From Clostridia bacterium (GTDB lineage: Bacteria; Bacillota; Clostridia; Christensenellales; QALW01): a stretch of DNA of 64,000 nt. Below, piece by piece: positions 1 to 64,000 of this stretch; the stretch's first letter is position 1, and every line of letters begins with the position of its first letter. The position numbers were made by a program, and so were the translations under genes. The stretch lies in contig JAZNSH010000017.1 in the NCBI GenBank assembly GCA_045591115.1, positions 65,691 to 129,690 of the forward strand, given 5' to 3'. The notes under the pieces were generated by a model, which worked only from the letters and a program-made list of their open reading frames with translations, was not told the DNA's origin and searched no databases.

Positions 1-2
1 TA

Positions 3-2855
3 ATTGACGTGCCTTCAATGTGGCAGTTCAGAGGATATATGGAGCCTACGTATCCTAACGTTGAATATCCCTTTCCCTTTAATCCGCCCTACATTTTAAG
101 GCTCAATCCCGTAGGATGCTATATGCGTACCTTTGAAGCAGAGAATTTTGAAAGAGCAATTCTTCATTTTGAAGGTGTTGATAATGCTTTCTATGTGTAT
201 CTTAACGGCGAATTTGTAGGCTTTTCAAAGGGATCACGTTTGCCCCACGAATTTGATATTACCAAAAACCTTAAGAAAGGCGAAAACATACTGAAAGTTA
301 TCGTTTACACCTATTCCGATGCATCATATCTTGAAAATCAGGATATGCTTATGGCAAGCGGTATTTTCAGGGACGTGTATATTATCTATTCCAATAAAAT
401 CGCCCTTTGGGATTGGGAAATAATTACCGATGATAAAAACCTTTCCGTTAAGGCACAGCTTTTTGATAATGCCGATGCCGTTGCTAAGTTTACTTTTGAC
501 GGAACGGTTTATGATGTTCCCTTTAAGGATGGCGTTGCAGAGCTTTCACTTACTCCCGAAAATATAAAAACCTGGAATGCGGAACAGCCCAATCTTTACG
601 ATCTTACTTTAGAGATCGTTGAAAACGGAGTTGTAAAAGAGGTTCACTCCAAGCGCGTAGGTTTTGTTAAGAGTGAGATCAAAAAGCAACAGTTCTTGAT
701 TAACGGTAACCCTGTGCTTATCAAGGGTATCAATCGCCACGAGAACAATGCTGAAAACGGCAGATATCTTACCGTTGAGCAGATAAAAAAAGATCTTGAG
801 CTTATAAAGAGCAATAATATTAACGCAATTCGTTGCGCACACTATCCCAACAATCCTGCATTTTATGAGTTCTGCTCTGAGCTTGGTATCTATGTTATGG
901 ATGAAGGCGATATTGAGAGCCACGGCTGCGGCATAACAGGCGATCAGGGATTTTTAAATAAAACTCCCTCCTGGCGCGATGCTTTTATGGATAGAACTTT
1001 GCGTATGGTCGAAAGAGATAAAAATGAAACTTGTATCGTTATCTGGTCATTGGGCAACGAAATGGGTGCAGGTCAGAACAGCGAAGACTGTGCTGAATTT
1101 GTAAGAAATCGCAAGGACAAAAAGCCTGTTCAGTATGCAACTTTGCCTGAAAACAGACATAAGCGTGTATTTATCGGCAACGGTTACTGCAACGTAAAAA
1201 AACTTCAGCGTGTTCTTGATGAAGCACCTGATACGGAACAGCCTCTTTGCCTTATTGAATATGCTCACGCAATGGGTAACAGCCCCGGAAACCTTCAAAC
1301 TATGTGGGATTTCGTTATGGAACATCCCCGTTACTGCGGTGGCTACGTTTGGGAATTCAGAAGCCACGGTATGAAGCGCGTAAATGAAGATGGCTCGGTT
1401 GATTATCTTTATGGTGGTGACTTCCACGATGATAACCATTGGTCAAACTTCACTTTGGATGGCTTCTGCGTTTCCGATGGCACTCCCAAGCCTACCTTCC
1501 TTGAGCTTAAGTACGTTTATGCACCTATTCGCTTCAAGTATGAAAATGGTGTTCTGAACCTTCATAACACTATGGACTTTACCGATACCTCAGAGCTTGT
1601 TTTTGAGGCTGAGATAATTGCCGACGGTGAAGTTATAAAGAAAGAAATTCTTAATATTCCCGCCATCGCACCCAGAGAAAAGGCTGATTTTAACTATGCA
1701 CCTCAATGTGATGGCGTTGAGTGCTTCCTTACAATTAACGTTTATAAAAACGGCGATAAGGTTGCATTAAAGCAGTTCAAGCTTGAAAGCACCAAGGAAA
1801 AAGAAGAGCTTGAAGCTACTTCCTTTAAGGGCGAAGTTACTGTAGATAATGATAAAGTTTCAGTTTCAGGCGAAAACTTCAATATTTTATTTGAAAACGG
1901 TCTTCCCGTAAAATACGAAAAGGACGGCAAGGTTTATTTTGATGAACCCGTTAAATTCGTTACTCACCGCGCTGAAACGGATAATGATGGTATCGTAAAG
2001 CTTTATCCTCGCTGGATCGGTTCTTGGGAACAGTCAAGACTTCAGAAAATGGAGTTCTACACAATTAAGACCGTTGCTGAAAAAGCTGAAAGCTTTGTAA
2101 AAGTTACCACCGAGGGTATTCTTACTCAGGATCATTGCTATATGGGCTTTAACGTAACAAATGAATACACCATATATAATGACGGTCTTTTGGTATTTGA
2201 TATGTTGGTTTTGCCTTTCGGTGATATGCCAACTCCTCCCGAATGGGGTTCAGCCGGAGCTGACGATATTCTTGAACCAAGACTTCCGCGCTTTGGTATC
2301 GTTATTAAAATGGATAAGGAATTTTCACGTGTTAAGTGGTATGGCAGAGGTGAGGATCATTCTTATGAGGATTCAAAGGTTTCAGCACCCATCGGCACCT
2401 ATGAGCTTCCCATCGAAAAAATGAACTTTATGTATGACGTGCCTCAGGAAACGGGCTCAAGGTGCGACACGAGATATGCTCAGATTAAAGGCGGAAACAA
2501 GAATCTTACCGTTTACGGCAATGATATCTTCTCCTTCCAGTATCATCCCTGGAGTCTTAAATCTCTCCGTGATGCTCGCCACACAAGCGAAGTTAAGGAG
2601 GATAGCAAGAACTATCTTTATATCGACTATAAGATGCGCGCTTTAGGCTCATTCTCCTGCGGACCTAACCCCGAAAAGGAATTTGATTTTGCGCCTCACG
2701 ATTTCCGCTTCGTGTTTGCCCTTAACGGCGAAAAGGGTGAAAAACCACAGTATTTCCTTAAAAATCTCGGTAATAAGACCGAAAAGCTTACAGAGGTTTA
2801 CGAAAGAGTTAAGATCGAAACGGAAAGAGACGTTGTTGAGTGCAGAAATGCATAA
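3..2855 (+). CDS. lacZ: beta-galactosidase, GH2 family (5' end outside window)
   Basis: The reading frame is open to the window edge. VPSMWQ..GY..YPNVEYPFP matches the LacZ N-terminal region. GH2 motifs are present: GINRHE, WSLGNE (acid/base) and EYAHAMGNS (nucleophile). Confidence 0.9.
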   Translation: MDVPSMWQFRGYMEPTYPNVEYPFPFNPPYILRLNPVGCYMRTFEAENFERAILHFEGVDNAFYVYLNGEFVGFSKGSRLPHEFDITKNLKKGENILKVIVYTYSDASYLENQDMLMASGIFRDVYIIYSNKIALWDWEIITDDKNLSVKAQLFDNADAVAKFTFDGTVYDVPFKDGVAELSLTPENIKTWNAEQPNLYDLTLEIVENGVVKEVHSKRVGFVKSEIKKQQFLINGNPVLIKGINRHENNAENGRYLTVEQIKKDLELIKSNNINAIRCAHYPNNPAFYEFCSELGIYVMDEGDIESHGCGITGDQGFLNKTPSWRDAFMDRTLRMVERDKNETCIVIWSLGNEMGAGQNSEDCAEFVRNRKDKKPVQYATLPENRHKRVFIGNGYCNVKKLQRVLDEAPDTEQPLCLIEYAHAMGNSPGNLQTMWDFVMEHPRYCGGYVWEFRSHGMKRVNEDGSVDYLYGGDFHDDNHWSNFTLDGFCVSDGTPKPTFLELKYVYAPIRFKYENGVLNLHNTMDFTDTSELVFEAEIIADGEVIKKEILNIPAIAPREKADFNYAPQCDGVECFLTINVYKNGDKVALKQFKLESTKEKEELEATSFKGEVTVDNDKVSVSGENFNILFENGLPVKYEKDGKVYFDEPVKFVTHRAETDNDGIVKLYPRWIGSWEQSRLQKMEFYTIKTVAEKAESFVKVTTEGILTQDHCYMGFNVTNEYTIYNDGLLVFDMLVLPFGDMPTPPEWGSAGADDILEPRLPRFGIVIKMDKEFSRVKWYGRGEDHSYEDSKVSAPIGTYELPIEKMNFMYDVPQETGSRCDTRYAQIKGGNKNLTVYGNDIFSFQYHPWSLKSLRDARHTSEVKEDSKNYLYIDYKMRALGSFSCGPNPEKEFDFAPHDFRFVFALNGEKGEKPQYFLKNLGNKTEKLTEVYERVKIETERDVVECRNA

Positions 2856-2944
2856 TAATGTTGCATAAAAAAGAAAAATGTTGTAAAATTATAGCCGAGG
2901 AAAAAATTCTTCGGCTATACATTTATGAAATGAGGAACTAAACT

Positions 2945-3322
2945 ATGGCAGCAAAACGTATTGCACTTATTGCACACGATAATATGAAGCCTACCATCAT
3001 TGAATGGTGCAAGGAAAATAAGGAGCTTTTATCACATCACTTTCTTTGCGGAACGGGCACAACGGCAAAAAAGATCAATGAGGCTACGGGACTTCCCGTA
3101 AGAGCATATCTTTCAGGACCTTTAGGCGGTGATCAGCAGATAGGCGCCCGCGTTGCAGTAGGGGAAATTGACGTTGTTATCTTCTTCTCCGATCCCCTTA
3201 CCGCTCAGCCTCACGATCCTGACGTTAAAGCACTTTTAAGAATTGCTCAGGTCTATAATGTGCCTATTGCAAATAATAAGGCTACGGCGGATTGTATATT
3301 GAGAGCATTAAAAGACGAATAA
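2945..3322 (+). CDS. mgsA: methylglyoxal synthase
   Basis: 125 aa. IALIAHDNMK, GTGTT and SGPLGGDQQIG..DPLTAQPHDPDV are colinear with Bacillus MgsA. An RBS is present. Confidence 0.9.
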   Translation: MAAKRIALIAHDNMKPTIIEWCKENKELLSHHFLCGTGTTAKKINEATGLPVRAYLSGPLGGDQQIGARVAVGEIDVVIFFSDPLTAQPHDPDVKALLRIAQVYNVPIANNKATADCILRALKDE

Positions 3323-3323
3323 G

Positions 3324-3350
3324 AAAAACGGGCGATCTGCCCGTTTTTTG
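3324..3350 (+). terminator. intrinsic terminator after mgsA
   Basis: CGGGC-gatct-GCCCG hairpin followed by T6, with an A-run upstream. Confidence 0.7.
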
Positions 3351-3405
3351 TTTGTTCTTGGATAAATAAAATATCTGCAAAAGTCGAAAGTGCGGAATAC
3401 TTTTC

Positions 3406-3753
3406 TCATTTCATAGTTTCCTTTAATGTTTTGCAAGAGGCAATCAGCAGTCGTCTGATTCGACCACAGAGATTTCTATGCTTTTTATAGTTTCTTTCAT
3501 CAATGACGTTTGTGTTGGATAATAATCGCAGCCACCCTTCGGTTTCGCTACATTCCTTGAGGGCAATTTCAAATTTTGAAAGCATATCAGCTTTGCTCTG
3601 TCCATAATTGGCTTCACGAATATTTGCATAAATACTGCTTGAACTTTTGCGTATTTGGAAAAGAGTGTTAGAAGAAGCTTTTATATTTTGACAAAGGGAT
3701 TCTATATCAGTTGCAAGTTGCTCAGAATAAATCAGTAAATAATTTTTTTGCAT
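3406..3753 (-). CDS. four-helix-bundle protein (23S rRNA intervening-sequence protein / Avd family)
   Basis: 115 aa counted from the ATG at 3753, which is preceded by AAAGGAGTGA. The motif EANYGQSK.D...FEIALKE..ET..WL is typical of this family. The longer track ORF start at 3783 lacks an RBS. Confidence 0.75.
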   Translation of the reverse strand: MQKNYLLIYSEQLATDIESLCQNIKASSNTLFQIRKSSSSIYANIREANYGQSKADMLSKFEIALKECSETEGWLRLLSNTNVIDERNYKKHRNLCGRIRRLLIASCKTLKETMK

Positions 3754-3800
3754 ATAATCACTCCTTTTAAAAATATTATACAACTTTTTAGTAAATAAAT

Positions 3801-4030
3801 CAAGGCGAAGCCTTGTATATCATCAATTCCGGAGGAATTGTATATCATCAACACGAAGTGTTGCATCTCATCAAGCCGCAGGGAAAATGCACGATAAAGC
3901 GTGATTATTTGCACACTTTAGCATATTTAGATACAAGGGTGGCAAGCCACCCTTGATGATATACACGACTGTGTCGTGATGATATGCACCACACTTCGTG
4001 CGGTGATGATATGCCAAGCCTGCGGCTTGG
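3801..4030. repeat. two convergent arrays of a conserved decamer separated by variable self-complementary mini-hairpins
   Basis: YATMTCATCA occurs at 3816, 3841 and 3864. Its inverse TGATGATATR occurs at 3954, 3977 and 4004. Each interval is a different 12-22 nt palindrome, for example caaggcGAAgccttg, attccGGAGgaatt, cacgacTGTgtcgtg and ccaagccTGCggcttgg. Confidence 0.8.
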
Positions 4031-4032
4031 AT

Positions 4033-4060
4033 AAACAAAACGAGAACTTTTAAGTTCTCG
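4033..4060 (-). terminator. intrinsic terminator downstream of tRNA-Ala
   Basis: CGAGAACTT/AAGTTCTCG hairpin with a T-run on the minus strand. Confidence 0.65.
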
Positions 4061-4066
4061 TTTTGT

Positions 4067-4142
4067 TGGTGGAGATAAACGGATTCGAACCGTCGGCCTG
4101 TTACATGCGAAGCAACCGCTCTACCAACTGAGCTATATCCCC
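4067..4142 (-). tRNA. tRNA-Ala (anticodon CGC), CCA encoded
   Basis: The reverse complement folds as a cloverleaf: acceptor GGGGATA/TATCTCC with G3:U70, D arm GCTC..GAGC, anticodon loop TTCGCAT, and T arm GGTTCGAATCC. Length is 76 nt. Confidence 0.93.
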
Positions 4143-4278
4143 AAAGTTATTTACCTTATTTTAGCACATTTTCAAAATATTGCAACTGAAAAATTTAAGA
4201 TTTTTCGACAAAATATTATGTACATTTATCTTATTTTGTGGTATAATACTACAAAATGACTTTTGAGGTACAATATAT

Positions 4279-5505
4279 ATGAAAAAAATCTTAAAAATTT
4301 TATTGGTAATTTTAATGATGCCGTGCCTTCTTTTATCGGGATGCACCGAAAATATTATGCTTACCGTATATTATATCTCTGACGTTAAGATCATTGCTAA
4401 GCAAGTTAAGGTTGAAGAATTTTCCTCAGCAACTGCACTTGAGCTTTTAAAGGAAAACGGAGTTCTTCCCGAAGAAGCCTCTATCGTTGATTTTAAAAAT
4501 GAAGCTAAGGGAGAAAACCGTACCATCACCATTGATTTTAACGAGGGCTTTATAAATTATATAAACAACTATTATGGTGACGGTCAGAAGCTTATTCTTC
4601 AGGCAACTGCTAACACATTCCTTGATAATTTTGATGCAGATAAAGTTTATTTTACCTTTAACGGTGAATATATTATTACTGATTTTTATGATTTCTCCGA
4701 GGGCTTTACAATGGCGCAGGTAGGCGCGGGAGCAAGTGATATTTCATTTAAACCATCGCCCACGCCTGAACCCACACCTACACCCGAACCAACACCCGAA
4801 CCAACACCTGAGCCAACACCCGAACCAACACCGTCACCGATCATAACAATTACGCCCACCAAAGCACCTCAAACTAACGGAAAAAAGGTTGTTGCAATTA
4901 CCTTTGATGACGGCCCTCATAACGTGTATACCAAAAAGCTTGCTGACGTTTGTGCGCAGTATAACGCAGGCGCAACCTTCTTTGTTATCGGTAACAGAAT
5001 CAATGAAACAACGGGCCCGATGATAAAATATGCCCAGGACAAGGGTTGTGAAATTGCGATTCACGGCTATACTCACGAGGTTTTCTATGATAAATGCTCC
5101 GATGAACGATTTATTGAGGAGCTTACAAAGACCGCAGACGTAATTAAAAAATACACCGGCAAAAAGCCTACGATGATGCGCCCCGTTGGCGGAAGAATTA
5201 CTGAAGAGCGTGTAAAATCCTGCCCCTATGCAGTTATTCAATGGAACGTGGATTCTGAGGATTGGCGCCACAAAAAGACTTCTGCGGAAGTTCAGCAGGA
5301 GGAAATAGATATAATCGTAAACAACGTTATGAATACCGTAGGTCCCGGCAAGATCATATTGATGCATGAGCTCTATGAAAACTCATATCAGGCATTTAAA
5401 ATTATTATGAAAAAGCTTTATGAACAAGGTTATGAGGTAGTAACCGTAACCGAGCTTTTAGGCAAAGAAAATATTAAGCCCGGCGTTAAATTCTTCGGCA
5501 GATAA
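4279..5505 (+). CDS. polysaccharide deacetylase (NodB domain) lipoprotein with PT-rich linker
   Basis: The signal peptide ends LLSGC (lipobox). A PSPTPEPTPTPEP linker follows. NodB motifs TFDDGPH and HGYTHE are present. Confidence 0.85.
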   Translation: MKKILKILLVILMMPCLLLSGCTENIMLTVYYISDVKIIAKQVKVEEFSSATALELLKENGVLPEEASIVDFKNEAKGENRTITIDFNEGFINYINNYYGDGQKLILQATANTFLDNFDADKVYFTFNGEYIITDFYDFSEGFTMAQVGAGASDISFKPSPTPEPTPTPEPTPEPTPEPTPEPTPSPIITITPTKAPQTNGKKVVAITFDDGPHNVYTKKLADVCAQYNAGATFFVIGNRINETTGPMIKYAQDKGCEIAIHGYTHEVFYDKCSDERFIEELTKTADVIKKYTGKKPTMMRPVGGRITEERVKSCPYAVIQWNVDSEDWRHKKTSAEVQQEEIDIIVNNVMNTVGPGKIILMHELYENSYQAFKIIMKKLYEQGYEVVTVTELLGKENIKPGVKFFGR

Positions 5506-5542
5506 ATATGTAAAACACCCTGTTGCATTTATCAACAGACTG

Positions 5543-5571
5543 AAAACACCCTGCACTGGCAGGGTGTTTTT
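5543..5571. terminator. bidirectional terminator between convergent genes
   Basis: AACACCCTGC/GCAGGGTGTT hairpin flanked by A- and T-runs. Confidence 0.75.
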
Positions 5572-5572
5572 G

Positions 5573-6295
5573 CTATTTTCCGAAACCGTTCAAATAGCTT
5601 TGGGGATTTACGCTTTTTCCGTTTTTCAGCACCTCAAAGTGCAAATGGGCACCGTCAGAGGATTCGCTTGTTGCGCTGTTGCCCACAGTTCCGATGGCTT
5701 GTCCCTTAAGAACCTTTGCGCCTTCCTTGATATCCTCATTTACCGATTCAAGAGCGGAATACACTGTTTCAATGCCTGAATCGTGGGCGATGGTAACGGT
5801 CAGACCCATAAGGGCATCCTCGGTGACGTTTGAAACAGTTCCGTCAAGGGCGGAAAGCACAAGAGTTCCGCTGGGCGCAGAGATGTCAAGAGCAGTATGT
5901 GTTGCCCAATGACCTAAGGTCTGGGAATAAACAAGACTCTCTGCACTGTAACCCTTAAGCACGTTTCCGTTTGTTACGGGGAGAAGCATTGATGTGTTTA
6001 CCACCGTTGCACCTGATGATGCGGGGGCATCGGTTGGCTCAGGTGTTCCAAAAGGAATGGGCGTTTCGATGGGTTTTTGAGTAACTGATGAAGTTTTCAG
6101 GTTAGGCTTTAATGTTTCGAGGGGCTTAGGAACTTCAAGCACGGGGGAAGGCTCTTCTCCGCCCATAAGTGAAACCGATGCCGTTACGGCTATAACCGCA
6201 ACACAGCATACGGCAAGAAGTCCTGCTGCCTTTTTAACGGAACGCTTTTTTAAGATTGCTTTGCCTGATTTGTCTTTTATGGTACCAAGATTCAT
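5573..6295 (-). CDS. M23 family metallopeptidase (LytM domain), membrane anchored
   Basis: HTALDI...GAHLHFEV motifs are present, with an N-terminal TM segment. The start at 6295 is preceded by GGAGGTG. Confidence 0.85.
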   Translation of the reverse strand: MNLGTIKDKSGKAILKKRSVKKAAGLLAVCCVAVIAVTASVSLMGGEEPSPVLEVPKPLETLKPNLKTSSVTQKPIETPIPFGTPEPTDAPASSGATVVNTSMLLPVTNGNVLKGYSAESLVYSQTLGHWATHTALDISAPSGTLVLSALDGTVSNVTEDALMGLTVTIAHDSGIETVYSALESVNEDIKEGAKVLKGQAIGTVGNSATSESSDGAHLHFEVLKNGKSVNPQSYLNGFGK

Positions 6296-6399
6296 AAAAA
6301 TTACACCTCCGAAAAGTATTTTTACCATTAAAAATTATGTATATACATCTTTTTATGTAAAAACAATGAATAAAATACAAAATTTTTGTTTTCACGATA

Positions 6400-6428
6400 T
6401 TGACATTGGCCTTTAATTTTGTTACAAT
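6400..6428 (+). promoter_or_regulatory. sigma-A-type promoter of glgBCD
   Basis: TTGACA, 17-nt spacer, TACAAT. The promoter lies 34 nt upstream of the glgB ATG. Confidence 0.6.
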
Positions 6429-6461
6429 ATAATCAGCAAAAATATACGGGAGGCTACCTAT

Positions 6462-8354
6462 ATGGGAAAAGAAAATTTTACAAAAAGCAAAATGATCAGT
6501 GATTTTGACCTCTATCTTGCCTGCGAGGGCACGCACAGAAATCTTGATGAGATATTAGGTGCACGCCCTGTGTTCAACAGCACAGGCCTGATTGATGGCT
6601 TCTATTTTGCAGTTTGGGCACCTCACGCAAAGAAAATAAGCGTTGTGGGTGATTTCAATGAATGGCAGGAAGACAGTGCTTTAATGGAAAGAATCCCTGA
6701 TACTGATTTCTGGGAGATCTATATTGAGGGCGTTCCCACAGGTTGCCTTTATAAATATTGTATAACCACCGCAGATGATAGGGTTATCTATAAAGCCGAT
6801 CCTATGGCAAAATTCAGCGAGCTCCGTCCTAAGACCGCTTCAATGACTTATGTTGATAACTACCGCTGGCACGATCTTTCCTGGTGCATAAAACATTCAA
6901 AGGCTCAGGATAAGAATCAGCCTATGGCAATTTATGAAATGCATATGGGCTCTTGGATGCGCGGTCATAATAACGAAATATTATCTTATAGTGACGTTGC
7001 TGATGCATTAGTTAAATTTTTAAAGGAAAATCGCTATACTCACGTTGAAATTATGCCCCTTGCAGAGCATCCCTATGATGGCTCCTGGGGATATCAGGCA
7101 ACGGGATATTTTGCACCAACATCACGTTACGGTACACCTGCCGAGCTTAAGTATTTTGTTGATGTTATGCATCAGAATTCCATCGGTGTAATCTTGGATT
7201 GGGTACCTGCACATTTCCCCAAAGATGCTCACGGCTTAGCTTTCTTTGATGGTGATTGCTTGTATGAAAAGGATGGAAACATCTCAGAGTGGGGTACACT
7301 TAAATTTAATTTTGCATCTCCTATGGTTCGTCAGTTCCTTGTTTCAAATGCTGTTTATTGGCTTAAAGAATTCCATTTTGACGGCTTGCGTGTTGATGCG
7401 GTAAGCAATATGGTTTACCTTGATTTCTGCAAAGCTCCCGGTGAATGGACACCTAACGCTTACGGCGGAACAGAGGATCTTGATGCACTTGAATTTATTA
7501 AAACACTTAATTCCATCGTTAAAGAAAAGTTCCCCGGTGCTTTGATGATAGCTGAAGAATCAGCCAACTATCCTAAGCTTACGGCACCTCTTGATGAAGG
7601 CGGACTTGGCTTTGACTTTAAGTGGAATATGGGTTGGATGAACGATACCTTGGAGTATATGGAAACCGATCCCTTGTTCAGAAGCGGTGTTCATAATAAG
7701 ATGACATTCTCAATGATGTACGCATTTAACGAGAATTATATTCTTCCTCTTTCCCACGATGAATGCGTTCACGGCAAAAAGAGCGTTTTAGATAAGATGC
7801 ACGGTGAATATTATCAGAAGTTTGCATCATTAAAGGCATATTACGGATATATGTTTGCACATCCCGGCAAAAAGCTTCTCTTTATGGGCAATGAGATCGG
7901 TCAGTTTATGGAGTGGCGCTATTACGAGCAGATCGAATGGAAGCTTCTTCAATATGAAACCCACCGCGGTCTTTATGGCTATGTGAAGGATTTATTGGCA
8001 CTCTATAATGATAATTCAGCCTTTTGGGCAAAGGATGATTCCTGGGATGGCTTCAAGTGGCTCAATGCTGATGATAAAGAGGGCAGCGTATATTCAATGG
8101 CACGTTTCTCAGATGATGAAACGATCCTCGCCATTGTCAATATGACTCCCGTTCAGCGCTTTGACTATTGGCTTTCAGCACCTGAGAAGGGCACTTATAA
8201 GCTTATTTTGAACAGTGATGATAAAAAGTATTCAGGTGAAGGAACCATCGTTAACGATGAACTTATCACCGATAATGAATCAAAGGAGTTTACAAACCGC
8301 ATCCGCGTGACAATACCGCCTATGTCGGTGCTCTATTATAAACTTGAAAAATAA
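6462..8354 (+). CDS. glgB: 1,4-alpha-glucan branching enzyme
   Basis: 630 aa. GH13 regions are present: DWVPAHF, GLRVDAV, AEES and LSHDE. Confidence 0.92.
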   Translation: MGKENFTKSKMISDFDLYLACEGTHRNLDEILGARPVFNSTGLIDGFYFAVWAPHAKKISVVGDFNEWQEDSALMERIPDTDFWEIYIEGVPTGCLYKYCITTADDRVIYKADPMAKFSELRPKTASMTYVDNYRWHDLSWCIKHSKAQDKNQPMAIYEMHMGSWMRGHNNEILSYSDVADALVKFLKENRYTHVEIMPLAEHPYDGSWGYQATGYFAPTSRYGTPAELKYFVDVMHQNSIGVILDWVPAHFPKDAHGLAFFDGDCLYEKDGNISEWGTLKFNFASPMVRQFLVSNAVYWLKEFHFDGLRVDAVSNMVYLDFCKAPGEWTPNAYGGTEDLDALEFIKTLNSIVKEKFPGALMIAEESANYPKLTAPLDEGGLGFDFKWNMGWMNDTLEYMETDPLFRSGVHNKMTFSMMYAFNENYILPLSHDECVHGKKSVLDKMHGEYYQKFASLKAYYGYMFAHPGKKLLFMGNEIGQFMEWRYYEQIEWKLLQYETHRGLYGYVKDLLALYNDNSAFWAKDDSWDGFKWLNADDKEGSVYSMARFSDDETILAIVNMTPVQRFDYWLSAPEKGTYKLILNSDDKKYSGEGTIVNDELITDNESKEFTNRIRVTIPPMSVLYYKLEK

Positions 8355-8412
8355 ACTTTGATGACGAAACCGCCGTTAAGGCGGTTTCGGCTCACGCATA
8401 TGGAGGAATAAA

Positions 8413-9645
8413 ATGTATAGTGTTGAATGCGTTGCTATGCTTCTTGCCGGCGGACAGGGCAGCAGATTAGGCGCACTTACTAAAGAAATCGCAAAACCCG
8501 CAGTTCCCTTTGGCGGAAAGTACAGAATTATTGATTTCCCCTTATCAAACTGCGCAAATTCAGGTATATACACGGTAGGTGTTTTAACACAGTACCGTCC
8601 TTTGGAATTGAATACATATATCGGTAGCGGTCAGCCTTGGGATATGGATAGACTTCGCGGCGGTGCTTTCGTGCTTCCACCTTATGTAAAAGGAAAGACA
8701 GGCGAGTGGTATAAGGGTACTGCCAATGCTATCTATCAGAACATACCCTTTATAGAGCAGTTTAATCCTGAGTACGTGCTTGTGCTTTCAGGTGACCATA
8801 TCTATAAAATGGATTACCGCAGAATGTTAAATTACCACAAGGAAAAGGGTGCAGATTGTACCATTGCGGTATTTAACGTGCCCATTGAGGATGCCAGCCG
8901 TTACGGCATAATGTCGGCTTACGAGGATGGCAGGATCTATGATTTCACGGAAAAACCGCCTCAGCCCAAGAGTACTCTGGCAAGTATGGGTGTTTATATT
9001 TTCTCTTGGGAGGTTCTGAAAAAGTATCTTATTGCCGATGAGGAAAATGAAAAGTCATCAAAGGATTTTGGCAAGGATGTTATTCCTGCAATGCTCAATG
9101 ACGGTCTTAATATGTATGCATATGCTTTTGAGGGCTATTGGAAGGATGTTGGAACTGTTTACAGTCTTTGGGAAGCCAATATGGATCTTTTGGGCACAGT
9201 TCCAAACTTCAATCTTTATGATGAGCATTGGCGAATCTATTCCCGAAATGAAGGTCTTCCCGGCCATTACATTTCACCTAAAGCAGAAATTAAAAACTGC
9301 TGTATTTCCGAGGGCTGTAAGGTTTACGGCAAGGTTGAACATTCGGTCCTTTTCTCAGGCGCAGTGGTTGAGGACGGTGCAACCGTAACCAACTCTATCG
9401 TGCTTCCTTACACCGTTATAAAAAAAGGTGCGGTGGTTGATAGGGCAGTAGTTTCAAATAACTGCCTTATCGGTGAAAATGCAGTTATCGGCTCTGATGA
9501 ACCTAATATTCCCTGGGTTAAGGATAAAATGTGCTCAAACGGCATCACTTTAATAGGTGATAAGGTTTCCATCGGCAAAAACGTGCGTGTTGGCAGAGAA
9601 ATGATGGTTGAGCAGGATATTCAGGGAGGCGAAGCAAATGAATGA
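8413..9645 (+). CDS. glgC: glucose-1-phosphate adenylyltransferase
   Basis: [11 protein letters not shown]...[15 protein letters not shown] is present, with a C-terminal left-handed beta-helix region. Confidence 0.92.
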
Positions 9646-10747
9646 TACTTTAGGCATTATTATGGCAGGTAACAGTGGTCTTGAGCTTGGCGAAATTACC
9701 AAGAACAGACCTATCGGCGCAGTGCCCGTAGGCTCAAGATACAGACTTGTCGATTTCATACTTTCAAATATGGTAAACTCAGGCATTGAACGCGTGGGTA
9801 TTCCAACTCAGGCACATTACCGCTCGCTTATGGATCACCTTGGCTCAGGTGCTGCTTGGGATCTTAACCGCAAGCGTCACGGTCTTGTTGTTCTTCCGCC
9901 CCTTAACGGTTCAGGGCTTGATGTTCAAGGCGATCTTGACGTTTTAAATAGTATTCTTGACTATATTTCCGCATCTCACAGACGTTACGTTGTTATTTGC
10001 GGAAGTGACGTTTTGTATAAAACTACCTTCGATGATATGCTTGATTTCCACAAGAAGAACGCGGCTGATATCACAGTTATGTATAACAATATGCCTGATT
10101 GCGCATCACTTGCGCACCACGTTGGCTTGAAAACCGATAACGCAGGCAGAATAGTTGATATTGAGATCGATCCTTCCCGAGCATTTTCATCACAGATTTC
10201 AATGGGTACTTATATTATGGAACGTGAGTTCTTGGAATATCATCTTAACCGTTGTCTTTCCCGCGGACTTCACGATTTTGCCAAGGATATTCTTCTTCAC
10301 GAAAAGGATAGACTTCGCATTTTCGGCTATGAATATAAAGGCTACGTTGGCAGAGTTCACAGCATTGCGTCATACTATAAGTGCAATATGGATATTTTGA
10401 AACAGTCGGTAAGCTCTGAGCTTTTTGAATCGGGTGACCCCGTTTACACCAAGGTTAAGGATGAGGTTCCCACCATTTACGGAGGAACCGCCAACATTAA
10501 AAACTCAATGGTTGCCGATGGTTGCATCATCAACGGAACCGTTGAAAACTGCATTATTTTCCGCGGTGTTCAGATCGAAGAGGGTGCCGTTGTCAAAAAC
10601 AGCATCATTATGCAGAATTCTTTAGTTCAGGCAGGCGTTCAGCTTAACCACGCCATTATTGATAAGTCCGTCATTATCCGTAAGAATAAGACCTTGATGG
10701 GACAGGAAAATTATCCGGTAGTGGTTGGCAAGGGAGCAGTTGTATAA
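9638..10747 (+). CDS. glgD: glucose-1-phosphate adenylyltransferase regulatory subunit GlgD
   Basis: This is a GlgC paralogue lacking the GGxGxRL motif (it has [13 protein letters not shown]). The ATG at 9638 follows AGGGAGG and overlaps the glgC stop by 8 nt. Confidence 0.85.
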
Positions 10748-10757
10748 CAACTGTTCC

Positions 10758-10839
10758 GCGATATAAATTCCTCGCGGAATTTGCGATATATACTGATGTA
10801 TGCGATATGCTTTCAGCGCGATATTTTTTAATATATCGC
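10758..10839. repeat. cluster of five GCGATAT heptamers (four direct, one inverted)
   Basis: GCGATAT occurs at 10758, 10783, 10802 and 10818. ATATCGC occurs at 10833. The first copy lies in the hairpin TTCCGCGA/TCGCGGAA. Confidence 0.7.
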
Positions 10840-10965
10840 ACGAGTGAAAATTGATTGCATCAATAACAACGGTAAAAAACAAAACGAATAGTAATGGTTG
10901 AAACGTAGGCATATACTCTTGATTGTTTTTTAAACTTCTTATTTGAATGTTATATAGGTTGTATT

Positions 10966-11406
10966 ATGTGGAGCATTATTGATGATGACGAAAAAATAAA
11001 GAATTTTATGGCTGATATTGGGGACTTCCACGATAGTGTGTTAAAGGAAGTAAAATATTTAAGCGGTGCGTATGTTGATGAAGATCTTTCGATGTACCCA
11101 ATCAATGATAAACGTTTATTATCCGTTATTATACAATGCCAGCAAGAAAAGTTTGCGATGATTGAAATGGAATTTGAAGATCTAAGCTATCTTAAGCTTA
11201 TTCCGGCAACACCTGATTTTACTTGTGAAATTTTAGATGCATCAATGTTTATGGCTGATGAGAAGATCTATTGGTGTGATTCCTCGGGTGTTACTGCAGA
11301 AAACGTTTATTCCTATGACGGAACTGTAATATGTGCAAAAAAAATCCGTTGGCGGAAAATTCCTAATTCATTAGCTAACAAGGCTTTCTACCAAAATATA
11401 AAGTAA
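10966..11406 (+). CDS. hypothetical cytoplasmic protein (146 aa)
   Basis: ORF followed by a terminator (GGGAACAT..ATGTTCCC plus a T-run). No family was recognised. Confidence 0.6.
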   Translation: MWSIIDDDEKIKNFMADIGDFHDSVLKEVKYLSGAYVDEDLSMYPINDKRLLSVIIQCQQEKFAMIEMEFEDLSYLKLIPATPDFTCEILDASMFMADEKIYWCDSSGVTAENVYSYDGTVICAKKIRWRKIPNSLANKAFYQNIK

Positions 11407-11527
11407 AAAAGGGAACATTAAAAATATGTTCCCATTTTTTGTGCAAGAAATTACTATTTTTTTATAAGATTGTTATATTGTAATTGGGAAAATTGTATTG
11501 TATAATACTTAAAAAGGAGGGATTTCT

Positions 11528-14032
11528 ATGAAATATGAAAAAATCAAAAAAATATCCTTTCCACTTGGTGGTATCGGCACCGGGTGCATCGGTCTTGCAG
11601 GAAATGGTGAGCTTATTGATTGGGAAATATTCAACCGCCCAAATAAAAATACGAGAAACGGCTATTCGCACTTTGCAATTAAAGCAATTTGTGAGGATAA
11701 GGTCGTTGCCAAAATCTTGCAGGGAGATACTGTTGAGGATCTTACCGGAACACGTCACCCTGATCATCCGGGAGGCTTTGATTTTGGTCCGCGAGTGAAT
11801 TCAATGGCAGGATTTCCGCATTTTAGATCGGTGGAATTTGATGGAGAATTTCCTCTTGCTAAATTAAGTTATAGCGATGAGCTTTTTCCGGGAAAAGTAA
11901 GCTTGTGCGCTTTTAATCCTATGATTCCTCACGATGCCTTTAACTCAAGCCTTCCTGTTGCACTTTTTCAGTGGGAAATTGAAAACACGTCAAATAAAGA
12001 TATAGAATATGCCATTTCGCTTTGCGTGCAGAATCCTTGGGGCGTTTCAAAAAATGAGAAGCAGGAAAAGGGTTGCTTCCTCTATAATAACGGAAAAGAT
12101 AAGGAAGAGATCGGTTATGGCGATCTGACAATTCTTACGGATAATGAAAGTGTTAATGTTCAGCCCTATTGGTATCGCGGAAATTGGCAGGACGGTGTTA
12201 CCACCTATTGGAAGGAATTTTCTGCTTGTGCACCTATGCCGGAACGCACCTATGAAGAGGCAGGCACAGTTGATCATTCGGCAGTGGTTGCATCGGTAAA
12301 AATTAAGGCAGGCGCGAAAAAGAAAATTCGCTTTGTTCTTGCCTGGAACGTTCCCGTACAATACAATTATTGGTCACCCTATCGCGATGAAAACGATAAG
12401 GATATTACCTGGAAAAACTATTATGCCACCCAATTTGATAATTCTCTTGATACTGCAAAATATGCTTTATCAAGGTTTGATGAATTGTTATCCAAAACAG
12501 AAACCTTTAAAGAAGCATTACATTCAAGCACACTTCCTGAGTTTGCCGTTGATGCGGTAACTGCCAACTTGTCAGTGCTTAAATCCTCCGTAGTATTGCG
12601 CCTTGAGGACGGCTCCTTCTGGGGTTGGGAAGGCGTTCACGATAGAGAAGGTCTGTGTGAGGGAAGCTGTCAGCACGTATGGAATTATGCCTATGCTTTG
12701 CCATTCCTTTTCCCTGAGCTTGAACGCTCAATGCGTGAAAATACAATAAAATACGGCACTAACGAGCACGGAAAATCTACATTCCGTATTCCGTTACCCT
12801 TAGGAAGAAAATATGAAAGATACACCGCCTGCGTTGACGGACAGATGGGCGAAGTCATAAAATGCTATCGTGAATGGAAGGTTTCAGGGGATAACCGATG
12901 GCTGAAAAAGAATTCGGAAACCATATTCAAGATGCTTGAATATGCCTGGAATAAAGAAAACGATCACGGCTGGGACACAGATTGCGACGGTGTTATGGAG
13001 GGAAGACAGCATAACACTCTTGATATTGAGCTTTTTGGCCCCAACTCATGGCTTGAGGGCTTCTATCTGGCGGCACTTGATTGCGGTGCTCAAATGGCAG
13101 AGGCTTTAGGTGAAAATGAACGTGCTGAAAAATATAGGAGCTTATATGCTTCAGGTAAAAGATGGACAAACGAAAACCTTTTCAACGGTGAATATTTCGG
13201 GCATAGGGTGGATCTTACGGATAAATCCCTTGTTGAAAAATATTTCGCATCTATGGATTATTATTGGAACGATGAAGCGGGGCAGATCAAATATCAGTTA
13301 GGTGAGGGATGCATTATAGATCAAATGCTTGCCGATTGGCATTGCGCAATTCTCGGCATTGACGGGGTTTTTGATAAGGACAAAAAGCACATTGCACTTG
13401 AGAATCTTTATAAATATAATTTTAAGCCTTCTATGCGTACAGTGGCCAATGCTTTCAGAAATTTTGCATTAAACGATGAGGCGGGAGTTTTGATATGCAC
13501 CTATCCCGATGGCAGAAATGAACCTAAAATTCCCATTCTTTATTCCACCGAAACAATGACGGGCTTTGAATATGCTTTGGCGGGACTTATGCTTTCCGAG
13601 GGATATATTACCGAGGCTGAAACCATCGTTAAAGCCGTTCGCGATCGCTATGACGGCGAAAAGCGAAATCCCTGGAGTGAGCTTGAGTGCGGCCACAACT
13701 ACGCCCGTTCAATGGCATCATATGCATTATTGCTTATCTATAGCGGATTCTCCTTTGATATGACTAAAAAATATGTGGGCTTTAAGCCTATCAATGAGGG
13801 CAAGTATTTCTGGAGTGTCGGAAAAACTTACGGAACCGTGACCGTTGAAAACAACAAGGAAGAGCTTTCTGTTCTTGGAAATGAGCTTTTGCTCACTGCC
13901 TTTGGTCTAAAGGATAGCAAAAAAGCAGTTTCCGTTACGGTTGACGGAAAAAACGTTGCCTTTGAACAAAATGATAACATTTTAACCTTCCCTGAAATTT
14001 CTATAAAAAATGCCCTTGAAATAACCTTTTAA
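11528..14032 (+). CDS. GH116 family beta-glucosidase / glucosylceramidase-like
   Basis: 834 aa. The N-terminal FPLGGIGTGCIGL motif and a C-terminal (alpha/alpha)6 catalytic region are typical of GH116 (GBA2-type). A strong RBS AAGGAGGG is present. There is no signal peptide. Confidence 0.8.
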   Translation: MKYEKIKKISFPLGGIGTGCIGLAGNGELIDWEIFNRPNKNTRNGYSHFAIKAICEDKVVAKILQGDTVEDLTGTRHPDHPGGFDFGPRVNSMAGFPHFRSVEFDGEFPLAKLSYSDELFPGKVSLCAFNPMIPHDAFNSSLPVALFQWEIENTSNKDIEYAISLCVQNPWGVSKNEKQEKGCFLYNNGKDKEEIGYGDLTILTDNESVNVQPYWYRGNWQDGVTTYWKEFSACAPMPERTYEEAGTVDHSAVVASVKIKAGAKKKIRFVLAWNVPVQYNYWSPYRDENDKDITWKNYYATQFDNSLDTAKYALSRFDELLSKTETFKEALHSSTLPEFAVDAVTANLSVLKSSVVLRLEDGSFWGWEGVHDREGLCEGSCQHVWNYAYALPFLFPELERSMRENTIKYGTNEHGKSTFRIPLPLGRKYERYTACVDGQMGEVIKCYREWKVSGDNRWLKKNSETIFKMLEYAWNKENDHGWDTDCDGVMEGRQHNTLDIELFGPNSWLEGFYLAALDCGAQMAEALGENERAEKYRSLYASGKRWTNENLFNGEYFGHRVDLTDKSLVEKYFASMDYYWNDEAGQIKYQLGEGCIIDQMLADWHCAILGIDGVFDKDKKHIALENLYKYNFKPSMRTVANAFRNFALNDEAGVLICTYPDGRNEPKIPILYSTETMTGFEYALAGLMLSEGYITEAETIVKAVRDRYDGEKRNPWSELECGHNYARSMASYALLLIYSGFSFDMTKKYVGFKPINEGKYFWSVGKTYGTVTVENNKEELSVLGNELLLTAFGLKDSKKAVSVTVDGKNVAFEQNDNILTFPEISIKNALEITF

Positions 14033-14222
14033 TTTTATTTAAAACCCTGCATTTTTGCAGATTGTAGACAAAGTGTACTTTTTATCAAAAAATATATAAG
14101 GAGTGGTATAAGCCACTCCGTTATGTTTTTGCGGGGGTTTGTTTGAAAATGCAATGTTTACGGTAAAAAAGGCAATGTACTTTTTATTTTTGATTTGGTA
14201 TACTATGGTCAGGTGATGAATA

Positions 14223-15428
14223 ATGAAAAATTTCGATAAAAAAATTTGGCAGATGATGTTTGAAAAACTATATTCCAAAAAAACTAATCTGTTTTATGAT
14301 TTTGTGGTGGAGGGTCTTTCCTTTGAAGAATTTTTGCCTGAGCCTGAGCTTATAAACAAGCAGATTCCCAATCCCTGCGGCTGGTGCACAGGTATGGAAG
14401 ACGGTATGATCAACGGCGGAATTATGCTTGAAAGTGCCATTGAAGCCTATGAGCTTTACGGTGATGAAGAATATGCTTTAAAGGCAAAAGAAATTTTTAA
14501 GGGTATGAAAAAATGCGCGACCGTATCAAAAACAAAAGGTTTCCTTGCACGCAGTCTTTCACCCGTTGATTTAAAAAGTCACTATATTGAAAGCTCAAGA
14601 GATCAGTACACCCATTGGATCTTTGCATCGGTAAAATGCTTTTTCAGCAGTCTTTCCGATGAAAGAGAAAAGGCGTTTATCAAGGAAACTCTTATAAATT
14701 TTGCTCTCCGCGCAAGGGAAAACGTTACAGAGGAAAACGATTATAATATGCTCCGTGAAGACAACAAAAAAAGCCTTGCAACAAAAATGTGGGGAAATCT
14801 TGGTGCTCACGAATGGGCACGGCTTCCAATGTTCTATCTTGCCGCCTGGAAGATAGGAAAAGATGAAAGCTTTAAGGCGGATTATTTAAAGTACCGCGAC
14901 ATTGCCCTTGAAAACTCCGAAAAGGTTGTGCTTTCCAACTATAAACGACTTTTTGCACTTCATCAGATGCAGCTTTCTCTGCGTTTTATTTATGATTTTG
15001 ATGATGATCTTTCCATAAAAGAGCGTTGCCTTAATTTGATGAAAAAGATTGCCGAATATAACAGACTTTCCGTTTTAGAGCTTTTTCAAAAGCACAAGCA
15101 AAAGAATATTCTTAAGAATTTTTTTGAAACAAAAAGATGGAATCTTCTTGAAGCACAGTTCTGGGGATATCTTGATGGTTACGGCTATTATGTGCCAAAA
15201 TGCATAAAAAGTGATTTTACCTGCACCATTCCCGATATACATATTTATAATTTTGGTGATGGTATTGCCGTTATGGCTCTTGTGCCCGATGCACCCTTTG
15301 ATGAAGAATTGTTTAACGTTCTTAATGAAATCGGCAATTCAATAGATTATGACAACTATAAAACCGATGCGGTGAATCATCTTCTTTTACCTTATTATGA
15401 ATTTAAAAAACACTTGCCAAAACGCTGA
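14223..15428 (+). CDS. hypothetical protein (401 aa), helical-repeat, possibly glycoside-hydrolase-like
   Basis: Long ORF with an RBS AGGTGA. No family was recognised. Confidence 0.6.
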   Translation: MKNFDKKIWQMMFEKLYSKKTNLFYDFVVEGLSFEEFLPEPELINKQIPNPCGWCTGMEDGMINGGIMLESAIEAYELYGDEEYALKAKEIFKGMKKCATVSKTKGFLARSLSPVDLKSHYIESSRDQYTHWIFASVKCFFSSLSDEREKAFIKETLINFALRARENVTEENDYNMLREDNKKSLATKMWGNLGAHEWARLPMFYLAAWKIGKDESFKADYLKYRDIALENSEKVVLSNYKRLFALHQMQLSLRFIYDFDDDLSIKERCLNLMKKIAEYNRLSVLELFQKHKQKNILKNFFETKRWNLLEAQFWGYLDGYGYYVPKCIKSDFTCTIPDIHIYNFGDGIAVMALVPDAPFDEELFNVLNEIGNSIDYDNYKTDAVNHLLLPYYEFKKHLPKR

Positions 15429-15474
15429 AATATGGTATAATTTCTCATATAAATCCTTTTAAGGAGCGAGAAAA

Positions 15475-16761
15475 ATGATCGATATTAAATTTTTAAGGGA
15501 AAATCCCGAAATCGTAAAGCAAAACATTAAAAATAAGTTCCAGGATTCAAAACTTCCTCTTGTTGATGAAGTTATTGAGCTTGATAAAGAAAACCGCAAG
15601 AATATTCAGCTTGCTGAAGAGCTTCGTGCAAACAGAAACAAATATTCCAAGCAGATCGGTGCTTTGATGGCTCAGGGCAAAAAAGACGAAGCTATGGAAA
15701 TGAAAAAGCTCGTAACCGAGCAGGGAGAACAGCTTGCTCAGGCTGAAAAGAAAGAGGCCGAGCTTCAGGAAAAGATCAAGAATATTATGATGGTTATCCC
15801 CAATATTATTGATCCTTCCGTTCCCATCGGTAAGGATGATTCTGAAAACGTTGAGGTTCAGAAGTACGGTGAGCCTGTTGTTCCCGATTTTGAAGTGCCA
15901 TATCATTCAGAGATTATGGAATCCTTTGATGGCATTGATCTTGATAGTGCCCGCCGAGTTGCAGGTAACGGTTTTTATTATCTTATGGGCGATATTGCAC
16001 GCCTTCACTCTGCAGTTATTTCCTATGCCCGCGATTTTATGATCGACCGTGGCTTCACTTATTGCGTTCCTCCCTTTATGATCCGTTCTGACGTTGTTAC
16101 CGGCGTTATGAGCTTTGCTGAAATGGATGCTATGATGTATAAGATCGAAGGCGAAGACCTTTATCTTATCGGCACAAGCGAACACTCAATGATCGGTAAA
16201 TTCATTGATCAGATGCTTTATGAGGATAAGCTTCCTTACACTCTTACAAGCTATTCGCCTTGCTTCAGAAAAGAAAAGGGCGCACACGGCATTGAGGAGC
16301 GCGGTGTTTACCGTATCCACCAGTTTGAAAAGCAGGAAATGATCGTTGTTTGTAAGCCTGAGGATAGCAAAATGTGGTTTGATAAGCTTTGGCAGAACAC
16401 CGTTGATCTTTTCCGCACACTTGATATTCCCGTTCGTACTCTTGAATGTTGCTCAGGCGACCTTGCTGATTTAAAGGTTAAGTCCATTGACGTTGAAGCT
16501 TGGTCACCCCGTCAGAAGAAATATTTTGAAGTTGGCTCTTGTTCAAATCTTGGTGATGCTCAGGCACGCAGACTTCGTATCCGCGTTTCCGGTAAGGATG
16601 GCAAGTATTTTGCACACACCTTAAATAACACCGTTGTTGCACCGCCCCGTATGTTAATTGCATTCTTAGAGAATAATCTTAACGCTGACGGTAGTGTTAA
16701 TATTCCTGAGGCACTTCGCCCATATATGGGTGGGAAGAGTGTGTTGGTTCCTAAAAAGTAA
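15475..16761 (+). CDS. serS: serine--tRNA ligase
   Basis: N-terminal coiled-coil arm plus class II core (FRKE, GVYRIHQFEK, NNT..A..R). Confidence 0.93.
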   Translation: MIDIKFLRENPEIVKQNIKNKFQDSKLPLVDEVIELDKENRKNIQLAEELRANRNKYSKQIGALMAQGKKDEAMEMKKLVTEQGEQLAQAEKKEAELQEKIKNIMMVIPNIIDPSVPIGKDDSENVEVQKYGEPVVPDFEVPYHSEIMESFDGIDLDSARRVAGNGFYYLMGDIARLHSAVISYARDFMIDRGFTYCVPPFMIRSDVVTGVMSFAEMDAMMYKIEGEDLYLIGTSEHSMIGKFIDQMLYEDKLPYTLTSYSPCFRKEKGAHGIEERGVYRIHQFEKQEMIVVCKPEDSKMWFDKLWQNTVDLFRTLDIPVRTLECCSGDLADLKVKSIDVEAWSPRQKKYFEVGSCSNLGDAQARRLRIRVSGKDGKYFAHTLNNTVVAPPRMLIAFLENNLNADGSVNIPEALRPYMGGKSVLVPKK

Positions 16762-16793
16762 TGAGTGCAGCACAAAAAATCTTCACATTACTG

Positions 16794-16867
16794 TGTTGTG
16801 GCAACCGTAAACGCTCGGTTACTTACGGCTCGTGTAAGCGCCCTCACGTTTAGAACGCCACGCCTTG
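16794..16867 (+). repeat. structured intergenic element, copy 1 (second copy at 60330-60402)
   Basis: A 74-nt core is nearly identical to 60330-60402. It is nested in an imperfect long inverted repeat (arms 16765-16793 and 16868-16893). Confidence 0.8.
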
Positions 16868-16956
16868 TACTGTGAATTTTTTTGCACTGCTGATATAGTA
16901 TGTTGATTTGCGAATTTTCTCGCACTGCTGAAATAGTGCATTGCACATCAAAAATC

Positions 16957-16997
16957 AAGCTTTCCGTCAAAAAAAGACGAAAAGCTTTTTTATTTTT
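16957..16997 (+). terminator. intrinsic terminator of serS, distal to the repeat element
   Basis: AAGCTTTCCGTC/GACGAAAAGCTT hairpin followed by a T-run. Confidence 0.7.
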
Positions 16998-17097
16998 GGG
17001 AACAAAAATTGCATTTTGGGAAGATTGAAAAAACTTCCTATTGATTTTTTTTAAGAAAGCAAGTATAATGATAGTATAAGTTATAATGGAGGAATAT

Positions 17098-18315
17098 ATG
17101 AAAAAGTTTCTTGCTTTAATTCTTTCCGCTGTATGCGTGTTATCCGTTGCAGGATGCAAAACTACTGAAGATAATTTTGATGCACCTATGCCTGAAATTA
17201 CTTTTGGAACGGTAGAATCGGCAACACCTACGCCCGAAGTTACTCCCGAAGCAACTCCCGAGGGAACTCCCGAAGTAACACCGGAAGTTACACCCGAAGT
17301 TACACCCGAAGTTACACCTGAAGTAACACCGGAAGCTACTCCCGAAGTAACTCCCGATATCTCGAATGGTAAGGCGATGTACACCTCTCCTGATTTAACT
17401 ACTGTTTATAAAGAGGCAAACGGTAATTCAGAAAAGCTTGCCACACTTAAAAGAGATACTGAGGTTATTGCATATAATGTTGTAAATAATATGTATTACG
17501 TTCAGTATGAAACGGGCAAGTATGGCTATATTTATGCCTTTGAACTTTTTAAGGAAAGAAACGGCATATTGATGTACGCAACCGCTGACGGTGTAAACGT
17601 GCGCAAAGGTCCTTCGACTTCTACAGAGAAGCTTGCAACACTTGAAAAGGGCAAAGCGTACCTTACCTTTGAAAAAGCAGACGGTTGGATATTGGTTCAA
17701 TATGACTCAGGAAAACGTGGCTACGTTTCAGAAAAGTATCTTTCGGAAACTGCACCTGATACACCTTCACCTGCACCTAATACTTCAAAATACACTGTAA
17801 TGTATGTAATAGCCAAAAACACTAATGTGCGTAAAGGTCCTGCATCATCCAGTGCAGTTGTTGCTACCATTCCTAACATTGGAACAAAGGTTTATGCATA
17901 TGAAAATGTTAATGGATGGATGCGCGTGCAGTATGCAACCGGCAAGTTCGGATATGTTTCGGCAAATCTTCTTTCAGATAAGGCACCTACTGCACCGCCT
18001 ACTGTTACACCTACAGCAACACCTACTGTTACACCTACCGCGACTCCTACCGCGACTCCTACAGTTACTCCTACAGTAACGCCTACCAATACGCCCGTTG
18101 CTTGTTACACTCCAACCCCAACAGCAACCACAACGTCTACACCTGTGGCAACACCTAAGCCAACACCAACACCTACACCTAAGCCAACGGCGACGCCAAC
18201 ACCCACACCTACCCCAACACCAACACCTGTGGCAACGATAACACCAACGCCTACAGTAAAACCAACAGCCACACCGAGTGGAAACGTAAGCTTGCCTTTT
18301 GATCCATTTAAGTAA
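17098..18315 (+). CDS. lipoprotein with three bacterial SH3 (SH3_3) domains and PE/PT-rich linkers
   Basis: The ATG at 17098 follows GGAGG. The lipobox is SVAGC. There are three NVRKGPS..G.V-type SH3b repeats and a long C-terminal TPTATPTV repeat. Confidence 0.85.
17224..17358 (+). repeat. in-frame 12-nt tandem repeat encoding (TPEV/A/G)n
   Basis: About 11 tandem 12-nt units lie inside the SH3 lipoprotein CDS. Confidence 0.85.
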
Positions 18316-18338
18316 AAAAGACTTTAACTTTTTAAAAA

Positions 18339-18369
18339 ATGAGCACTCTGCATATAGAGTGCTCATTTT
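18339..18369. terminator. bidirectional terminator between convergent genes
   Basis: ATGAGCACTCT/AGAGTGCTCAT 11-bp stem with a T-run. Confidence 0.75.
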
Positions 18370-20514
18370 CTATTTTAATTTATAAAGCTCGATGCCGTTT
18401 TCGTTGTAAACAAGATCGGCTATTTGATAAATACCTTCGTAATCGATATTCCATCCTTTTGCACGCTCATAGTCACTTATCATAATGTAATCTACGCTAT
18501 GCTTTTTAAAGAGATCAAGGCAATCAAGAGGCATATTATACATTAGCTGAACGTCACTTTGAAGCTCATTATAACCGGGCAGACCGTGAGTTGAGAAGAA
18601 CCAACCTCCGCCACAAACAACGCTTCTTCCTGCAAGACCTGTAACGGAGTTGTTAAAGCGGTCCTCGGTTAAGATAATATCTTCTTCATCGGTGTTTTCC
18701 TTTATCCATTCAGCAACTTCAACGTGAGGAGCGGAGAACATTTCGATATCATCGGCAACGTACTCTCTGCCCATTGAAAGAACGCCTGAAAGAGTGCAGG
18801 TTACCATAACGCCAACGGCTAAAACGTATCGCCCGTTCATACCCTTCATTTTCTCGAAAACGTTTACCATAAAGTTGGCAACAACGCCTATTGCAAGGAT
18901 AAATGCAGGATAGATGATCTTGTTATTATCATAAGTGTTGGGCTGAAGTGCAAGTGTTTCTGCAAGCAACATAAGTGTTGCGATAGGTGCCGCCACAGAT
19001 AACATTCTTCGTGATGAGCTGAAAAGTGCGGGAATAATTAAAAGTGCGGGAATACCTACGTTTTTAATATAGAACCAGAAATAATTATCCTTTGAGTTTA
19101 CCCAGTTGAAGTGTGGCTCAAGGAAGCCTTCCCCTGAAGTTTGACCGAAAGTAAATGCGATAAGCTGAGGCAGTGCAAGCACAAGAACTATGGCAAGATA
19201 TAAGCCCCAAGTAGTCAGAATCTCTTTAAACTTGCCTTCAAAAAGATTCATAATAATAAGTGCCAAATATACGGCGCCTATAATTCCACCGCAGATGATG
19301 AGCACTGAGAAGCCTGCAACGTCATACATTGAGCTATTGGGATAGCTATTCATTATACCTAAAATGTCATCCTCATTGACAAGTATGTACCTAAACAAAA
19401 ATGCGCCCAATATAAGAATGGCAATGGCACCGATGCCTGCATAGAGAGGCTTGAATTTCAGGTTTGCATAGAGCCTTGAAATCATCCACGTTGCCGATAT
19501 AAGACCTATTGCAAGGAAAATATGAGTGGAGATCAAGGGCGTTAGTCCTGCCAAAATAGCCGCAGGAATAAACATAATATTTTCTTTCAGGAAAACGGCT
19601 CTGTATAAAAGATATATTACCGCAAAGAGCATCATCCAACCAAAGAGCGTTGCTCTCTGAGGAATCATCATATCGCAGAAGGTGTTCACCCAGCGGATCA
19701 TATTGCCGTCAAGGTTAGTGGGTGTTTCGTAAAGATTCTCAAAAATGCGGTTAAAGTTATCGGGATTGGTTTTCCAATTTTCAAAGAAATACCAAAAACC
19801 AAAGCCACCGTTAAAGGTGAAAAGACTCCAGGCAACCATTGATTTGGAGAGCTTTTTAAGCCACATCTTGAAGAAGAGCATTGCGCCAAGATAAATGTTA
19901 AAAGCACCCATAATGGTGGGGATAATATAGGACCATCTTAAGGAGGCACCCCAGATATAAATAGATGAGGAAACGGTATCGCTTAAGAAAGGATAAGATG
20001 CCTGCACCCCGGGGGCAATGTTATAATCAAAGGGAACTGTGCCTTGGGTTATGGGGCCGTTAATAAAGCTTAAGTGAATATGCACGTCAGCATAAGTGCT
20101 TTGACCAAAGTACATTCCGCCTGCTTCCGTTGGCTGCATAATGTGGCTTGTTTGAACGATTCCATAAAAAACCGTCATAATAATAACGGGAATAAGCATA
20201 TAAAGATCCGTTTTATCAAAGAAAAAGTCAAAGGTAAGCTCTTTGCGTTTCTTTGCACGGAATAATATTCCTGCTGTGATTGCAAGAAGCAAGACAAGTG
20301 CAAGAATATGAGATAGCTTGTTGAAGCCCAAAATAAATGAAAAGGCAACGGGCAACCACATAAAAAGCACAGTGCCGATAACCGTACCTAACCAGACCCT
20401 CGTTAATGAGGACAGATGCCTGAAAAAGAATTGGGATATTGTAACGCCACCCAATATAAAAATAGTAAAATAAAGGAAACCTATGAGGTTTCCTAAAAAA
20501 GTTCCGTTGATCAT
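18370..20514 (-). CDS. large polytopic membrane protein with C-terminal soluble domain (GT-C/ArnT-like fold suspected)
   Basis: 714 aa with more than 12 hydrophobic segments. It starts 13 nt after the dnaA stop codon. No family was recognised with certainty. Confidence 0.7.
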   Translation of the reverse strand: MINGTFLGNLIGFLYFTIFILGGVTISQFFFRHLSSLTRVWLGTVIGTVLFMWLPVAFSFILGFNKLSHILALVLLLAITAGILFRAKKRKELTFDFFFDKTDLYMLIPVIIMTVFYGIVQTSHIMQPTEAGGMYFGQSTYADVHIHLSFINGPITQGTVPFDYNIAPGVQASYPFLSDTVSSSIYIWGASLRWSYIIPTIMGAFNIYLGAMLFFKMWLKKLSKSMVAWSLFTFNGGFGFWYFFENWKTNPDNFNRIFENLYETPTNLDGNMIRWVNTFCDMMIPQRATLFGWMMLFAVIYLLYRAVFLKENIMFIPAAILAGLTPLISTHIFLAIGLISATWMISRLYANLKFKPLYAGIGAIAILILGAFLFRYILVNEDDILGIMNSYPNSSMYDVAGFSVLIICGGIIGAVYLALIIMNLFEGKFKEILTTWGLYLAIVLVLALPQLIAFTFGQTSGEGFLEPHFNWVNSKDNYFWFYIKNVGIPALLIIPALFSSSRRMLSVAAPIATLMLLAETLALQPNTYDNNKIIYPAFILAIGVVANFMVNVFEKMKGMNGRYVLAVGVMVTCTLSGVLSMGREYVADDIEMFSAPHVEVAEWIKENTDEEDIILTEDRFNNSVTGLAGRSVVCGGGWFFSTHGLPGYNELQSDVQLMYNMPLDCLDLFKKHSVDYIMISDYERAKGWNIDYEGIYQIADLVYNENGIELYKLK

Positions 20515-20526
20515 AAAATCATTCCT

Positions 20527-21864
20527 TTATTCGCCTTTTAAGCGCATAGTAATATCTTCCACTTCGTTTTTAACGGCAACGTCATTTTTAATAGCATTGC
20601 GGATCTTGCCGATGCCGTTAATGATAGTTGCGTGATCACGGCCGTTAAATTCATCGCCGATGCGCTTGTTTGAAAGATCGGTAAGCTCACGGCAAAGGAA
20701 GTAAGCAACGTGCCTGGGATGAACTATGGATTTATCTCGCCTTGGACCTAAAAGATCCTCGGTGGTAAGATTATAATATTCTGCAACCGTTGAAATGATC
20801 ATATCGGGAGTGCATTGCTTCTGAATCTCCGCGTTATAATCTCTTAAAACCTTTGAAACAAGGTCAACGGTGATAGGTGAGCCCGTTGTTTGGGCATAAA
20901 CAAGCACTCTCTTTAATGCGCCTTCAAGCTCACGAACGTTGTCGCTTGCTTTTTCGGCAATATGTAAAAGAATACTGTCATCAAGCTCGATCTTTTCAAA
21001 CTCTGCCTTCTTTCTTAAAATAGCGGCACGGGTTTCAAGATCGGGGGGAGTGATATCCACCAATAAACCGCCCTCAAAACGGGAACAAAGCCTATCGGAA
21101 AGAGTTTGAATACTCTTGGGCGGACGGTCGCTTGAAAGAATTATCTGCTTGTTTGAGGAGAAAAGATCGTTAATATTATGGAAAATCTCCTCCTGAGTGG
21201 AATCCTTGCCCGATAAGAACTGAACGTCATCAATCATCAAAACGTCAACATTCTCACGGAACTTGTCCCTGAAAACATCGATCTGATGCTTTGAAAGGGA
21301 ACGGATAAATTCGTTGGTATATTTTTCACAGGTAATATAAAGAACCTTTGTGTTGGGATTGTTTTCTAAAATATGATTTCCTATGGCGTGCATAAGATGA
21401 GTTTTTCCTACACCTACACCGCCATAAATAAACAGCGGGTTATTGATGGTGGCAGGTGCTTCGGCAACGCTCAGTGCGGCGGCGTGGGCAAACTGGTTAC
21501 CTGAGCCGATAACGAAGTTTTCAAAGGTATAGCGTTCGTTAAGCATTGGACGGGGAATAGAGGTTTTCTCTCTGATCGTGGTGTCCATTACCGAGGCGGC
21601 TTCAGATTCAAGAACCAGAATAACGTCAGCACCGGGCGAATCAATAACGATATTAAGTGCCGAAACTAAAAATGCGTGCATCATAGTTGCGGTCATCAAA
21701 TGCCTTCTCTGCATATCGGAGGTGGCTATTAAATATAAGGTGTTATCTTTAAAGGTAAGAGGCTTTAACGTTGCAATAAAGGTCTTATAAGAAATAGGGC
21801 TTATTTCTTGGGGAGACTGCTCGATTATTGCACATATATCGCTGAAAAGTTTATTAGCATCCAT
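20527..21864 (-). CDS. dnaA: chromosomal replication initiator protein DnaA
   Basis: 445 aa. Motifs are the Walker A GGVGVGKTHL, LMIDDVQFL, the sensor region and the C-terminal DNA-binding signature GRDHATI. Confidence 0.95.
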   Translation of the reverse strand: MDANKLFSDICAIIEQSPQEISPISYKTFIATLKPLTFKDNTLYLIATSDMQRRHLMTATMMHAFLVSALNIVIDSPGADVILVLESEAASVMDTTIREKTSIPRPMLNERYTFENFVIGSGNQFAHAAALSVAEAPATINNPLFIYGGVGVGKTHLMHAIGNHILENNPNTKVLYITCEKYTNEFIRSLSKHQIDVFRDKFRENVDVLMIDDVQFLSGKDSTQEEIFHNINDLFSSNKQIILSSDRPPKSIQTLSDRLCSRFEGGLLVDITPPDLETRAAILRKKAEFEKIELDDSILLHIAEKASDNVRELEGALKRVLVYAQTTGSPITVDLVSKVLRDYNAEIQKQCTPDMIISTVAEYYNLTTEDLLGPRRDKSIVHPRHVAYFLCRELTDLSNKRIGDEFNGRDHATIINGIGKIRNAIKNDVAVKNEVEDITMRLKGE

Positions 21865-21900
21865 TTTTAAAATCCTCCTTCCTTATCTTTAAATAATTGG

Positions 21901-21935
21901 AAACAAAAACAGCGTAAAAAAACGCTGCTTTTTTT
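21901..21935 (-). terminator. terminator-like hairpin between GH20 stop and dnaA start
   Basis: CAGCG-A7-CGCTG hairpin with T-runs on both strands. Confidence 0.5.
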
Positions 21936-22016
21936 AGCTTGGAATGATATCATAACATAAAACGAAAAAAATATCAACAGAAAAAAGACAATTTTTTCAA
22001 AGAATTTTTTTCAAAT

Positions 22017-22025
22017 TGTGGATAA
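22017..22025 (-). promoter_or_regulatory. perfect DnaA box (TTATCCACA)
   Basis: TGTGGATAA on the plus strand, 153-161 nt upstream of the dnaA ATG. Confidence 0.7.
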
Positions 22026-22031
22026 CTTTTT

Positions 22032-23561
22032 TTAGCATACAATATGTTGTAGTACTGTATTTAGTGCGTCTATATAATATGTTGCAAAAGGACTGTCCAA
22101 GTTTTCTAACGTGCTTTTTATTTCTTTAAGTTTAGAAATGGGGGTGGTTATTTTTGAATAATCAAATGCACCTTGAGCAAAAAGTCTTGGTGGAAGAATA
22201 TCACAATATATAAGTGAAAGGTCAAGATCCTCGGGCGTTGACGCACCTAAAACGCAACGGGTGATAAAGCGTTTATAGTCATCTGTATAATTTAATTCTT
22301 TGCCTGACCAAAGCTTATCACCAAACAGAAAAACGGCAAAGGGCAGGGATGTATTATAATGCTCGTATTTCTTGTTACCATATTCCCATGCGCAGATTTC
22401 ACTACCCATAATTTTTTCAGGAAAATCGTTTTCGGGGTTAGCACGCCAATCAAATTTGCTTAACGTGGATGAGTTCATATAATGGTCAAAGTCGAAATAC
22501 GTTTCAGGATAGTATGAATTTATAAGTGTGTATCCCATTTTTAACTGACCGTTCATTGAACAATTTTCGTAAGGACCTCTGTCCTTCATGGCAATGCGCC
22601 AGAAGTGCATTATTACGTCCTTGGGAATGGGGCAGGGACGGGCGCAATCTATCTGATCCGACCACATTATCATCTGTCGGTCATATTTTTTTACTATGGA
22701 ATATATTTTGTTTACAAAGTAATAGTAAAGCTCTTGCCTGTCCTTTAAGCCTTCCCTTTTCATTAGGGCGTTGCAGGTGGGGCATTCATCCCATTTGCAC
22801 AGAAGATTGCGTTCGGGTCTGTCGGCAAATTCAAGCTCGTCACCGCCCATATGAAAGTATTTTCCTTCAAAAATTGAGGTTACTTCCTTAATAACGGAAT
22901 CGTAAAACTCATATACTTTTTCCGAACCTGCGCAAACCGTCCACGCACTGGGAGAATCCACCTTGCACAGAAAATCGGGAAGTGACTCAATTATTTTTGA
23001 GGAATGGGCGGGCATATCAATTTCGGGTACAATCTCTAATGCTAAAAGCTTTGCAAGAGAATTAAGCTCTTTCATCTGCTCAACGGTATAAGCATTTTCA
23101 AGATACGATTCTTCAGGAAAGCTTTCTGCCCTGAAGCAGATGCCCTCACTGTCAAACAAATGAAGGTGCAGATGATTTAATTTTGCTTTTGCAATTAAAA
23201 TAACGTGATTCTTTAATTCACCAAAGTCGCGGATGCCTCGGGCAAGGTCAAGCATAACGCTTCTGTAAGAGCAATCAGGCTTTTGGGAAAGGGTGCAGGC
23301 TTCAAAGAAGAGCGCGTTATCCCTTACTCTTGCCAAAGTGGAAAGTGTTGCAAGGGCATTTCTCAAGGAAAGATAATCACCGTATCTCACCGTGATTTTT
23401 TCATTTATCTCAAGTGCAAATTCTTCACTTTCAAAATTACCCTGAACAAGCGTGATAATTGCATCGCCACTTAAAACATACGTTGCTTCGGGGAGAAAAT
23501 ATTCAAGAAGCTTTATTGCTCTTTCGTCCGAAACGGTAACGTTTACTAAATCAAGTTTCAT
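22032..23561 (-). CDS. GH20 family beta-N-acetylhexosaminidase-like
   Basis: HLHLHLFDSEG and the FHMGGDE catalytic pair are present. There is no signal peptide. The RBS is AAGGAGG. Confidence 0.8.
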   Translation of the reverse strand: MKLDLVNVTVSDERAIKLLEYFLPEATYVLSGDAIITLVQGNFESEEFALEINEKITVRYGDYLSLRNALATLSTLARVRDNALFFEACTLSQKPDCSYRSVMLDLARGIRDFGELKNHVILIAKAKLNHLHLHLFDSEGICFRAESFPEESYLENAYTVEQMKELNSLAKLLALEIVPEIDMPAHSSKIIESLPDFLCKVDSPSAWTVCAGSEKVYEFYDSVIKEVTSIFEGKYFHMGGDELEFADRPERNLLCKWDECPTCNALMKREGLKDRQELYYYFVNKIYSIVKKYDRQMIMWSDQIDCARPCPIPKDVIMHFWRIAMKDRGPYENCSMNGQLKMGYTLINSYYPETYFDFDHYMNSSTLSKFDWRANPENDFPEKIMGSEICAWEYGNKKYEHYNTSLPFAVFLFGDKLWSGKELNYTDDYKRFITRCVLGASTPEDLDLSLIYCDILPPRLFAQGAFDYSKITTPISKLKEIKSTLENLDSPFATYYIDALNTVLQHIVC

Positions 23562-23585
23562 AAAAATACCTCCTTATACAGTAGC

Positions 23586-23614
23586 ATTATACAATAGTTG
23601 CTTTTAAATTGCAA
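23586..23614 (-). promoter_or_regulatory. sigma-A-type promoter of GH20 gene
   Basis: TTGCAA, 17-nt spacer, TATAAT on the minus strand. Confidence 0.55.
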
Positions 23615-23656
23615 TATATATTTTAAGTTGTAATATATATAAATTTTATTCCTATT

Positions 23657-23692
23657 GACGGGGGAAAACAAGGTATCCCCGTGTCTCTAAAA
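23657..23692. repeat. hairpin element, left copy of inverted pair flanking GH30 gene
   Basis: The reverse complement TTTTAGAGACACGGGGA..CCCCCGT resembles 25088-25124. Confidence 0.55.
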
Positions 23693-23720
23693 TATTTCAT
23701 AGCCTACCCCCAAAAAACGA

Positions 23721-24992
23721 TTATTTTAATTTAATAGAGTTAAACGAACGAGGCTTTAATTTGTAATTTTTACCTTCAATTGTAACAATTTTTTCAAATT
23801 CAAAGGGATTAAGAATTATAGCAAATATAGAGTCATCCAAATTTTTAAATACAGTAGCATTAGAACTCATTTCACCCTTGGTGGACAATAACACAGCACC
23901 GCGTTTTACAAAGTGGGAAAAATGCTTTAATAAATAAAATTCAGGATTGTAGGTGTATTCCCCATCTTTTACACTAATAAGTGAATTTTGATACCAACCC
24001 CAAGTACTAAGCCCATCATTATCCAATGCCATATTCCAATAAACATTGGCACGCACACCGTTAACAAAATAATGATGCATAAGATGATACGTGTACATTG
24101 CATATTTCCAAGTATTGGTTCCGTCTCCGCATTGACATTCGCTTTGAATCAAATCCAAATGCGGAAAATCTTCCTTTGCCTGCATTATAGCATATTTTCC
24201 TGCCCACTGATATGCTGCACCTTTAATATTTTCCCTTAATTTAGGGTTTTGCATTAAGAGATTAAGATAATCGTTATGTAACTGGTCATCGCGAACAGGA
24301 TCAGGACCGTTACAGGTTCCGTAATAGACATTTACCAAATCTTTAACCGCATCAACAAGATAACACATAAAGTTTTCAAGTTCTCGGGCGTTATAAACAC
24401 ATGATGGAAATTTTTGGGTTGAAAAAAACTCATTTTGCGGACATACTGCCACGATTTTAATATTTTCCTTCGCGTATTCTTCAAGAAATCTCCTGAAATA
24501 CAAAGCATACGCTTTTAAATTTTCTGGTGTTTGAACAAGCTTTCCGAAATTACATACCTTCGGAAATTTCATCCAAACTGGCGGACTCCAAGGAGAAGCA
24601 AAAAATTCAATTTTTTCAGAGCGCTTTTGCGCCTCTTTGATAGCGGGAATAATATACTTTCTATCCCTGTCTATTGAAAAATTCTTCATCTCGAAATCAT
24701 TTTCAGTTTCGTTATAACTATACCAACTTTCAGCAAAATCGTTAGCGCCTATCGAAAGTCTGCAATAATCAAAACCGCAACCATCACCGGAAAACAAGTC
24801 ATCGAATACTTGCTTTTGCTTATCCTTTGATAAAGAAAATATTGCTTTTGCACAAATTTCACTTATGCAACATCCAAAGCCAAAAAGACCTTTACCGTTT
24901 TCATCGCCTATAACAAGTTCGCATCCTTTTTCATCTGTAAAGTTATTATCAATAACCCACTTTTCATTTTTTGTTGAAGATATCCACAACAT
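23721..24992 (-). CDS. GH30 family glycoside hydrolase (glucosylceramidase-like)
   Basis: FGFGCC, FASPWSPPVWMK and the CPQNEF acid/base region are present. There is no signal peptide. Confidence 0.85.
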   Translation of the reverse strand: MLWISSTKNEKWVIDNNFTDEKGCELVIGDENGKGLFGFGCCISEICAKAIFSLSKDKQKQVFDDLFSGDGCGFDYCRLSIGANDFAESWYSYNETENDFEMKNFSIDRDRKYIIPAIKEAQKRSEKIEFFASPWSPPVWMKFPKVCNFGKLVQTPENLKAYALYFRRFLEEYAKENIKIVAVCPQNEFFSTQKFPSCVYNARELENFMCYLVDAVKDLVNVYYGTCNGPDPVRDDQLHNDYLNLLMQNPKLRENIKGAAYQWAGKYAIMQAKEDFPHLDLIQSECQCGDGTNTWKYAMYTYHLMHHYFVNGVRANVYWNMALDNDGLSTWGWYQNSLISVKDGEYTYNPEFYLLKHFSHFVKRGAVLLSTKGEMSSNATVFKNLDDSIFAIILNPFEFEKIVTIEGKNYKLKPRSFNSIKLK

Positions 24993-25040
24993 TTACATCG
25001 CTCCTAACATATTTTTTAAAATTATTATATAATCAAATGA

Positions 25041-25069
25041 TTGACTTTTCTTGCCATAAACACTATAAT
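25041..25069 (+). promoter_or_regulatory. orphan consensus promoter facing a terminator about 35 nt downstream
   Basis: TTGACT, 17-nt spacer, TATAAT. Confidence 0.45.
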
Positions 25070-25087
25070 TAATAGATAAAATTTGAC

Positions 25088-25134
25088 TTTTAGACAGGGA
25101 CACGGGGACGGTTCTCTTGTCCCCTTGTTTTTTT
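25088..25134 (+). terminator. hairpin element (right copy of inverted pair) acting as plus-strand terminator
   Basis: GGGGAC-ggttctctt-GTCCCC hairpin followed by TTGTTTTTTT. Confidence 0.55.
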
Positions 25135-25151
25135 AAAGATTAAAATTTCAT

Positions 25152-25180
25152 TTGACACAAACGGCTTTGTCTATTATAAT
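25152..25180 (+). promoter_or_regulatory. sigma-A promoter of rpmH operon
   Basis: TTGACA, 17-nt spacer, TATAAT, about 60 nt upstream of rpmH. Confidence 0.7.
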
Positions 25181-25240
25181 AAATAGGCTATAATGTAAAT
25201 TTGCGCCCATAGGGCGATTTATGAAAGGATGAATTAAATT

Positions 25241-25375
25241 ATGTTACGCACTTATCAAACTAACAGACGTAAAAGAAAAAAGGTACACGGCTTCCGTAAG
25301 AGAATGCAGACCAAGAACGGCAGAAACGTTCTTCAGAGACGTCGCCGCAGAGGCAGAAAAGTACTCAGCGCATAA
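25241..25375 (+). CDS. rpmH: 50S ribosomal protein L34
   Basis: 44 aa: [44 protein letters not shown]. It is not in the ORF track because it is shorter than 60 aa. Confidence 0.95.
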
Positions 25376-25392
25376 TATTTGGAGGTGCCCTC

Positions 25393-25737
25393 TTGAAAAA
25401 ACAGGATATGCTTAAAAAAAATAAGGAATTCCGCTATGTTGTTTCAAGGGGTAAATCTTTTTCGGCACCTTCAATGGTGCTTATTTGCGCAAAATCAAGG
25501 ACGGGCACTAAATTTGGGCTATCGGTAAGCTCAAAATTAGGTAATGCCGTTGTCCGCAACAGAACGAAAAGAATAATGCGTGCAGGGGTAACGCCTTTAA
25601 TGCCCGATCTTAAAAAGGATACGGCATATTTGTTTATTGCAAGGCGTGCTCTTATCGGGCAAAGCTCAGATTTTTGCCGCGAAGTTATGCTTTCATTATT
25701 ATTAAAGGCAGGGTGCATAAATGAAGAACCCTGTTAA
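25393..25737 (+). CDS. rnpA: ribonuclease P protein component
   Basis: TTG start after GGAGG. It is basic and carries the [11 protein letters not shown] motif. It lies directly after rpmH. Confidence 0.88.
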
Positions 25738-25969
25738 GGCTTTTTTCCTTTTTTTAATAAGAATGTATAAGAAGCATATTTCGCCTGCTTTGCCGCCTGC
25801 GTGCAGATTTGTCCCCACGTGCTCCGAGTATGCCTATACCGCCATTGAACGGTTCGGCGTGATTAAAGGCGGAGCGCTTTCCTTGTGGCGCATAATGCGT
25901 TGCAATCCCTTTTGCAAAGGTGGGTACGATCCCGTGCCCGAGAAAAAAAGACAGGAGAATTCCAAGTGA
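25721..25969 (+). CDS. yidD: membrane protein insertion efficiency factor YidD
   Basis: ISP..PP.CRF.PTCSEYA..AI...G..KG is present. Confidence 0.88.
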
Positions 25970-26940
25970 GCGAATTTTTTGGTGAGATCTTTAACTGGAT
26001 CAATAATACGATTACGGGAAATTACGGTCTTTCAATTATCCTGTTTACCATTTTGTTCAGGCTCTTATTGCTTCCCTTTGATATCCGCAGCCGTGTAGGT
26101 CAGCGCGAGTACACAAAGAAGCTTAACAAGATCAAGCCTGAAATGGATATGATAAACAAGGCTTATAAGAATGACCCCCAAAAAGCACAGCAGATGATGA
26201 TGGCTATCAGAAAGCGTGAGGGGATAGGTATGCTTCCTAAAGGATGCGGCACTATGCTTCTTACTTATCCTATCCTTATTGCTTTCTTTGCAGTTTTCAG
26301 AAACATTGCCGCAGAAAAGACAATGGAGCTTGCAGAATATGCCGCTGCAAATAATACTCAAGAAATAGCCAACTGGTTTGATACCAACGGCTTTTTATGG
26401 ATCAAAAACATCTGGCAGCCTGACGTTTTCTTTAACTTCTCAGAAACTTGGGGAATGAGAACCATCTGGATCATCAACGGTATTGATGGTAACATTCTTC
26501 CCGAAACCGTTCAGCAGGTGCAGGCTGTTCTCAGCCCGGTAGACCTTGCCGGACAGAGCCAGACAGTATTTGATAATCTTGCAAATGCAAGAGCTTATAT
26601 TGCCGAAGCATATCCTACTATCAGCTCTGTAGCTCAGTTTGGCGGTAACGGTTTCTATATTTTCCCGTTGCTTTCAGGTTTAGCACAAGTATTAAGCTTT
26701 AAGATGACAAGCGCACAGCAGCAGGCTGATCCTATGGCTCAGCAGCAGGGCAAGGGCGGCGGTAAGTTTATGAAAATATTCTTCCCCATCTTGTTCGTTT
26801 ACTTCTGCCTTGTATCTTCCGCTGCACTTGCAATTTATTGGACAACCTCAAGCCTTTGCATGATCGTGTCAAACTATACTATCAATAAAGTTCTTGACGC
26901 CAGGGATAAGAAAAAGTTACAGCTTGAAGGAGAAAAATAA
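25966..26940 (+). CDS. yidC: membrane protein insertase YidC (short Gram-positive type)
   Basis: The GTG at 25966 follows AGGAG and overlaps the yidD stop. The protein has the [13 protein letters not shown] and KGCG..LL..PI motifs. Confidence 0.85.
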
Positions 26941-27713
26941 TGGCAAGAGTTATTGAGATCGAGGGTAAAACCATCGATGAGGCTCTGTATCACGGCTTAG
27001 ATCAGCTTCATTTAACCATTGATGAGGTTGATATGGAAGTTCTTGATTATGGCTCAAAAGGCTTTATGGGCATTGGTCACAAGCCCGTTAAGATCAGGCT
27101 TTCAGAGCGTGAAGAAGCAGTTATTCCCGATTTTGTTCTTAATAAGGATAAGCCTAAAGAAAAGGCTCCCCGTAAGGACAGACGTGAAAAACCGCGCAGA
27201 GAGAAGATTGAAAAAGAGGATGCGCCCGTTGAAGCTAAGGGCGAATATTTCCCCGAAGGAACTGAGTTTGTTGAAAACGAGGTTACTGAGTTTTTAAAAG
27301 GTCTTATGGACCACGTTGGCATAGAAAACGGTACAGTTAAAGCCGCTAATACCGATAACGGCTTGCTGGTTAACCTTGAGGGCGACGATATGGGCGTGCT
27401 TATCGGCAGACGCGGTGAAACACTTGATGCAGTTCAGTATCTTGCTTCACTTGTGTACAATAAGGATAAGGACGATTATCATCGCATCACCGTTGATACC
27501 GAAAACTATCGCAAAAAGAGAGAAAATACTCTCATCCGCCTTGCACGCAAAAAGGCAGTGCAGGTTGCAAAGACGGGCAGAAGGGTTGCTTTTGAACCTA
27601 TGAGCCCCTTTGAAAGAAGAATTATCCATTTTGCACTTCAGAACGATAAGTTCGTTACAACATTCTCAGAGGGTGAGGAGCCTAATAGATATGTTGTTAT
27701 CGACAAAAAATAA
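26940..27713 (+). CDS. jag: RNA-binding protein Jag/KhpB (Jag_N, KH, R3H)
   Basis: GFMGIG, a KH-type GRRG.TLDA.QYL and an R3H-type ER...H region are present. It lies in the conserved position after yidC. Confidence 0.88.
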   Translation: MARVIEIEGKTIDEALYHGLDQLHLTIDEVDMEVLDYGSKGFMGIGHKPVKIRLSEREEAVIPDFVLNKDKPKEKAPRKDRREKPRREKIEKEDAPVEAKGEYFPEGTEFVENEVTEFLKGLMDHVGIENGTVKAANTDNGLLVNLEGDDMGVLIGRRGETLDAVQYLASLVYNKDKDDYHRITVDTENYRKKRENTLIRLARKKAVQVAKTGRRVAFEPMSPFERRIIHFALQNDKFVTTFSEGEEPNRYVVIDKK

Positions 27714-27731
27714 CTGAAGAGGTAATTATAG

Positions 27732-27761
27732 AAGAGCTCTGGATTATCCTGAGCTCTTTTT
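27732..27761 (+). terminator. intrinsic terminator after jag
   Basis: AAGAGCTC/GAGCTCTT hairpin with a T-run. Confidence 0.65.
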
Positions 27762-27777
27762 ATTAAAGGAGAGTTTT

Positions 27778-28278
27778 ATGAAAGTAAAAAAAACTAAGCA
27801 ACAAAAGAAAGAACTTAGGATCATAACTATAATGATCATATTCTTTGCGTTTTGTGTTGGATTTCTCATTATGGTTGGGATAGGTCTTTTGAAAAGCGAT
27901 GAAATACTTGGTGCTTTATTTTTTTGGATATTGGCTATTGTTTGCGTATATAAGTGCGTATCACTTTACAAAGAACATAAATTAGCGCGAAAAGATTTTG
28001 AACAATACGAAAAATTTATGGAGAAAAAAGAAAAAGATAAAGAAGACAGACGAAAACAAGAACAACAGCGACAGAAAGAAGAACAACGACGTCAAATTGA
28101 ACTTGGAGAGAAACGTAGAAGTCTTGCAAGTAAAGGGATACCAAGTTGCCCCAAATGTGGCTCAACAGCAATTGCTACCATTAACAGAGGATATTCTATT
28201 ATGTGGGGACCTATTGGGAGTGGAAAGGCTGTAAATGTATGTCAGGTTTGTGGACATAAGTTTACCCCTGGAAGATAA
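27778..28278 (+). CDS. hypothetical membrane-anchored protein with KE-rich coiled coil and C-terminal zinc ribbon
   Basis: Two TM segments, an EKKEKDKEDRRKQEQQRQKEEQRRQ stretch, and CPKCG...CQVCGH. Confidence 0.65.
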   Translation: MKVKKTKQQKKELRIITIMIIFFAFCVGFLIMVGIGLLKSDEILGALFFWILAIVCVYKCVSLYKEHKLARKDFEQYEKFMEKKEKDKEDRRKQEQQRQKEEQRRQIELGEKRRSLASKGIPSCPKCGSTAIATINRGYSIMWGPIGSGKAVNVCQVCGHKFTPGR

Positions 28279-28313
28279 AAATCTCTGAGCGCGAAAAATC
28301 CGCACAAACAAGC

Positions 28314-28340
28314 CACCGATTTCTCGGTGACTTTTTCTTT
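28314..28340 (+). terminator. intrinsic terminator
   Basis: CACCGA/TCGGTG hairpin with a T-run. Confidence 0.55.
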
Positions 28341-28361
28341 ACTCTACTCAACCTATATAAT

Positions 28362-28384
28362 AAACCCCCGAATTTCGGGGGTTT
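28362..28384. terminator. GC-rich hairpin terminator for the convergent minus-strand operon
   Basis: AAACCCCCGAA/TTCGGGGGTTT hairpin. Confidence 0.6.
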
Positions 28385-28388
28385 ACTG

Positions 28389-30569
28389 TTACTGCTGAAT
28401 AATTGGCTGAACGAAGATAGCACGGTATGAGGGAATTGTATAATCTGATGCGACTTCTGATATTTCACCGGAAGAAGCATCATATATTCTGTAACTTGAA
28501 GCGCCTTCGTAAATAAAGGTCGCTTTTGCATCAGTTGCAGATGCATTTGCAAGGAAGAAGAATTTTACGCCGTCCTTTTCATAGGGTGAAACGTACACGG
28601 TAGATCTTGAATCAACTGTAAGCTCGGGAGAAGCAGTTATCGCATCCATAATTCGGCTGGCAGAAGCAATGCACTTATCGCCATACTTTTCAGAAAAATC
28701 ATTTAACGCTTGCTGATCTTTTTCCATAAACGCAATTTTAGGCATTTCGCCGACGAAAACAACGTTTACGCCTGATTGAATAAGCTTATCAATGGCATTT
28801 GCCGTAGAAATATCCATAACAGTTGCACGTGGCACGATAATTGTTTTAAAGGCAAAATTATTAACTTCAAGTGCATTATCCTTAACTGTGCCGTTTATCA
28901 GTGAATTATCGTCAAGGAAAACGTAGTCAAGGCCATTATTGCGAAGTTCTGAGGTTATTTCGCCAACAAGTTTATCATTTACCTTTGCAAACTCATCGGG
29001 ATTATAAACGTTCTGTGTGTTCGGCGCAATATATGCACCGCCTACAGAATCGATGGTATAATAGATCGCAACTTCGTTTTTATTTTGTGCGCCAACAAGC
29101 ATTGAGCCCATTCTGCCGATATACTCGTTGAAAATTTTGCCCGTTTCAGGGTCGTTGTTAGCCTTGCCGTAGTATGAGCCAACCTGATTTCCACCGTCAA
29201 AATAAGCAAAGGTCATTGTGCCCAAAGCGTAATCAAGATGATTTGTTGCAAATTCTTTGGGGTCGTGCACGGGACATATTTCAACAAACACACGCTCTTT
29301 TCCATAAAGCCATGCAGGGGAAGAAGCATATTTTCCGCCCGTTGACATTGATGAAATATAAGCTTTGGGGCGCACGTTAAGAATATCAAAGCCGGGATAA
29401 CCCATTTCTGTTGAACACTGCATATAATCGCCGTATATGGGAATATGATAAATCATTTGTTCTTCCAACAAAAGGTGTCCCGAAGATTTTACGCCGTGCT
29501 CCTTACACCATTCTTCGATCTGCCCGAAATAGCTTTCCGCAAGAAGATCGCCTACGTGAGAATAAAAGTTTGCTCTGACTCTTATTGCTTCATCTGTTTG
29601 TGAATAGAATAATAATGGCAGTTTTGGAACAAGATCATAGCCGAACTTTTCCTCAAAGGATTCAAATATACCGTCAACGTAAGGAATTACGGGTGAAGTA
29701 AAATCACTTTTTGAATAATGTTTTGTTGCCTGCAAAGCAGGTTCATCGGTAAAAAACGCTTCAACAATATCTGAAAAGCTTTCTATTTTGTCACCATAGG
29801 TCTGATGTGTTACCTCAATAAACTTTTTAACCGCGTCTTTATTGAGCAGGTTAGGATAAGTTTTGAAATAGGAGTTTTCCTCATAGTGCTTTTCAACAAA
29901 ATACACTTGAGCCGTCCAACCGCCGTCAACGCCGTTAAACACTATTTTATCATTTTCAACCTTTCCCTCAACTACAGTGTATTTACCGTTGTTGTTTAAA
30001 GAAATGCTGATAAGCTTTTTGAAATTTTCAGGAAGCGGAACGGAAACTTCGCCTGCACCCTTACCTGAAACGGTGTGCTGATTGATTCTTACTGCAATAT
30101 AATCTTCGTTTGCACTTACTGTAAGGTCGCCTGCCGAACCGCTGGGATATCCCTTTTCATCGTAAAGCCACACGCGCAGTCCTAAATCGTCAACCGCCTG
30201 AACGAACTCATTGAGATTTTCAAGCTTTCTCTCACTTTGAAGATATTTTCCCGTCCAACCGTCATTGGTGATAACACCGCCCCAACCGCAGTTAATTACA
30301 GTTTGAGCCTTTTCCGAATAGCTTCCGCCTGAAAGGTTAGAAAAATCGTGAACGATCTGTAACCCTCTGTATTTATTATCGGGTGATAAAAAGGCATTGT
30401 TATCAATAAGTTGCGTGTTCTGATCTTTTTTCATAGGTGAAGCTCCTCCATCACTGATATTTAAAGTTCCTCCATCGCTGAAAGCGATATATAATATTCC
30501 TGATGTTATAAGCACTGCCGACAATGCAAGGGACATAAGTGAAAGGATAAGTTTATTTAACTTTTTCAT
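28389..30569 (-). CDS. membrane-anchored putative glycoside hydrolase (family not resolved)
   Basis: 726 aa with an N-terminal signal anchor. It contains GWGGVITNDGW and LYDEKGYPSGSAG. It overlaps the upstream CBM gene by 17 nt. Confidence 0.6.
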   Translation of the reverse strand: MKKLNKLILSLMSLALSAVLITSGILYIAFSDGGTLNISDGGASPMKKDQNTQLIDNNAFLSPDNKYRGLQIVHDFSNLSGGSYSEKAQTVINCGWGGVITNDGWTGKYLQSERKLENLNEFVQAVDDLGLRVWLYDEKGYPSGSAGDLTVSANEDYIAVRINQHTVSGKGAGEVSVPLPENFKKLISISLNNNGKYTVVEGKVENDKIVFNGVDGGWTAQVYFVEKHYEENSYFKTYPNLLNKDAVKKFIEVTHQTYGDKIESFSDIVEAFFTDEPALQATKHYSKSDFTSPVIPYVDGIFESFEEKFGYDLVPKLPLLFYSQTDEAIRVRANFYSHVGDLLAESYFGQIEEWCKEHGVKSSGHLLLEEQMIYHIPIYGDYMQCSTEMGYPGFDILNVRPKAYISSMSTGGKYASSPAWLYGKERVFVEICPVHDPKEFATNHLDYALGTMTFAYFDGGNQVGSYYGKANNDPETGKIFNEYIGRMGSMLVGAQNKNEVAIYYTIDSVGGAYIAPNTQNVYNPDEFAKVNDKLVGEITSELRNNGLDYVFLDDNSLINGTVKDNALEVNNFAFKTIIVPRATVMDISTANAIDKLIQSGVNVVFVGEMPKIAFMEKDQQALNDFSEKYGDKCIASASRIMDAITASPELTVDSRSTVYVSPYEKDGVKFFFLANASATDAKATFIYEGASSYRIYDASSGEISEVASDYTIPSYRAIFVQPIIQQ

Positions 30570-31401
30570 TTTTCTTGTCCTTTCTGTAGGAGATAAAAAG
30601 TGCTATTGCACCTATTAAAAGGATAACACCGCAAGCAATGATCATCCCACCTATAACTGCTGACTGCTTTTCGTTTGCACCTGAGCCTGAATTTTCACTT
30701 ACTACGGGTGTGGGTGTTGCAGTTTCATTTTCTTCAGGTGCTTTTGTTTCCTGAGGCTTTTCAGTCTCTATAGGCTTTGCAGTTTCTGTAGGCTTTTCCG
30801 TAGGCTTTTCGGTAGGTGCAGGAGTTTCTTCTGTTTCTTCATCAAAAGGCTCGCCCGTAAACTCAAGGGGCACAAGGGAGCAGTTATCAATAAGAATATC
30901 GGCATATCCCGTATCGTCAGTTTCCTTGGTAACAAAATAGAATTCTGACTTGGTAACCTCGCCGTCCCACTTAAAATCCTTGGAAAGAGATATCTGTGTC
31001 CACTCATTGCCCGAAACACTCACGTAGCCTGAGGTTACGTAAGAAGTTTTTTCTTCGGTCTTAATATTGACAACAAGCTGAATTTCTATAGGCTCAGCAT
31101 CTGCTTCTGCAAGCTTCACTTGTGCTTGCGCAGTATATTTACCTGTGCCGTAATAATTAAGCTCATCCTGAACGAACTGCTTTACAACGTCGGTATTGTG
31201 TGTTCTTTCCGAAGATAAAAGAGCGTAAGAGCCTTCAAAGGCATCTTCTGAAAAATCAATGTACGCTTTAACGTATTTTACCCATACCTCATCATTGGCT
31301 TCTTCAAAATCAGCATCCGTTAAAATCTCATAGTCGTTTGTTGCAAAAACGGAAACCGATGTAAGAATAAGGATAAGTAATAAAGTAACTATTTTTTTCA
31401 T
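30553..31401 (-). CDS. secreted carbohydrate-binding-module-like protein with C-terminal TM anchor
   Basis: A signal peptide, a jelly-roll CBM4/9-like region, a PTEKPTE linker and a C-terminal hydrophobic anchor are present. Confidence 0.65.
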   Translation of the reverse strand: MKKIVTLLLILILTSVSVFATNDYEILTDADFEEANDEVWVKYVKAYIDFSEDAFEGSYALLSSERTHNTDVVKQFVQDELNYYGTGKYTAQAQVKLAEADAEPIEIQLVVNIKTEEKTSYVTSGYVSVSGNEWTQISLSKDFKWDGEVTKSEFYFVTKETDDTGYADILIDNCSLVPLEFTGEPFDEETEETPAPTEKPTEKPTETAKPIETEKPQETKAPEENETATPTPVVSENSGSGANEKQSAVIGGMIIACGVILLIGAIALFISYRKDKKNEKVK

Positions 31402-31618
31402 AAAAAAACTCCTTCCAATAAGTTCTGATTATATTTTCTCATAAAAAAGAAGTTTTGTACATTGTGAATATTGCGGTTTCTTTGGCAAAACACACTTTGA
31501 TAAAAGTCAGTTAAATTGAAGTTTTTTCAAAAAAACATTGCAAATCTTGTTGCTTTTTCGGCTATCGAATTTTTAAAAAAGTTGACACGAAAATACAAAC
31601 ATAAAATACATTTAACCA

Positions 31619-31647
31619 TTGACTTTTCCCTTTTGATATTATATAAT
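31619..31647 (+). promoter_or_regulatory. sigma-A-type promoter
   Basis: TTGACT, 17-nt spacer, TATAAT. Confidence 0.55.
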
Positions 31648-31667
31648 TTTTTTATACGAGGTGAATC

Positions 31668-32321
31668 TTGGTGATCAATTTTTTAAGCGATAATCACGGT
31701 CCTGATTTTATGGATGGTCTTTTAAATTATCAGCCTGAAAATAAGGATGATCTTCTTATTTTATTGGGAGATACGTGCCTGAAAATCAGCGAAGAAGAAA
31801 AGTATCAAAACTTTGACCGGTGGCTTTTATCAAGGGAATATAATATTGCCATCGTTGACGGCAATCACGAAAATTACCCTTGGCTTGACAGTCAATCTGA
31901 AGAAACCTGGAACGGCGGAAAAATAAACAGAATTTCAAAAAATATCGTGCGCCTTAGAAGGGGCGAGATATATAATATTGAAGGCTCAACGTTCTTTGTG
32001 TTCGGCGGATGCTCAACAAGCAAAAAGTGGAAAGAGCTTGGATTGTGGCACCAAGGGGATACTCCCTCAAAAGCTCAGCTTGAAAATGCCTATGAAAACT
32101 TGAAAAAGGCAAATTATCAGGTTGATTATATTTTAACACACAAATATTTTTGCAATGAGTGTTTTGTTCCTATGGGTGGGGATGAGCATATCTTATTTAT
32201 GCTCAACCGATTTATTGATAACAACGTAACTTTTAAAAAGTGGATATCGGGACACCGCCATCAGGATTATTTTATTGATGAAAAGCATCAGGTAGTTTTT
32301 ACAACAGTAAGGAGTTTATAA
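31668..32321 (+). CDS. metallophosphoesterase
   Basis: SDNHG, LGD, DGNHEN and GHRH motifs are present. Confidence 0.75.
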   Translation: MVINFLSDNHGPDFMDGLLNYQPENKDDLLILLGDTCLKISEEEKYQNFDRWLLSREYNIAIVDGNHENYPWLDSQSEETWNGGKINRISKNIVRLRRGEIYNIEGSTFFVFGGCSTSKKWKELGLWHQGDTPSKAQLENAYENLKKANYQVDYILTHKYFCNECFVPMGGDEHILFMLNRFIDNNVTFKKWISGHRHQDYFIDEKHQVVFTTVRSL

Positions 32322-32322
32322 A

Positions 32323-33123
32323 ATGTTATTAAGCAGAAATTCGCATTGCGGAAAAAATGATTATAAAATGCTTAAAAAGGCAGGTTGGCAAGCGATTGAT
32401 ATCAATGAAACCTGCGATGGCAGTAAGTTTATGAATGTGGAAGAAGGCAAAAAATACCTTGAAAGCGTAATTAAGGATATTGAAGATGCGGGACTTATCG
32501 TTGGTCAATGCCACGCGCCTATGCCCAATACTTACGAAAACCTCAGTGATGAAGAAATTGAAAATATCATTGTTTCAATAGTAAATTGCGTTGAAGTTGC
32601 AAGTGCGTTAAAAATCCCCTATACAGTTGTGCACACGTTTATTTATTCCTGGTCGGGCGATCCTGACCGTGAAAAAACTTTTCAATTAAATAAAGAATAT
32701 CTTAAGCGTGTTGTCGAAAAGGCAGAAAACACCGTGGTTTGCCTTGAAAATCTGCCCGGATGCAACGGCTTTGTGCGTACGGGGGAAGAACTTAAAGAGA
32801 TGTGCGAAGCAGTATCACCAAAGCTTTGCATTTGCATTGATACGGGACACGCTTTTTCAAATAAACTAAAAGTTTCTTCGTTTTTTGAAGTTTTAGGTGA
32901 TAAAATTAAAACATTACACGTGCATGATTCTTTAAACGGTATGGATAGACATTCGTTGCCGTATGAGGGCTCAGGTGATTGGAACGATTTTAAAGATGCC
33001 TTAAAAAAATATAATTATCAGGGAACGTTAAACAGCGAATCAAGCTTTTCGGAAAGATTGCCCAAAGAAAATGAGTTAAAATGGCAGACCTTTGAAAGAG
33101 AAGTTTTTGAAACATTATTATAG
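32323..33123 (+). CDS. sugar phosphate isomerase/epimerase (xylose isomerase-like TIM barrel)
   Basis: The LEN..G...........DTGH....H.HD pattern is present. Confidence 0.7.
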   Translation: MLLSRNSHCGKNDYKMLKKAGWQAIDINETCDGSKFMNVEEGKKYLESVIKDIEDAGLIVGQCHAPMPNTYENLSDEEIENIIVSIVNCVEVASALKIPYTVVHTFIYSWSGDPDREKTFQLNKEYLKRVVEKAENTVVCLENLPGCNGFVRTGEELKEMCEAVSPKLCICIDTGHAFSNKLKVSSFFEVLGDKIKTLHVHDSLNGMDRHSLPYEGSGDWNDFKDALKKYNYQGTLNSESSFSERLPKENELKWQTFEREVFETLL

Positions 33124-33134
33124 GAATAAAAATA

Positions 33135-33170
33135 CACCTCTTGGTTAAAATAATCAAGAGGTGATTTTTT
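33135..33170 (+). terminator. terminator hairpin whose 3' arm contains the SD of the next gene
   Basis: CACCTCTTG/CAAGAGGTG hairpin followed by ATTTTTT, which abuts the ATG at 33171. Confidence 0.6.
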
Positions 33171-33620
33171 ATGGAATTAACGCAAAAAGAAGCATTGTTA
33201 ATTGAAGATTTAAAAACTCAGGAAAAAACCTGCGCGGAAAAGTATGCCCGCAACGCCAATCAAGCAAAGGACCCACAGTTGAAAGCACTTTTTCAAGAAC
33301 TTTCACAAAACGAAATCAAGCACTTAAATATGCTTGATCAGATAACTGACGGCTCTGTTCCTCAGATTGATCAAAACGGTGGACAGGAAAAGACCTTCTC
33401 CGCCACCTACGGAACGGCAGATGATCCCGATAAATTAAACGATTGCTTTTTATGTAACGATCTTTTAGCCGCTGAAAAGCACGCATCGGGAATGTACGAT
33501 ACAAGCGTTTTTGAGTTTTCCGAAAAACCTTTGCGCGATGTGCTCAATTATATTCAATCAGCCGAACAGAACCACGGCAAGCAGATATATGATTATATGA
33601 GCACAAATGCAATGTACTGA
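33171..33620 (+). CDS. spore coat protein F-like (Coat_F domain)
   Basis: The ferritin-like helical pattern L..DL...E....KY......A.DP.LK..F......E..H is present. Confidence 0.7.
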   Translation: MELTQKEALLIEDLKTQEKTCAEKYARNANQAKDPQLKALFQELSQNEIKHLNMLDQITDGSVPQIDQNGGQEKTFSATYGTADDPDKLNDCFLCNDLLAAEKHASGMYDTSVFEFSEKPLRDVLNYIQSAEQNHGKQIYDYMSTNAMY

Positions 33621-33630
33621 TAAACACAAG

Positions 33631-33654
33631 AAAAGCGACCTTTTCGGTCGCTTT
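33631..33654. terminator. bidirectional terminator
   Basis: AAAGCGACC/GGTCGCTTT hairpin. Confidence 0.7.
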
Positions 33655-33657
33655 AAT

Positions 33658-34095
33658 TTATTCGCAAAGCTTTGCTACGATCTGGTTGATAAGCTTGCCG
33701 TCAGCCTTGCCCTTAAGCTCGCCCATTGCGGTGCGCATAATCATACCCTTATTCTTTTGAGCAATTAAGTCGGCACAGTTGGCTTTTAAGAACTCGGTTA
33801 TCTCGTCCTCGCTCATCATTTTAGGTGCGTATGCTTCAACGATGTGAAGCTTTTGAGTGTATTCCTCCAATAAATCGGTGCGCTCCTTGGGGCAGGTATC
33901 AACCTGTTCCTTTAAGGATTTTACTTCCTTTAAGATCACACGGTCAACCATTTCATCGGGAATGTTATCTCTTACGCCCTCATCAATGGCAACCTTTTTA
34001 ACTGCAGCGATTAAAGATGAGATCGCATCCTTCTTAAGCTTATCCTGAGCCTTCATTGCGGCGATCATTTCTTTCTGAAGTACGGTAAATTGCAT
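33658..34095 (-). CDS. GatB/YqeY domain protein
   Basis: 145 aa. MKA.DK.....S.L.AA.K and the C-terminal GKADG..I...V are present. Confidence 0.8.
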   Translation of the reverse strand: MQFTVLQKEMIAAMKAQDKLKKDAISSLIAAVKKVAIDEGVRDNIPDEMVDRVILKEVKSLKEQVDTCPKERTDLLEEYTQKLHIVEAYAPKMMSEDEITEFLKANCADLIAQKNKGMIMRTAMGELKGKADGKLINQIVAKLCE

Positions 34096-34225
34096 ATATA
34101 TTTCCTCCTTGAAGATTATTTTCTATAATATTATAGTATTTAATTTCAAAATCGTCAATAAACTAATTGCAAAAATCCTGCATTTTTGATACAATATATA
34201 TATTACAATGGAAAAGGTGTTTTTT

Positions 34226-35875
34226 ATGGAAGAATTAAGAAAGAACTTTATTCAGGAAATCGTTGAAAATGATATTGAGGAGAATGGCGGTAAGTTAAAT
34301 ATCGTTACCCGTTTCCCTCCTGAGCCCAACGGCTATTTGCATATTGGTCACGCAAAGGCTATCTGTGTTGACTTTGGTATTGCAAAAAAATATAACGGTA
34401 AGTGTAACTTAAGAATGGATGACACTAACCCTGCCAAGGAAGATAACTTCTACGTTGAAGCAATTAAGAAGGACGTTGAATGGCTTGGCTTTACTCCCGA
34501 TAATCTTTGCTTTGCGGCAGATTATTTTGAGGAAATGTATAATCAGGCTATCGTTTTAATTAAAAAGGGTCTTGCCTTCGTTTGCGATATGAACGCTGAT
34601 GAAATTAAGGAATCCCGCGGTACTTTAACAGAGCCCGGTATTGAGAGTCCCTACAGAAACAGAAGCATTGAAGAAAACCTTGATCTTTTTAAGCGTATGC
34701 GCGCAGGGGAATTCGCTGACGGCGCAAAGGTTCTTCGTGCTAAAATTGATATGGCATCGCCTAACATCAATATGCGTGACCCCATTATCTACCGTATACT
34801 TCGTATGGAGCACTATCGCACAAACAACGATTGGTGTATCTATCCTATGTACGACTATGCTCATCCCATTGAGGATATGATCGAAAACGTTACCCATTCA
34901 ATTTGCACCTTGGAGTTTGAAGATCACAGACCTCTTTACGATTGGGTTGTTGAGAACGTTGATATTGATGCAAAGCCAAGGCAGATTGAGTTTGCACGTC
35001 TTAATATGACGCGCACCATTATGTCAAAGCGTTATTTAAAGAGTTTAGTTGATAATTCCAGCGTTTCAGGCTGGGATGATCCCAGAATGCCCACCATTGC
35101 AGGCTTACGCCGCCGCGGTTACACACCTGAAGCCATTCGCGATTTCTGCGACAGAATCGGTGTTGCAAAGAGCAATTCTTTAGTTGAAGCATCACTTTTG
35201 GAGCATTGCGTTCGTGAAGATTTAAGCACTAAAACTGAAAGAAAAATGGCGATTATTGATCCCATTAAGCTTGTTATTGATAACTATCCCGAAAACACAA
35301 GTGAGCTTTTAACAACCGAAAACGGTGCTGAAGAAGCTAACGGCACACGCGAAATTTCGTTCTCCCGTGAGCTTTATATTCAGGCAGAGGACTTTATGAT
35401 CGATCCGCCCAAAAAGTTCTTCCGCTTGTTTGTTGGCGGTGAGGTTCGTTTAAAGAGCGCATATATTATCAAATGCGTAGGCTATGATACTGATGAGAAC
35501 GGTAATGTTACTTGCGTTCACGCTGAATATGATCCCCAAACAAAATCAGGTATGCCAATGGCTGACAGAAAGGTTAAAGGCACACTTCATTGGGTTGATG
35601 CAAACAACTGTGTTCCCTTTGAAGCAAGACTTTACGATTATCTTCTTGATGAGCGTGAGGGCGAAGGTCTTGATTTTAAAGAGCGCGTTAACGAAAACTC
35701 ACTTATTGTTAAAGAGGGATTTTTGGAGAAATCTCTTGAAAATGCAAAGGTTGGCGATTCATTCCAGTTTATCCGCGTAGGATATTTCAGAATGGATGAG
35801 GACAGCACAGAAGATAAGCTTGTATTCAACCGCATTGTAGGTTTAAGGGATACTTGGGCGAAAATGAATAAATAA
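34226..35875 (+). CDS. glnS: glutamine--tRNA ligase
   Basis: [26 protein letters not shown] and MSKR (KMSKS-like) motifs are present. The ATG at 34226 has the better RBS; the track ORF starts at 34208. Confidence 0.9.
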
Positions 35876-35887
35876 GAGGGTTATTTT

Positions 35888-36595
35888 ATGAAAAAATTAT
35901 TTTCGTTACTTGCTGTTATAATGGCGTTTTTGCTGGCTTTTACAGGTTGCTCCTCAGATGAAGAGGAAGCTCCTTACACGGGCGATCCTTACATTTATCC
36001 TGAATATGAGTTAAATGGCGCCGATGAGGACCTTATAGGAGAGACCTTTGAGGAGAACGTTGTAACAAGCGTAACCGATCTTGCCAACTTCTTTAAAATT
36101 GAAGATCCTCAAGGCTTGGATGAAAAGTTTGGTTACTTATTCTATATGGCAAGAAATGATAACTACGTTGTAAGACCTCTTGTCAATGGAATAGACGTTA
36201 GCACCATTGCTGATTGGGCACGCATCGAGATCGTTCCGCCTGCAAAGGATGGCGATTATTCCCATATAGCATATTATTACACAAACACTGTCTATAACTA
36301 CGCAATAAAGGTATATTATCTTTATGATACAGAGTTTAACGTTGCAAAAATAGGCGGATATCAAGCTCTTATTGACGGCGATGAAAGCGTTATTACAAGG
36401 GAAAACTATAATGGATTTACGATAGTTAACTATCTTCCTGAAGAAACAAGCTACGCTGAATACTTTTTAAATGACAGATATTTTATCACTATTACCGGTG
36501 CAAATATCAAAAATGACAAATTCCCCAACGTAATTGAAAAGGAAGCTCTTGATATACTCACTTTTGATGAGATTCAGATTGCTGACACACTTTAG
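35888..36595 (+). CDS. hypothetical lipoprotein
   Basis: Signal peptide plus lipobox FTGC. Confidence 0.7.
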   Translation: MKKLFSLLAVIMAFLLAFTGCSSDEEEAPYTGDPYIYPEYELNGADEDLIGETFEENVVTSVTDLANFFKIEDPQGLDEKFGYLFYMARNDNYVVRPLVNGIDVSTIADWARIEIVPPAKDGDYSHIAYYYTNTVYNYAIKVYYLYDTEFNVAKIGGYQALIDGDESVITRENYNGFTIVNYLPEETSYAEYFLNDRYFITITGANIKNDKFPNVIEKEALDILTFDEIQIADTL

Positions 36596-36620
36596 CCTAT
36601 GGTATTCATAGGCTTTTTTT
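36595..36620 (+). terminator. intrinsic terminator 13 nt upstream of metF
   Basis: GCCTATG/CATAGGC hairpin followed by T7. Confidence 0.65.
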
Positions 36621-36632
36621 GAAGGTGATTTT

Positions 36633-37493
36633 ATGAAAATTATTGATATGCTTAAAAAGGACACACTTTCAATATCCTTTGAGGTGTTTCCGCCTAAAAC
36701 TGAAACGAACTTTGAAAGCGTTAAAAATGCAACAGAGGAAATTGCAAGGCTAAAACCGTTGTTTATGTCGGTGACCTACGGTGCAGGCGGCGGCACAAGC
36801 AAGTATACCCTTGAAATTGCAAGGAACATAAAAGAGAGCTATAACGTGCCTACCTTGGCACACCTCACCTGCGTTTCTTCAACAAAGGAAACGGTGAGAA
36901 AACGCATTGAGGATATTAAAAAAGCAGGCATAGAAAACGTTATGGCGTTAAGGGGTGATATTCCTAATGACTATAACGGCCCCTGGCACTATAAAAATGC
37001 AGTTGAGCTTGTGCGGGAATTAAAGGATGAAGGCTTTTCCATAGGCGGTGCTTGCTATCCTGAGATCCATCCCGAAAGCAAAAATCAGAAGGAAGATATC
37101 CTTTATTTAAAGGAAAAGGTTGATGCAGGCTGTGATTTCTTGACCACACAGATGTTCTTTGATAATAATCTGTTATATAATTTTCTTTATAAGATCCGTC
37201 AGGCAGGAATTTTAGTGCCCGTTATTCCCGGCATTATGCCCATCACCAATGCCAATCAGGTTGAAAGAGCAATAAAGCTTTCAGGCTCACATATGCCTCA
37301 GCGTTTTAAGAGCCTTGTTGATAAATTCGGAAATGATGAAAAGGCAATGAAGCAAGCAGGCATAGCTTACGCCACCGATCAGATAATTGATCTTTACGCA
37401 AACGGCATTACCAACGTTCACGTTTACACAATGAATAAGCCTGACGTTGCCGAAAAAATAATGAATAATCTTTCGGATATTTTAGGTAAATAA
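36633..37493 (+). CDS. metF: 5,10-methylenetetrahydrofolate reductase
   Basis: SFEVFPPKT, VTYGAGG and LRGD motifs are present. Confidence 0.9.
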   Translation: MKIIDMLKKDTLSISFEVFPPKTETNFESVKNATEEIARLKPLFMSVTYGAGGGTSKYTLEIARNIKESYNVPTLAHLTCVSSTKETVRKRIEDIKKAGIENVMALRGDIPNDYNGPWHYKNAVELVRELKDEGFSIGGACYPEIHPESKNQKEDILYLKEKVDAGCDFLTTQMFFDNNLLYNFLYKIRQAGILVPVIPGIMPITNANQVERAIKLSGSHMPQRFKSLVDKFGNDEKAMKQAGIAYATDQIIDLYANGITNVHVYTMNKPDVAEKIMNNLSDILGK

Positions 37494-37506
37494 TAAGGTA
37501 AAAACT

Positions 37507-39852
37507 ATGAATTTTTTAACTTTTTTACAGAATAATATTGTGATCTTTGATGGCTCAATGGGAACTCTTTTAATGGAAAAGGGCTACACTTCAAGTCCTG
37601 AAAGGCTCAACATTGAAGCACCCGACCTTATTAAGGAAATACATAAAAGCTATTTTGACAGCGGTTCAAACGTTGTTTCAACAAATACCTTTGGTGCAAA
37701 CATTCTTAAATATGATGAAATAGAGCTTGAAGAGATCATAAAAAATGCCATCAAAAATGCAAAGGATGCCAAAGAGGAAAGTGCTTCAAAAAAGGAAAAG
37801 TTCGTTGCTCTTGATATAGGGCCAACGGGTAAGCTTTTAAAGCCATTAGGTGATCTTCCTTTTGAAAAGGCAGTTGAAGTTTTCAAGAAAACCGTTGAAA
37901 TTGCAGTTAAATACGGAGTCGATCTCGTTTTGATCGAAACGATGAACGATAGCCTTGAAACTAAGGCGGCGCTTCTTGCAGTTAAGGAAAGCTGTGATCT
38001 TCCGGTAATCGTAACCAATGCATATAATGAGGACGGAAAGCTGATGACGGGGGCAACACCTGAGGCAATGTGTGCTATGCTTGAGGGAATGGGTGTTTCG
38101 GCTCTTGGTGCAAACTGCTCATTGGGACCGTTGCAATTAAGGAGCGTTATTGAAAAGCTTCTTAAAAATGCCTCAGTACCGATAGTATTTAAGCCTAATG
38201 CAGGCCTGCCTCGTGAAATAAACGGAAAAACCTATTTTGATATTACGGCAGAGGAATTTTCTCTCTGCGTTACTGAGCTTATTAAAAAGGGCGTCCGTGT
38301 TGCAGGCGGCTGTTGCGGAACAACTCCTGAATATATCGCTTTATTATCGGAGAAAACCAAGGAGCTTAAGGCGATTCCCATTGAAAAAAAGAATAAAACG
38401 GTTATTTCATCCTATACCCACGCAGTAGAATTTGATAAGCCTCTTTTAATAGGTGAGCGCATTAACCCAACAGGCAAAAAAAGATTCAAGCAGGCCTTAA
38501 TTGAAAATGATATAAATTATATTTTAAACGAAGGTATTCTTCAGGCAGAAAAAGGCGTGCATATTCTTGATGTTAACGTAGGCTTACCTGATATAGACGA
38601 AAAAGAGATCCTTGAAAAAGTCGTTTATGAGCTTCAGGCGGTTATAAACAGACCGTTGCAGATAGATACTTCTGATTATGTTGCAATGGAAAAAGCATTG
38701 AGAATCTATAACGGCAAGGCAATGATAAACTCCGTTAACGGCAAAAAGGAAAGTATGGAAAACATTTTCCCCCTTGTGAAGAAATACGGCGGAGTGGTGG
38801 TCGCTCTTACCTTAGATGAAAATGGAATTCCCGAAACTGCTGAGGGCAGAGTAGAGATTGCAAGGAAGATATTAAGAGAAGCTGAAAAGTACGGCATTGA
38901 TAAAAAGGATATCGTGTTTGATGCTCTCACTTTAACGGTAAGTGCCGATAAAAATTCCGCAGTAACTACGCTGAATACCCAAGAAATAATAAAAAATGAG
39001 CTTAAGTGCCACACGGTTTTAGGCGTTTCAAATGTGTCCTTCGGCTTGCCTGAGAGAGAAAAAATAAATTCCACATTCTTTGCAATGGCATTAGAGAAAG
39101 GTCTTTCGGCGGCAATTATGAATCCATATTCAAATATGATGATGGATGCATATTATAGCTTTCTTGCTCTTTCGGGACTTGATGAAAACTGTGCCCAATA
39201 TATTGAGAACGTTGAAAAATCGGTTAAAGAAGTCAAAACGGAAAGCGTTGATACCTTGGAAAGCACCATTATAAAGGGCTTAAAGGATAAGGCGGAAGAA
39301 ATAACGAAAAATCTTCTTTTAACGGATGAACCTCTGAGAATAGTAAACGAAAAGATCATTCCTGCACTTAATGTTGTGGGCGAGGGCTTTGAAAACAAAA
39401 GAGTATATCTGCCGCAGCTTTTAATGAGTGCTGAGGCGGCAAAAGCGTCCTTTGAGGTTATTAAAACCAAGTTTTCCCAAAGCGGAGGCAAAGGGAAATT
39501 CGTGCTTGCAACGGTTGAAGGTGATATACACGATATCGGCAAAAACATCGTAAAGCTTCTGCTTGAAAATTACGGCTTTGAGGTTTGTGATTTAGGAAAG
39601 GATGTTCCGCCCCAAAAAATCGTGGATGCCGTTAAGGAAACGGGTGCAAGGCTGGTCGGCTTAAGTGCACTTATGACAACTACCGTGCCCAAAATGGAGG
39701 AAACTATTCTTTTATTAAGAAAAGAGACGCCTGAAGCAAAGGTTATTGTTGGCGGTGCGGTGTTAAATGAGGATTATGCAAAGAAGATCGGTGCCGATAA
39801 GTACGCAAAGGATGCTATGGAAACTGTCCGCTATGCCGAAAAAAATTTATAA
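37507..39852 (+). CDS. metH: methionine synthase, short form (Hcy-methyltransferase, pterin-binding and B12-binding domains; no reactivation domain)
   Basis: GCCGTTP (Hcy Zn site), a pterin-binding middle region and the DIHDIGKN B12 motif are present. At 781 aa it ends directly after the B12 domain. Confidence 0.88.
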   Translation: MNFLTFLQNNIVIFDGSMGTLLMEKGYTSSPERLNIEAPDLIKEIHKSYFDSGSNVVSTNTFGANILKYDEIELEEIIKNAIKNAKDAKEESASKKEKFVALDIGPTGKLLKPLGDLPFEKAVEVFKKTVEIAVKYGVDLVLIETMNDSLETKAALLAVKESCDLPVIVTNAYNEDGKLMTGATPEAMCAMLEGMGVSALGANCSLGPLQLRSVIEKLLKNASVPIVFKPNAGLPREINGKTYFDITAEEFSLCVTELIKKGVRVAGGCCGTTPEYIALLSEKTKELKAIPIEKKNKTVISSYTHAVEFDKPLLIGERINPTGKKRFKQALIENDINYILNEGILQAEKGVHILDVNVGLPDIDEKEILEKVVYELQAVINRPLQIDTSDYVAMEKALRIYNGKAMINSVNGKKESMENIFPLVKKYGGVVVALTLDENGIPETAEGRVEIARKILREAEKYGIDKKDIVFDALTLTVSADKNSAVTTLNTQEIIKNELKCHTVLGVSNVSFGLPEREKINSTFFAMALEKGLSAAIMNPYSNMMMDAYYSFLALSGLDENCAQYIENVEKSVKEVKTESVDTLESTIIKGLKDKAEEITKNLLLTDEPLRIVNEKIIPALNVVGEGFENKRVYLPQLLMSAEAAKASFEVIKTKFSQSGGKGKFVLATVEGDIHDIGKNIVKLLLENYGFEVCDLGKDVPPQKIVDAVKETGARLVGLSALMTTTVPKMEETILLLRKETPEAKVIVGGAVLNEDYAKKIGADKYAKDAMETVRYAEKNL

Positions 39853-39862
39853 AAAAGTAAAA

Positions 39863-39895
39863 GCGGTTCACTAAAAAAAGTGAATCGCTTTTTTT
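39863..39895 (+). terminator. intrinsic terminator after metH
   Basis: GCGGTTCAC/GTGAATCGC hairpin followed by T7. Confidence 0.75.
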
Positions 39896-40178
39896 GAAGT
39901 TAAAGGTTCAAACTGTTTTCGTCTAATAAAAAGTTACATATACCAATGGTAATTATTCCGTAGTCATTGCGACGAATCCTTATGTTATCACGAACGACAA
40001 TTATTTTTTTAAATGAATCGTTTATTTCTAATAATGGTGTATATACACCTTTTTTCGTAATACATTATAATTTGCAAAAAGAGTAATGTAAATAACTTTT
40101 TTTATTAGATTTTTTGTAAAAGCCTCTTTTTTTTCTTTAAAAAATTTGGTATAATATAAAAAAAGGGGGAAGAAACTT

Positions 40179-41672
40179 ATGAAAAAATTGTTTGCGGGAA
40201 TGTTGGTGCTTGTTCTTTTAATGACGTGCGGTGTTTCGGTGTGCGCTGAGGGAGCAAAGGATATTACGCCATACGTTATATACGAAAAAGCAGACGGCGA
40301 AATTACCATAATCAGGTGCGATTCCGAAACTGCAGAGGGCGATTTTTATATTCCCGAAACAATAGAGGGGCTTCCCGTAACAAAAATAGGCATCAGTGCA
40401 TTTTCTTGCTGCTATCAAATAACGAGCATCAGGCTGCCCAAAAGTATAAAAAGCATCGGGGCAGGGGCATTTGCGAAATGCTATGACCTTAAACAAATTG
40501 ATTTAGGCAACGTTGAGGTTATTGGCGAAGAGGCTTTCTGGGCTTGCAGCTTTAAAGAAATTCATTTCCCTGCAACCGTTAAAAAAATTGAAATTGGCAG
40601 AAGTGTGTTTTTTGAAAATTTTAGCCTTGAAAAAATCACCGTTGATGAAAATAACCCCTATTATTACAGTGAGAATAACTGCTTAATTGAAAAGGAGAGC
40701 AAAAATCTTATTTCAGGCTGTAAAAACAGTATTATCCCCCAAAATATAACGGCTATTGCTAACGGTGCTTTTTGCACTTTTGACAAGGAAGAGGTTATTA
40801 TCCCATCAACAGTAAAGAGCATTGGTGAAAGTGCTTTCAGGTATTGCGGTTTTAAAAAAATCACTATCCCTGAGGGCGTTACCGAAATAAAGCCTTATAC
40901 CTTTGAAGCCTGCGAAAAGCTTGAAACGGTTATTTTGCCTGAAAGCATAAAAGCTATTGGCGACGGTGCTTTTATGGCGTGCACAAGGTTACAGAATATA
41001 AATTTACCACAAAATCTTGAAAGCATTGGCGGTAGTGCCTTTTACGGTTGCGCCATTAAAGAAGTAAATATCCCCAAAAATGTAAAAAGTCTTGATAATG
41101 GTGTAATGTGGGCGATTCATTATTGTAACGACCTTGAAATAATAACGGTTGATGAGGAAAATCCCATTTATTACAGTGAAAATAATTGTCTGATAGAAAA
41201 GGAAACTCAAAGGCTTGTAATGGCTTGCAAAACAAGTACCATTCCCGGAAAAGTAAAGGTTATCGGGACAACTGCTTTTTCTAACGGTGACGTTGAAAGC
41301 ATAGTTATACCTGAGGGCGTTGAAAGAATTGAGGAAGATGTTTTTTCAGGCGGTAAAAATCTTAAAAACGTAACGATACCTGCAACCGTTAAATTTATAG
41401 GCGAAGGGGCATTTGATGGAAAGAATAAATTAAATGTAACTTATAACGGTACGGAAACAGAGTGGCAAAAAATTGAAATTGAGGGAAAACGCAATAAGAA
41501 TTTAGATAAGGTAATCTTTGCCAATGAAGAAACGGTCTCACCTGAAGTAACGGTAAAACCTGAAAAAATGCCTGAAACGGAACAAAATTACGATACCATA
41601 ATATTTTTATCAGCCATTATGATAGTGCTTATAATAATAATGTTTTTTATTACTTCAAAAAATAAAAGGTAG
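40179..41672 (+). CDS. BspA-type leucine-rich-repeat surface protein with C-terminal TM anchor
   Basis: A signal peptide and repeated I..IG..AF..C..L..I.IP units are present, with a hydrophobic C-terminus. Confidence 0.8.
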   Translation: MKKLFAGMLVLVLLMTCGVSVCAEGAKDITPYVIYEKADGEITIIRCDSETAEGDFYIPETIEGLPVTKIGISAFSCCYQITSIRLPKSIKSIGAGAFAKCYDLKQIDLGNVEVIGEEAFWACSFKEIHFPATVKKIEIGRSVFFENFSLEKITVDENNPYYYSENNCLIEKESKNLISGCKNSIIPQNITAIANGAFCTFDKEEVIIPSTVKSIGESAFRYCGFKKITIPEGVTEIKPYTFEACEKLETVILPESIKAIGDGAFMACTRLQNINLPQNLESIGGSAFYGCAIKEVNIPKNVKSLDNGVMWAIHYCNDLEIITVDEENPIYYSENNCLIEKETQRLVMACKTSTIPGKVKVIGTTAFSNGDVESIVIPEGVERIEEDVFSGGKNLKNVTIPATVKFIGEGAFDGKNKLNVTYNGTETEWQKIEIEGKRNKNLDKVIFANEETVSPEVTVKPEKMPETEQNYDTIIFLSAIMIVLIIIMFFITSKNKR

Positions 41673-41681
41673 AGGTTTTTT

Positions 41682-42338
41682 ATGAAAGACGTTTTAAATA
41701 AGGTTGACCACACCTTGTTATTACAGGGGGCAACGTGGAATGAAATTAAAGAAGTTATTGATGACGGTTTAAAATATAATACTGCAAGTGTGTGCATTCC
41801 GCCTTGTTACGTAAAAACGGCAAGGGAATATAATAAAGATATAACAATCTGCACAGTTATCGGCTTTCCCAACGGCAATATGACAACTGAAGCCAAGTGC
41901 TTTGAAGCGCAGGATGCCGTAAAGTGCGGTGCAGATGAAATTGATATGGTTATAAATATCGGCTTTTTGAAAGATAAAAGATACGGTGATATTTTAGAGG
42001 AGATAAATAAAATAAAAGCTTGTTGCAACGGTAGAATTTTAAAAGTCATTATTGAAACTTGCCTTTTAACAGATGAAGAAAAAGTGAAAATGTGCCAGAT
42101 CGTTGAAGAAAGCGATGCGGATTTTATTAAGACATCAACGGGATTTTCTTCAGGCGGTGCAACGAAAGAGGATATAAAGCTGTTTTCTGAAAACATAAAA
42201 ACCAAAAAGATCAAGGCGGCAGGGGGAATAAAATCAATAGAAGATGCAAAAGATTTTATTTCGCTTGGTGCAAGCCGACTTGGAACAAGCAGATTAGTAA
42301 AGTTAGCTAAGGAGGAAAATGATGACACCTCATATTAA
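41682..42338 (+). CDS. deoC: deoxyribose-phosphate aldolase
   Basis: DHTLL, GFP.G, DMVINIG and FIKTSTGF (Schiff-base Lys) motifs are present. Confidence 0.92.
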   Translation: MKDVLNKVDHTLLLQGATWNEIKEVIDDGLKYNTASVCIPPCYVKTAREYNKDITICTVIGFPNGNMTTEAKCFEAQDAVKCGADEIDMVINIGFLKDKRYGDILEEINKIKACCNGRILKVIIETCLLTDEEKVKMCQIVEESDADFIKTSTGFSSGGATKEDIKLFSENIKTKKIKAAGGIKSIEDAKDFISLGASRLGTSRLVKLAKEENDDTSY

Positions 42339-43020
42339 GGCAGAAAAGGGCGATTTTGCAAAAACTGTGCTTATGCCCGGTGATCCCAAACGTGCAAAAT
42401 TCGTTGCTGAGAATTTTTTAAGGGATGCAAAGCTTGTAAATGACGTTCGCGGTGTTCAGGGTTACACGGGATATTATAAGGATAAACGTGTTTCCGTTAT
42501 GGCAAGCGGAATGGGAATGCCCTCAATCGGCATATATTCCTATGAGCTTTTTAAGTTTTTTGATGTGGAAAATATCATCCGTATCGGCTCGGCAGGGGCG
42601 ATGAATGAAAATGTTAAGGTCAGGGATATCGTTTTAGCGCAAGGCGCATCAACAGATTCAAACTATGGTCATCAGTACGCTTTACCAGGAACATATGCAA
42701 ATGTGTGCAACTATGAATTATTGGAAAGCGCAGTTAACACAGCACGGGAAAAGGGATATAATTTCCATGTTGGCAACGTGCTTTCAACAGATGTTTTCTA
42801 TTCTGAGCTTGACACTCTTTCTCTCTGGGGCAAAATGGGAGTTTTAGCCGTTGAAATGGAAGCGGCGGCATTATATATGAATGCGGCACGGTTAAACAAA
42901 AGGGCACTTGCTATCCTCACCGTTTCCGATCATCTTAAAACGGGGGAAAGCTTATCAAGTGATGAAAGAGAAAAATCCTTTAAGGAAATGATGACTCTTG
43001 CATTAGAGGTAGCACGATGA
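42319..43020 (+). CDS. deoD: purine nucleoside phosphorylase DeoD-type
   Basis: TPHI.A..GDFA..VLMPGDP.RA and VEMEAAALY motifs are present. Confidence 0.92.
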   Translation: MMTPHIKAEKGDFAKTVLMPGDPKRAKFVAENFLRDAKLVNDVRGVQGYTGYYKDKRVSVMASGMGMPSIGIYSYELFKFFDVENIIRIGSAGAMNENVKVRDIVLAQGASTDSNYGHQYALPGTYANVCNYELLESAVNTAREKGYNFHVGNVLSTDVFYSELDTLSLWGKMGVLAVEMEAAALYMNAARLNKRALAILTVSDHLKTGESLSSDEREKSFKEMMTLALEVAR

Positions 43021-43391
43021 AGGATTTATGTAAAAGAGCAATAGAAGCATCAAAAAATTCCTATTCGCCCTATTCAAAATATAGAGTCGGTGCGGCACTT
43101 TTAACAAAAAGCGGAAAGATCTATGAGGGCGCAAACATCGAGAACGCTTCATATTCGCCAACGGTCTGCGCTGAGCGTGTTGCGATTTTTAAGGCGGTAT
43201 ATGACGGTGAACGTGATTTTAAGGCTATTTCCATTTTCGGTGAAAATCTTGCATACCCTTGCGGTGTGTGCAGGCAGGTTCTATCTGAATTTTGTTCTCC
43301 TGAGCTTAAAATATTCATCGTTAAGGATGAAGATAATTTTGAGGAAACTACTTTAGGCGAGCTTTTGCCCAAAAGCTTTAAGTTGGAGTGA
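43017..43391 (+). CDS. cdd: cytidine deaminase
   Basis: CAER and PCG.CRQ zinc motifs are present. There is an ATGA overlap with deoD. Confidence 0.92.
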   Translation: MKDLCKRAIEASKNSYSPYSKYRVGAALLTKSGKIYEGANIENASYSPTVCAERVAIFKAVYDGERDFKAISIFGENLAYPCGVCRQVLSEFCSPELKIFIVKDEDNFEETTLGELLPKSFKLE

Positions 43392-43395
43392 TTTA

Positions 43396-44691
43396 ATGCG
43401 CATTTACGATATAATTTTAAAAAAACGCGATGGCGGTGTTTTGACAAAAGAAGAAATTGAGTTTTTTGTTAAAGGCTACACTTTTGGGGAAATTCCCGAT
43501 TATCAGGCTTCAGCCTTAATGATGGCAATATTTTTTAGAGGGATGACCGATGATGAAACGGCGATTTTAACTGAAAGTATGGCTTTTTCGGGGGATACAG
43601 TTGATCTGTCTGAATTTAATGAGCTTTCCTGCGATAAACATTCAACGGGCGGTGTGGGCGATAAAACAAGCCTTATTGTTGCGCCGATAGTTGCCTCTTT
43701 AGGCGGTTACGTTACCAAAATGTCAGGTCGTGGATTAGGCCATACGGGAGGAACGGTTGATAAGCTGGAATCCATTCCCGGATATAAAACAGAGCTTTCC
43801 CAAGAAGAGTTTTTAGATGCGGTTAGAAAAACGGGTATGGCGATCATCGGGCAGACGGGCAATTTAGCACCCTGCGATAAAAAGCTTTACGCACTTAGGG
43901 ACGTTACTGCAACGGTAGATTCCATTCCCTTGATAACTGCAAGCATAATGTCAAAAAAGCTGGCGGCAGGCTCAAAAAATATCGTTCTTGACGTTAAATG
44001 GGGCAGCGGTGCATTTATGAAAACTGCCGAGGATGCCCAAAAGCTTGCGGAAAATATGGTAACCATCGGCAAAAGGTGCGGGCGAAATATGGCGGCACTT
44101 ATAACGGATATGAACACGCCTTTAGGCAATAATATCGGCAATTCCTTGGAGATCATCGAGGCAGTTCAGATCCTTAAAAACCAAAAGGAATGTGATCTGA
44201 AGGAGGTTTCGGTTAGCTTAAGCACAAACATTGTGGCGCTTTTAAAGAAAATTGAACCTAATGAGGCTGAAAAGCTTGTGCGCAAGGCAATTTCTGACGG
44301 TAGCGCCTTCAATAAAATGAAAGAATGGGTAAAAACTCAGGGCGGAGACGTTTCTTATATAGAAAACACCGAAAAGTTTGAAAAAGCCAAGCTGAAAAAA
44401 GAGATATTTGCCGAAAAAGATGGCTATATAAGCAAAATGAATGCTGAAAAAATCGGCATAATCGCTTGCATCTTAGGTGCAGGCAGAGAGAAAAAGGACG
44501 ATAAGATAGATTTTTCTGCAGGCATAATTTTAAATAAAAAGACGGGCGATTTCGTTAAAAAAGGCGAAAAGCTCTGCACACTTTTCACCAATAAGCCTGA
44601 AACTTTTGAAAAGGTAAACTATTTTGATGCAATAGAAATTTCGGAAAATGAACCCGAAAAGACGCCTCTTGTTTATGAGGTTATACGATAA
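43396..44691 (+). CDS. pdp: pyrimidine-nucleoside phosphorylase
   Basis: DKHSTGGVGD and SGRGLGHTGGT motifs are present. Confidence 0.92.
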   Translation: MRIYDIILKKRDGGVLTKEEIEFFVKGYTFGEIPDYQASALMMAIFFRGMTDDETAILTESMAFSGDTVDLSEFNELSCDKHSTGGVGDKTSLIVAPIVASLGGYVTKMSGRGLGHTGGTVDKLESIPGYKTELSQEEFLDAVRKTGMAIIGQTGNLAPCDKKLYALRDVTATVDSIPLITASIMSKKLAAGSKNIVLDVKWGSGAFMKTAEDAQKLAENMVTIGKRCGRNMAALITDMNTPLGNNIGNSLEIIEAVQILKNQKECDLKEVSVSLSTNIVALLKKIEPNEAEKLVRKAISDGSAFNKMKEWVKTQGGDVSYIENTEKFEKAKLKKEIFAEKDGYISKMNAEKIGIIACILGAGREKKDDKIDFSAGIILNKKTGDFVKKGEKLCTLFTNKPETFEKVNYFDAIEISENEPEKTPLVYEVIR

Positions 44692-44718
44692 AAAGACTGC
44701 AAAAGCAGTCTTTTTTTT
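44691..44718. terminator. bidirectional terminator
   Basis: GACTGC/GCAGTC hairpin with A4 upstream and T8 downstream. Confidence 0.75.
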
Positions 44719-44747
44719 GATCAAAAAGGCAGATTTACGGTGAAAAA

Positions 44748-45224
44748 TCACATAACTTCCTCTGCGATATTTATTACAGTCTTTTTCTGTTTAAGAGCAT
44801 ATTGTATGGCTTGATATGCACCACCCTCATTACGTTCAATATAGCAAATTATTAAATCTGATCTGTCGACCATTTCCTTGTTTCGTATTTGTATAGCCCT
44901 TTTAGGGAACACTCCCCACGCTTTTTCGCTTATATCAACTTCACCGTAAAACTCATCAAAGCTCTTTTTGTTGTTTAAATATTCAGCGGTTTTATACGGT
45001 AAGACCAAAACAAGAGTGCTATTACAATGATTATATTCTTCTTGCGTGTGCTTTATTATTGCTGAAACACATATATCAAATTCACCATTCCGCCCCACAA
45101 GAAAATCAACGTACTCATTTTCCTCAATAAGTTTAATTATCAGCTTTTTAAGAATCTTTTCAATTTTTGCAGTGTTTTTTATATTTCTATGCCCAAAAAA
45201 CGCCACAGTAAAAATATTCAGCAT
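44748..45224 (-). CDS. SLOG-superfamily protein (DUF1273/YpsA-like)
   Basis: FFGHR at the N-terminus and GGAYQAIQYA near the C-terminus are typical of the SLOG/DprA-like Rossmann fold. Confidence 0.55.
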   Translation of the reverse strand: MLNIFTVAFFGHRNIKNTAKIEKILKKLIIKLIEENEYVDFLVGRNGEFDICVSAIIKHTQEEYNHCNSTLVLVLPYKTAEYLNNKKSFDEFYGEVDISEKAWGVFPKRAIQIRNKEMVDRSDLIICYIERNEGGAYQAIQYALKQKKTVINIAEEVM

Positions 45225-45272
45225 ATTTTTTTCTCCTTATTACTGATTATAGTTTGAATCACATATACATTA

Positions 45273-45289
45273 TACCGCTATCAGCGGTA
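45273..45289. promoter_or_regulatory. palindromic candidate operator in divergent promoter region
   Basis: TACCGCT-atc-AGCGGTA palindrome. Extra CGGTAA half-sites lie at about 45304 and, inverted, at about 45327. Confidence 0.45.
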
Positions 45290-45371
45290 ATTATCAAGTA
45301 TAATCGGTAAATACATCGTGAATATTACCGCGCAAATTATTATACAATAATAAAAAAGCGAGGTATTTACA

Positions 45372-45683
45372 ATGGATTTAAAATTTATCAGAGATAGAAT
45401 TTCCGTTTTAAGGACAAAAAAGAATATTTCCGAATATAGAATGAGCACCGATTTAGGGCACAGCAAAAGTTATATGCAAAGCATTTCTTCAGGTAGGTCA
45501 ATGCCATCGTTAAATGAATTTCTTTATATTTGTGAATATCTTGGCGTAACACCAAAGGAATTTTTTGATGAGGATATAACTGAGCCACAGCTTGTGCAAA
45601 AGCTTTATCAGTTAACACGTAATATGTCAAAAGAAGACCTTGAAATTCTTATAAATACCGCTGAGCGTTTGAACTTAAAATAA
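45372..45683 (+). CDS. XRE-family helix-turn-helix transcriptional regulator
   Basis: The HTH_3-like region R....K.IS.Y.MS..LG.S..Y...I..G is present. Confidence 0.75.
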   Translation: MDLKFIRDRISVLRTKKNISEYRMSTDLGHSKSYMQSISSGRSMPSLNEFLYICEYLGVTPKEFFDEDITEPQLVQKLYQLTRNMSKEDLEILINTAERLNLK

Positions 45684-45688
45684 AAATT

Positions 45689-45720
45689 AGCACCTGCATT
45701 TGTTTTGCAGGTGCTTTTTT
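45689..45720. terminator. bidirectional terminator
   Basis: AGCACCTGC/GCAGGTGCT hairpin followed by T6. Confidence 0.75.
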
Positions 45721-45738
45721 GTATTAAGAAAAGCACCG

Positions 45739-46695
45739 TTACACAGTGCTTCTATCAACCAAAATAGTTGGTATATTATAAGTCTTGGGGGTGAAGGTGT
45801 TTTTGAGGACTTCCTCGGAAAGATCGTCAATTAGCGTGGAAAAGACGTTCTTAAAATCATAGCCGATGGTGGTAAGACCGTTGAAGAAGTATTCTGAGGA
45901 GGGCACATTGTTTATGCCCATAACGGCAACATCCTTGGGCACGTTTATTCCGTTTTTAACTAAGGTGTGGATGAAGCCAAAGGCGATTTCATCATATGCG
46001 CAGATCACTGCATCGGGGCGAGAAGAATCCTTTAAAAAATTAAGGGCACATTCTTCACCGGCTTTTCCGAAACGCTGATTGCTTTTATAGGTGCGAAAAA
46101 TGGAAAGGTCTTTTTCCTTAAGAGCGTTTAAAAGGTGGATTTCTTTGTGAGTAGAGTGGCTTTCGCCTGCATAGGCGATCTTCTTTTTGCCTGCCTTTAT
46201 TAAGCGGTCAACGCACTGCTTCAGAACAACGGAATAATCAATTACGAGCTTTGAATATCTGTCAAGACCTTTCTGGCAGACGATGGGAATATTGCCGTTT
46301 TCCACTTCAAAGGGAATATTGTTAAAGCAGATAATGGAATCGTGGCTTGAATCCTCAATACAGCTTTTAATAATATTGCGGAGCTTTTCCTCGGAAAAAT
46401 CGTTATAATAAACGGTGCAATCGGAGCCCTTTTTGCGAATTATTTCGGCAAGGGCGGTCACCAGATCAGAATAGTGGGAGCTTATTATCTCAGGGCAAAT
46501 TATTGCCACGTTGATACTGTTCTTACGCTTGTTTTCCATTTTAACGCGCTTCTTTTCGCGGAAATACCCTTGCTCATCAGCAATTTTTAAGATGCTTTCC
46601 CGTGTTTCGGGGTTAATATCAAAGGAATTATTGAGCGCCCTGGATACTGTTGAAACGGAAACGTTTGCAAGCTTCGCGATCTTCTGTAACGTCAT
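45739..46695 (-). CDS. LacI-family transcriptional regulator
   Basis: An N-terminal TLQKIAKLANVSVSTVSRALN HTH is followed by a periplasmic-binding-like sugar domain. Confidence 0.9.
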   Translation of the reverse strand: MTLQKIAKLANVSVSTVSRALNNSFDINPETRESILKIADEQGYFREKKRVKMENKRKNSINVAIICPEIISSHYSDLVTALAEIIRKKGSDCTVYYNDFSEEKLRNIIKSCIEDSSHDSIICFNNIPFEVENGNIPIVCQKGLDRYSKLVIDYSVVLKQCVDRLIKAGKKKIAYAGESHSTHKEIHLLNALKEKDLSIFRTYKSNQRFGKAGEECALNFLKDSSRPDAVICAYDEIAFGFIHTLVKNGINVPKDVAVMGINNVPSSEYFFNGLTTIGYDFKNVFSTLIDDLSEEVLKNTFTPKTYNIPTILVDRSTV

Positions 46696-46712
46696 AAAAC
46701 CACCTCAACACC

Positions 46713-46740
46713 ATTATATCACCTTTTTTCGCTCTGTCAA
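46713..46740 (-). promoter_or_regulatory. sigma-A-type promoter of the LacI-family gene
   Basis: TTGACA, 16-nt spacer, TATAAT on the minus strand. Confidence 0.55.
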
Positions 46741-46763
46741 TTTTAAAAATAACGGAATTTTTT

Positions 46764-46793
46764 CGAAAAAAAGGAACCTATTATTGGTTCCTT
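46764..46793 (-). terminator. intrinsic terminator after GH42 gene
   Basis: AAGGAACC/GGTTCCTT hairpin with a T-run on the minus strand. Confidence 0.65.
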
Positions 46794-46800
46794 AATTTTT

Positions 46801-48768
46801 TTATGCGTTTACCAAAATGGCAGAGCAGAAGGGTTTAAGGGTGATAGAGCCATCGTGAATTTCATCGGTTAGGATGTCCCTCATTTTGCCCTCAAATTTA
46901 AGTGTTCCGCCAACACCTAAAATATCTGCAACCATAAGACCCTTATGATTTTCACCCTCACGGCGGACAACTACGATGCTTCCCGAAACCTCAAACTTAT
47001 CACCGTTGTTTTCAACAACTGCTTTTGAAATAATCCTTCTTAATTCCTTTTCCTCAGGAAGCGTGCCTAAAATTATTACCTTACCCTTGCCGATGGGAAT
47101 TTCAAGGGCGCAGGGTTTTCCGATCATTGAACTGTGTCCCTTTTTAATAGTAATAAGATTATTTTCGCCCATATCCTCAAAGATCTCAAAGGATTTGGTG
47201 CATTTAACCTCTTCACCTAATTCGTTTACGCAGGTAAATGAGCCGTTATCGGTGGGGGTGATGTAAAGCTGATATGCTTTTGTTAATTTTTCCAAGAATC
47301 CGTAGGGCGCGTGAATGTACTTTGTGCCGATCTTCGTTCTGATATCAGATAATGGACCTACTACCCAAGTTCCGCCGTTATTTACCCACTTGGTTATCTT
47401 TTCTTCAAAGTTGCCCTCTTCAAGAGTGTAGGCAAAGGGTGAGAAGATGACCTTATATTTTTCAATATCTGCACATAAGTCAATAACATCGGGATGAACA
47501 CCCTCTTTAAGCATTAAAGAATAGAAATCGTAAACGTCGTTTTCGTTTTCCTTTAATTGGGTGTTTATCTGTTGTGTTAGGTGAATGTTCCAGTTAAGGC
47601 TTTGGAACGTTAAAGCAACGTTGCTTTCAACCTTGGTGTTAAGGAGGAAATCTTCTGATTTTTTAAGATCCTCAGAAAGCTTAATAAGCTCATTCTTGGT
47701 GTGAGTGAAACGACCTGAAGAATCAAGAACAGCGCCGTGCATAAGCTCGTGACCTGCCCAGTGGGTGCGCCATAACCAATAAAGATTTGCTTCGCCGCCA
47801 AACATATAGGCTATCCAGGAATTTAAGTGAATAAAATTATCGTCAAAAACATACATACCTTGGCTTGTTGCACCGTTCCACGTTGCCTGAGTTTCCGTTA
47901 CCCAATATGGAATTTTTGAAAAATTGCGCATATAGTCAAGCCAGAAAGTCATTGTGGGCATATAGTCAGGCTGAGAATAGTGGTTGAACATTGCAACGTC
48001 AAGCTTCCCGTTAAGGTCGCGGTAGTTAAATGAGTTAAAGGGCATAGTGTCTGTTCCGATAGGCTTTTTTGAATATTTGCGGATAACTTCTGCCTGAGCG
48101 TGCACAAACTTAACGTGGTTATTTGCCTGCACCAACTGCCACTCAAGCTTTATGTGTGGGTTGTGCCAGCCATTTATGGGGAAGGGAATATCCTCAATTC
48201 TATCGTATTTTTGCGAGAAAAGGTTAAGGTTCCATTGCTTGTTAACTTCCTCAACGCTACCATATTTGTTTTTAAGCCAATTATGATAATTTGTTTTGCA
48301 ATGCTCACAAATACAGGGCTTGTTGGGATAAATTTCATTATCTATCTGCCAGCCGATTACGTTTTCATCTTTGCCGAATTCTTGCGCAAGCTTTTCAACG
48401 ATTCGTAATGATTCTCTTATATAATTGGGGTTTGATGAACAGCAATGCCTTCTTCCGCCGTGGCTTGTAACTGTGCCCGAAGGATTTATTACCGCCATAT
48501 CGGGGTACTTATTATAAAGCCAGTTGGGCGGTGTTGCACTGGGGGTACCCATAATTACGGAAATTCCGTTTTCATTTAACTTATCAACAACGTTGTGAAG
48601 CCAAGTAAAATCATAAACACCGTCTGCAGGCTCCATTTTTGCCCAAGAAAACTCGGCAATTCTTACAACGTTAAAGCCTACCTCTTTCATTTTTAAAATG
48701 TCATTATCAATTTCAGTTGCGTCCCAATCTTCGGGATAGTAATCAGAACCTAAATATAATTTGCTCAT
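46801..48768 (-). CDS. GH42 family beta-galactosidase
   Basis: 655 aa. YYPE.W, VRI.EF.W...EP..G.YDF.W and GWQIDNE (acid/base) are present, with a trimerisation-type middle domain. Confidence 0.9.
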   Translation of the reverse strand: MSKLYLGSDYYPEDWDATEIDNDILKMKEVGFNVVRIAEFSWAKMEPADGVYDFTWLHNVVDKLNENGISVIMGTPSATPPNWLYNKYPDMAVINPSGTVTSHGGRRHCCSSNPNYIRESLRIVEKLAQEFGKDENVIGWQIDNEIYPNKPCICEHCKTNYHNWLKNKYGSVEEVNKQWNLNLFSQKYDRIEDIPFPINGWHNPHIKLEWQLVQANNHVKFVHAQAEVIRKYSKKPIGTDTMPFNSFNYRDLNGKLDVAMFNHYSQPDYMPTMTFWLDYMRNFSKIPYWVTETQATWNGATSQGMYVFDDNFIHLNSWIAYMFGGEANLYWLWRTHWAGHELMHGAVLDSSGRFTHTKNELIKLSEDLKKSEDFLLNTKVESNVALTFQSLNWNIHLTQQINTQLKENENDVYDFYSLMLKEGVHPDVIDLCADIEKYKVIFSPFAYTLEEGNFEEKITKWVNNGGTWVVGPLSDIRTKIGTKYIHAPYGFLEKLTKAYQLYITPTDNGSFTCVNELGEEVKCTKSFEIFEDMGENNLITIKKGHSSMIGKPCALEIPIGKGKVIILGTLPEEKELRRIISKAVVENNGDKFEVSGSIVVVRREGENHKGLMVADILGVGGTLKFEGKMRDILTDEIHDGSITLKPFCSAILVNA

Positions 48769-48799
48769 AAAATTCTATTCTCCTTGAAGTTTTTTGTTT

Positions 48800-48828
48800 A
48801 TTCTATCACGGAAAAATGCCAGAGTCAA
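48800..48828 (-). promoter_or_regulatory. sigma-A-type promoter of GH42 gene
   Basis: TTGACT, 17-nt spacer, TAGAAT on the minus strand. Confidence 0.5.
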
Positions 48829-48961
48829 TAGTAAGATATTGACTTTGTTGAACTATATTGACAAAAAAGCACCGAAACCATAAATGACCGCATAATTAAA
48901 GACGGCGCGGATCTTTATGATGAAATCAGCAAGTTCCCTAAAAAAACTCTTTATTTTTATA

Positions 48962-49386
48962 ATCTGCCAACCGATAACGTTTTCATCCTTACCGAATTCC
49001 TGCGCAAGTTTTTCAACGATCCTTAATGATTCCCTTATATAGTTGGGGGTTGATGAACAGCAATGCCTTCTTTCGCCGTGGCTTGTAACTGTGCCCGAAG
49101 GATTTATTACCGCCATATCGGGGTACTTATTATAAAGCCAGTTGGGCGGTGTTACGCTGGGAGTTCCCAAAATTACGGAAATTCCCTTTGCCTTTAACTT
49201 ATCAACCACATTGTGAAGTCAAATAAAATCATAAACGCCATCAGCAGGTTCCATTTTTGCCCAGGCAAACTCGGCAATTCTTGCAACGTTGAAGCCGACT
49301 TCTTTCATTTTTAAGATATCTTTGTCAATTTCGCTTGCATCCCAATCTTCGAGATAGTAATCTGAACCTAAATAGAGCTTAGCCAT
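48962..49386 (-). pseudogene. truncated, stop-interrupted paralogue of the GH42 N-terminus
   Basis: It aligns colinearly with 48350-48768 (parent codons 1 to about 141). TGA replaces Trp56 at 49221-49219. Homology ends after GWQI, just before the catalytic DNE. Confidence 0.85.
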
Positions 49387-49451
49387 TGTATTTCTCCTTT
49401 GAATTTTTTAATATTGTAGCATAGGGAAATATAAAATGCGATAGTGAAAAT

Positions 49452-49484
49452 AAAAAAAGGTCCTCCGGAAATAACACGGAGGAC
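49452..49484 (-). terminator. intrinsic terminator of the candidate sRNA
   Basis: GTCCTCCG/CGGAGGAC hairpin followed by CTTTTTTTATTTT on the minus strand. Confidence 0.7.
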
Positions 49485-49918
49485 TAAATATAATAATTAC
49501 ATTTACAAATTCTATATGTTAAGTTTATTCAATTGTCTTGGGTTAAAACTAAATAGTACATTGGACTAATTTCCTTTTCTTAGATTTTCAAGTTTCTCAA
49601 TTTCGTCATAAGACCACATCCTTGAAAATTTACATTGTTACATTTTTTGTGCGCTTATGCGCTGATTCAGAACATTGGACCGTTTCCTTTCTTACAAGAT
49701 TTCGAGATAGAACCTTTTTTTCATGAAAAACCACGTCCTTTTACTTAATTAAAAGATGGTATCTCGTGTCAGCACATTGGACCAAATATCCTTTCTGAAA
49801 ATTTTATCGCTTCAGGCAAAGACTTGTTCTTTCCGCCTGCAAAGCTCATCAGCCACAGGTATTATTTAATTATCACTTCTTCTGTTGCCATTGGACTCAC
49901 GTCTTTCTTTCTTTTTTC
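49452..49918 (-). ncRNA. candidate ~470-nt non-coding RNA with four SD+AUG-like repeat modules
   Basis: It is bracketed by a consensus promoter and a terminator. The conserved block GAAAGGA-N-GTCCAATG recurs four times, with ATGs at 49891, 49777, 49675 and 49561. There is no conserved ORF. Confidence 0.4.
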
Positions 49919-49924
49919 ACCTTT

Positions 49925-49953
49925 ATTATAACAAAGGTAAAAGCCAATGTCAA
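49925..49953 (-). promoter_or_regulatory. consensus sigma-A promoter of the candidate sRNA
   Basis: TTGACA, 17-nt spacer, TATAAT on the minus strand. Confidence 0.65.
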
Positions 49954-50045
49954 TACCCTATTTATAAAAAATTCATAATTTTTACGATATTTTTTAATTT
50001 TTGAACCATTTTTATGAAACTTGTGTGATAATTTATATAAACCTA

Positions 50046-50074
50046 TTGACAAAAGTTATAAAAAGCGATACAAT
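50046..50074 (+). promoter_or_regulatory. sigma-A-type promoter of the RHH-clpB operon
   Basis: TTGACA, 17-nt spacer, TACAAT. Confidence 0.6.
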
Positions 50075-50099
50075 TTAGCCGTAAAAAGGAGAGAAAAGT

Positions 50100-50738
50100 A
50101 TGAGCAAAAGTTTATATAGTGTAATTCTTACAGATGAAATAGTGTATGAAATTGATCGCCTTGCGTTAAGGCAGAACACCAACAGATCCAATTTAATCAA
50201 TCAGATTTTGGCGGAATACGTGTCCTACGTTACGCCCGAAATGAAAATAAACAGTATTTTCAAGACTATTGAGGCACTTATAAACGAAAGCACTCATTTA
50301 GTGCCTGAGGTTCTTCCCCAAAGAAGCACAATGAGCTTAAGGGGCAATCTTGATTACCGCTATCGGCCAACCGTTAAATATGACGTTGAGCTTTTTAAAA
50401 CTGTTGAGGATTCCACCATCGGCAGACTCAGCGTAGTTTTCCGCACACAATCGGAAATTCTGTTAAATAGAATGAATGAGTTTTTTAAGCTTTGGTGCTA
50501 TCTTGAAAGCAATGTTTTCAAAAAGGATATTACTTATTCCTTATCTGACGGCAGATTTGTGCGCAGTATAACCCTTAACACAAACAAGAGCTACACCCCA
50601 AAGGAAATTGCCGATGCAATATCATCTTATATAAAGTTGTTTGACGACTGTATGAAAAATTATCTTTCCGGTAAATACACCGAAAACGATATTTTACTGA
50701 AACTTAAATCACACACCGTAAAGGAGGTTTTAATATGA
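50100..50738 (+). CDS. hypothetical protein with N-terminal ribbon-helix-helix (CopG/Arc-like) motif
   Basis: [18 protein letters not shown]....[14 protein letters not shown] fits a beta-strand/helix/helix RHH pattern. The remaining roughly 165 aa were not recognised. There is an ATGA overlap with clpB. Confidence 0.65.
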
Positions 50739-53308
50739 CAGATAAAATTACTAAAAAAACAATGGAGGCATTTCAGGAGGCACAGCGCATAGCCGAGGAA
50801 TACGGCAACGCACAGCTTCAGCCCGAACATCTTTTTTATGCGCTTCTTTCAGATACCGAAGGGCTTATACCAAGCATTTTAGCTAAAATGAACGTGGAGG
50901 CTGACGGACTTAAAAGCGCCATCAATAACTATCTTTCATCCTTGCCGCGAGTTTCGGGCAATCAAAAGGTTTATGTTTCAGGTGAAACGGAAAAGATCCT
51001 TAATAATGCCGAAAAGGAAATGAAGAAAAAAGGCGATGAATATCTTTCTGTTGAGCATATCGCTTACGCTGTAATCGCTTCGCCCACAGATAAATTAAAG
51101 GAGCTTTTCAAGGTATATAACTTAACCTTAAAGGCATTTGCAAGTGAGCTTGAAAAGATAAAGGCAGGCAAAAAGGTTACAAGCGATACTCCCGAAAACA
51201 CCTACGAAGCACTTTTAAAGTACGGCACCGATCTTGTTGAAAGGGCAAAGGAGGGCAAGCTTGATCCCGTTATCGGCAGAGATACGGAGATAAGAAATGT
51301 TATCCGTATTCTTTCAAGAAAGACCAAAAACAATCCGGTGCTTATCGGTGAACCGGGCGTTGGTAAAACTGCCATTGCAGAAGGTCTTGCACAAAGAATC
51401 GTTCGCGGTGACGTGCCTGAAGGCTTAAAGGAGAAAACAGTTTTTTCTCTTGATATGGGTTCCTTGATCGCAGGAGCAAAATTCCGCGGTGAGTTTGAGG
51501 AAAGGTTAAAGGCGGTACTAACGGAGATAAAAGAATCCGATGGCAGAATAATTCTCTTTATTGATGAGCTTCACACCATTGTTGGTGCAGGCAAAACCGA
51601 TGGCGCAATGGATGCGGGAAACTTATTGAAGCCTATGCTTGCCCGCGGTGAATTACACTGCATCGGTGCAACCACGTTAGATGAATACCGCAAATATATT
51701 GAAAAGGATGCGGCGCTGGAAAGACGTTTTCAGCCTGTGCTTGTTGATGAGCCTGACGTTGAGGATACCATTTCCATCCTCCGAGGGTTAAAGGAAAAGT
51801 ATGAGGTATTCCACGGGGTAAGAATTCACGATAACGCTTTAATCGCGGCGGCAACCTTATCTAACCGCTATATTACTGACCGCTTTTTGCCGGATAAAGC
51901 CATTGATCTTGTTGACGAGGCTTGCGCGCTTATCCGCACCGAGATCGATTCAATGCCTGCCGAGCTTGATGATATGCGCAGAAAGATTATGCAGCTTGAA
52001 ATTGAAGAGATGGCTCTTTCTAAGGAAACCGATACTCTTTCCAAGGAACGCCTTGAAAAGCTCAAGGAGGAATTAAGCGAGGAAAAGGAGAAGTTCAATG
52101 CACTGAAAGCCAAATGGGATAAGGATAAAAATGAGATCGAATCGGTTAAGACCATTAAGGCTGAAATAGATAAGACTAATCTTGAAATCGAAAATGCACA
52201 GCGCGTTTATGATTATGAAAAGGTTGCAAAGCTCAAATACTCATATCTTCCCGAGCTTGAAAACAAGCTTAAGGCGGCTGAGGAAAAGACCAAGGCGGCA
52301 AGCCTTGTAAGAGATACGGTAACCGATGAAGAGATTGCAGGCATCGTTGCAAAGTGGACGGGAATCCCCGTGCAAAAGCTTGTTGAGGGCGAGAGGGAAA
52401 AGATCCTTAATCTTGAAAAGATACTTCATAAGCGTGTTATCGGTCAGAATGAAGCGGTAACCAAGGTTTCGGAGGCAATTCTTCGCTCCCGTGCAGGAAT
52501 TTCAGATCCTAACCGCCCAATAGGCTCTTTTATGTTCTTAGGACCTACGGGTGTTGGTAAAACCGAGCTTGCAAAGGCTCTTGCACAGAATCTTTTCGAT
52601 GATGAAAAGAATATGGTAAGAATAGATATGAGTGAGTATATGGAGAAATTCTCCGTTTCACGGCTTATCGGAGCCCCTCCCGGATACGTTGGTTATGATG
52701 AGGGCGGTCAGCTTACCGAGGCAGTAAGGCGCAAGCCTTATTCGGTGGTGCTTTTTGATGAGATCGAAAAGGCACACCCCGACGTTTTCAATATTTTACT
52801 GCAGGTGTTGGATGACGGCAGAATTACCGATTCCCAGGGAAGATTGGTTGATTTTAAGAATACGGTTATTATTTTAACAAGTAACTTAGGCTCACAGTAT
52901 CTTTTAGAGGGAATAAACGAGGATGGCGAAATTTCTAAGAGTGCAAGAAATCAGGTTGAAGCACTGTTGAAGCAAAGCTTCCGCCCCGAATTTTTGAACC
53001 GTCTTGATGAAATAGTTTTCTATAAGCCTTTAAATAAAGAGGATATTAAGGGAATTATTGATATTTTGATTGAAAACCTCAAAAAGCGCCTCAGCGAAAG
53101 AAGCCTTAATCTGTTTGTTACCGACAGAGCAAAGGATTTTATTATAGAAAAGGGCTTTGATGCAGTGTACGGTGCCCGTCCCTTAAAGAGATATATTCAG
53201 AGCCGTGTTGAAACGCTGATAGCAAAAACTATTCTGGAAAAGGATCTTGAGCTTTTCGCTACGCTGACCGTTGATTCCGATGGTGAAAGCATCTTTATAA
53301 CGGTGTAA
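50735..53308 (+). CDS. clpB: ATP-dependent chaperone ClpB
   Basis: 857 aa. It has a Clp_N domain, two AAA+ modules (GEPGVGKT and GPTGVGKT) and a long middle coiled coil. Confidence 0.95.
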
Positions 53309-53377
53309 AACTCTACTAAATGGTGTAATTTTTGTACATTTTCGGAAAAAAATGTGAAAAAATTTTGAAAAATGCTA

Positions 53378-53406
53378 TTGACAAAGGGGCTTTGCAAGAG
53401 TATAAT
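53378..53406 (+). promoter_or_regulatory. sigma-A promoter
   Basis: TTGACA, 17-nt spacer, TATAAT. Confidence 0.6.
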
Positions 53407-53470
53407 GTAACTGTATAAAACAAAAAAGCAGGTTTTATGCGAAAAAAAGTAACAAAAGGAGAAAAATGTT

Positions 53471-53695
53471 ATGAAAAAGTTTATTGCTATTGCTTTGATT
53501 CTCGTTACAGTTCTTGCATTATTTACAGCTTGCGGCAGCAAGTACACTTGCGATATCTGCGGTCAGGAAAAGACCAGCGGAAAGAACGAAACTACAGTTG
53601 ATGGCGAGACACTTGTTTATTGCAGCGATGCTGAGTGCAAAGAAGCAGTCGATACAATTAAAGCTCTTGCTGAATTAGCAGAAGCATTTGGCTAA
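53471..53695 (+). CDS. small Cys-containing lipoprotein (74 aa)
   Basis: The lipobox is FTAC. CDICG...C..AEC is a zinc-ribbon-like motif. Confidence 0.65.
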   Translation: MKKFIAIALILVTVLALFTACGSKYTCDICGQEKTSGKNETTVDGETLVYCSDAECKEAVDTIKALAELAEAFG

Positions 53696-53711
53696 AAGAT
53701 AGCTGAAGCAT

Positions 53712-53743
53712 AAAAAACCTCTGTTTAAAGCAGAGGTTTTTTT
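53712..53743 (+). terminator. intrinsic terminator
   Basis: CCTCTG/CAGAGG hairpin with A6 upstream and T7 downstream. Confidence 0.75.
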
Positions 53744-53788
53744 ATCGAAAAAAGTAAAGCACTTTTAGCCTATAAAAGAGAAAAATTC

Positions 53789-53817
53789 TTGACTAATCGG
53801 CAAAAAAGTAGTACTAT
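53789..53817 (+). promoter_or_regulatory. candidate promoter of the mgtE leader
   Basis: TTGACT, 17-nt spacer, TACTAT. Confidence 0.5.
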
Positions 53818-53857
53818 ATAAGAGTATTTAAAAAATACTAAAAAATCAGAGAGGTGA

Positions 53858-53929
53858 ATGATGATGGACGACGGAAGTAGTTGCGCGCTATTCATTATAA
53901 ATATGTTCTCCGTCATCTTTGCTTTTTGA
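53858..53929 (+). CDS. candidate 23-codon hydrophobic leader/small peptide ORF upstream of mgtE
   Basis: GAGAGGTGA RBS, then ATGATGATG. The peptide is MMMDDGSSCALFIINMFSVIFAF. Confidence 0.3.
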   Translation: MMMDDGSSCALFIINMFSVIFAF

Positions 53930-53960
53930 TGGGTGAATTTTATTTATAATTGCAAAATAG

Positions 53961-54015
53961 CGTCTATGTGTTAATATGTGCAAATATGCATAAGTTAGCA
54001 GATAGACGTTTTTTT
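53961..54015 (+). terminator. terminator-like hairpin plus T7 inside the mgtE 5' leader
   Basis: CGTCTAT...ATAGACG stem with a roughly 34-nt loop, followed by TTTTTTT, 50 nt upstream of the mgtE ATG. Confidence 0.5.
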
Positions 54016-54064
54016 GTTTGAATAGCGTATCTTCCAAACTCAATCAAAAAGGAGGTACGAAAAA

Positions 54065-55426
54065 ATGGAGAACAGAGATATTTTTATTGAAAATATCACG
54101 GAGCTTTTAGAGAAAAAGGATTTTAAGGGCATAGCCCGTGCGCTTTCCGAGCTTCAACCGGTGGATATTGCTGAAAGCGCTGTAATGTTTTCGCTAAAGG
54201 AGAGGGCAATATTATTCAGGCTATTGCCCAAGGATCTGGCGGCAGAAGTATTTGTTGAGCTTGACAGCGAAATGCAGGAGGAGCTTATTTCAGGCTTTAC
54301 CGATAACGAGCTTCACGGCGTTTTAAATGAGCTTTTTGTTGATGATACCGTTGATATCATTGAGGAAATGCCCGCAAGCGTGGTAAGGCGAATTATTAAG
54401 AACTGTCCTGCTGATATGAGGAACGATATAAACAGTATTCTTGCCTTTGATAAGAATACCGCAGGCAGTATTATGACGCCTGAATATATTGCATTAAAGC
54501 CTGATATGACGGTTAAGGATGCAATAAAGCATATTCGTGAGCAATCACTTGATTCGGAAACGGTGTACACCCTTTATGTTAAGGATAATAAGCGCACTCT
54601 GTTGGGCGTTGTAAGCGTAAGAGAGCTTTTCCTTGCCTCAGATGATGAGGTGATCAAAAACATAATGAACGAAAACGTTATTTACGTTGAAACCTTATCT
54701 GACCGTGAAGAAGCGGCAAAGCTCCTTGATAAATACGATTTTCTTGCATTGCCCGTAACCGATAAGGAAAAGCGTCTTGTGGGAATCATTACCGTTGACG
54801 ATGCTATTGACGTTTTGCAAGAAGAATTTACCGAAGATATCTCCAAAATGGCGGCAGTTATGCCCATTGAGGAAACTTATTTCAAAACGAGCGTTTTTAA
54901 GCACTCCCTTTCAAGAATTTTGTGGCTTATTGTTTTGATGGTTTCTGCCACCGTAACGGGATTTATAATTACCCACTATGAGGAAACCTTTCAAGCGGTG
55001 CCACTCTTAATTGCTTGCTTGCCTATGCTTATGGGCACCGGCGGTAACTGCGGATCTCAGGCTTCAACGATGATAATCCGCGGTCTTGCCACAGATGAGC
55101 TTCATTTAAGGGATATCTTTAAAGTTTGGTGGAAGGAAGTTCGCATTTCACTTATTGTGGGTGTTGTGCTGGCGGCAGTTAACACCGCGCGGGTATTTCT
55201 TCTCTATGGCGTAACGGGGGAGATAATTTCCCTTGCAATTACAAATGCACTTGCACTTTTGTTTACCGTAACTCTTGCACAGAGCTTGGGATGCTTGCTT
55301 CCGATGGGTGCAAAGGCAGTAAAATTGGATCCTGCCATTATGGCGGCGCCTCTTATCACCACCATTGTTGATGCATTAAGCGTTATGGTATTCTTTATGG
55401 TTGCCGTGTGGGTTTTTGCAATGTAG
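54065..55426 (+). CDS. mgtE: magnesium transporter MgtE
   Basis: It has an MgtE_N domain, two CBS domains and a TM domain with the GTGGNCGSQ motif. Confidence 0.93.
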   Translation: MENRDIFIENITELLEKKDFKGIARALSELQPVDIAESAVMFSLKERAILFRLLPKDLAAEVFVELDSEMQEELISGFTDNELHGVLNELFVDDTVDIIEEMPASVVRRIIKNCPADMRNDINSILAFDKNTAGSIMTPEYIALKPDMTVKDAIKHIREQSLDSETVYTLYVKDNKRTLLGVVSVRELFLASDDEVIKNIMNENVIYVETLSDREEAAKLLDKYDFLALPVTDKEKRLVGIITVDDAIDVLQEEFTEDISKMAAVMPIEETYFKTSVFKHSLSRILWLIVLMVSATVTGFIITHYEETFQAVPLLIACLPMLMGTGGNCGSQASTMIIRGLATDELHLRDIFKVWWKEVRISLIVGVVLAAVNTARVFLLYGVTGEIISLAITNALALLFTVTLAQSLGCLLPMGAKAVKLDPAIMAAPLITTIVDALSVMVFFMVAVWVFAM

Positions 55427-55483
55427 CATTTTTAATAAAAAACTGAATAAGTTTAAATATCGATTTTTAAGGAGATAATATTT

Positions 55484-56836
55484 ATGGCCAGATTATTTGG
55501 AACAGATGGCGTTCGCGGTGTTGCAAATACCGAGCTTACGCCTGAGCTTGCTTTCAATTTAGGAAAAGCAGGTGCAACAGTTTTAACAAGTGAAATTCAT
55601 AAACCAAAGATTCTTGTTGGAAGAGATACGCGCATTTCAGGGCAGATGCTTGAATCTGCTTTGATTGCAGGTATGATGAGTGTTGGAGCTGACGTTTTAA
55701 TTGCAGGAGTTATTCCCACACCTGCAGTTGCATATCTTACAAAATACTATAACTGTGATGCAGGCGTTATGATCTCTGCAAGCCATAACTCAGTTGAGTT
55801 TAACGGCATAAAGTTCTTTAACCGTGATGGCTTTAAGCTTCCCGATGCCGTTGAGGATGAGATCGAAGCACTTATTAAATCAGGCGATATGCCTTGTCCC
55901 ATCGGTGCTGATGTGGGAAAAATGATCCCCGTTAAAAATGCAAAGGAGGATTATAAGGATTTCCTTGCCTCCACCATTGACGTGCGCCTTGACGGTATTG
56001 AGGTGGTAATGGACTGTGCCAACGGTGCGGCATCATCAGTTGCACCTCAGCTTTTTAAGAGCCTTGGTGCGGTGGTTTATCCTTATTACTTCTTGCCTGA
56101 CGGAACTGACATCAACTTAAACTGCGGTTCAACCCATTCAGACAGAATTTGTCAGATAGTTAAGGAGATCGGCGCCGATATCGGCATTGCCTTTGATGGC
56201 GATGCTGACCGCCTTATTGCTTGTGATGAGCGCGGTGTTGAGCTTGATGGTGACCATATTATGGCAGTTTGCGCCAATATGCTTAAAAAAGAGGGACGCC
56301 TTAAAAAGAATACCCTTGTTGGCACCGTTATGAGCAATATGGGCCTTGATATTTTCTGTGAGGGCAAGGGCATTAACCTTGAAAAGACAGGTGTAGGCGA
56401 CAGGTACGTTTTGGAGAAAATGCTTGAGGATGATTTTTCCTTAGGCGGTGAAAAGAGCGGACACGTTATTTTCCTTGAGTACAGCACTACAGGTGACGGA
56501 TTGTTGACGGCACTTCAGCTTCTTCGTGCAAAGGCTATTGAGAAAAAGGAAATGAGCGTTCTTGCAGAGGGAATGCGTAATTTGCCTCAGGTGCTTGTTA
56601 ACATTAAGGTTGATAACGATAAAAAAGAGCTTTATAAGACCGATGAAAATATCTTAAAAGAGATAAAACTTGCAGATAAAGCACTTAAGGGCAGGGGAAG
56701 AACTCTTATCCGCGCCAGCGGCACCGAGCCTCTTATCCGCGTTATGCTTGAGGGCGAGGATGAAAGAGAAATAAATGATTTTGCCTTGAAAATTGCAAAG
56801 GCTATTGAAAAGGCTTGCGGTGGCAAAATAAAATAG
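55484..56836 (+). CDS. glmM: phosphoglucosamine mutase
   Basis: FGTDGVRG, SASHN (phosphoserine), FDGDADR and GGE.SGH motifs are present. Confidence 0.93.
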   Translation: MARLFGTDGVRGVANTELTPELAFNLGKAGATVLTSEIHKPKILVGRDTRISGQMLESALIAGMMSVGADVLIAGVIPTPAVAYLTKYYNCDAGVMISASHNSVEFNGIKFFNRDGFKLPDAVEDEIEALIKSGDMPCPIGADVGKMIPVKNAKEDYKDFLASTIDVRLDGIEVVMDCANGAASSVAPQLFKSLGAVVYPYYFLPDGTDINLNCGSTHSDRICQIVKEIGADIGIAFDGDADRLIACDERGVELDGDHIMAVCANMLKKEGRLKKNTLVGTVMSNMGLDIFCEGKGINLEKTGVGDRYVLEKMLEDDFSLGGEKSGHVIFLEYSTTGDGLLTALQLLRAKAIEKKEMSVLAEGMRNLPQVLVNIKVDNDKKELYKTDENILKEIKLADKALKGRGRTLIRASGTEPLIRVMLEGEDEREINDFALKIAKAIEKACGGKIK

Positions 56837-56845
56837 GAGCAGAAA

Positions 56846-58636
56846 ATGAGTCAGGTAAAAACAAGAGATCAGATAGAAAATAAATATAAATGGAATCTTA
56901 ATGATATTTTTGAAAGCATTGATGCTTGGGAGACGGCCTTTAAATTTATTAAGGATAAAATTCCCGAATTATGTGCATTCAAGGGTAAATTAAGCGATAA
57001 AAATGAGCTTAAAAGGTTTTTTGATCTGGAACATAAGGTATCGCTTTTGGGCGAAAAGCTTTATGTTTTTGCAAAGATGAGCCGTGATCAAGATAATAGT
57101 GATGATACATTTGTTTCCCTTTGCGACCGCGCTTACGGTCTTTTGATGGAAGTTGAAACGGAAACTGCTTTCGTTACTCCTGAGCTTAACGAGCTTCCCG
57201 ATGAAACTCTTATTGCTTTCTCTGAGGATGAGGTTTTTGAAAATAACAGCCTTTATCTTAAGGGTATTCTGCGCAACAAAAAGCATCTTTTGTCAGAGGG
57301 CGAGGAGCGTATTTTAGCAATGACCACCGAAATGGCAAATTCGTATGATACCATTTTCACTCAGCTTTCCGATGTGGATATGAAATTTGACGATATTCTT
57401 TTGCCTGACGGAACAAAAACAGAGCTTTCTCACGGCAGATACGGCATATTCCTCCGTGATAAAAACCGTGATTTGAGAAAGCAGGCTTACGTTTCTATGT
57501 ATGAGGCTCACAAGGATAACATAAACACCTTGTCATCCTTATATGCTTCCAGCGTTAAAAAGGACGTTTTCTATGCAAAAGCCAGAAAATACGATTCGGT
57601 TCTTGAGGGCGAATTGTTTTCAGGAAACATTCCCAAGGAGGTCTACACCGGACTTATTGAGGCAGTTCATTCCGCGTTGCCCGTAATGCACAGATACGTT
57701 GCTTTGAGAAAGATGCTTCTTAATATTGATGACCTTAAAATGTACGATATGTACGTTCCCACAGTTGACGTGCCTGAACAGAATTATACCTATGAGGAGG
57801 CACAAGCACTTGCCAAAAAGGCACTTGCACCCTTAGGTGAGGATTATGTTGAGCTTTTGGAAAGATCCTTTAAGGAAAACTGGATCGATGTTTTTGAAAA
57901 CAAGGGCAAAACAAGCGGTGCATATTCCTGGGGGACTTATGGGGTGCATCCCTATATGCTTTTAAACTATCAGGATAAGCTTGATGATGTGTTTACTCTC
58001 GTTCACGAGGCAGGCCACTCAATGCACACCTATTATTCCGATAATGCTCTTTGCTATGAAAAGGCACAGTACAGGATTTTCGTTGCGGAGGTTGCTTCTA
58101 CAGTCAATGAGGTGCTTTTATTAAAATATCTTCTTAAAAATACGGAAGATAAGGATATGAAAGCATATTTATTGAACCATCTGCTTGAGCAGTTCAGAAC
58201 CACCGTTTTCCGCCAGACTATGTTTGCGGAGTTTGAGCTTAAGGTTCACGAGCTTGCAGAAAAGGGCGAAGCACTTACCAAAAATACCTTCAATAAGATT
58301 TACGGTGATCTTAATCGCCTTTATTACGGAGAAAGCGTTGAAACTGATGATTATATTTCAACCGAGTGGGCACGCATACCTCATTTCTACCGTGCTTATT
58401 ACGTTTATCAGTACGCAACGGGATTTTCTTCAGCGGTAAAAATTGCCGATATGATTCTTTCTGAGGGGGAAGAAGCGGTTAAAAAATATAAGAAATTCTT
58501 ATCTTCAGGCGGAAGTGATTTCCCCGTTGAGCTTTTAAAGATAACGGGAGTTGATCTTACTAAGCCCGATGCAATTATTTCTGCTATGGAAGTATTTGAA
58601 AATACGTTAAAGGAATTTGAGGAGATTATAAAATGA
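56846..58636 (+). CDS. pepF: oligoendopeptidase F (M3B)
   Basis: 596 aa with the HEAGHSMH zinc motif. Confidence 0.9.
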   Translation: MSQVKTRDQIENKYKWNLNDIFESIDAWETAFKFIKDKIPELCAFKGKLSDKNELKRFFDLEHKVSLLGEKLYVFAKMSRDQDNSDDTFVSLCDRAYGLLMEVETETAFVTPELNELPDETLIAFSEDEVFENNSLYLKGILRNKKHLLSEGEERILAMTTEMANSYDTIFTQLSDVDMKFDDILLPDGTKTELSHGRYGIFLRDKNRDLRKQAYVSMYEAHKDNINTLSSLYASSVKKDVFYAKARKYDSVLEGELFSGNIPKEVYTGLIEAVHSALPVMHRYVALRKMLLNIDDLKMYDMYVPTVDVPEQNYTYEEAQALAKKALAPLGEDYVELLERSFKENWIDVFENKGKTSGAYSWGTYGVHPYMLLNYQDKLDDVFTLVHEAGHSMHTYYSDNALCYEKAQYRIFVAEVASTVNEVLLLKYLLKNTEDKDMKAYLLNHLLEQFRTTVFRQTMFAEFELKVHELAEKGEALTKNTFNKIYGDLNRLYYGESVETDDYISTEWARIPHFYRAYYVYQYATGFSSAVKIADMILSEGEEAVKKYKKFLSSGGSDFPVELLKITGVDLTKPDAIISAMEVFENTLKEFEEIIK

Positions 58637-58944
58637 CAGGATTTGATGACAACGCATTAAATTGGATTATGGAAAAATATGAGGGAACTGCAAAAGAGGC
58701 AAGGGATGTTTTTAATCTTGCCCTTACCTATGATGTTGACTATATGGTTTCCGCAGGAATCATAGTTGACGGCGATTTTACCGATGAATACTATGATGAG
58801 GATGACGCCTTCGATTTTATCGTTGAGCATATTGCAAATGCTTTACCTGAGCTTGACGGCAACGTTTTAAGCGAGCTGGTTGAAGAATATATTGATCTTC
58901 ACGATGCTTATATGGAAGAGATCGGTCTTCTTTCTTGGGAATAA
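58633..58944 (+). CDS. hypothetical small acidic protein (103 aa)
   Basis: There is an ATGA overlap with pepF. The gene ends 2 nt before the next start. No family was recognised. Confidence 0.6.
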   Translation: MTGFDDNALNWIMEKYEGTAKEARDVFNLALTYDVDYMVSAGIIVDGDFTDEYYDEDDAFDFIVEHIANALPELDGNVLSELVEEYIDLHDAYMEEIGLLSWE

Positions 58945-58946
58945 TT

Positions 58947-60257
58947 ATGAAAAAGGATAATATTATAACTTGTCTGCTTGTAGGCTTTATTGCGGTGCTT
59001 TGCATTGCTATAATCTGTTTCATTCCGGGCTTATTCAATGGAAACTCATCTCAAAGTGAAACCGTTGATAATAACCCCATAAAAACGGAAGAACCCAAAT
59101 TGACTCAAGAGCCTACACCGTCACCTACGCCGATGCCAACACCTGTGCCTACACCGGTAGTAAGGCACGCGAAAATAAGTGCAATGGGCGATCTTTTGAT
59201 GCACGAGCCCGTTATGCGCGCATATAAAACGGATGACGGCTATAATTTTGACGGAATGTTCAGTTATATTAAGCCTTACATATCTGCCTCCGACTATGCG
59301 GTGATCAACCTTGAAACTACACTTCGCGGTGAAACGGATGGCTATAAGTATACGGGATATCCCTGCTTTAACTGTCCTGATGATATAGTTGACGGTGCTA
59401 AAAATGCAGGCTTTGATATGCTTTTAACTGCCAACAATCATTCCTATGATACGCGCTTAAAGGGGATGCAGAGAACGTTGCAGGTTATTGATGAAGCAGG
59501 TATTGCGCGCCTTGGTGTTACAAAGGATACAACTGAAAAAAATTATGCCGTAAAGGATATTAACGGCATTAAGGTTGGTATGATATCATATACCTATGAA
59601 ACGGATAATTCCAAAAAAGTTGCATTAAACGGTATTCCCTTGTCAGATGAGGCAAAAGACCTTGTAAATGCCTTCAGCTACGGTGAGCTTAACGATTTTT
59701 ATAATAAGATCGAGGGCGAGCTTAAGGAAATGAAAAATGACGGTGCCGAAGCCTTTGTACTGTTTATTCATTGGGGAGATGAATATCAGGTTAAGCAAAA
59801 TAAGAATCAGGAAAAAATTGCTCAAAAAATGTGCGATTTAGGCTTTGATGTTATCGTTGGGGGACACCCTCACGTTGTTCAGCCCGTTGATCTTCTTACC
59901 TCGACCGTTGATGAAAGCCACAAAACCGTCTGCCTTTATTCGATGGGCAATGCAGTTTCAAATCAGCGCAGGCAGAATATGAACCTTAAAACGGGACACA
60001 CTGAGGATGGTGTTATCTTTACCTTTGAATTTACAAAGATTGATGACTCTGTAACAGTTTCAGATGTTGAAATCGTGCCTATCTGGGTAAATAAAACGAG
60101 CACCGATTATTACATAATTCCTATGGAAAGTGAAGCTGTCTTCGGAGATTTTGACAGTAGTCTGAAAAACAAACTGACTGAATCCTATAACCGCACCGAT
60201 AAGATCATCGGCTCGGGACTTGAGAAAATTGAAGAAGAGATGGAAAAAGCCTCATAA
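58947..60257 (+). CDS. CapA/PGA_cap family metallophosphatase-like protein, membrane anchored
   Basis: An N-terminal TM segment and a PTPSPTPMPTPVPTP linker are present, along with AMGDLLMH, NNHS and GGHPH motifs. Confidence 0.8.
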   Translation: MKKDNIITCLLVGFIAVLCIAIICFIPGLFNGNSSQSETVDNNPIKTEEPKLTQEPTPSPTPMPTPVPTPVVRHAKISAMGDLLMHEPVMRAYKTDDGYNFDGMFSYIKPYISASDYAVINLETTLRGETDGYKYTGYPCFNCPDDIVDGAKNAGFDMLLTANNHSYDTRLKGMQRTLQVIDEAGIARLGVTKDTTEKNYAVKDINGIKVGMISYTYETDNSKKVALNGIPLSDEAKDLVNAFSYGELNDFYNKIEGELKEMKNDGAEAFVLFIHWGDEYQVKQNKNQEKIAQKMCDLGFDVIVGGHPHVVQPVDLLTSTVDESHKTVCLYSMGNAVSNQRRQNMNLKTGHTEDGVIFTFEFTKIDDSVTVSDVEIVPIWVNKTSTDYYIIPMESEAVFGDFDSSLKNKLTESYNRTDKIIGSGLEKIEEEMEKAS

Positions 60258-60264
60258 AGAGGCT
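60244..60264. repeat. 21-nt direct repeat, copy 1 (copy 2 at 60457-60477)
   Basis: AAAAAGCCTCATAAAGAGGCT is identical at both sites. It contains a GCCTC/GAGGC terminator hairpin and overlaps the stop codon of the capA-like gene. Confidence 0.85.
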
Positions 60265-60329
60265 CAGAGCACTGACAAACCCCTGCAAACACAAACCCCT
60301 ACAAAAATTTTGCAGGGGTTTGTTTCCTA

Positions 60330-60402
60330 TGTTGCGATAACCATAAACGCTCGGTTACTTACGCCTGTGTAAGCGCCCTCGCGTTTAGAACATCGCGCCT
60401 TG
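60330..60402 (+). repeat. structured intergenic element, copy 2
   Basis: It aligns with 16794-16867. The outer helix differs by three compensatory base-pair changes. Confidence 0.8.
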
Positions 60403-60456
60403 GATTTCAAGGGTTTCTCGAACTCTGGCAGCCTGCTGACTTTGTCAGCAGACTGA

Positions 60457-60477
60457 AAAAAGCCTCATAAAGAGGCT
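60457..60477. repeat. 21-nt direct repeat, copy 2 (functional terminator hairpin with flanking A/T runs)
   Basis: It is identical to 60244-60264. Here it is followed by TTTTT and preceded by A6. Confidence 0.85.
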
Positions 60478-60484
60478 TTTTCTA

Positions 60485-62314
60485 TCATTTAACAGTGAAT
60501 ATACAACCGTCGCAGGGAGGAATTTTGTCTAATGCGTTAAGGTAGATCTTATCAACTTCAACGCCCTTTAAAATAAGCTTGGGATCGATTTCTTCATTTG
60601 AAAGGTTAAGGACTGTTACTGTCTTGCCTGAAACCGTTACTGTTGCAAAGGGATGCTCTGCACGAATAGGCTTATTGTTTAAAATTTCCTTAAATGCATA
60701 CTCATAAATAATGTGTCTGTTCTTAGCGAACGCATATGATTCCGTGAGCATTTCTTCTTCCATTGGGAAGTTGAGGAAACAGATCTTGCCTTTTCCGTAA
60801 TTAAACTCTGAAATGAGCGGATTTCCCGAGGGATCAGATGCAATAACTGTTGCACCCATCGGCTTCATAACGCGTCTTTGAATGTAGGAATAAGGAATTT
60901 TTTTGCCTGAAAGCTCAAATTCACCGCTGATTCCCGTAAGCATTTCGTTATATTGCACCTCTAATCCAAACACTTCCTTAAACTCGGTGAAGAAAGCATC
61001 GTGATTGGAAACATAAAGCGTTGCACCGTCATAAACGCGGTTTTTAAGGTCGTTGTATGCTTCCTGATAAAGACAGCCATCACCGACGGTGGAGGGCATA
61101 ATATAGGCTTTTTTGTCGGGCAGAGGAGCATTGGGAGCAACAAACTCAGCTTCAAGACCTGCCTGCTTTGCCAAAATAAAGCTCATATATGCAAGACCCC
61201 AGCAATCGGTGTTCCGTGTTAAAAGAATTGCCGCATCTGTTTCAGGAGTGGCTTGCTTTAAATCGGTATTCTTTAAAAACTCGCCAAACTTCTTCATTTC
61301 AAGGAGGTACTTTTTTGGCTTGTAATCCTTATCAAGCATACCTAATTCGCGCTCAAGCATACACCAATTATAAGGGGGAGTGGTAAGATGGCTTTGCTCG
61401 TGTGCACACCACCAAAGAACGCCCGGTGAATTTTCTGCCCAATTGGAAAGAAGATTTATGCGCATAAAATCGGCAGAAACCTCATCAGAACAGATGGAAT
61501 TGCTTAAGGTGCCCAATTCCTCAACCAGGCAAGGCTTTTTGCTTATATCCTTGTATAAAAGCGTTTCTGTTGTGCCGTGCATAAGAGTGCGGATGGAGTT
61601 TATGGGATCAATATCACAATGGGGCACAAAATATGCGTAGGGATGGGTCGTAAGCATATCGGTTGCCTCGCCTTGATCTTCGATGAGCCAGGGGTTGTTC
61701 TGAACGGAAAGACCGTGCATACCGCTTATTATGGGACGGGTGCTGTCATTAGCACGAATGGTGTTGGCGATAAGGCTTGACCAGTTAAAGGCAGTTTCAC
61801 GGCAGTCGCAGGGCGACATACAGTTGCACTCATTACCTAAATTCCAAGCATAGATCGCCTTTTTATCTTTAAAACGCGAAACGATGCCCGTTACAAGCTT
61901 AATTTGAAAACGCAGAGAAACGGGATCGGTATAAACATTTTTGCCCTCTAAAGCAATGGGGGCGAACATTCTTCCGCTCATCCAACCCGTTACTATTCCA
62001 ACGATAAGCTTAAAACCGTATTTTTCGGCTAAATCACAGAAAACGTTAAAGCGTTCAAGCATAGCTTCATCAAGATAATAGGGGTTTTGGGGCTCGGAAA
62101 GGTCCTTCATAGCGTAGCCTTTAATTGAAAAACCGCCGCCGTAAAGTGTTACCACCGGCTGAAAATCACGCCAGTTTATAAAAACGCGAAGTGCATTCAC
62201 GTTATTTTCCTTTAAAATCTGAAAGTCCTTGTCAATTCTGTCAGGATCCCAGTTTACCCACATTTCTGTGCCTGCGTGGCTTGCCCAATAGTTACAACCC
62301 AATAAAAATTCCAT
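60485..62314 (-). CDS. clan GH-A (cellulase-like TIM barrel) glycoside hydrolase, family not resolved
   Basis: 609 aa. LRVFINWRDFQP and WNLGNECN (NE acid/base) are present. There is no signal peptide. Confidence 0.65.
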   Translation of the reverse strand: MEFLLGCNYWASHAGTEMWVNWDPDRIDKDFQILKENNVNALRVFINWRDFQPVVTLYGGGFSIKGYAMKDLSEPQNPYYLDEAMLERFNVFCDLAEKYGFKLIVGIVTGWMSGRMFAPIALEGKNVYTDPVSLRFQIKLVTGIVSRFKDKKAIYAWNLGNECNCMSPCDCRETAFNWSSLIANTIRANDSTRPIISGMHGLSVQNNPWLIEDQGEATDMLTTHPYAYFVPHCDIDPINSIRTLMHGTTETLLYKDISKKPCLVEELGTLSNSICSDEVSADFMRINLLSNWAENSPGVLWWCAHEQSHLTTPPYNWCMLERELGMLDKDYKPKKYLLEMKKFGEFLKNTDLKQATPETDAAILLTRNTDCWGLAYMSFILAKQAGLEAEFVAPNAPLPDKKAYIMPSTVGDGCLYQEAYNDLKNRVYDGATLYVSNHDAFFTEFKEVFGLEVQYNEMLTGISGEFELSGKKIPYSYIQRRVMKPMGATVIASDPSGNPLISEFNYGKGKICFLNFPMEEEMLTESYAFAKNRHIIYEYAFKEILNNKPIRAEHPFATVTVSGKTVTVLNLSNEEIDPKLILKGVEVDKIYLNALDKIPPCDGCIFTVK

Positions 62315-62450
62315 AGACGATCCTCCAAAAAATTCTTAATCTAATTATATATTTTCAGAAAGCCTATGTCAATACGCCAAAGCGCAATAATTAAAGGTTT
62401 TTGCGCAATTTTTAAAGATTTTACAGGTTTTTAAACATAAAAAAACAGGC

Positions 62451-62663
62451 TCAAGGCCTGTCTTTAAGTCCCAACAGATAGTCGGTTGAAACTTTGAAGA
62501 ATTTCGCAAAAGCAATTATATCGTCAATGCAAGGCTCGCATTTGTTGCATTCGATGTAAGAAACTTTTCGTTGTGTCATATTAACTTTTTCACCAAGCTG
62601 TGTCTGGTTGATATCAAGATCCTCGCGTAAGTTTTTAATTCGTTCACCAAAAGACAGTTTCAT
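62451..62663 (-). CDS. XRE-family HTH transcriptional regulator (70 aa)
   Basis: The start at 62663 follows AGGTGA. The sequence FGERIKNLREDLDINQTQLGEKVNMTQRKVSYIE is present. Confidence 0.8.
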   Translation of the reverse strand: MKLSFGERIKNLREDLDINQTQLGEKVNMTQRKVSYIECNKCEPCIDDIIAFAKFFKVSTDYLLGLKDRP

Positions 62664-62710
62664 AAAATTTATCACCTGAATGCTATTATACATTAGATAA
62701 AAAGTTTCTA

Positions 62711-62739
62711 TTGACATTTAGACAAAAAATGTCTATAAT
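62711..62739 (+). promoter_or_regulatory. consensus promoter with TAGACA-N5-TGTCTA palindrome in the spacer
   Basis: TTGACA, 17-nt spacer, TATAAT. The inverted repeat at 62719-62735 spans the spacer and overlaps the first two bases of the -10 hexamer. It lies divergent to the XRE gene. Confidence 0.6.
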
Positions 62740-62771
62740 ATACATAATACGAAAGAAAGGGGGAAAAAGTT

Positions 62772-63011
62772 GTGGGCGTTGCTGCTTTAATTTTAGGTAT
62801 CATCAGTACCGTAATCGGCGCTTTCTTCAGCTATATCGGCTGGGTAGGTATCATTGTTGGTGTTCTCGGTATTGTGCTTGCAGCTGTTGCTAAGAAGAAC
62901 GGTCAGAGCGGTGTTGCTACTGCAGGCTTGGTTCTTTCAATCATTGGTACGGCACTTAGCTTGATTTTATATCTTGCTTGTGTTGCTTGCGTTGCAAGTG
63001 TTACGCTTTAA
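62772..63011 (+). CDS. small two/three-TM membrane protein (DUF4190-like)
   Basis: GTG start after AAGGGGGA. The protein is Gly/Ile/Val-rich and hydrophobic, 79 aa. Confidence 0.65.
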   Translation: MGVAALILGIISTVIGAFFSYIGWVGIIVGVLGIVLAAVAKKNGQSGVATAGLVLSIIGTALSLILYLACVACVASVTL

Positions 63012-63020
63012 TAGAAAATG

Positions 63021-63046
63021 ACCTTGCTTTGTGCAAGGTTATTTTT
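63021..63046 (+). terminator. intrinsic terminator
   Basis: ACCTTGC/GCAAGGT hairpin followed by TATTTTT. Confidence 0.6.
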
Positions 63047-63063
63047 CTACACAACGAGAAAAT

Positions 63064-63807
63064 ATGTATCCGTATATAAACTTAATGGGAAAAAGCGTTT
63101 CCACTTACGGAGTTTTAATGCTTCTGGGCGTTATAACCGTATTTTTGTGTGCTTTTTTCAGGCTGAAAAAGCGGGGCGAATCGGTTTATGATCTTTTTAT
63201 CGTTTCCGCCTGCACTCTGCTTGCGGCACTTATGGGGGCAAGCCTTCTTTTTGCAATCGTTACCTATCCGATTTCATTTATCCTTGAATCGCTTTTTTCA
63301 GGCAATTTTGAGGTCTTTGGTGGTTTGGTATATTATGGTGGACTTATAGGCGGTATTGTCGGCGCAATGATAGGAATAAAAATTGCAAAAGGAAAATTAC
63401 AGCCATTTGAAAACGCTATTGTGCCTTTTATGCCCATAGGTCATGCTATAGGAAGAATTGGGTGTGTTATGGCAGGATGCTGTAAAGGCTTTGAATATGA
63501 CGGACCTTTTGCACTCTACTATCCCGGCTTTGAGCACGGGCACTTCCCGGTGCAGATAGTTGAAGCATTCTTTAATGTTATAATTGCTATAATCCTTATA
63601 GTTTATTCAAAAAAGGAAAGAAAAACATATGGTATATTGCTTTTGTATCTGCTTCTTTATTCTGTAAGCCGCTTTTTGCTTGAGCTTATGAGAGGCGATG
63701 CGGTAAGAGGAATATTTTTCGGTCTTTCAACCTCCCAATGGATCGCTATAGCCTTATTTGCCGTTTCATTGCTGTTTATTTTTATAAGAAAAATCAGAAA
63801 AGCATAA
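63064..63807 (+). CDS. lgt: prolipoprotein diacylglyceryl transferase
   Basis: The HAIGRIGCVMAGCCKG signature is present in a polytopic protein. The ATG at 63064 lies after the upstream terminator. Confidence 0.88.
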   Translation: MYPYINLMGKSVSTYGVLMLLGVITVFLCAFFRLKKRGESVYDLFIVSACTLLAALMGASLLFAIVTYPISFILESLFSGNFEVFGGLVYYGGLIGGIVGAMIGIKIAKGKLQPFENAIVPFMPIGHAIGRIGCVMAGCCKGFEYDGPFALYYPGFEHGHFPVQIVEAFFNVIIAIILIVYSKKERKTYGILLLYLLLYSVSRFLLELMRGDAVRGIFFGLSTSQWIAIALFAVSLLFIFIRKIRKA

Positions 63808-63837
63808 TGCTACGTTGTGGCAATTATGCTTTTTTTT
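63801..63837 (+). terminator. intrinsic terminator after lgt
   Basis: AGCATAAT/ATTATGCT hairpin followed by T8. Confidence 0.7.
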
Positions 63838-63883
63838 ACATATAATGAAAGTGTAGTCAATGACTACGAAGGGGGAAGTTTTA

Positions 63884-64000
63884 ATGTGTATTTTAAGAAA
63901 TAACGGCTGCAACGGTTATAATAGCTGTAACAGCTGTAATACCTGCAATAATACCTGCAATAACGGTAACGGTTGCAATAACGGTTGTTCAAATAACTGC
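63884..64000 (+). CDS. Cys/Asn-rich small protein, 3' end outside window
   Basis: A GGGGGA RBS lies 8 nt upstream. The visible sequence is MCILRNNGCNGYNSCNSCNTCNNTCNNGNGCNNGCSNNC... Confidence 0.5.
   Translation, partial: MCILRNNGCNGYNSCNSCNTCNNTCNNGNGCNNGCSNNC

What the first reader, a model, noticed from the sequence alone, without database searches (positions are those of the whole stretch)
49452..49953. Promoter-to-terminator ~470-nt non-coding unit with four evenly spaced SD+AUG decoy modules (candidate sponge/decoy sRNA)
On the minus strand, a perfect TTGACA-17-TATAAT promoter (49953-49925) and a GC hairpin with a U-tract (49484-49452) bracket about 470 nt. No ORF in this span exceeds 26 codons. 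Block Y, AGAAAGGA(A/T)A-N2-4-GTCCAATG(T), recurs four times, with AUGs at 49891, 49777, 49675 and 49561. The spacing between them is 114, 102 and 114 nt. A second block X, AAGGA(C/U)GUGGU-N3-5-AUGA, is clear in units 3 and 4 and degenerate in units 1 and 2. Sequence between the blocks is not conserved. The mini-ORFs starting at the conserved AUGs are unrelated (MATEEVIIK*, MC*, MF*, MYYLVLTQDN*), so conservation is at nucleotide level, not peptide level. The transcript carries five AAGGA motifs. UUCAAGGAUGUGG in unit 4 matches 10 of 12 positions of the published CsrA SELEX consensus RUACARGGAUGU. It sits at the edge of a loop closed by UUUUCAAG/CUUGAAAA. This architecture (many SD-like GGA sites, its own promoter and terminator, no coding capacity) resembles CsrB/RsmZ-type protein sponges, which I believe are not established in Clostridia. 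The two start-stop units (AUG-NNN-UGA) could instead act as ribosome decoys.
Basis: partly seen in the sequence, partly recalled or inferred. Interest (0 to 1): 0.75.

Follow-up and report, generated by a model that had tools for sequence, protein, structure and literature searches.

The report
Tandem mini-ORF small RNA beside clpB
A short, very strongly promoted RNA next to a stress-chaperone operon in uncultured gut Clostridia is built from 2-4 repeats of unusually strong ribosome-binding sites that open reading frames only 2-10 codons long, so it most likely works by catching and quickly releasing ribosomes, not by encoding a protein or soaking up CsrA.

Summary
On the minus strand, a perfect TTGACA-17-TATAAT promoter (49953-49925) and an intrinsic terminator (49484-49452) bracket about 467 nt. 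This span carries four GTCCAATG blocks spaced 114, 102 and 114 nt apart.

The same unit, with 2-4 modules and 239-474 nt long, lies divergent from a ribbon-helix-helix (RHH)-clpB operon in 16 loci of different uncultured gut Clostridia. Two more loci carry variant forms. It has no Rfam, plasmid or phage match and no similarity to the GH42 pseudogene.

The modules behave like ribosome-binding sites, not CsrA sites:
- GGA is not enriched, and one family member has none.
- The purine block varies only among Shine-Dalgarno variants.
- X and Y blocks are extended complements of the 16S rRNA 3' tail (predicted -12 and -14 kcal/mol, against -9 for real genes).
- The Y AUG is followed by an in-frame stop within 4 codons in 29 of 35 units, against 6 and 4 of 35 in the other frames.
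- X ORFs are 9-10 codons long and end 21 nt before the Y AUG.
- Variant loci encode MxxIRAV micro-ORFs that use five different Arg codons.

Best reading: a translated mini-ORF array, or ribosome-engaging decoy RNA. Its cellular role is unknown. The CsrB-like reading is not supported.

The parts
49954..49990 (-). A/T-rich UP-element-like tract directly upstream of the -35 (AAAAATTATGAATTTTTTATAAATAGGGTA)
   Evidence: Conserved in position and A/T pattern in all element-bearing loci. The UP-element function is inferred from resemblance to the consensus (own knowledge).
49925..49953 (-). Promoter TTGACA-17 nt-(TG)TATAAT
   Evidence: 12/12 match with TG extension. TTGACW-17/18-TATAAT sits at the same place in 15 related loci.
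49452..49918 (-). Predicted transcript of about 467 nt. The start is inferred at the conserved G about 7 nt after the -10.
   Evidence: The boundaries come from the promoter and terminator. Homologous units are 239-474 nt. There is no Rfam family and no stable global fold (z -1.38).
49862..49913 (-). Y1 module: AGAAAGACGUGAGUCCA + AUG (49891) + 9-codon ORF MATEEVIIK*
   Evidence: The predicted duplex with the 16S 3' tail is -13.5 kcal/mol. The module lies 27 nt from the inferred 5' end.
49813..49840 (-). Hairpin H2: CAGGC-GG-AAAGA / UCUUU-GCCUG
   Evidence: Read. L010 has AAGGA/UCCUU at the same place and L008 has GGGC..AAAG/CUUU..GCCC. These compensatory changes were seen by eye.
49769..49796 (-). 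Y2 module: AGAAAGGAUAUUUGGUCCA + AUG (49777) UGC UGA (MC*)
   Evidence: The predicted duplex is -17.6 kcal/mol. Orthologues encode MY* or MV*.
49692..49740 (-). X3 module: extended SD AAGGACGUGGU + AUG (49724) + 10-codon ORF MKKRFYLEIL* ending UAA (49694-49692)
   Evidence: The predicted duplex is -13.2 kcal/mol. The ORF lies in a long imperfect hairpin (I2).
49667..49693 (-). Y3 module: AAGAAAGGAAACGGUCCA + AUG (49675) UUC UGA (MF*)
   Evidence: The predicted duplex is -17.4 kcal/mol, with 13 of 16 positions paired to GGAUCACCUCCUUUCU in register.
49580..49632 (-). X4 module: stem UUUUCAAG/CUUGAAAA, extended SD CAAGGAUGUGGU, AUG (49609), 9-codon ORF MTKLRNLKI* ending UAA (49582-49580)
   Evidence: (I13). 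The predicted duplex is -14.8 kcal/mol.
49529..49582 (-). Y4 module: UAAGAAAAGGAAAUUAGUCCA + AUG (49561) + 10-codon ORF MYYLVLTQDN*
   Evidence: GUCCAAUG is invariant in all 14 aligned loci.
49515..49538 (-). Conserved 3' motif AGACAAUUGAAUAAACUUAACAUA
   Evidence: The columns are invariant or nearly so in alignment A3. The motif is conserved even where the Y4 ORF ends earlier (L010, L090, L091). It is absent in L015, L016 and L104. Its function is unknown.
49452..49484 (-). Intrinsic terminator: GUCCUCCG-loop-CGGAGGAC + U7
   Evidence: Every related locus has a terminator here, with a different stem sequence.
50013..50074 (+). Divergent RHH-clpB promoter (TTGACA-17-TACAAT, 50046-50074) and conserved operator-like sequence ATGAAACTTGTGTGATAATTTATATAAA
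   Evidence: It is conserved in all RHH-clpB loci, with or without the RNA. It is context only and has not been shown to control the RNA.
50100..53308 (+). RHH-domain protein gene (212 aa, 50100-50738) overlapping clpB (50735-53308). This is the constant neighbour of the RNA.
   Evidence: The other flank varies (GH42, AraC, LacI, MBL hydrolase).

Best explanation
The unit is an independently transcribed, probably abundant small RNA whose working parts are ribosome-binding modules.

Anatomy. Each Y module combines a purine-rich Shine-Dalgarno block with an invariant R-U-C-C-R, an AUG, 1-3 sense codons and a stop. Together these form a bipartite complement of the whole 16S rRNA 3' tail. Each X module is an 11-nt extended Shine-Dalgarno (AAGGAYGUGGU, compared with the perfect AAGGAGGUGAU), an AUGA start and a 9-10-codon ORF. 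The X stop lies 21 nt before the next Y AUG.

Proposed mechanism. 30S subunits or 70S ribosomes are captured on these very strong, evenly spaced sites, translate 2-10 codons and are released. The RNA therefore acts through ribosome occupancy, as a decoy, sink or turnstile for initiating ribosomes. It may also act as a reporter of translation capacity. It does not act through a protein product or by titrating CsrA.

Shown:
- The anatomy and its conservation.
- The variation in module copy number.
- Complementarity to the anti-Shine-Dalgarno sequence.
- The frame-specific stops.

Inferred:
- That the RNA is transcribed and abundant.
- That ribosomes bind it and translate the mini-ORFs.
- Its cellular role, and any functional link to RHH-clpB.
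For: 1. Transcription unit. A consensus promoter and a terminator are retained in 16 loci while the terminator stem sequence changes.
2. Linkage. The unit stays with RHH-clpB while the other flank varies, so it is not a leader of a downstream gene.
3. The purine block behaves as an SD. It varies among SD variants (AAAGGA, GAGGU, GGGGA, GAYGUGA), all complementary to the 16S tail.
4. Duplex strength. Predicted duplex energies average -14.2 kcal/mol for Y (n=49) and -12.0 for X (n=26), against -9.2 for 33 real genes of the window.
5. Frame-specific stops. An in-frame stop lies within 4 codons or fewer of the Y AUG in 29 of 35 non-terminal units, against 6/35 and 4/35 in the other frames. Twenty distinct mini-ORF sequences are seen, with UAA and UGA alternating.
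6. X geometry. 22 of 25 distinct X ORFs are 9-10 codons, the stop codon type varies (UAA/UGA/UAG), and the distance to the Y AUG is fixed.
7. Specificity. The composite Y signature occurs only inside the element in 586 kb of loci plus window, with one exception.
8. Amino-acid-level selection in variants. L017 and L104 carry MxxIRAV micro-ORFs with Arg encoded by CGA, CGT, CGC, CGG and AGA. This shows selection on the peptide and therefore translation.
9. Precedent for the pairing. Cryo-EM and toeprinting in the Firmicute S. aureus show that an AU or GU dinucleotide after the SD pairs with 16S A1543/U1544. That is the same pairing proposed for the R-U of RUCC and for the GU of the X block (PMC13009471).
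10. Little structure. The RNA folds weakly (z -1.38; local hairpins z about -1 to 0), as expected for an RNA that presents single-stranded sites.
Against: - There are no expression, ribosome-profiling or binding data. Everything rests on sequence.
- UCC directly before a start codon is atypical. None of 35 real gene starts in the window has it.
- Predicted folds usually pair UCC with the module's own GGA. The Y sites could therefore be partly self-occluded, or recognised by something other than the ribosome.
- Pairing of positions -2 and -3 with 16S rRNA while the AUG sits in the P site goes beyond the published structure and may be sterically impossible.
- Peptide-level conservation in L017 and L104 points to a peptide-specific, stalling-type role rather than a pure decoy.
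- A natural ribosome-sponge RNA has no established precedent.
- A conserved 3' motif (49538-49515) is not explained by this model.
Confidence: 0.42

Rival explanations
1. The RNA is a sponge for an RNA-binding protein other than CsrA. The protein would recognise the invariant start-region mimic (SD plus RUCCRAUG), possibly a translational repressor or even the neighbouring RHH protein. The immediate stops would only limit wasteful translation of the mimic.
For: - RUCCR is invariant and atypical for real RBSs.
- Copy number varies from 2 to 4, as in sponge RNAs.
- The RNA is constantly linked to a regulator gene.
- Precedents exist of sponge RNAs that sequester regulators, such as EutX/Rli55 with EutV (own knowledge).
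Against: - No natural mRNA with a Y-like start region was found in the window or in 586 kb of loci.
- The RHH C-terminal domain has no recognisable RNA-binding fold (pLDDT 69; no PDB match).
- No partner is identified.
Confidence: 0.18
2. The RNA is a CsrB/RsmZ-type sponge that titrates CsrA through multiple GGA motifs.
For: - The window has five AAGGA motifs.
- UUCAAGGAUGUGG resembles the CsrA SELEX consensus (sequence; consensus from memory).
- An alternative local fold CUAA/UUAG would put GGA of Y4 in a loop (read).
Against: - GGA is not enriched (8 against 6.8 +/- 2.3), and L011 has none.
- The purine blocks switch to GAGGU or GAYGUGA.
- GGA is mostly predicted to be paired.
- No Csr/Rsm Rfam hit was found.
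- CsrA binding explains neither the invariant UCCRAUG nor the in-frame stops.
Confidence: 0.04
3. The RNA is a base-pairing regulator. Either it is a sponge for a C/U-rich anti-SD sRNA, or it is an sRNA whose seed is the Y block or the conserved 3' motif. Ribosome binding would serve only to stabilise it against RNase J/Y, as in STAB-SD.
For: - Short motifs are repeated and invariant.
- A/U-rich 3' motif is conserved independently of the reading frame.
- Y1 lies 27 nt from the 5' end, like 5' stabiliser SDs (own knowledge).
Against: - No complementary site for GUCCAAUG or for the 3' motif exists in the 64-kb window.
- There is no significant pairing with the RHH or clpB start regions (z about 0).
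- The 3' motif is missing in L015, L016 and L104.
- The frame-specific stops are not needed in this model.
Confidence: 0.12
4. The peptides or nascent chains matter. The array would encode regulatory arrest peptides that sense a drug or metabolite on the ribosome, as erm/cat-type leaders and 3-codon uORF attenuators do. Alternatively it would encode short leaderless signalling or ribosome-protecting peptides.
For: - IRAV micro-ORFs show amino-acid-level selection in L017 and L104.
- L017 has SD-sequestering hairpins between ORFs, as translational attenuators do.
- X peptides keep their length (9 aa) and a hydrophobic/basic pattern.
- A regulator gene with a divergent small-peptide gene is the layout of Rgg/SHP and RopB/SIP systems (own knowledge).
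Against: - X peptide sequences differ strongly between close relatives (MTKLRNLKI, MRKIVYLKI, MKVFLPLKI).
- Y products are only 2-4 residues.
- There is no regulated downstream gene. The flank varies and the terminator is more than 55 nt from the last stop.
- X3 has lost its AUG in L010.
Confidence: 0.15
5. It is not an RNA element at all. The blocks would be a DNA-level array of protein-binding sites, or decayed tandem duplicates of the GH42 5' end.
For: - Spacing of 102-114 bp is close to multiples of the helical repeat.
- A GH42 pseudogene lies next door.
Against: - There is no similarity to the GH42 region (best E 0.46).
- The element occurs in loci without GH42.
- All blocks are co-oriented between a conserved promoter and terminator, with frame-specific stops.
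- The block differs from the RHH operator-like sequence.
Confidence: 0.02

Closest known systems
Start-stop sites and minigenes (E. coli start-stops of Meydan et al., bioRxiv 10.1101/520783; phage lambda bar minigenes, own knowledge)
   Same: Both have an SD plus an AUG followed at once, or after 1-3 codons, by a stop. The start-stops bind ribosomes in vitro and in vivo and were proposed to act as 'turnstiles'. The bar minigenes work through ribosome and tRNA engagement, not through a product.
   Different: The known cases are single sites inside genes or phage DNA. Here 2-4 sites alternate with 9-codon ORFs in a dedicated transcript with its own promoter and terminator. They also carry an invariant RUCC before the AUG.
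Extended Shine-Dalgarno pairing in Firmicutes (S. aureus aur mRNA; PMC13009471)
   Same: An AU or GU dinucleotide after the SD core pairs with 16S A1543/U1544 across a flipped-out A1546. The GU of the X block and the R-U of the Y block lie in the same register.
   Different: Y blocks would add two further C-G pairs that reach to position -2, which is not shown in any structure. Real genes of this genome do not use UCC there.
CsrB/CsrC/RsmX/Y/Z protein-sponge RNAs
   Same: Both are small, non-protein-coding RNAs with their own promoter and terminator, repeated SD-like motifs and a variable number of repeats.
   Different: GGA is neither enriched nor universal, and it is not displayed in loops. 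The invariant part is UCCRAUG plus an in-frame stop. No Rfam match was found.
Drug-sensing leader peptides and micro-uORF attenuators (ermC/ermA/cat leaders; 3-codon uORFs found by Term-seq; own knowledge)
   Same: Both have strong SDs, very short ORFs and hairpins around them. The variant loci have a conserved peptide motif (IRAV, compared with IAVV of ErmAL1) and SD-sequestering helices.
   Different: There is no regulated gene downstream. The terminator is far from the last ORF. The peptides are not conserved in the window's own clade.
STAB-SD and 5' ribosome-binding stabilisers of Bacillus mRNAs (own knowledge)
   Same: A strong SD-like sequence lies close to the 5' end (Y1 at +27) and could protect the RNA from 5'-to-3' decay.
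   Different: STAB-SD is a single element in the leader of a long mRNA and has no start codon of its own. Here the modules make up almost the whole RNA.
Type III antitoxin RNA arrays (ToxI)
   Same: Both are tandem repeats lying between a promoter and a terminator.
   Different: ToxI repeats are 36-nt near-exact copies followed by a toxin gene. Here the units are 100-114 nt and divergent, and the downstream gene varies.

Membership tests
CsrB/RsmZ-type CsrA sponge | Many GGA motifs, strongly over-represented, in every member | tested here: not met
   The window has 8 GGA against 6.8 +/- 2.3 in shuffles. Counts in the 14 RNAs range from 0 to 10, and L011 has 0.
CsrB/RsmZ-type CsrA sponge | GGA presented in hairpin loops or single-stranded linkers | tested here: inconclusive
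   In most predicted folds the GGA of Y blocks pairs with the UCC 4-7 nt downstream. An alternative CUAA/UUAG stem would expose GGA in Y4. The folds are weak.
CsrB/RsmZ-type CsrA sponge | Match to a Csr/Rsm covariance model | tested here: not met
   No such hit was found at gathering score or at E <= 10.
CsrB/RsmZ-type CsrA sponge | csrA (and fliW) present in the same genome | not testable with these tools
Start-stop / minigene elements | Functional-looking SD at proper spacing before an AUG | tested here: met
   Predicted duplexes with the 16S tail are -10.4 to -18.1 kcal/mol. Aligned spacing is about 7 nt.
Start-stop / minigene elements | Stop codon in frame immediately, or within a few codons, after the start | tested here: met
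   29 of 35 units have the stop within 4 codons in frame 0, against 6/35 and 4/35 in the other frames.
Start-stop / minigene elements | Ribosomes actually initiate there | not testable with these tools
   This needs toeprinting or retapamulin ribosome profiling.
Drug- or ligand-sensing leader peptide attenuator | Leader peptide conserved at amino-acid level | tested here: inconclusive
   Met in variants L017 and L104: IRAV with five Arg codons. Not met in the window clade, where X peptides diverge.
Drug- or ligand-sensing leader peptide attenuator | A downstream gene whose terminator or SD is controlled by the leader ORF | tested here: not met
   The downstream flank varies (GH42, LacI, MBL hydrolase, convergent AraC). 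The co-oriented downstream genes examined (L006, L010, L090) have their own promoter-like sequences. The terminator is more than 55 nt from the last stop.
Type III TA antitoxin RNA | Near-identical short tandem repeats followed by an endoribonuclease toxin gene | tested here: not met
   The longest repeat pair aligns 34 nt at 74% identity, the shorter pairs are at best about 90% identical and mostly lie outside the unit register, and the units are about 108 nt. There is no constant downstream gene.
RNA thermometer | SD sequestered in a temperature-labile hairpin in front of a heat-shock ORF | tested here: inconclusive
   A GGA/UCC pairing of 3-4 bp is predicted. It is very weak, it is missing in GAGGU-type blocks, and the ORF behind it is only 2-4 codons.
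Any Rfam family | Score at or above the gathering threshold | tested here: not met
   The only hit in the window is a tRNA at 4070-4142. The best sub-threshold hit is the L10 leader at 19.7 bits against a threshold of 44.

The most novel reading that the evidence does not exclude
The RNA is a natural ribosome sponge or translation-capacity sensor. It would be a dedicated, highly expressed RNA whose 4-8 maximally extended Shine-Dalgarno/start-stop modules hold and cycle initiating ribosomes. By doing so it would buffer or report the pool of free ribosomes, coupled through the shared control region to the RHH-ClpB proteotoxic-stress operon. No such bacterial RNA class has been described.
Probability: 0.22. 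Interest if true: 0.88.

Novelty: new variant of a known kind. Interest (0 to 1): 0.68.

Why it matters
Start-stop sites and minigenes are known only as isolated curiosities inside genes or phage DNA. If the reading is right, this would be the first case of a cell keeping a dedicated transcript made of them, conserved across species and variable in copy number. That would make ribosome occupancy itself the product of a gene.

It also offers a natural test bed for the recently described extended SD-anti-SD pairing of Firmicutes. It adds an undescribed RNA family, and a widespread uncharacterised RHH-ClpB regulator, to the poorly known biology of uncultured gut Clostridia. Even the more modest readings, a new protein sponge or an arrest-peptide array, would be new for this phylum.

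Tried and rejected
- Rfam: scans at gathering score and at E <= 10 found nothing relevant.
- Plasmids and phages: blastn of the unit found no match.
- GH42: blastn against the GH42 pseudogene and gene gave only chance 9-13-mers, so the 'decayed duplicate' idea is rejected.
- Metagenome DNA-pattern scan for the last module found 0 hits. The metagenome protein scan gave only 4 loci.
- Consensus structure: RNAalifold on the 3' module predicted no fold beyond a 3-bp GGA/UCC pairing.
- Local hairpins (X4 stem, post-Y4 hairpin) are not more stable than shuffles, with z about -1 to 0.
- Pairing of the RNA with the RHH and clpB start regions has z about 0.
- Targets: no site complementary to GUCCAAUG or to the 3' motif exists in the window.
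- Y-like gene starts: no real gene with a Y-like start region was found.
- RHH protein: it has no Pfam family and only a marginal RHH antitoxin hit in PDB sequences. The AF2 model has pLDDT 69 and no significant fold match, so it gave no clue to a link with the RNA.
- Literature searches found no description of such an RNA.
- The fifth GTCCAATG in the window, at 21551-21544, lies inside dnaA and is a chance match.
- A macrolide '+x+' arrest motif in the X peptides was considered. It is present in only some orthologues, so it was not pursued.
Full report
**1. The observation**

On the minus strand, a 12/12 sigma-70 consensus promoter with a TG extension lies at 49953-49925. A G+C-rich hairpin followed by seven U lies at 49484-49452. 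The automatic scan missed the hairpin only because its loop exceeds the scan's 8-nt limit.

Between them, GTCCAATG occurs four times on the same strand, with AUGs at 49891, 49777, 49675 and 49561. The whole 64-kb window holds five copies against 1.6 expected. The fifth lies inside dnaA and is a chance match.

No Rfam family matches, either at gathering score or at E <= 10. The predicted fold of the 476-nt RNA is barely better than shuffles (z -1.38).

**2. Context and conservation**

On the plus strand a 212-aa protein with an N-terminal ribbon-helix-helix (RHH) motif (50100-50738) overlaps clpB (50735-53308). On the other side lie fragments of a GH42 gene and an intact GH42 gene.

I fetched relatives of the RHH protein in several ways. 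These showed that the same unit sits divergent from RHH-clpB in 16 loci from different uncultured Clostridia of ruminant and human gut, with RHH identity of 58-90%:
- the window, L002, L006, L007, L008, L009, L010, L011, L012, L015, L016, L090, L091 and L092;
- L100 and L102, both cut off by the contig end.

Each complete unit has a TTGACW-17/18-TATAAT promoter behind an A/T-rich tract and an intrinsic terminator whose stem sequence differs from locus to locus. The units are 239-474 nt long and carry 2-4 Y blocks.

The far flank varies: GH42, convergent AraC, LacI or an MBL hydrolase. The RNA is therefore not the leader of a downstream gene, and it does not depend on GH42. Blastn of the unit against the GH42 region gives only chance words (best E 0.46).

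About 65 more distant RHH-clpB loci, and L013, L014, L096, L098 and L103, lack the element. Plasmid and phage collections have no similar DNA. A sequence model of the last module also hits units 3 and 2 of the window (E 2.5e-4 and 0.023). It hits L104 at 1e-11 and L102 at 5e-7. The units are therefore homologous repeats, and the family extends to variant forms.

**3. What is conserved**

Alignment of the last module in 14 loci leaves GUCCAAUG invariant.

Across 51 distinct Y units the pattern is as follows:
- an A-rich stretch;
- a purine-rich block;
- 3-6 variable bases;
- R-U-C-C-R-AUG.

The units were collected with that pattern. Its specificity was therefore tested separately on 586 kb of loci plus window. 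The combination of RTCCRATG, strong anti-SD complementarity and a stop within 4 codons occurs only inside the element, with one exception.

The purine block is not constant. It is AAAGGA in most units, GAGGU in L011, L092 and L012, GGGGA or GAGGGA in L012 and L015, and GAYGUGA in the first unit of most loci. All of these are Shine-Dalgarno variants.

Predicted duplexes with the 16S 3' tail GGAUCACCUCCUUUCU compare as follows:

| Sites | n | Mean duplex energy (kcal/mol) |
|---|---|---|
| Y blocks | 49 | -14.2 |
| X blocks | 26 | -12.0 |
| Real genes of the window | 33 | -9.2 |

The Y pairing is bipartite. The SD part pairs with CCUCC/UCCUUUCU, and RUCC pairs with GGAU, which adds about 5 kcal/mol. 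In Y3 the 16 bases AGAAAGGAAACGGUCC lie in exact register with the perfect complement AGAAAGGAGGUGAUCC. The X block AAGGAYGUGGU differs from the perfect AAGGAGGUGAU at only two positions, one of which is a G-U wobble.

A 2026 cryo-EM and toeprinting study of S. aureus shows that in this Firmicute an AU or GU dinucleotide following the SD pairs with 16S A1543/U1544 across a flipped-out A1546 (PMC13009471). This is the pairing proposed here for the GU of X and for the R-U of Y. The two further C-G pairs of Y go beyond that structure.

**4. Reading-frame signals**

From the Y AUG, the in-frame stop comes within 4 codons or fewer in 29 of 35 non-terminal units, against 6/35 and 4/35 in the +1 and +2 frames. 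The six exceptions are the 8-9-codon ORFs of unit 1.

There are 20 distinct mini-ORF sequences, including MY*, MF*, MC*, MV*, MHR*, MYV*, MKM*, MGI* and MITV*. UAA and UGA alternate at the same position between orthologues. A fixed RNA motif would not produce stops after one, two or three variable codons. A reading-frame constraint does.

Of the 25 distinct X ORFs, 22 are 9-10 codons long. Most start with AUGA and use UAA, UGA or UAG in different species. In most cases they end 21 nt before the Y AUG. Their peptide sequences diverge quickly (MTKLRNLKI, MRKIVYLKI, MKVFLPLKI). Part of their conservation coincides with a weak hairpin, so peptide-level selection cannot be shown in this clade.

In the variant loci L017 and L104, micro-ORFs encode MxxIRAV. 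Arg is written as CGA, CGT, CGC, CGG and AGA, Ala as GCC, GCT, GCG and GCA, and Val as GTT, GTG and GTA. This is clear amino-acid-level selection and hence evidence of translation. L104 combines an IRAV ORF with an X-like ORF and a Y-like block, which links the two forms.

**5. Test of the CsrA-sponge idea**

- GGA is not enriched in any of the 14 RNAs. The window has 8 against 6.8 +/- 2.3 in shuffles, and L011 has none.
- Predicted folds pair the GGA of Y blocks with the downstream UCC rather than exposing it.
- No Csr/Rsm model matches.
- CsrA binding would explain neither the invariant UCCRAUG nor the in-frame stops.

Whether these genomes have csrA could not be tested. I therefore do not file the RNA with CsrB/RsmZ.

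**6. Other tests that led nowhere**

- There is no conserved global structure.
- Local hairpins have some compensatory changes by eye: H2 with AAAGA/UCUUU against AAGGA/UCCUU, and the X4 stem UUUUCAAG/CUUGAAAA against UUUUGUAAAU/AUUUACAAAA. Their stability is no better than shuffles.
- There is no significant pairing with the RHH or clpB start regions.
- No complementary targets exist in the window.
- No real gene with a Y-like start was found.
- The RHH C-terminal domain has no fold match.

**7. Most likely mechanism**

The features under selection are a strong promoter, extended complementarity to the 16S tail, an AUG, a nearby in-frame stop, fixed X-to-Y geometry and a variable module number. 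These are the features of sites that ribosomes bind and leave quickly.

I therefore read the RNA as a translated mini-ORF array that acts through ribosome occupancy. It would be a decoy, sink or 'turnstile' for initiating ribosomes, comparable to E. coli start-stops (10.1101/520783) and lambda bar minigenes, but organised as a dedicated transcript.

The anatomy, the conservation and the statistics are shown. Transcription, ribosome binding, the physiological role and any regulatory tie to RHH-ClpB are inferred.

Three things remain unexplained:
- the invariant UCC, which real genes of this genome never have before a start codon (0 of 35);
- the conserved 3' motif at 49538-49515;
- the strict linkage to RHH-clpB.

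Rivals that stay open are a sponge for an unknown RNA-binding protein, an arrest-peptide sensor, and a base-pairing RNA stabilised by ribosomes.

**8. Novelty**

No Rfam family, no similar plasmid or phage DNA and no paper in the searched library describes this RNA. Its parts are known kinds of element: extended SDs, start-stops and micro-ORFs. Their assembly into a conserved stand-alone RNA is new.

I rate it a new variant of a known kind. There is about a one-in-five chance that it represents a genuinely new class, a ribosome sponge or translation-capacity sensor.

Noticed in passing
window 48853-49386 (-) and 46801-48768 (-): Two ORF fragments encode the first third of a GH42 beta-galactosidase. 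They are 90% identical over 413 nt to the intact GH42 gene immediately downstream. This is a partial tandem duplication that has become a pseudogene.
   Followed up: partly
window 50013-50074 (+); same place in all RHH-clpB loci: The conserved sequence ATGAAACTTGTGTGAnAATTTATATAAA-N4-TTGACAAAAGTT lies at the RHH-clpB promoter in every locus examined, with or without the RNA. L090, L091, L002 and L008 carry a second degenerate copy 45-50 bp further upstream. It is a candidate operator of the RHH protein.
   Followed up: partly
window 50100-53308 (+): An uncharacterised 212-aa RHH-domain protein is translationally coupled (ATGA overlap) to clpB. More than 559 related loci exist in GTDB genomes of Oscillospiraceae and other Clostridia. 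The protein has no Pfam family, and its C-terminal domain has no PDB fold match. It may be a new type of clpB regulator.
   Followed up: partly
L017:2330-2780 (-) and L104:740-1100 (-): At the position of the RNA, these loci have tandem micro-ORFs: MILIRAVVLAGAVG*, MKLIRAVYRTGVLA*, MKMIRAVTLAGVV* and MVQIRAV* in L017, and MIFIRAV* in L104. The IRAV motif is written with five different Arg codons. In L017 each following SD is sequestered by an upstream complementary stretch, as in translational attenuators.
   Followed up: partly
L102:60-300 (-): Two almost identical consecutive X+Y units (MTTRYLLEF* followed by MY*) differ inside the X ORF only at two synonymous third positions (ACA ACG against ACG ACA). 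This looks like a recent module duplication.
   Followed up: no
window 20527-21864 (-): This gene is dnaA (Bac_DnaA and Bac_DnaA_C domains), so the window lies next to the chromosomal replication origin. It contains the fifth, chance GTCCAATG.
   Followed up: no
window 6400-6429 (+): A 30-nt stretch is 87% identical to the RNA's promoter, giving another near-consensus promoter in front of the gene at 6462-8354.
   Followed up: no
window 55419-55480 (+): The module model gives a weak hit here (14.4 bits, E 0.006) in the A/T-rich (GC 0.19) spacer between mgtE and a phosphoglucomutase gene. It is probably due to base composition.
   Followed up: no
window 53471-53695 (+): A 74-aa ORF with a lipoprotein-like signal sequence and Cys-rich motifs lies just downstream of clpB. 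A gene of the same length sits at the same place in L001, where the precomputed annotation lists a weak zf-FCS hit. The window copy itself has no Pfam hit.
   Followed up: no
window, 35 gene starts: Real genes use AAGGAG-type SDs followed by A/U-rich spacers. None has UCC in the 8 nt before the start codon, unlike every Y block.
   Followed up: yes
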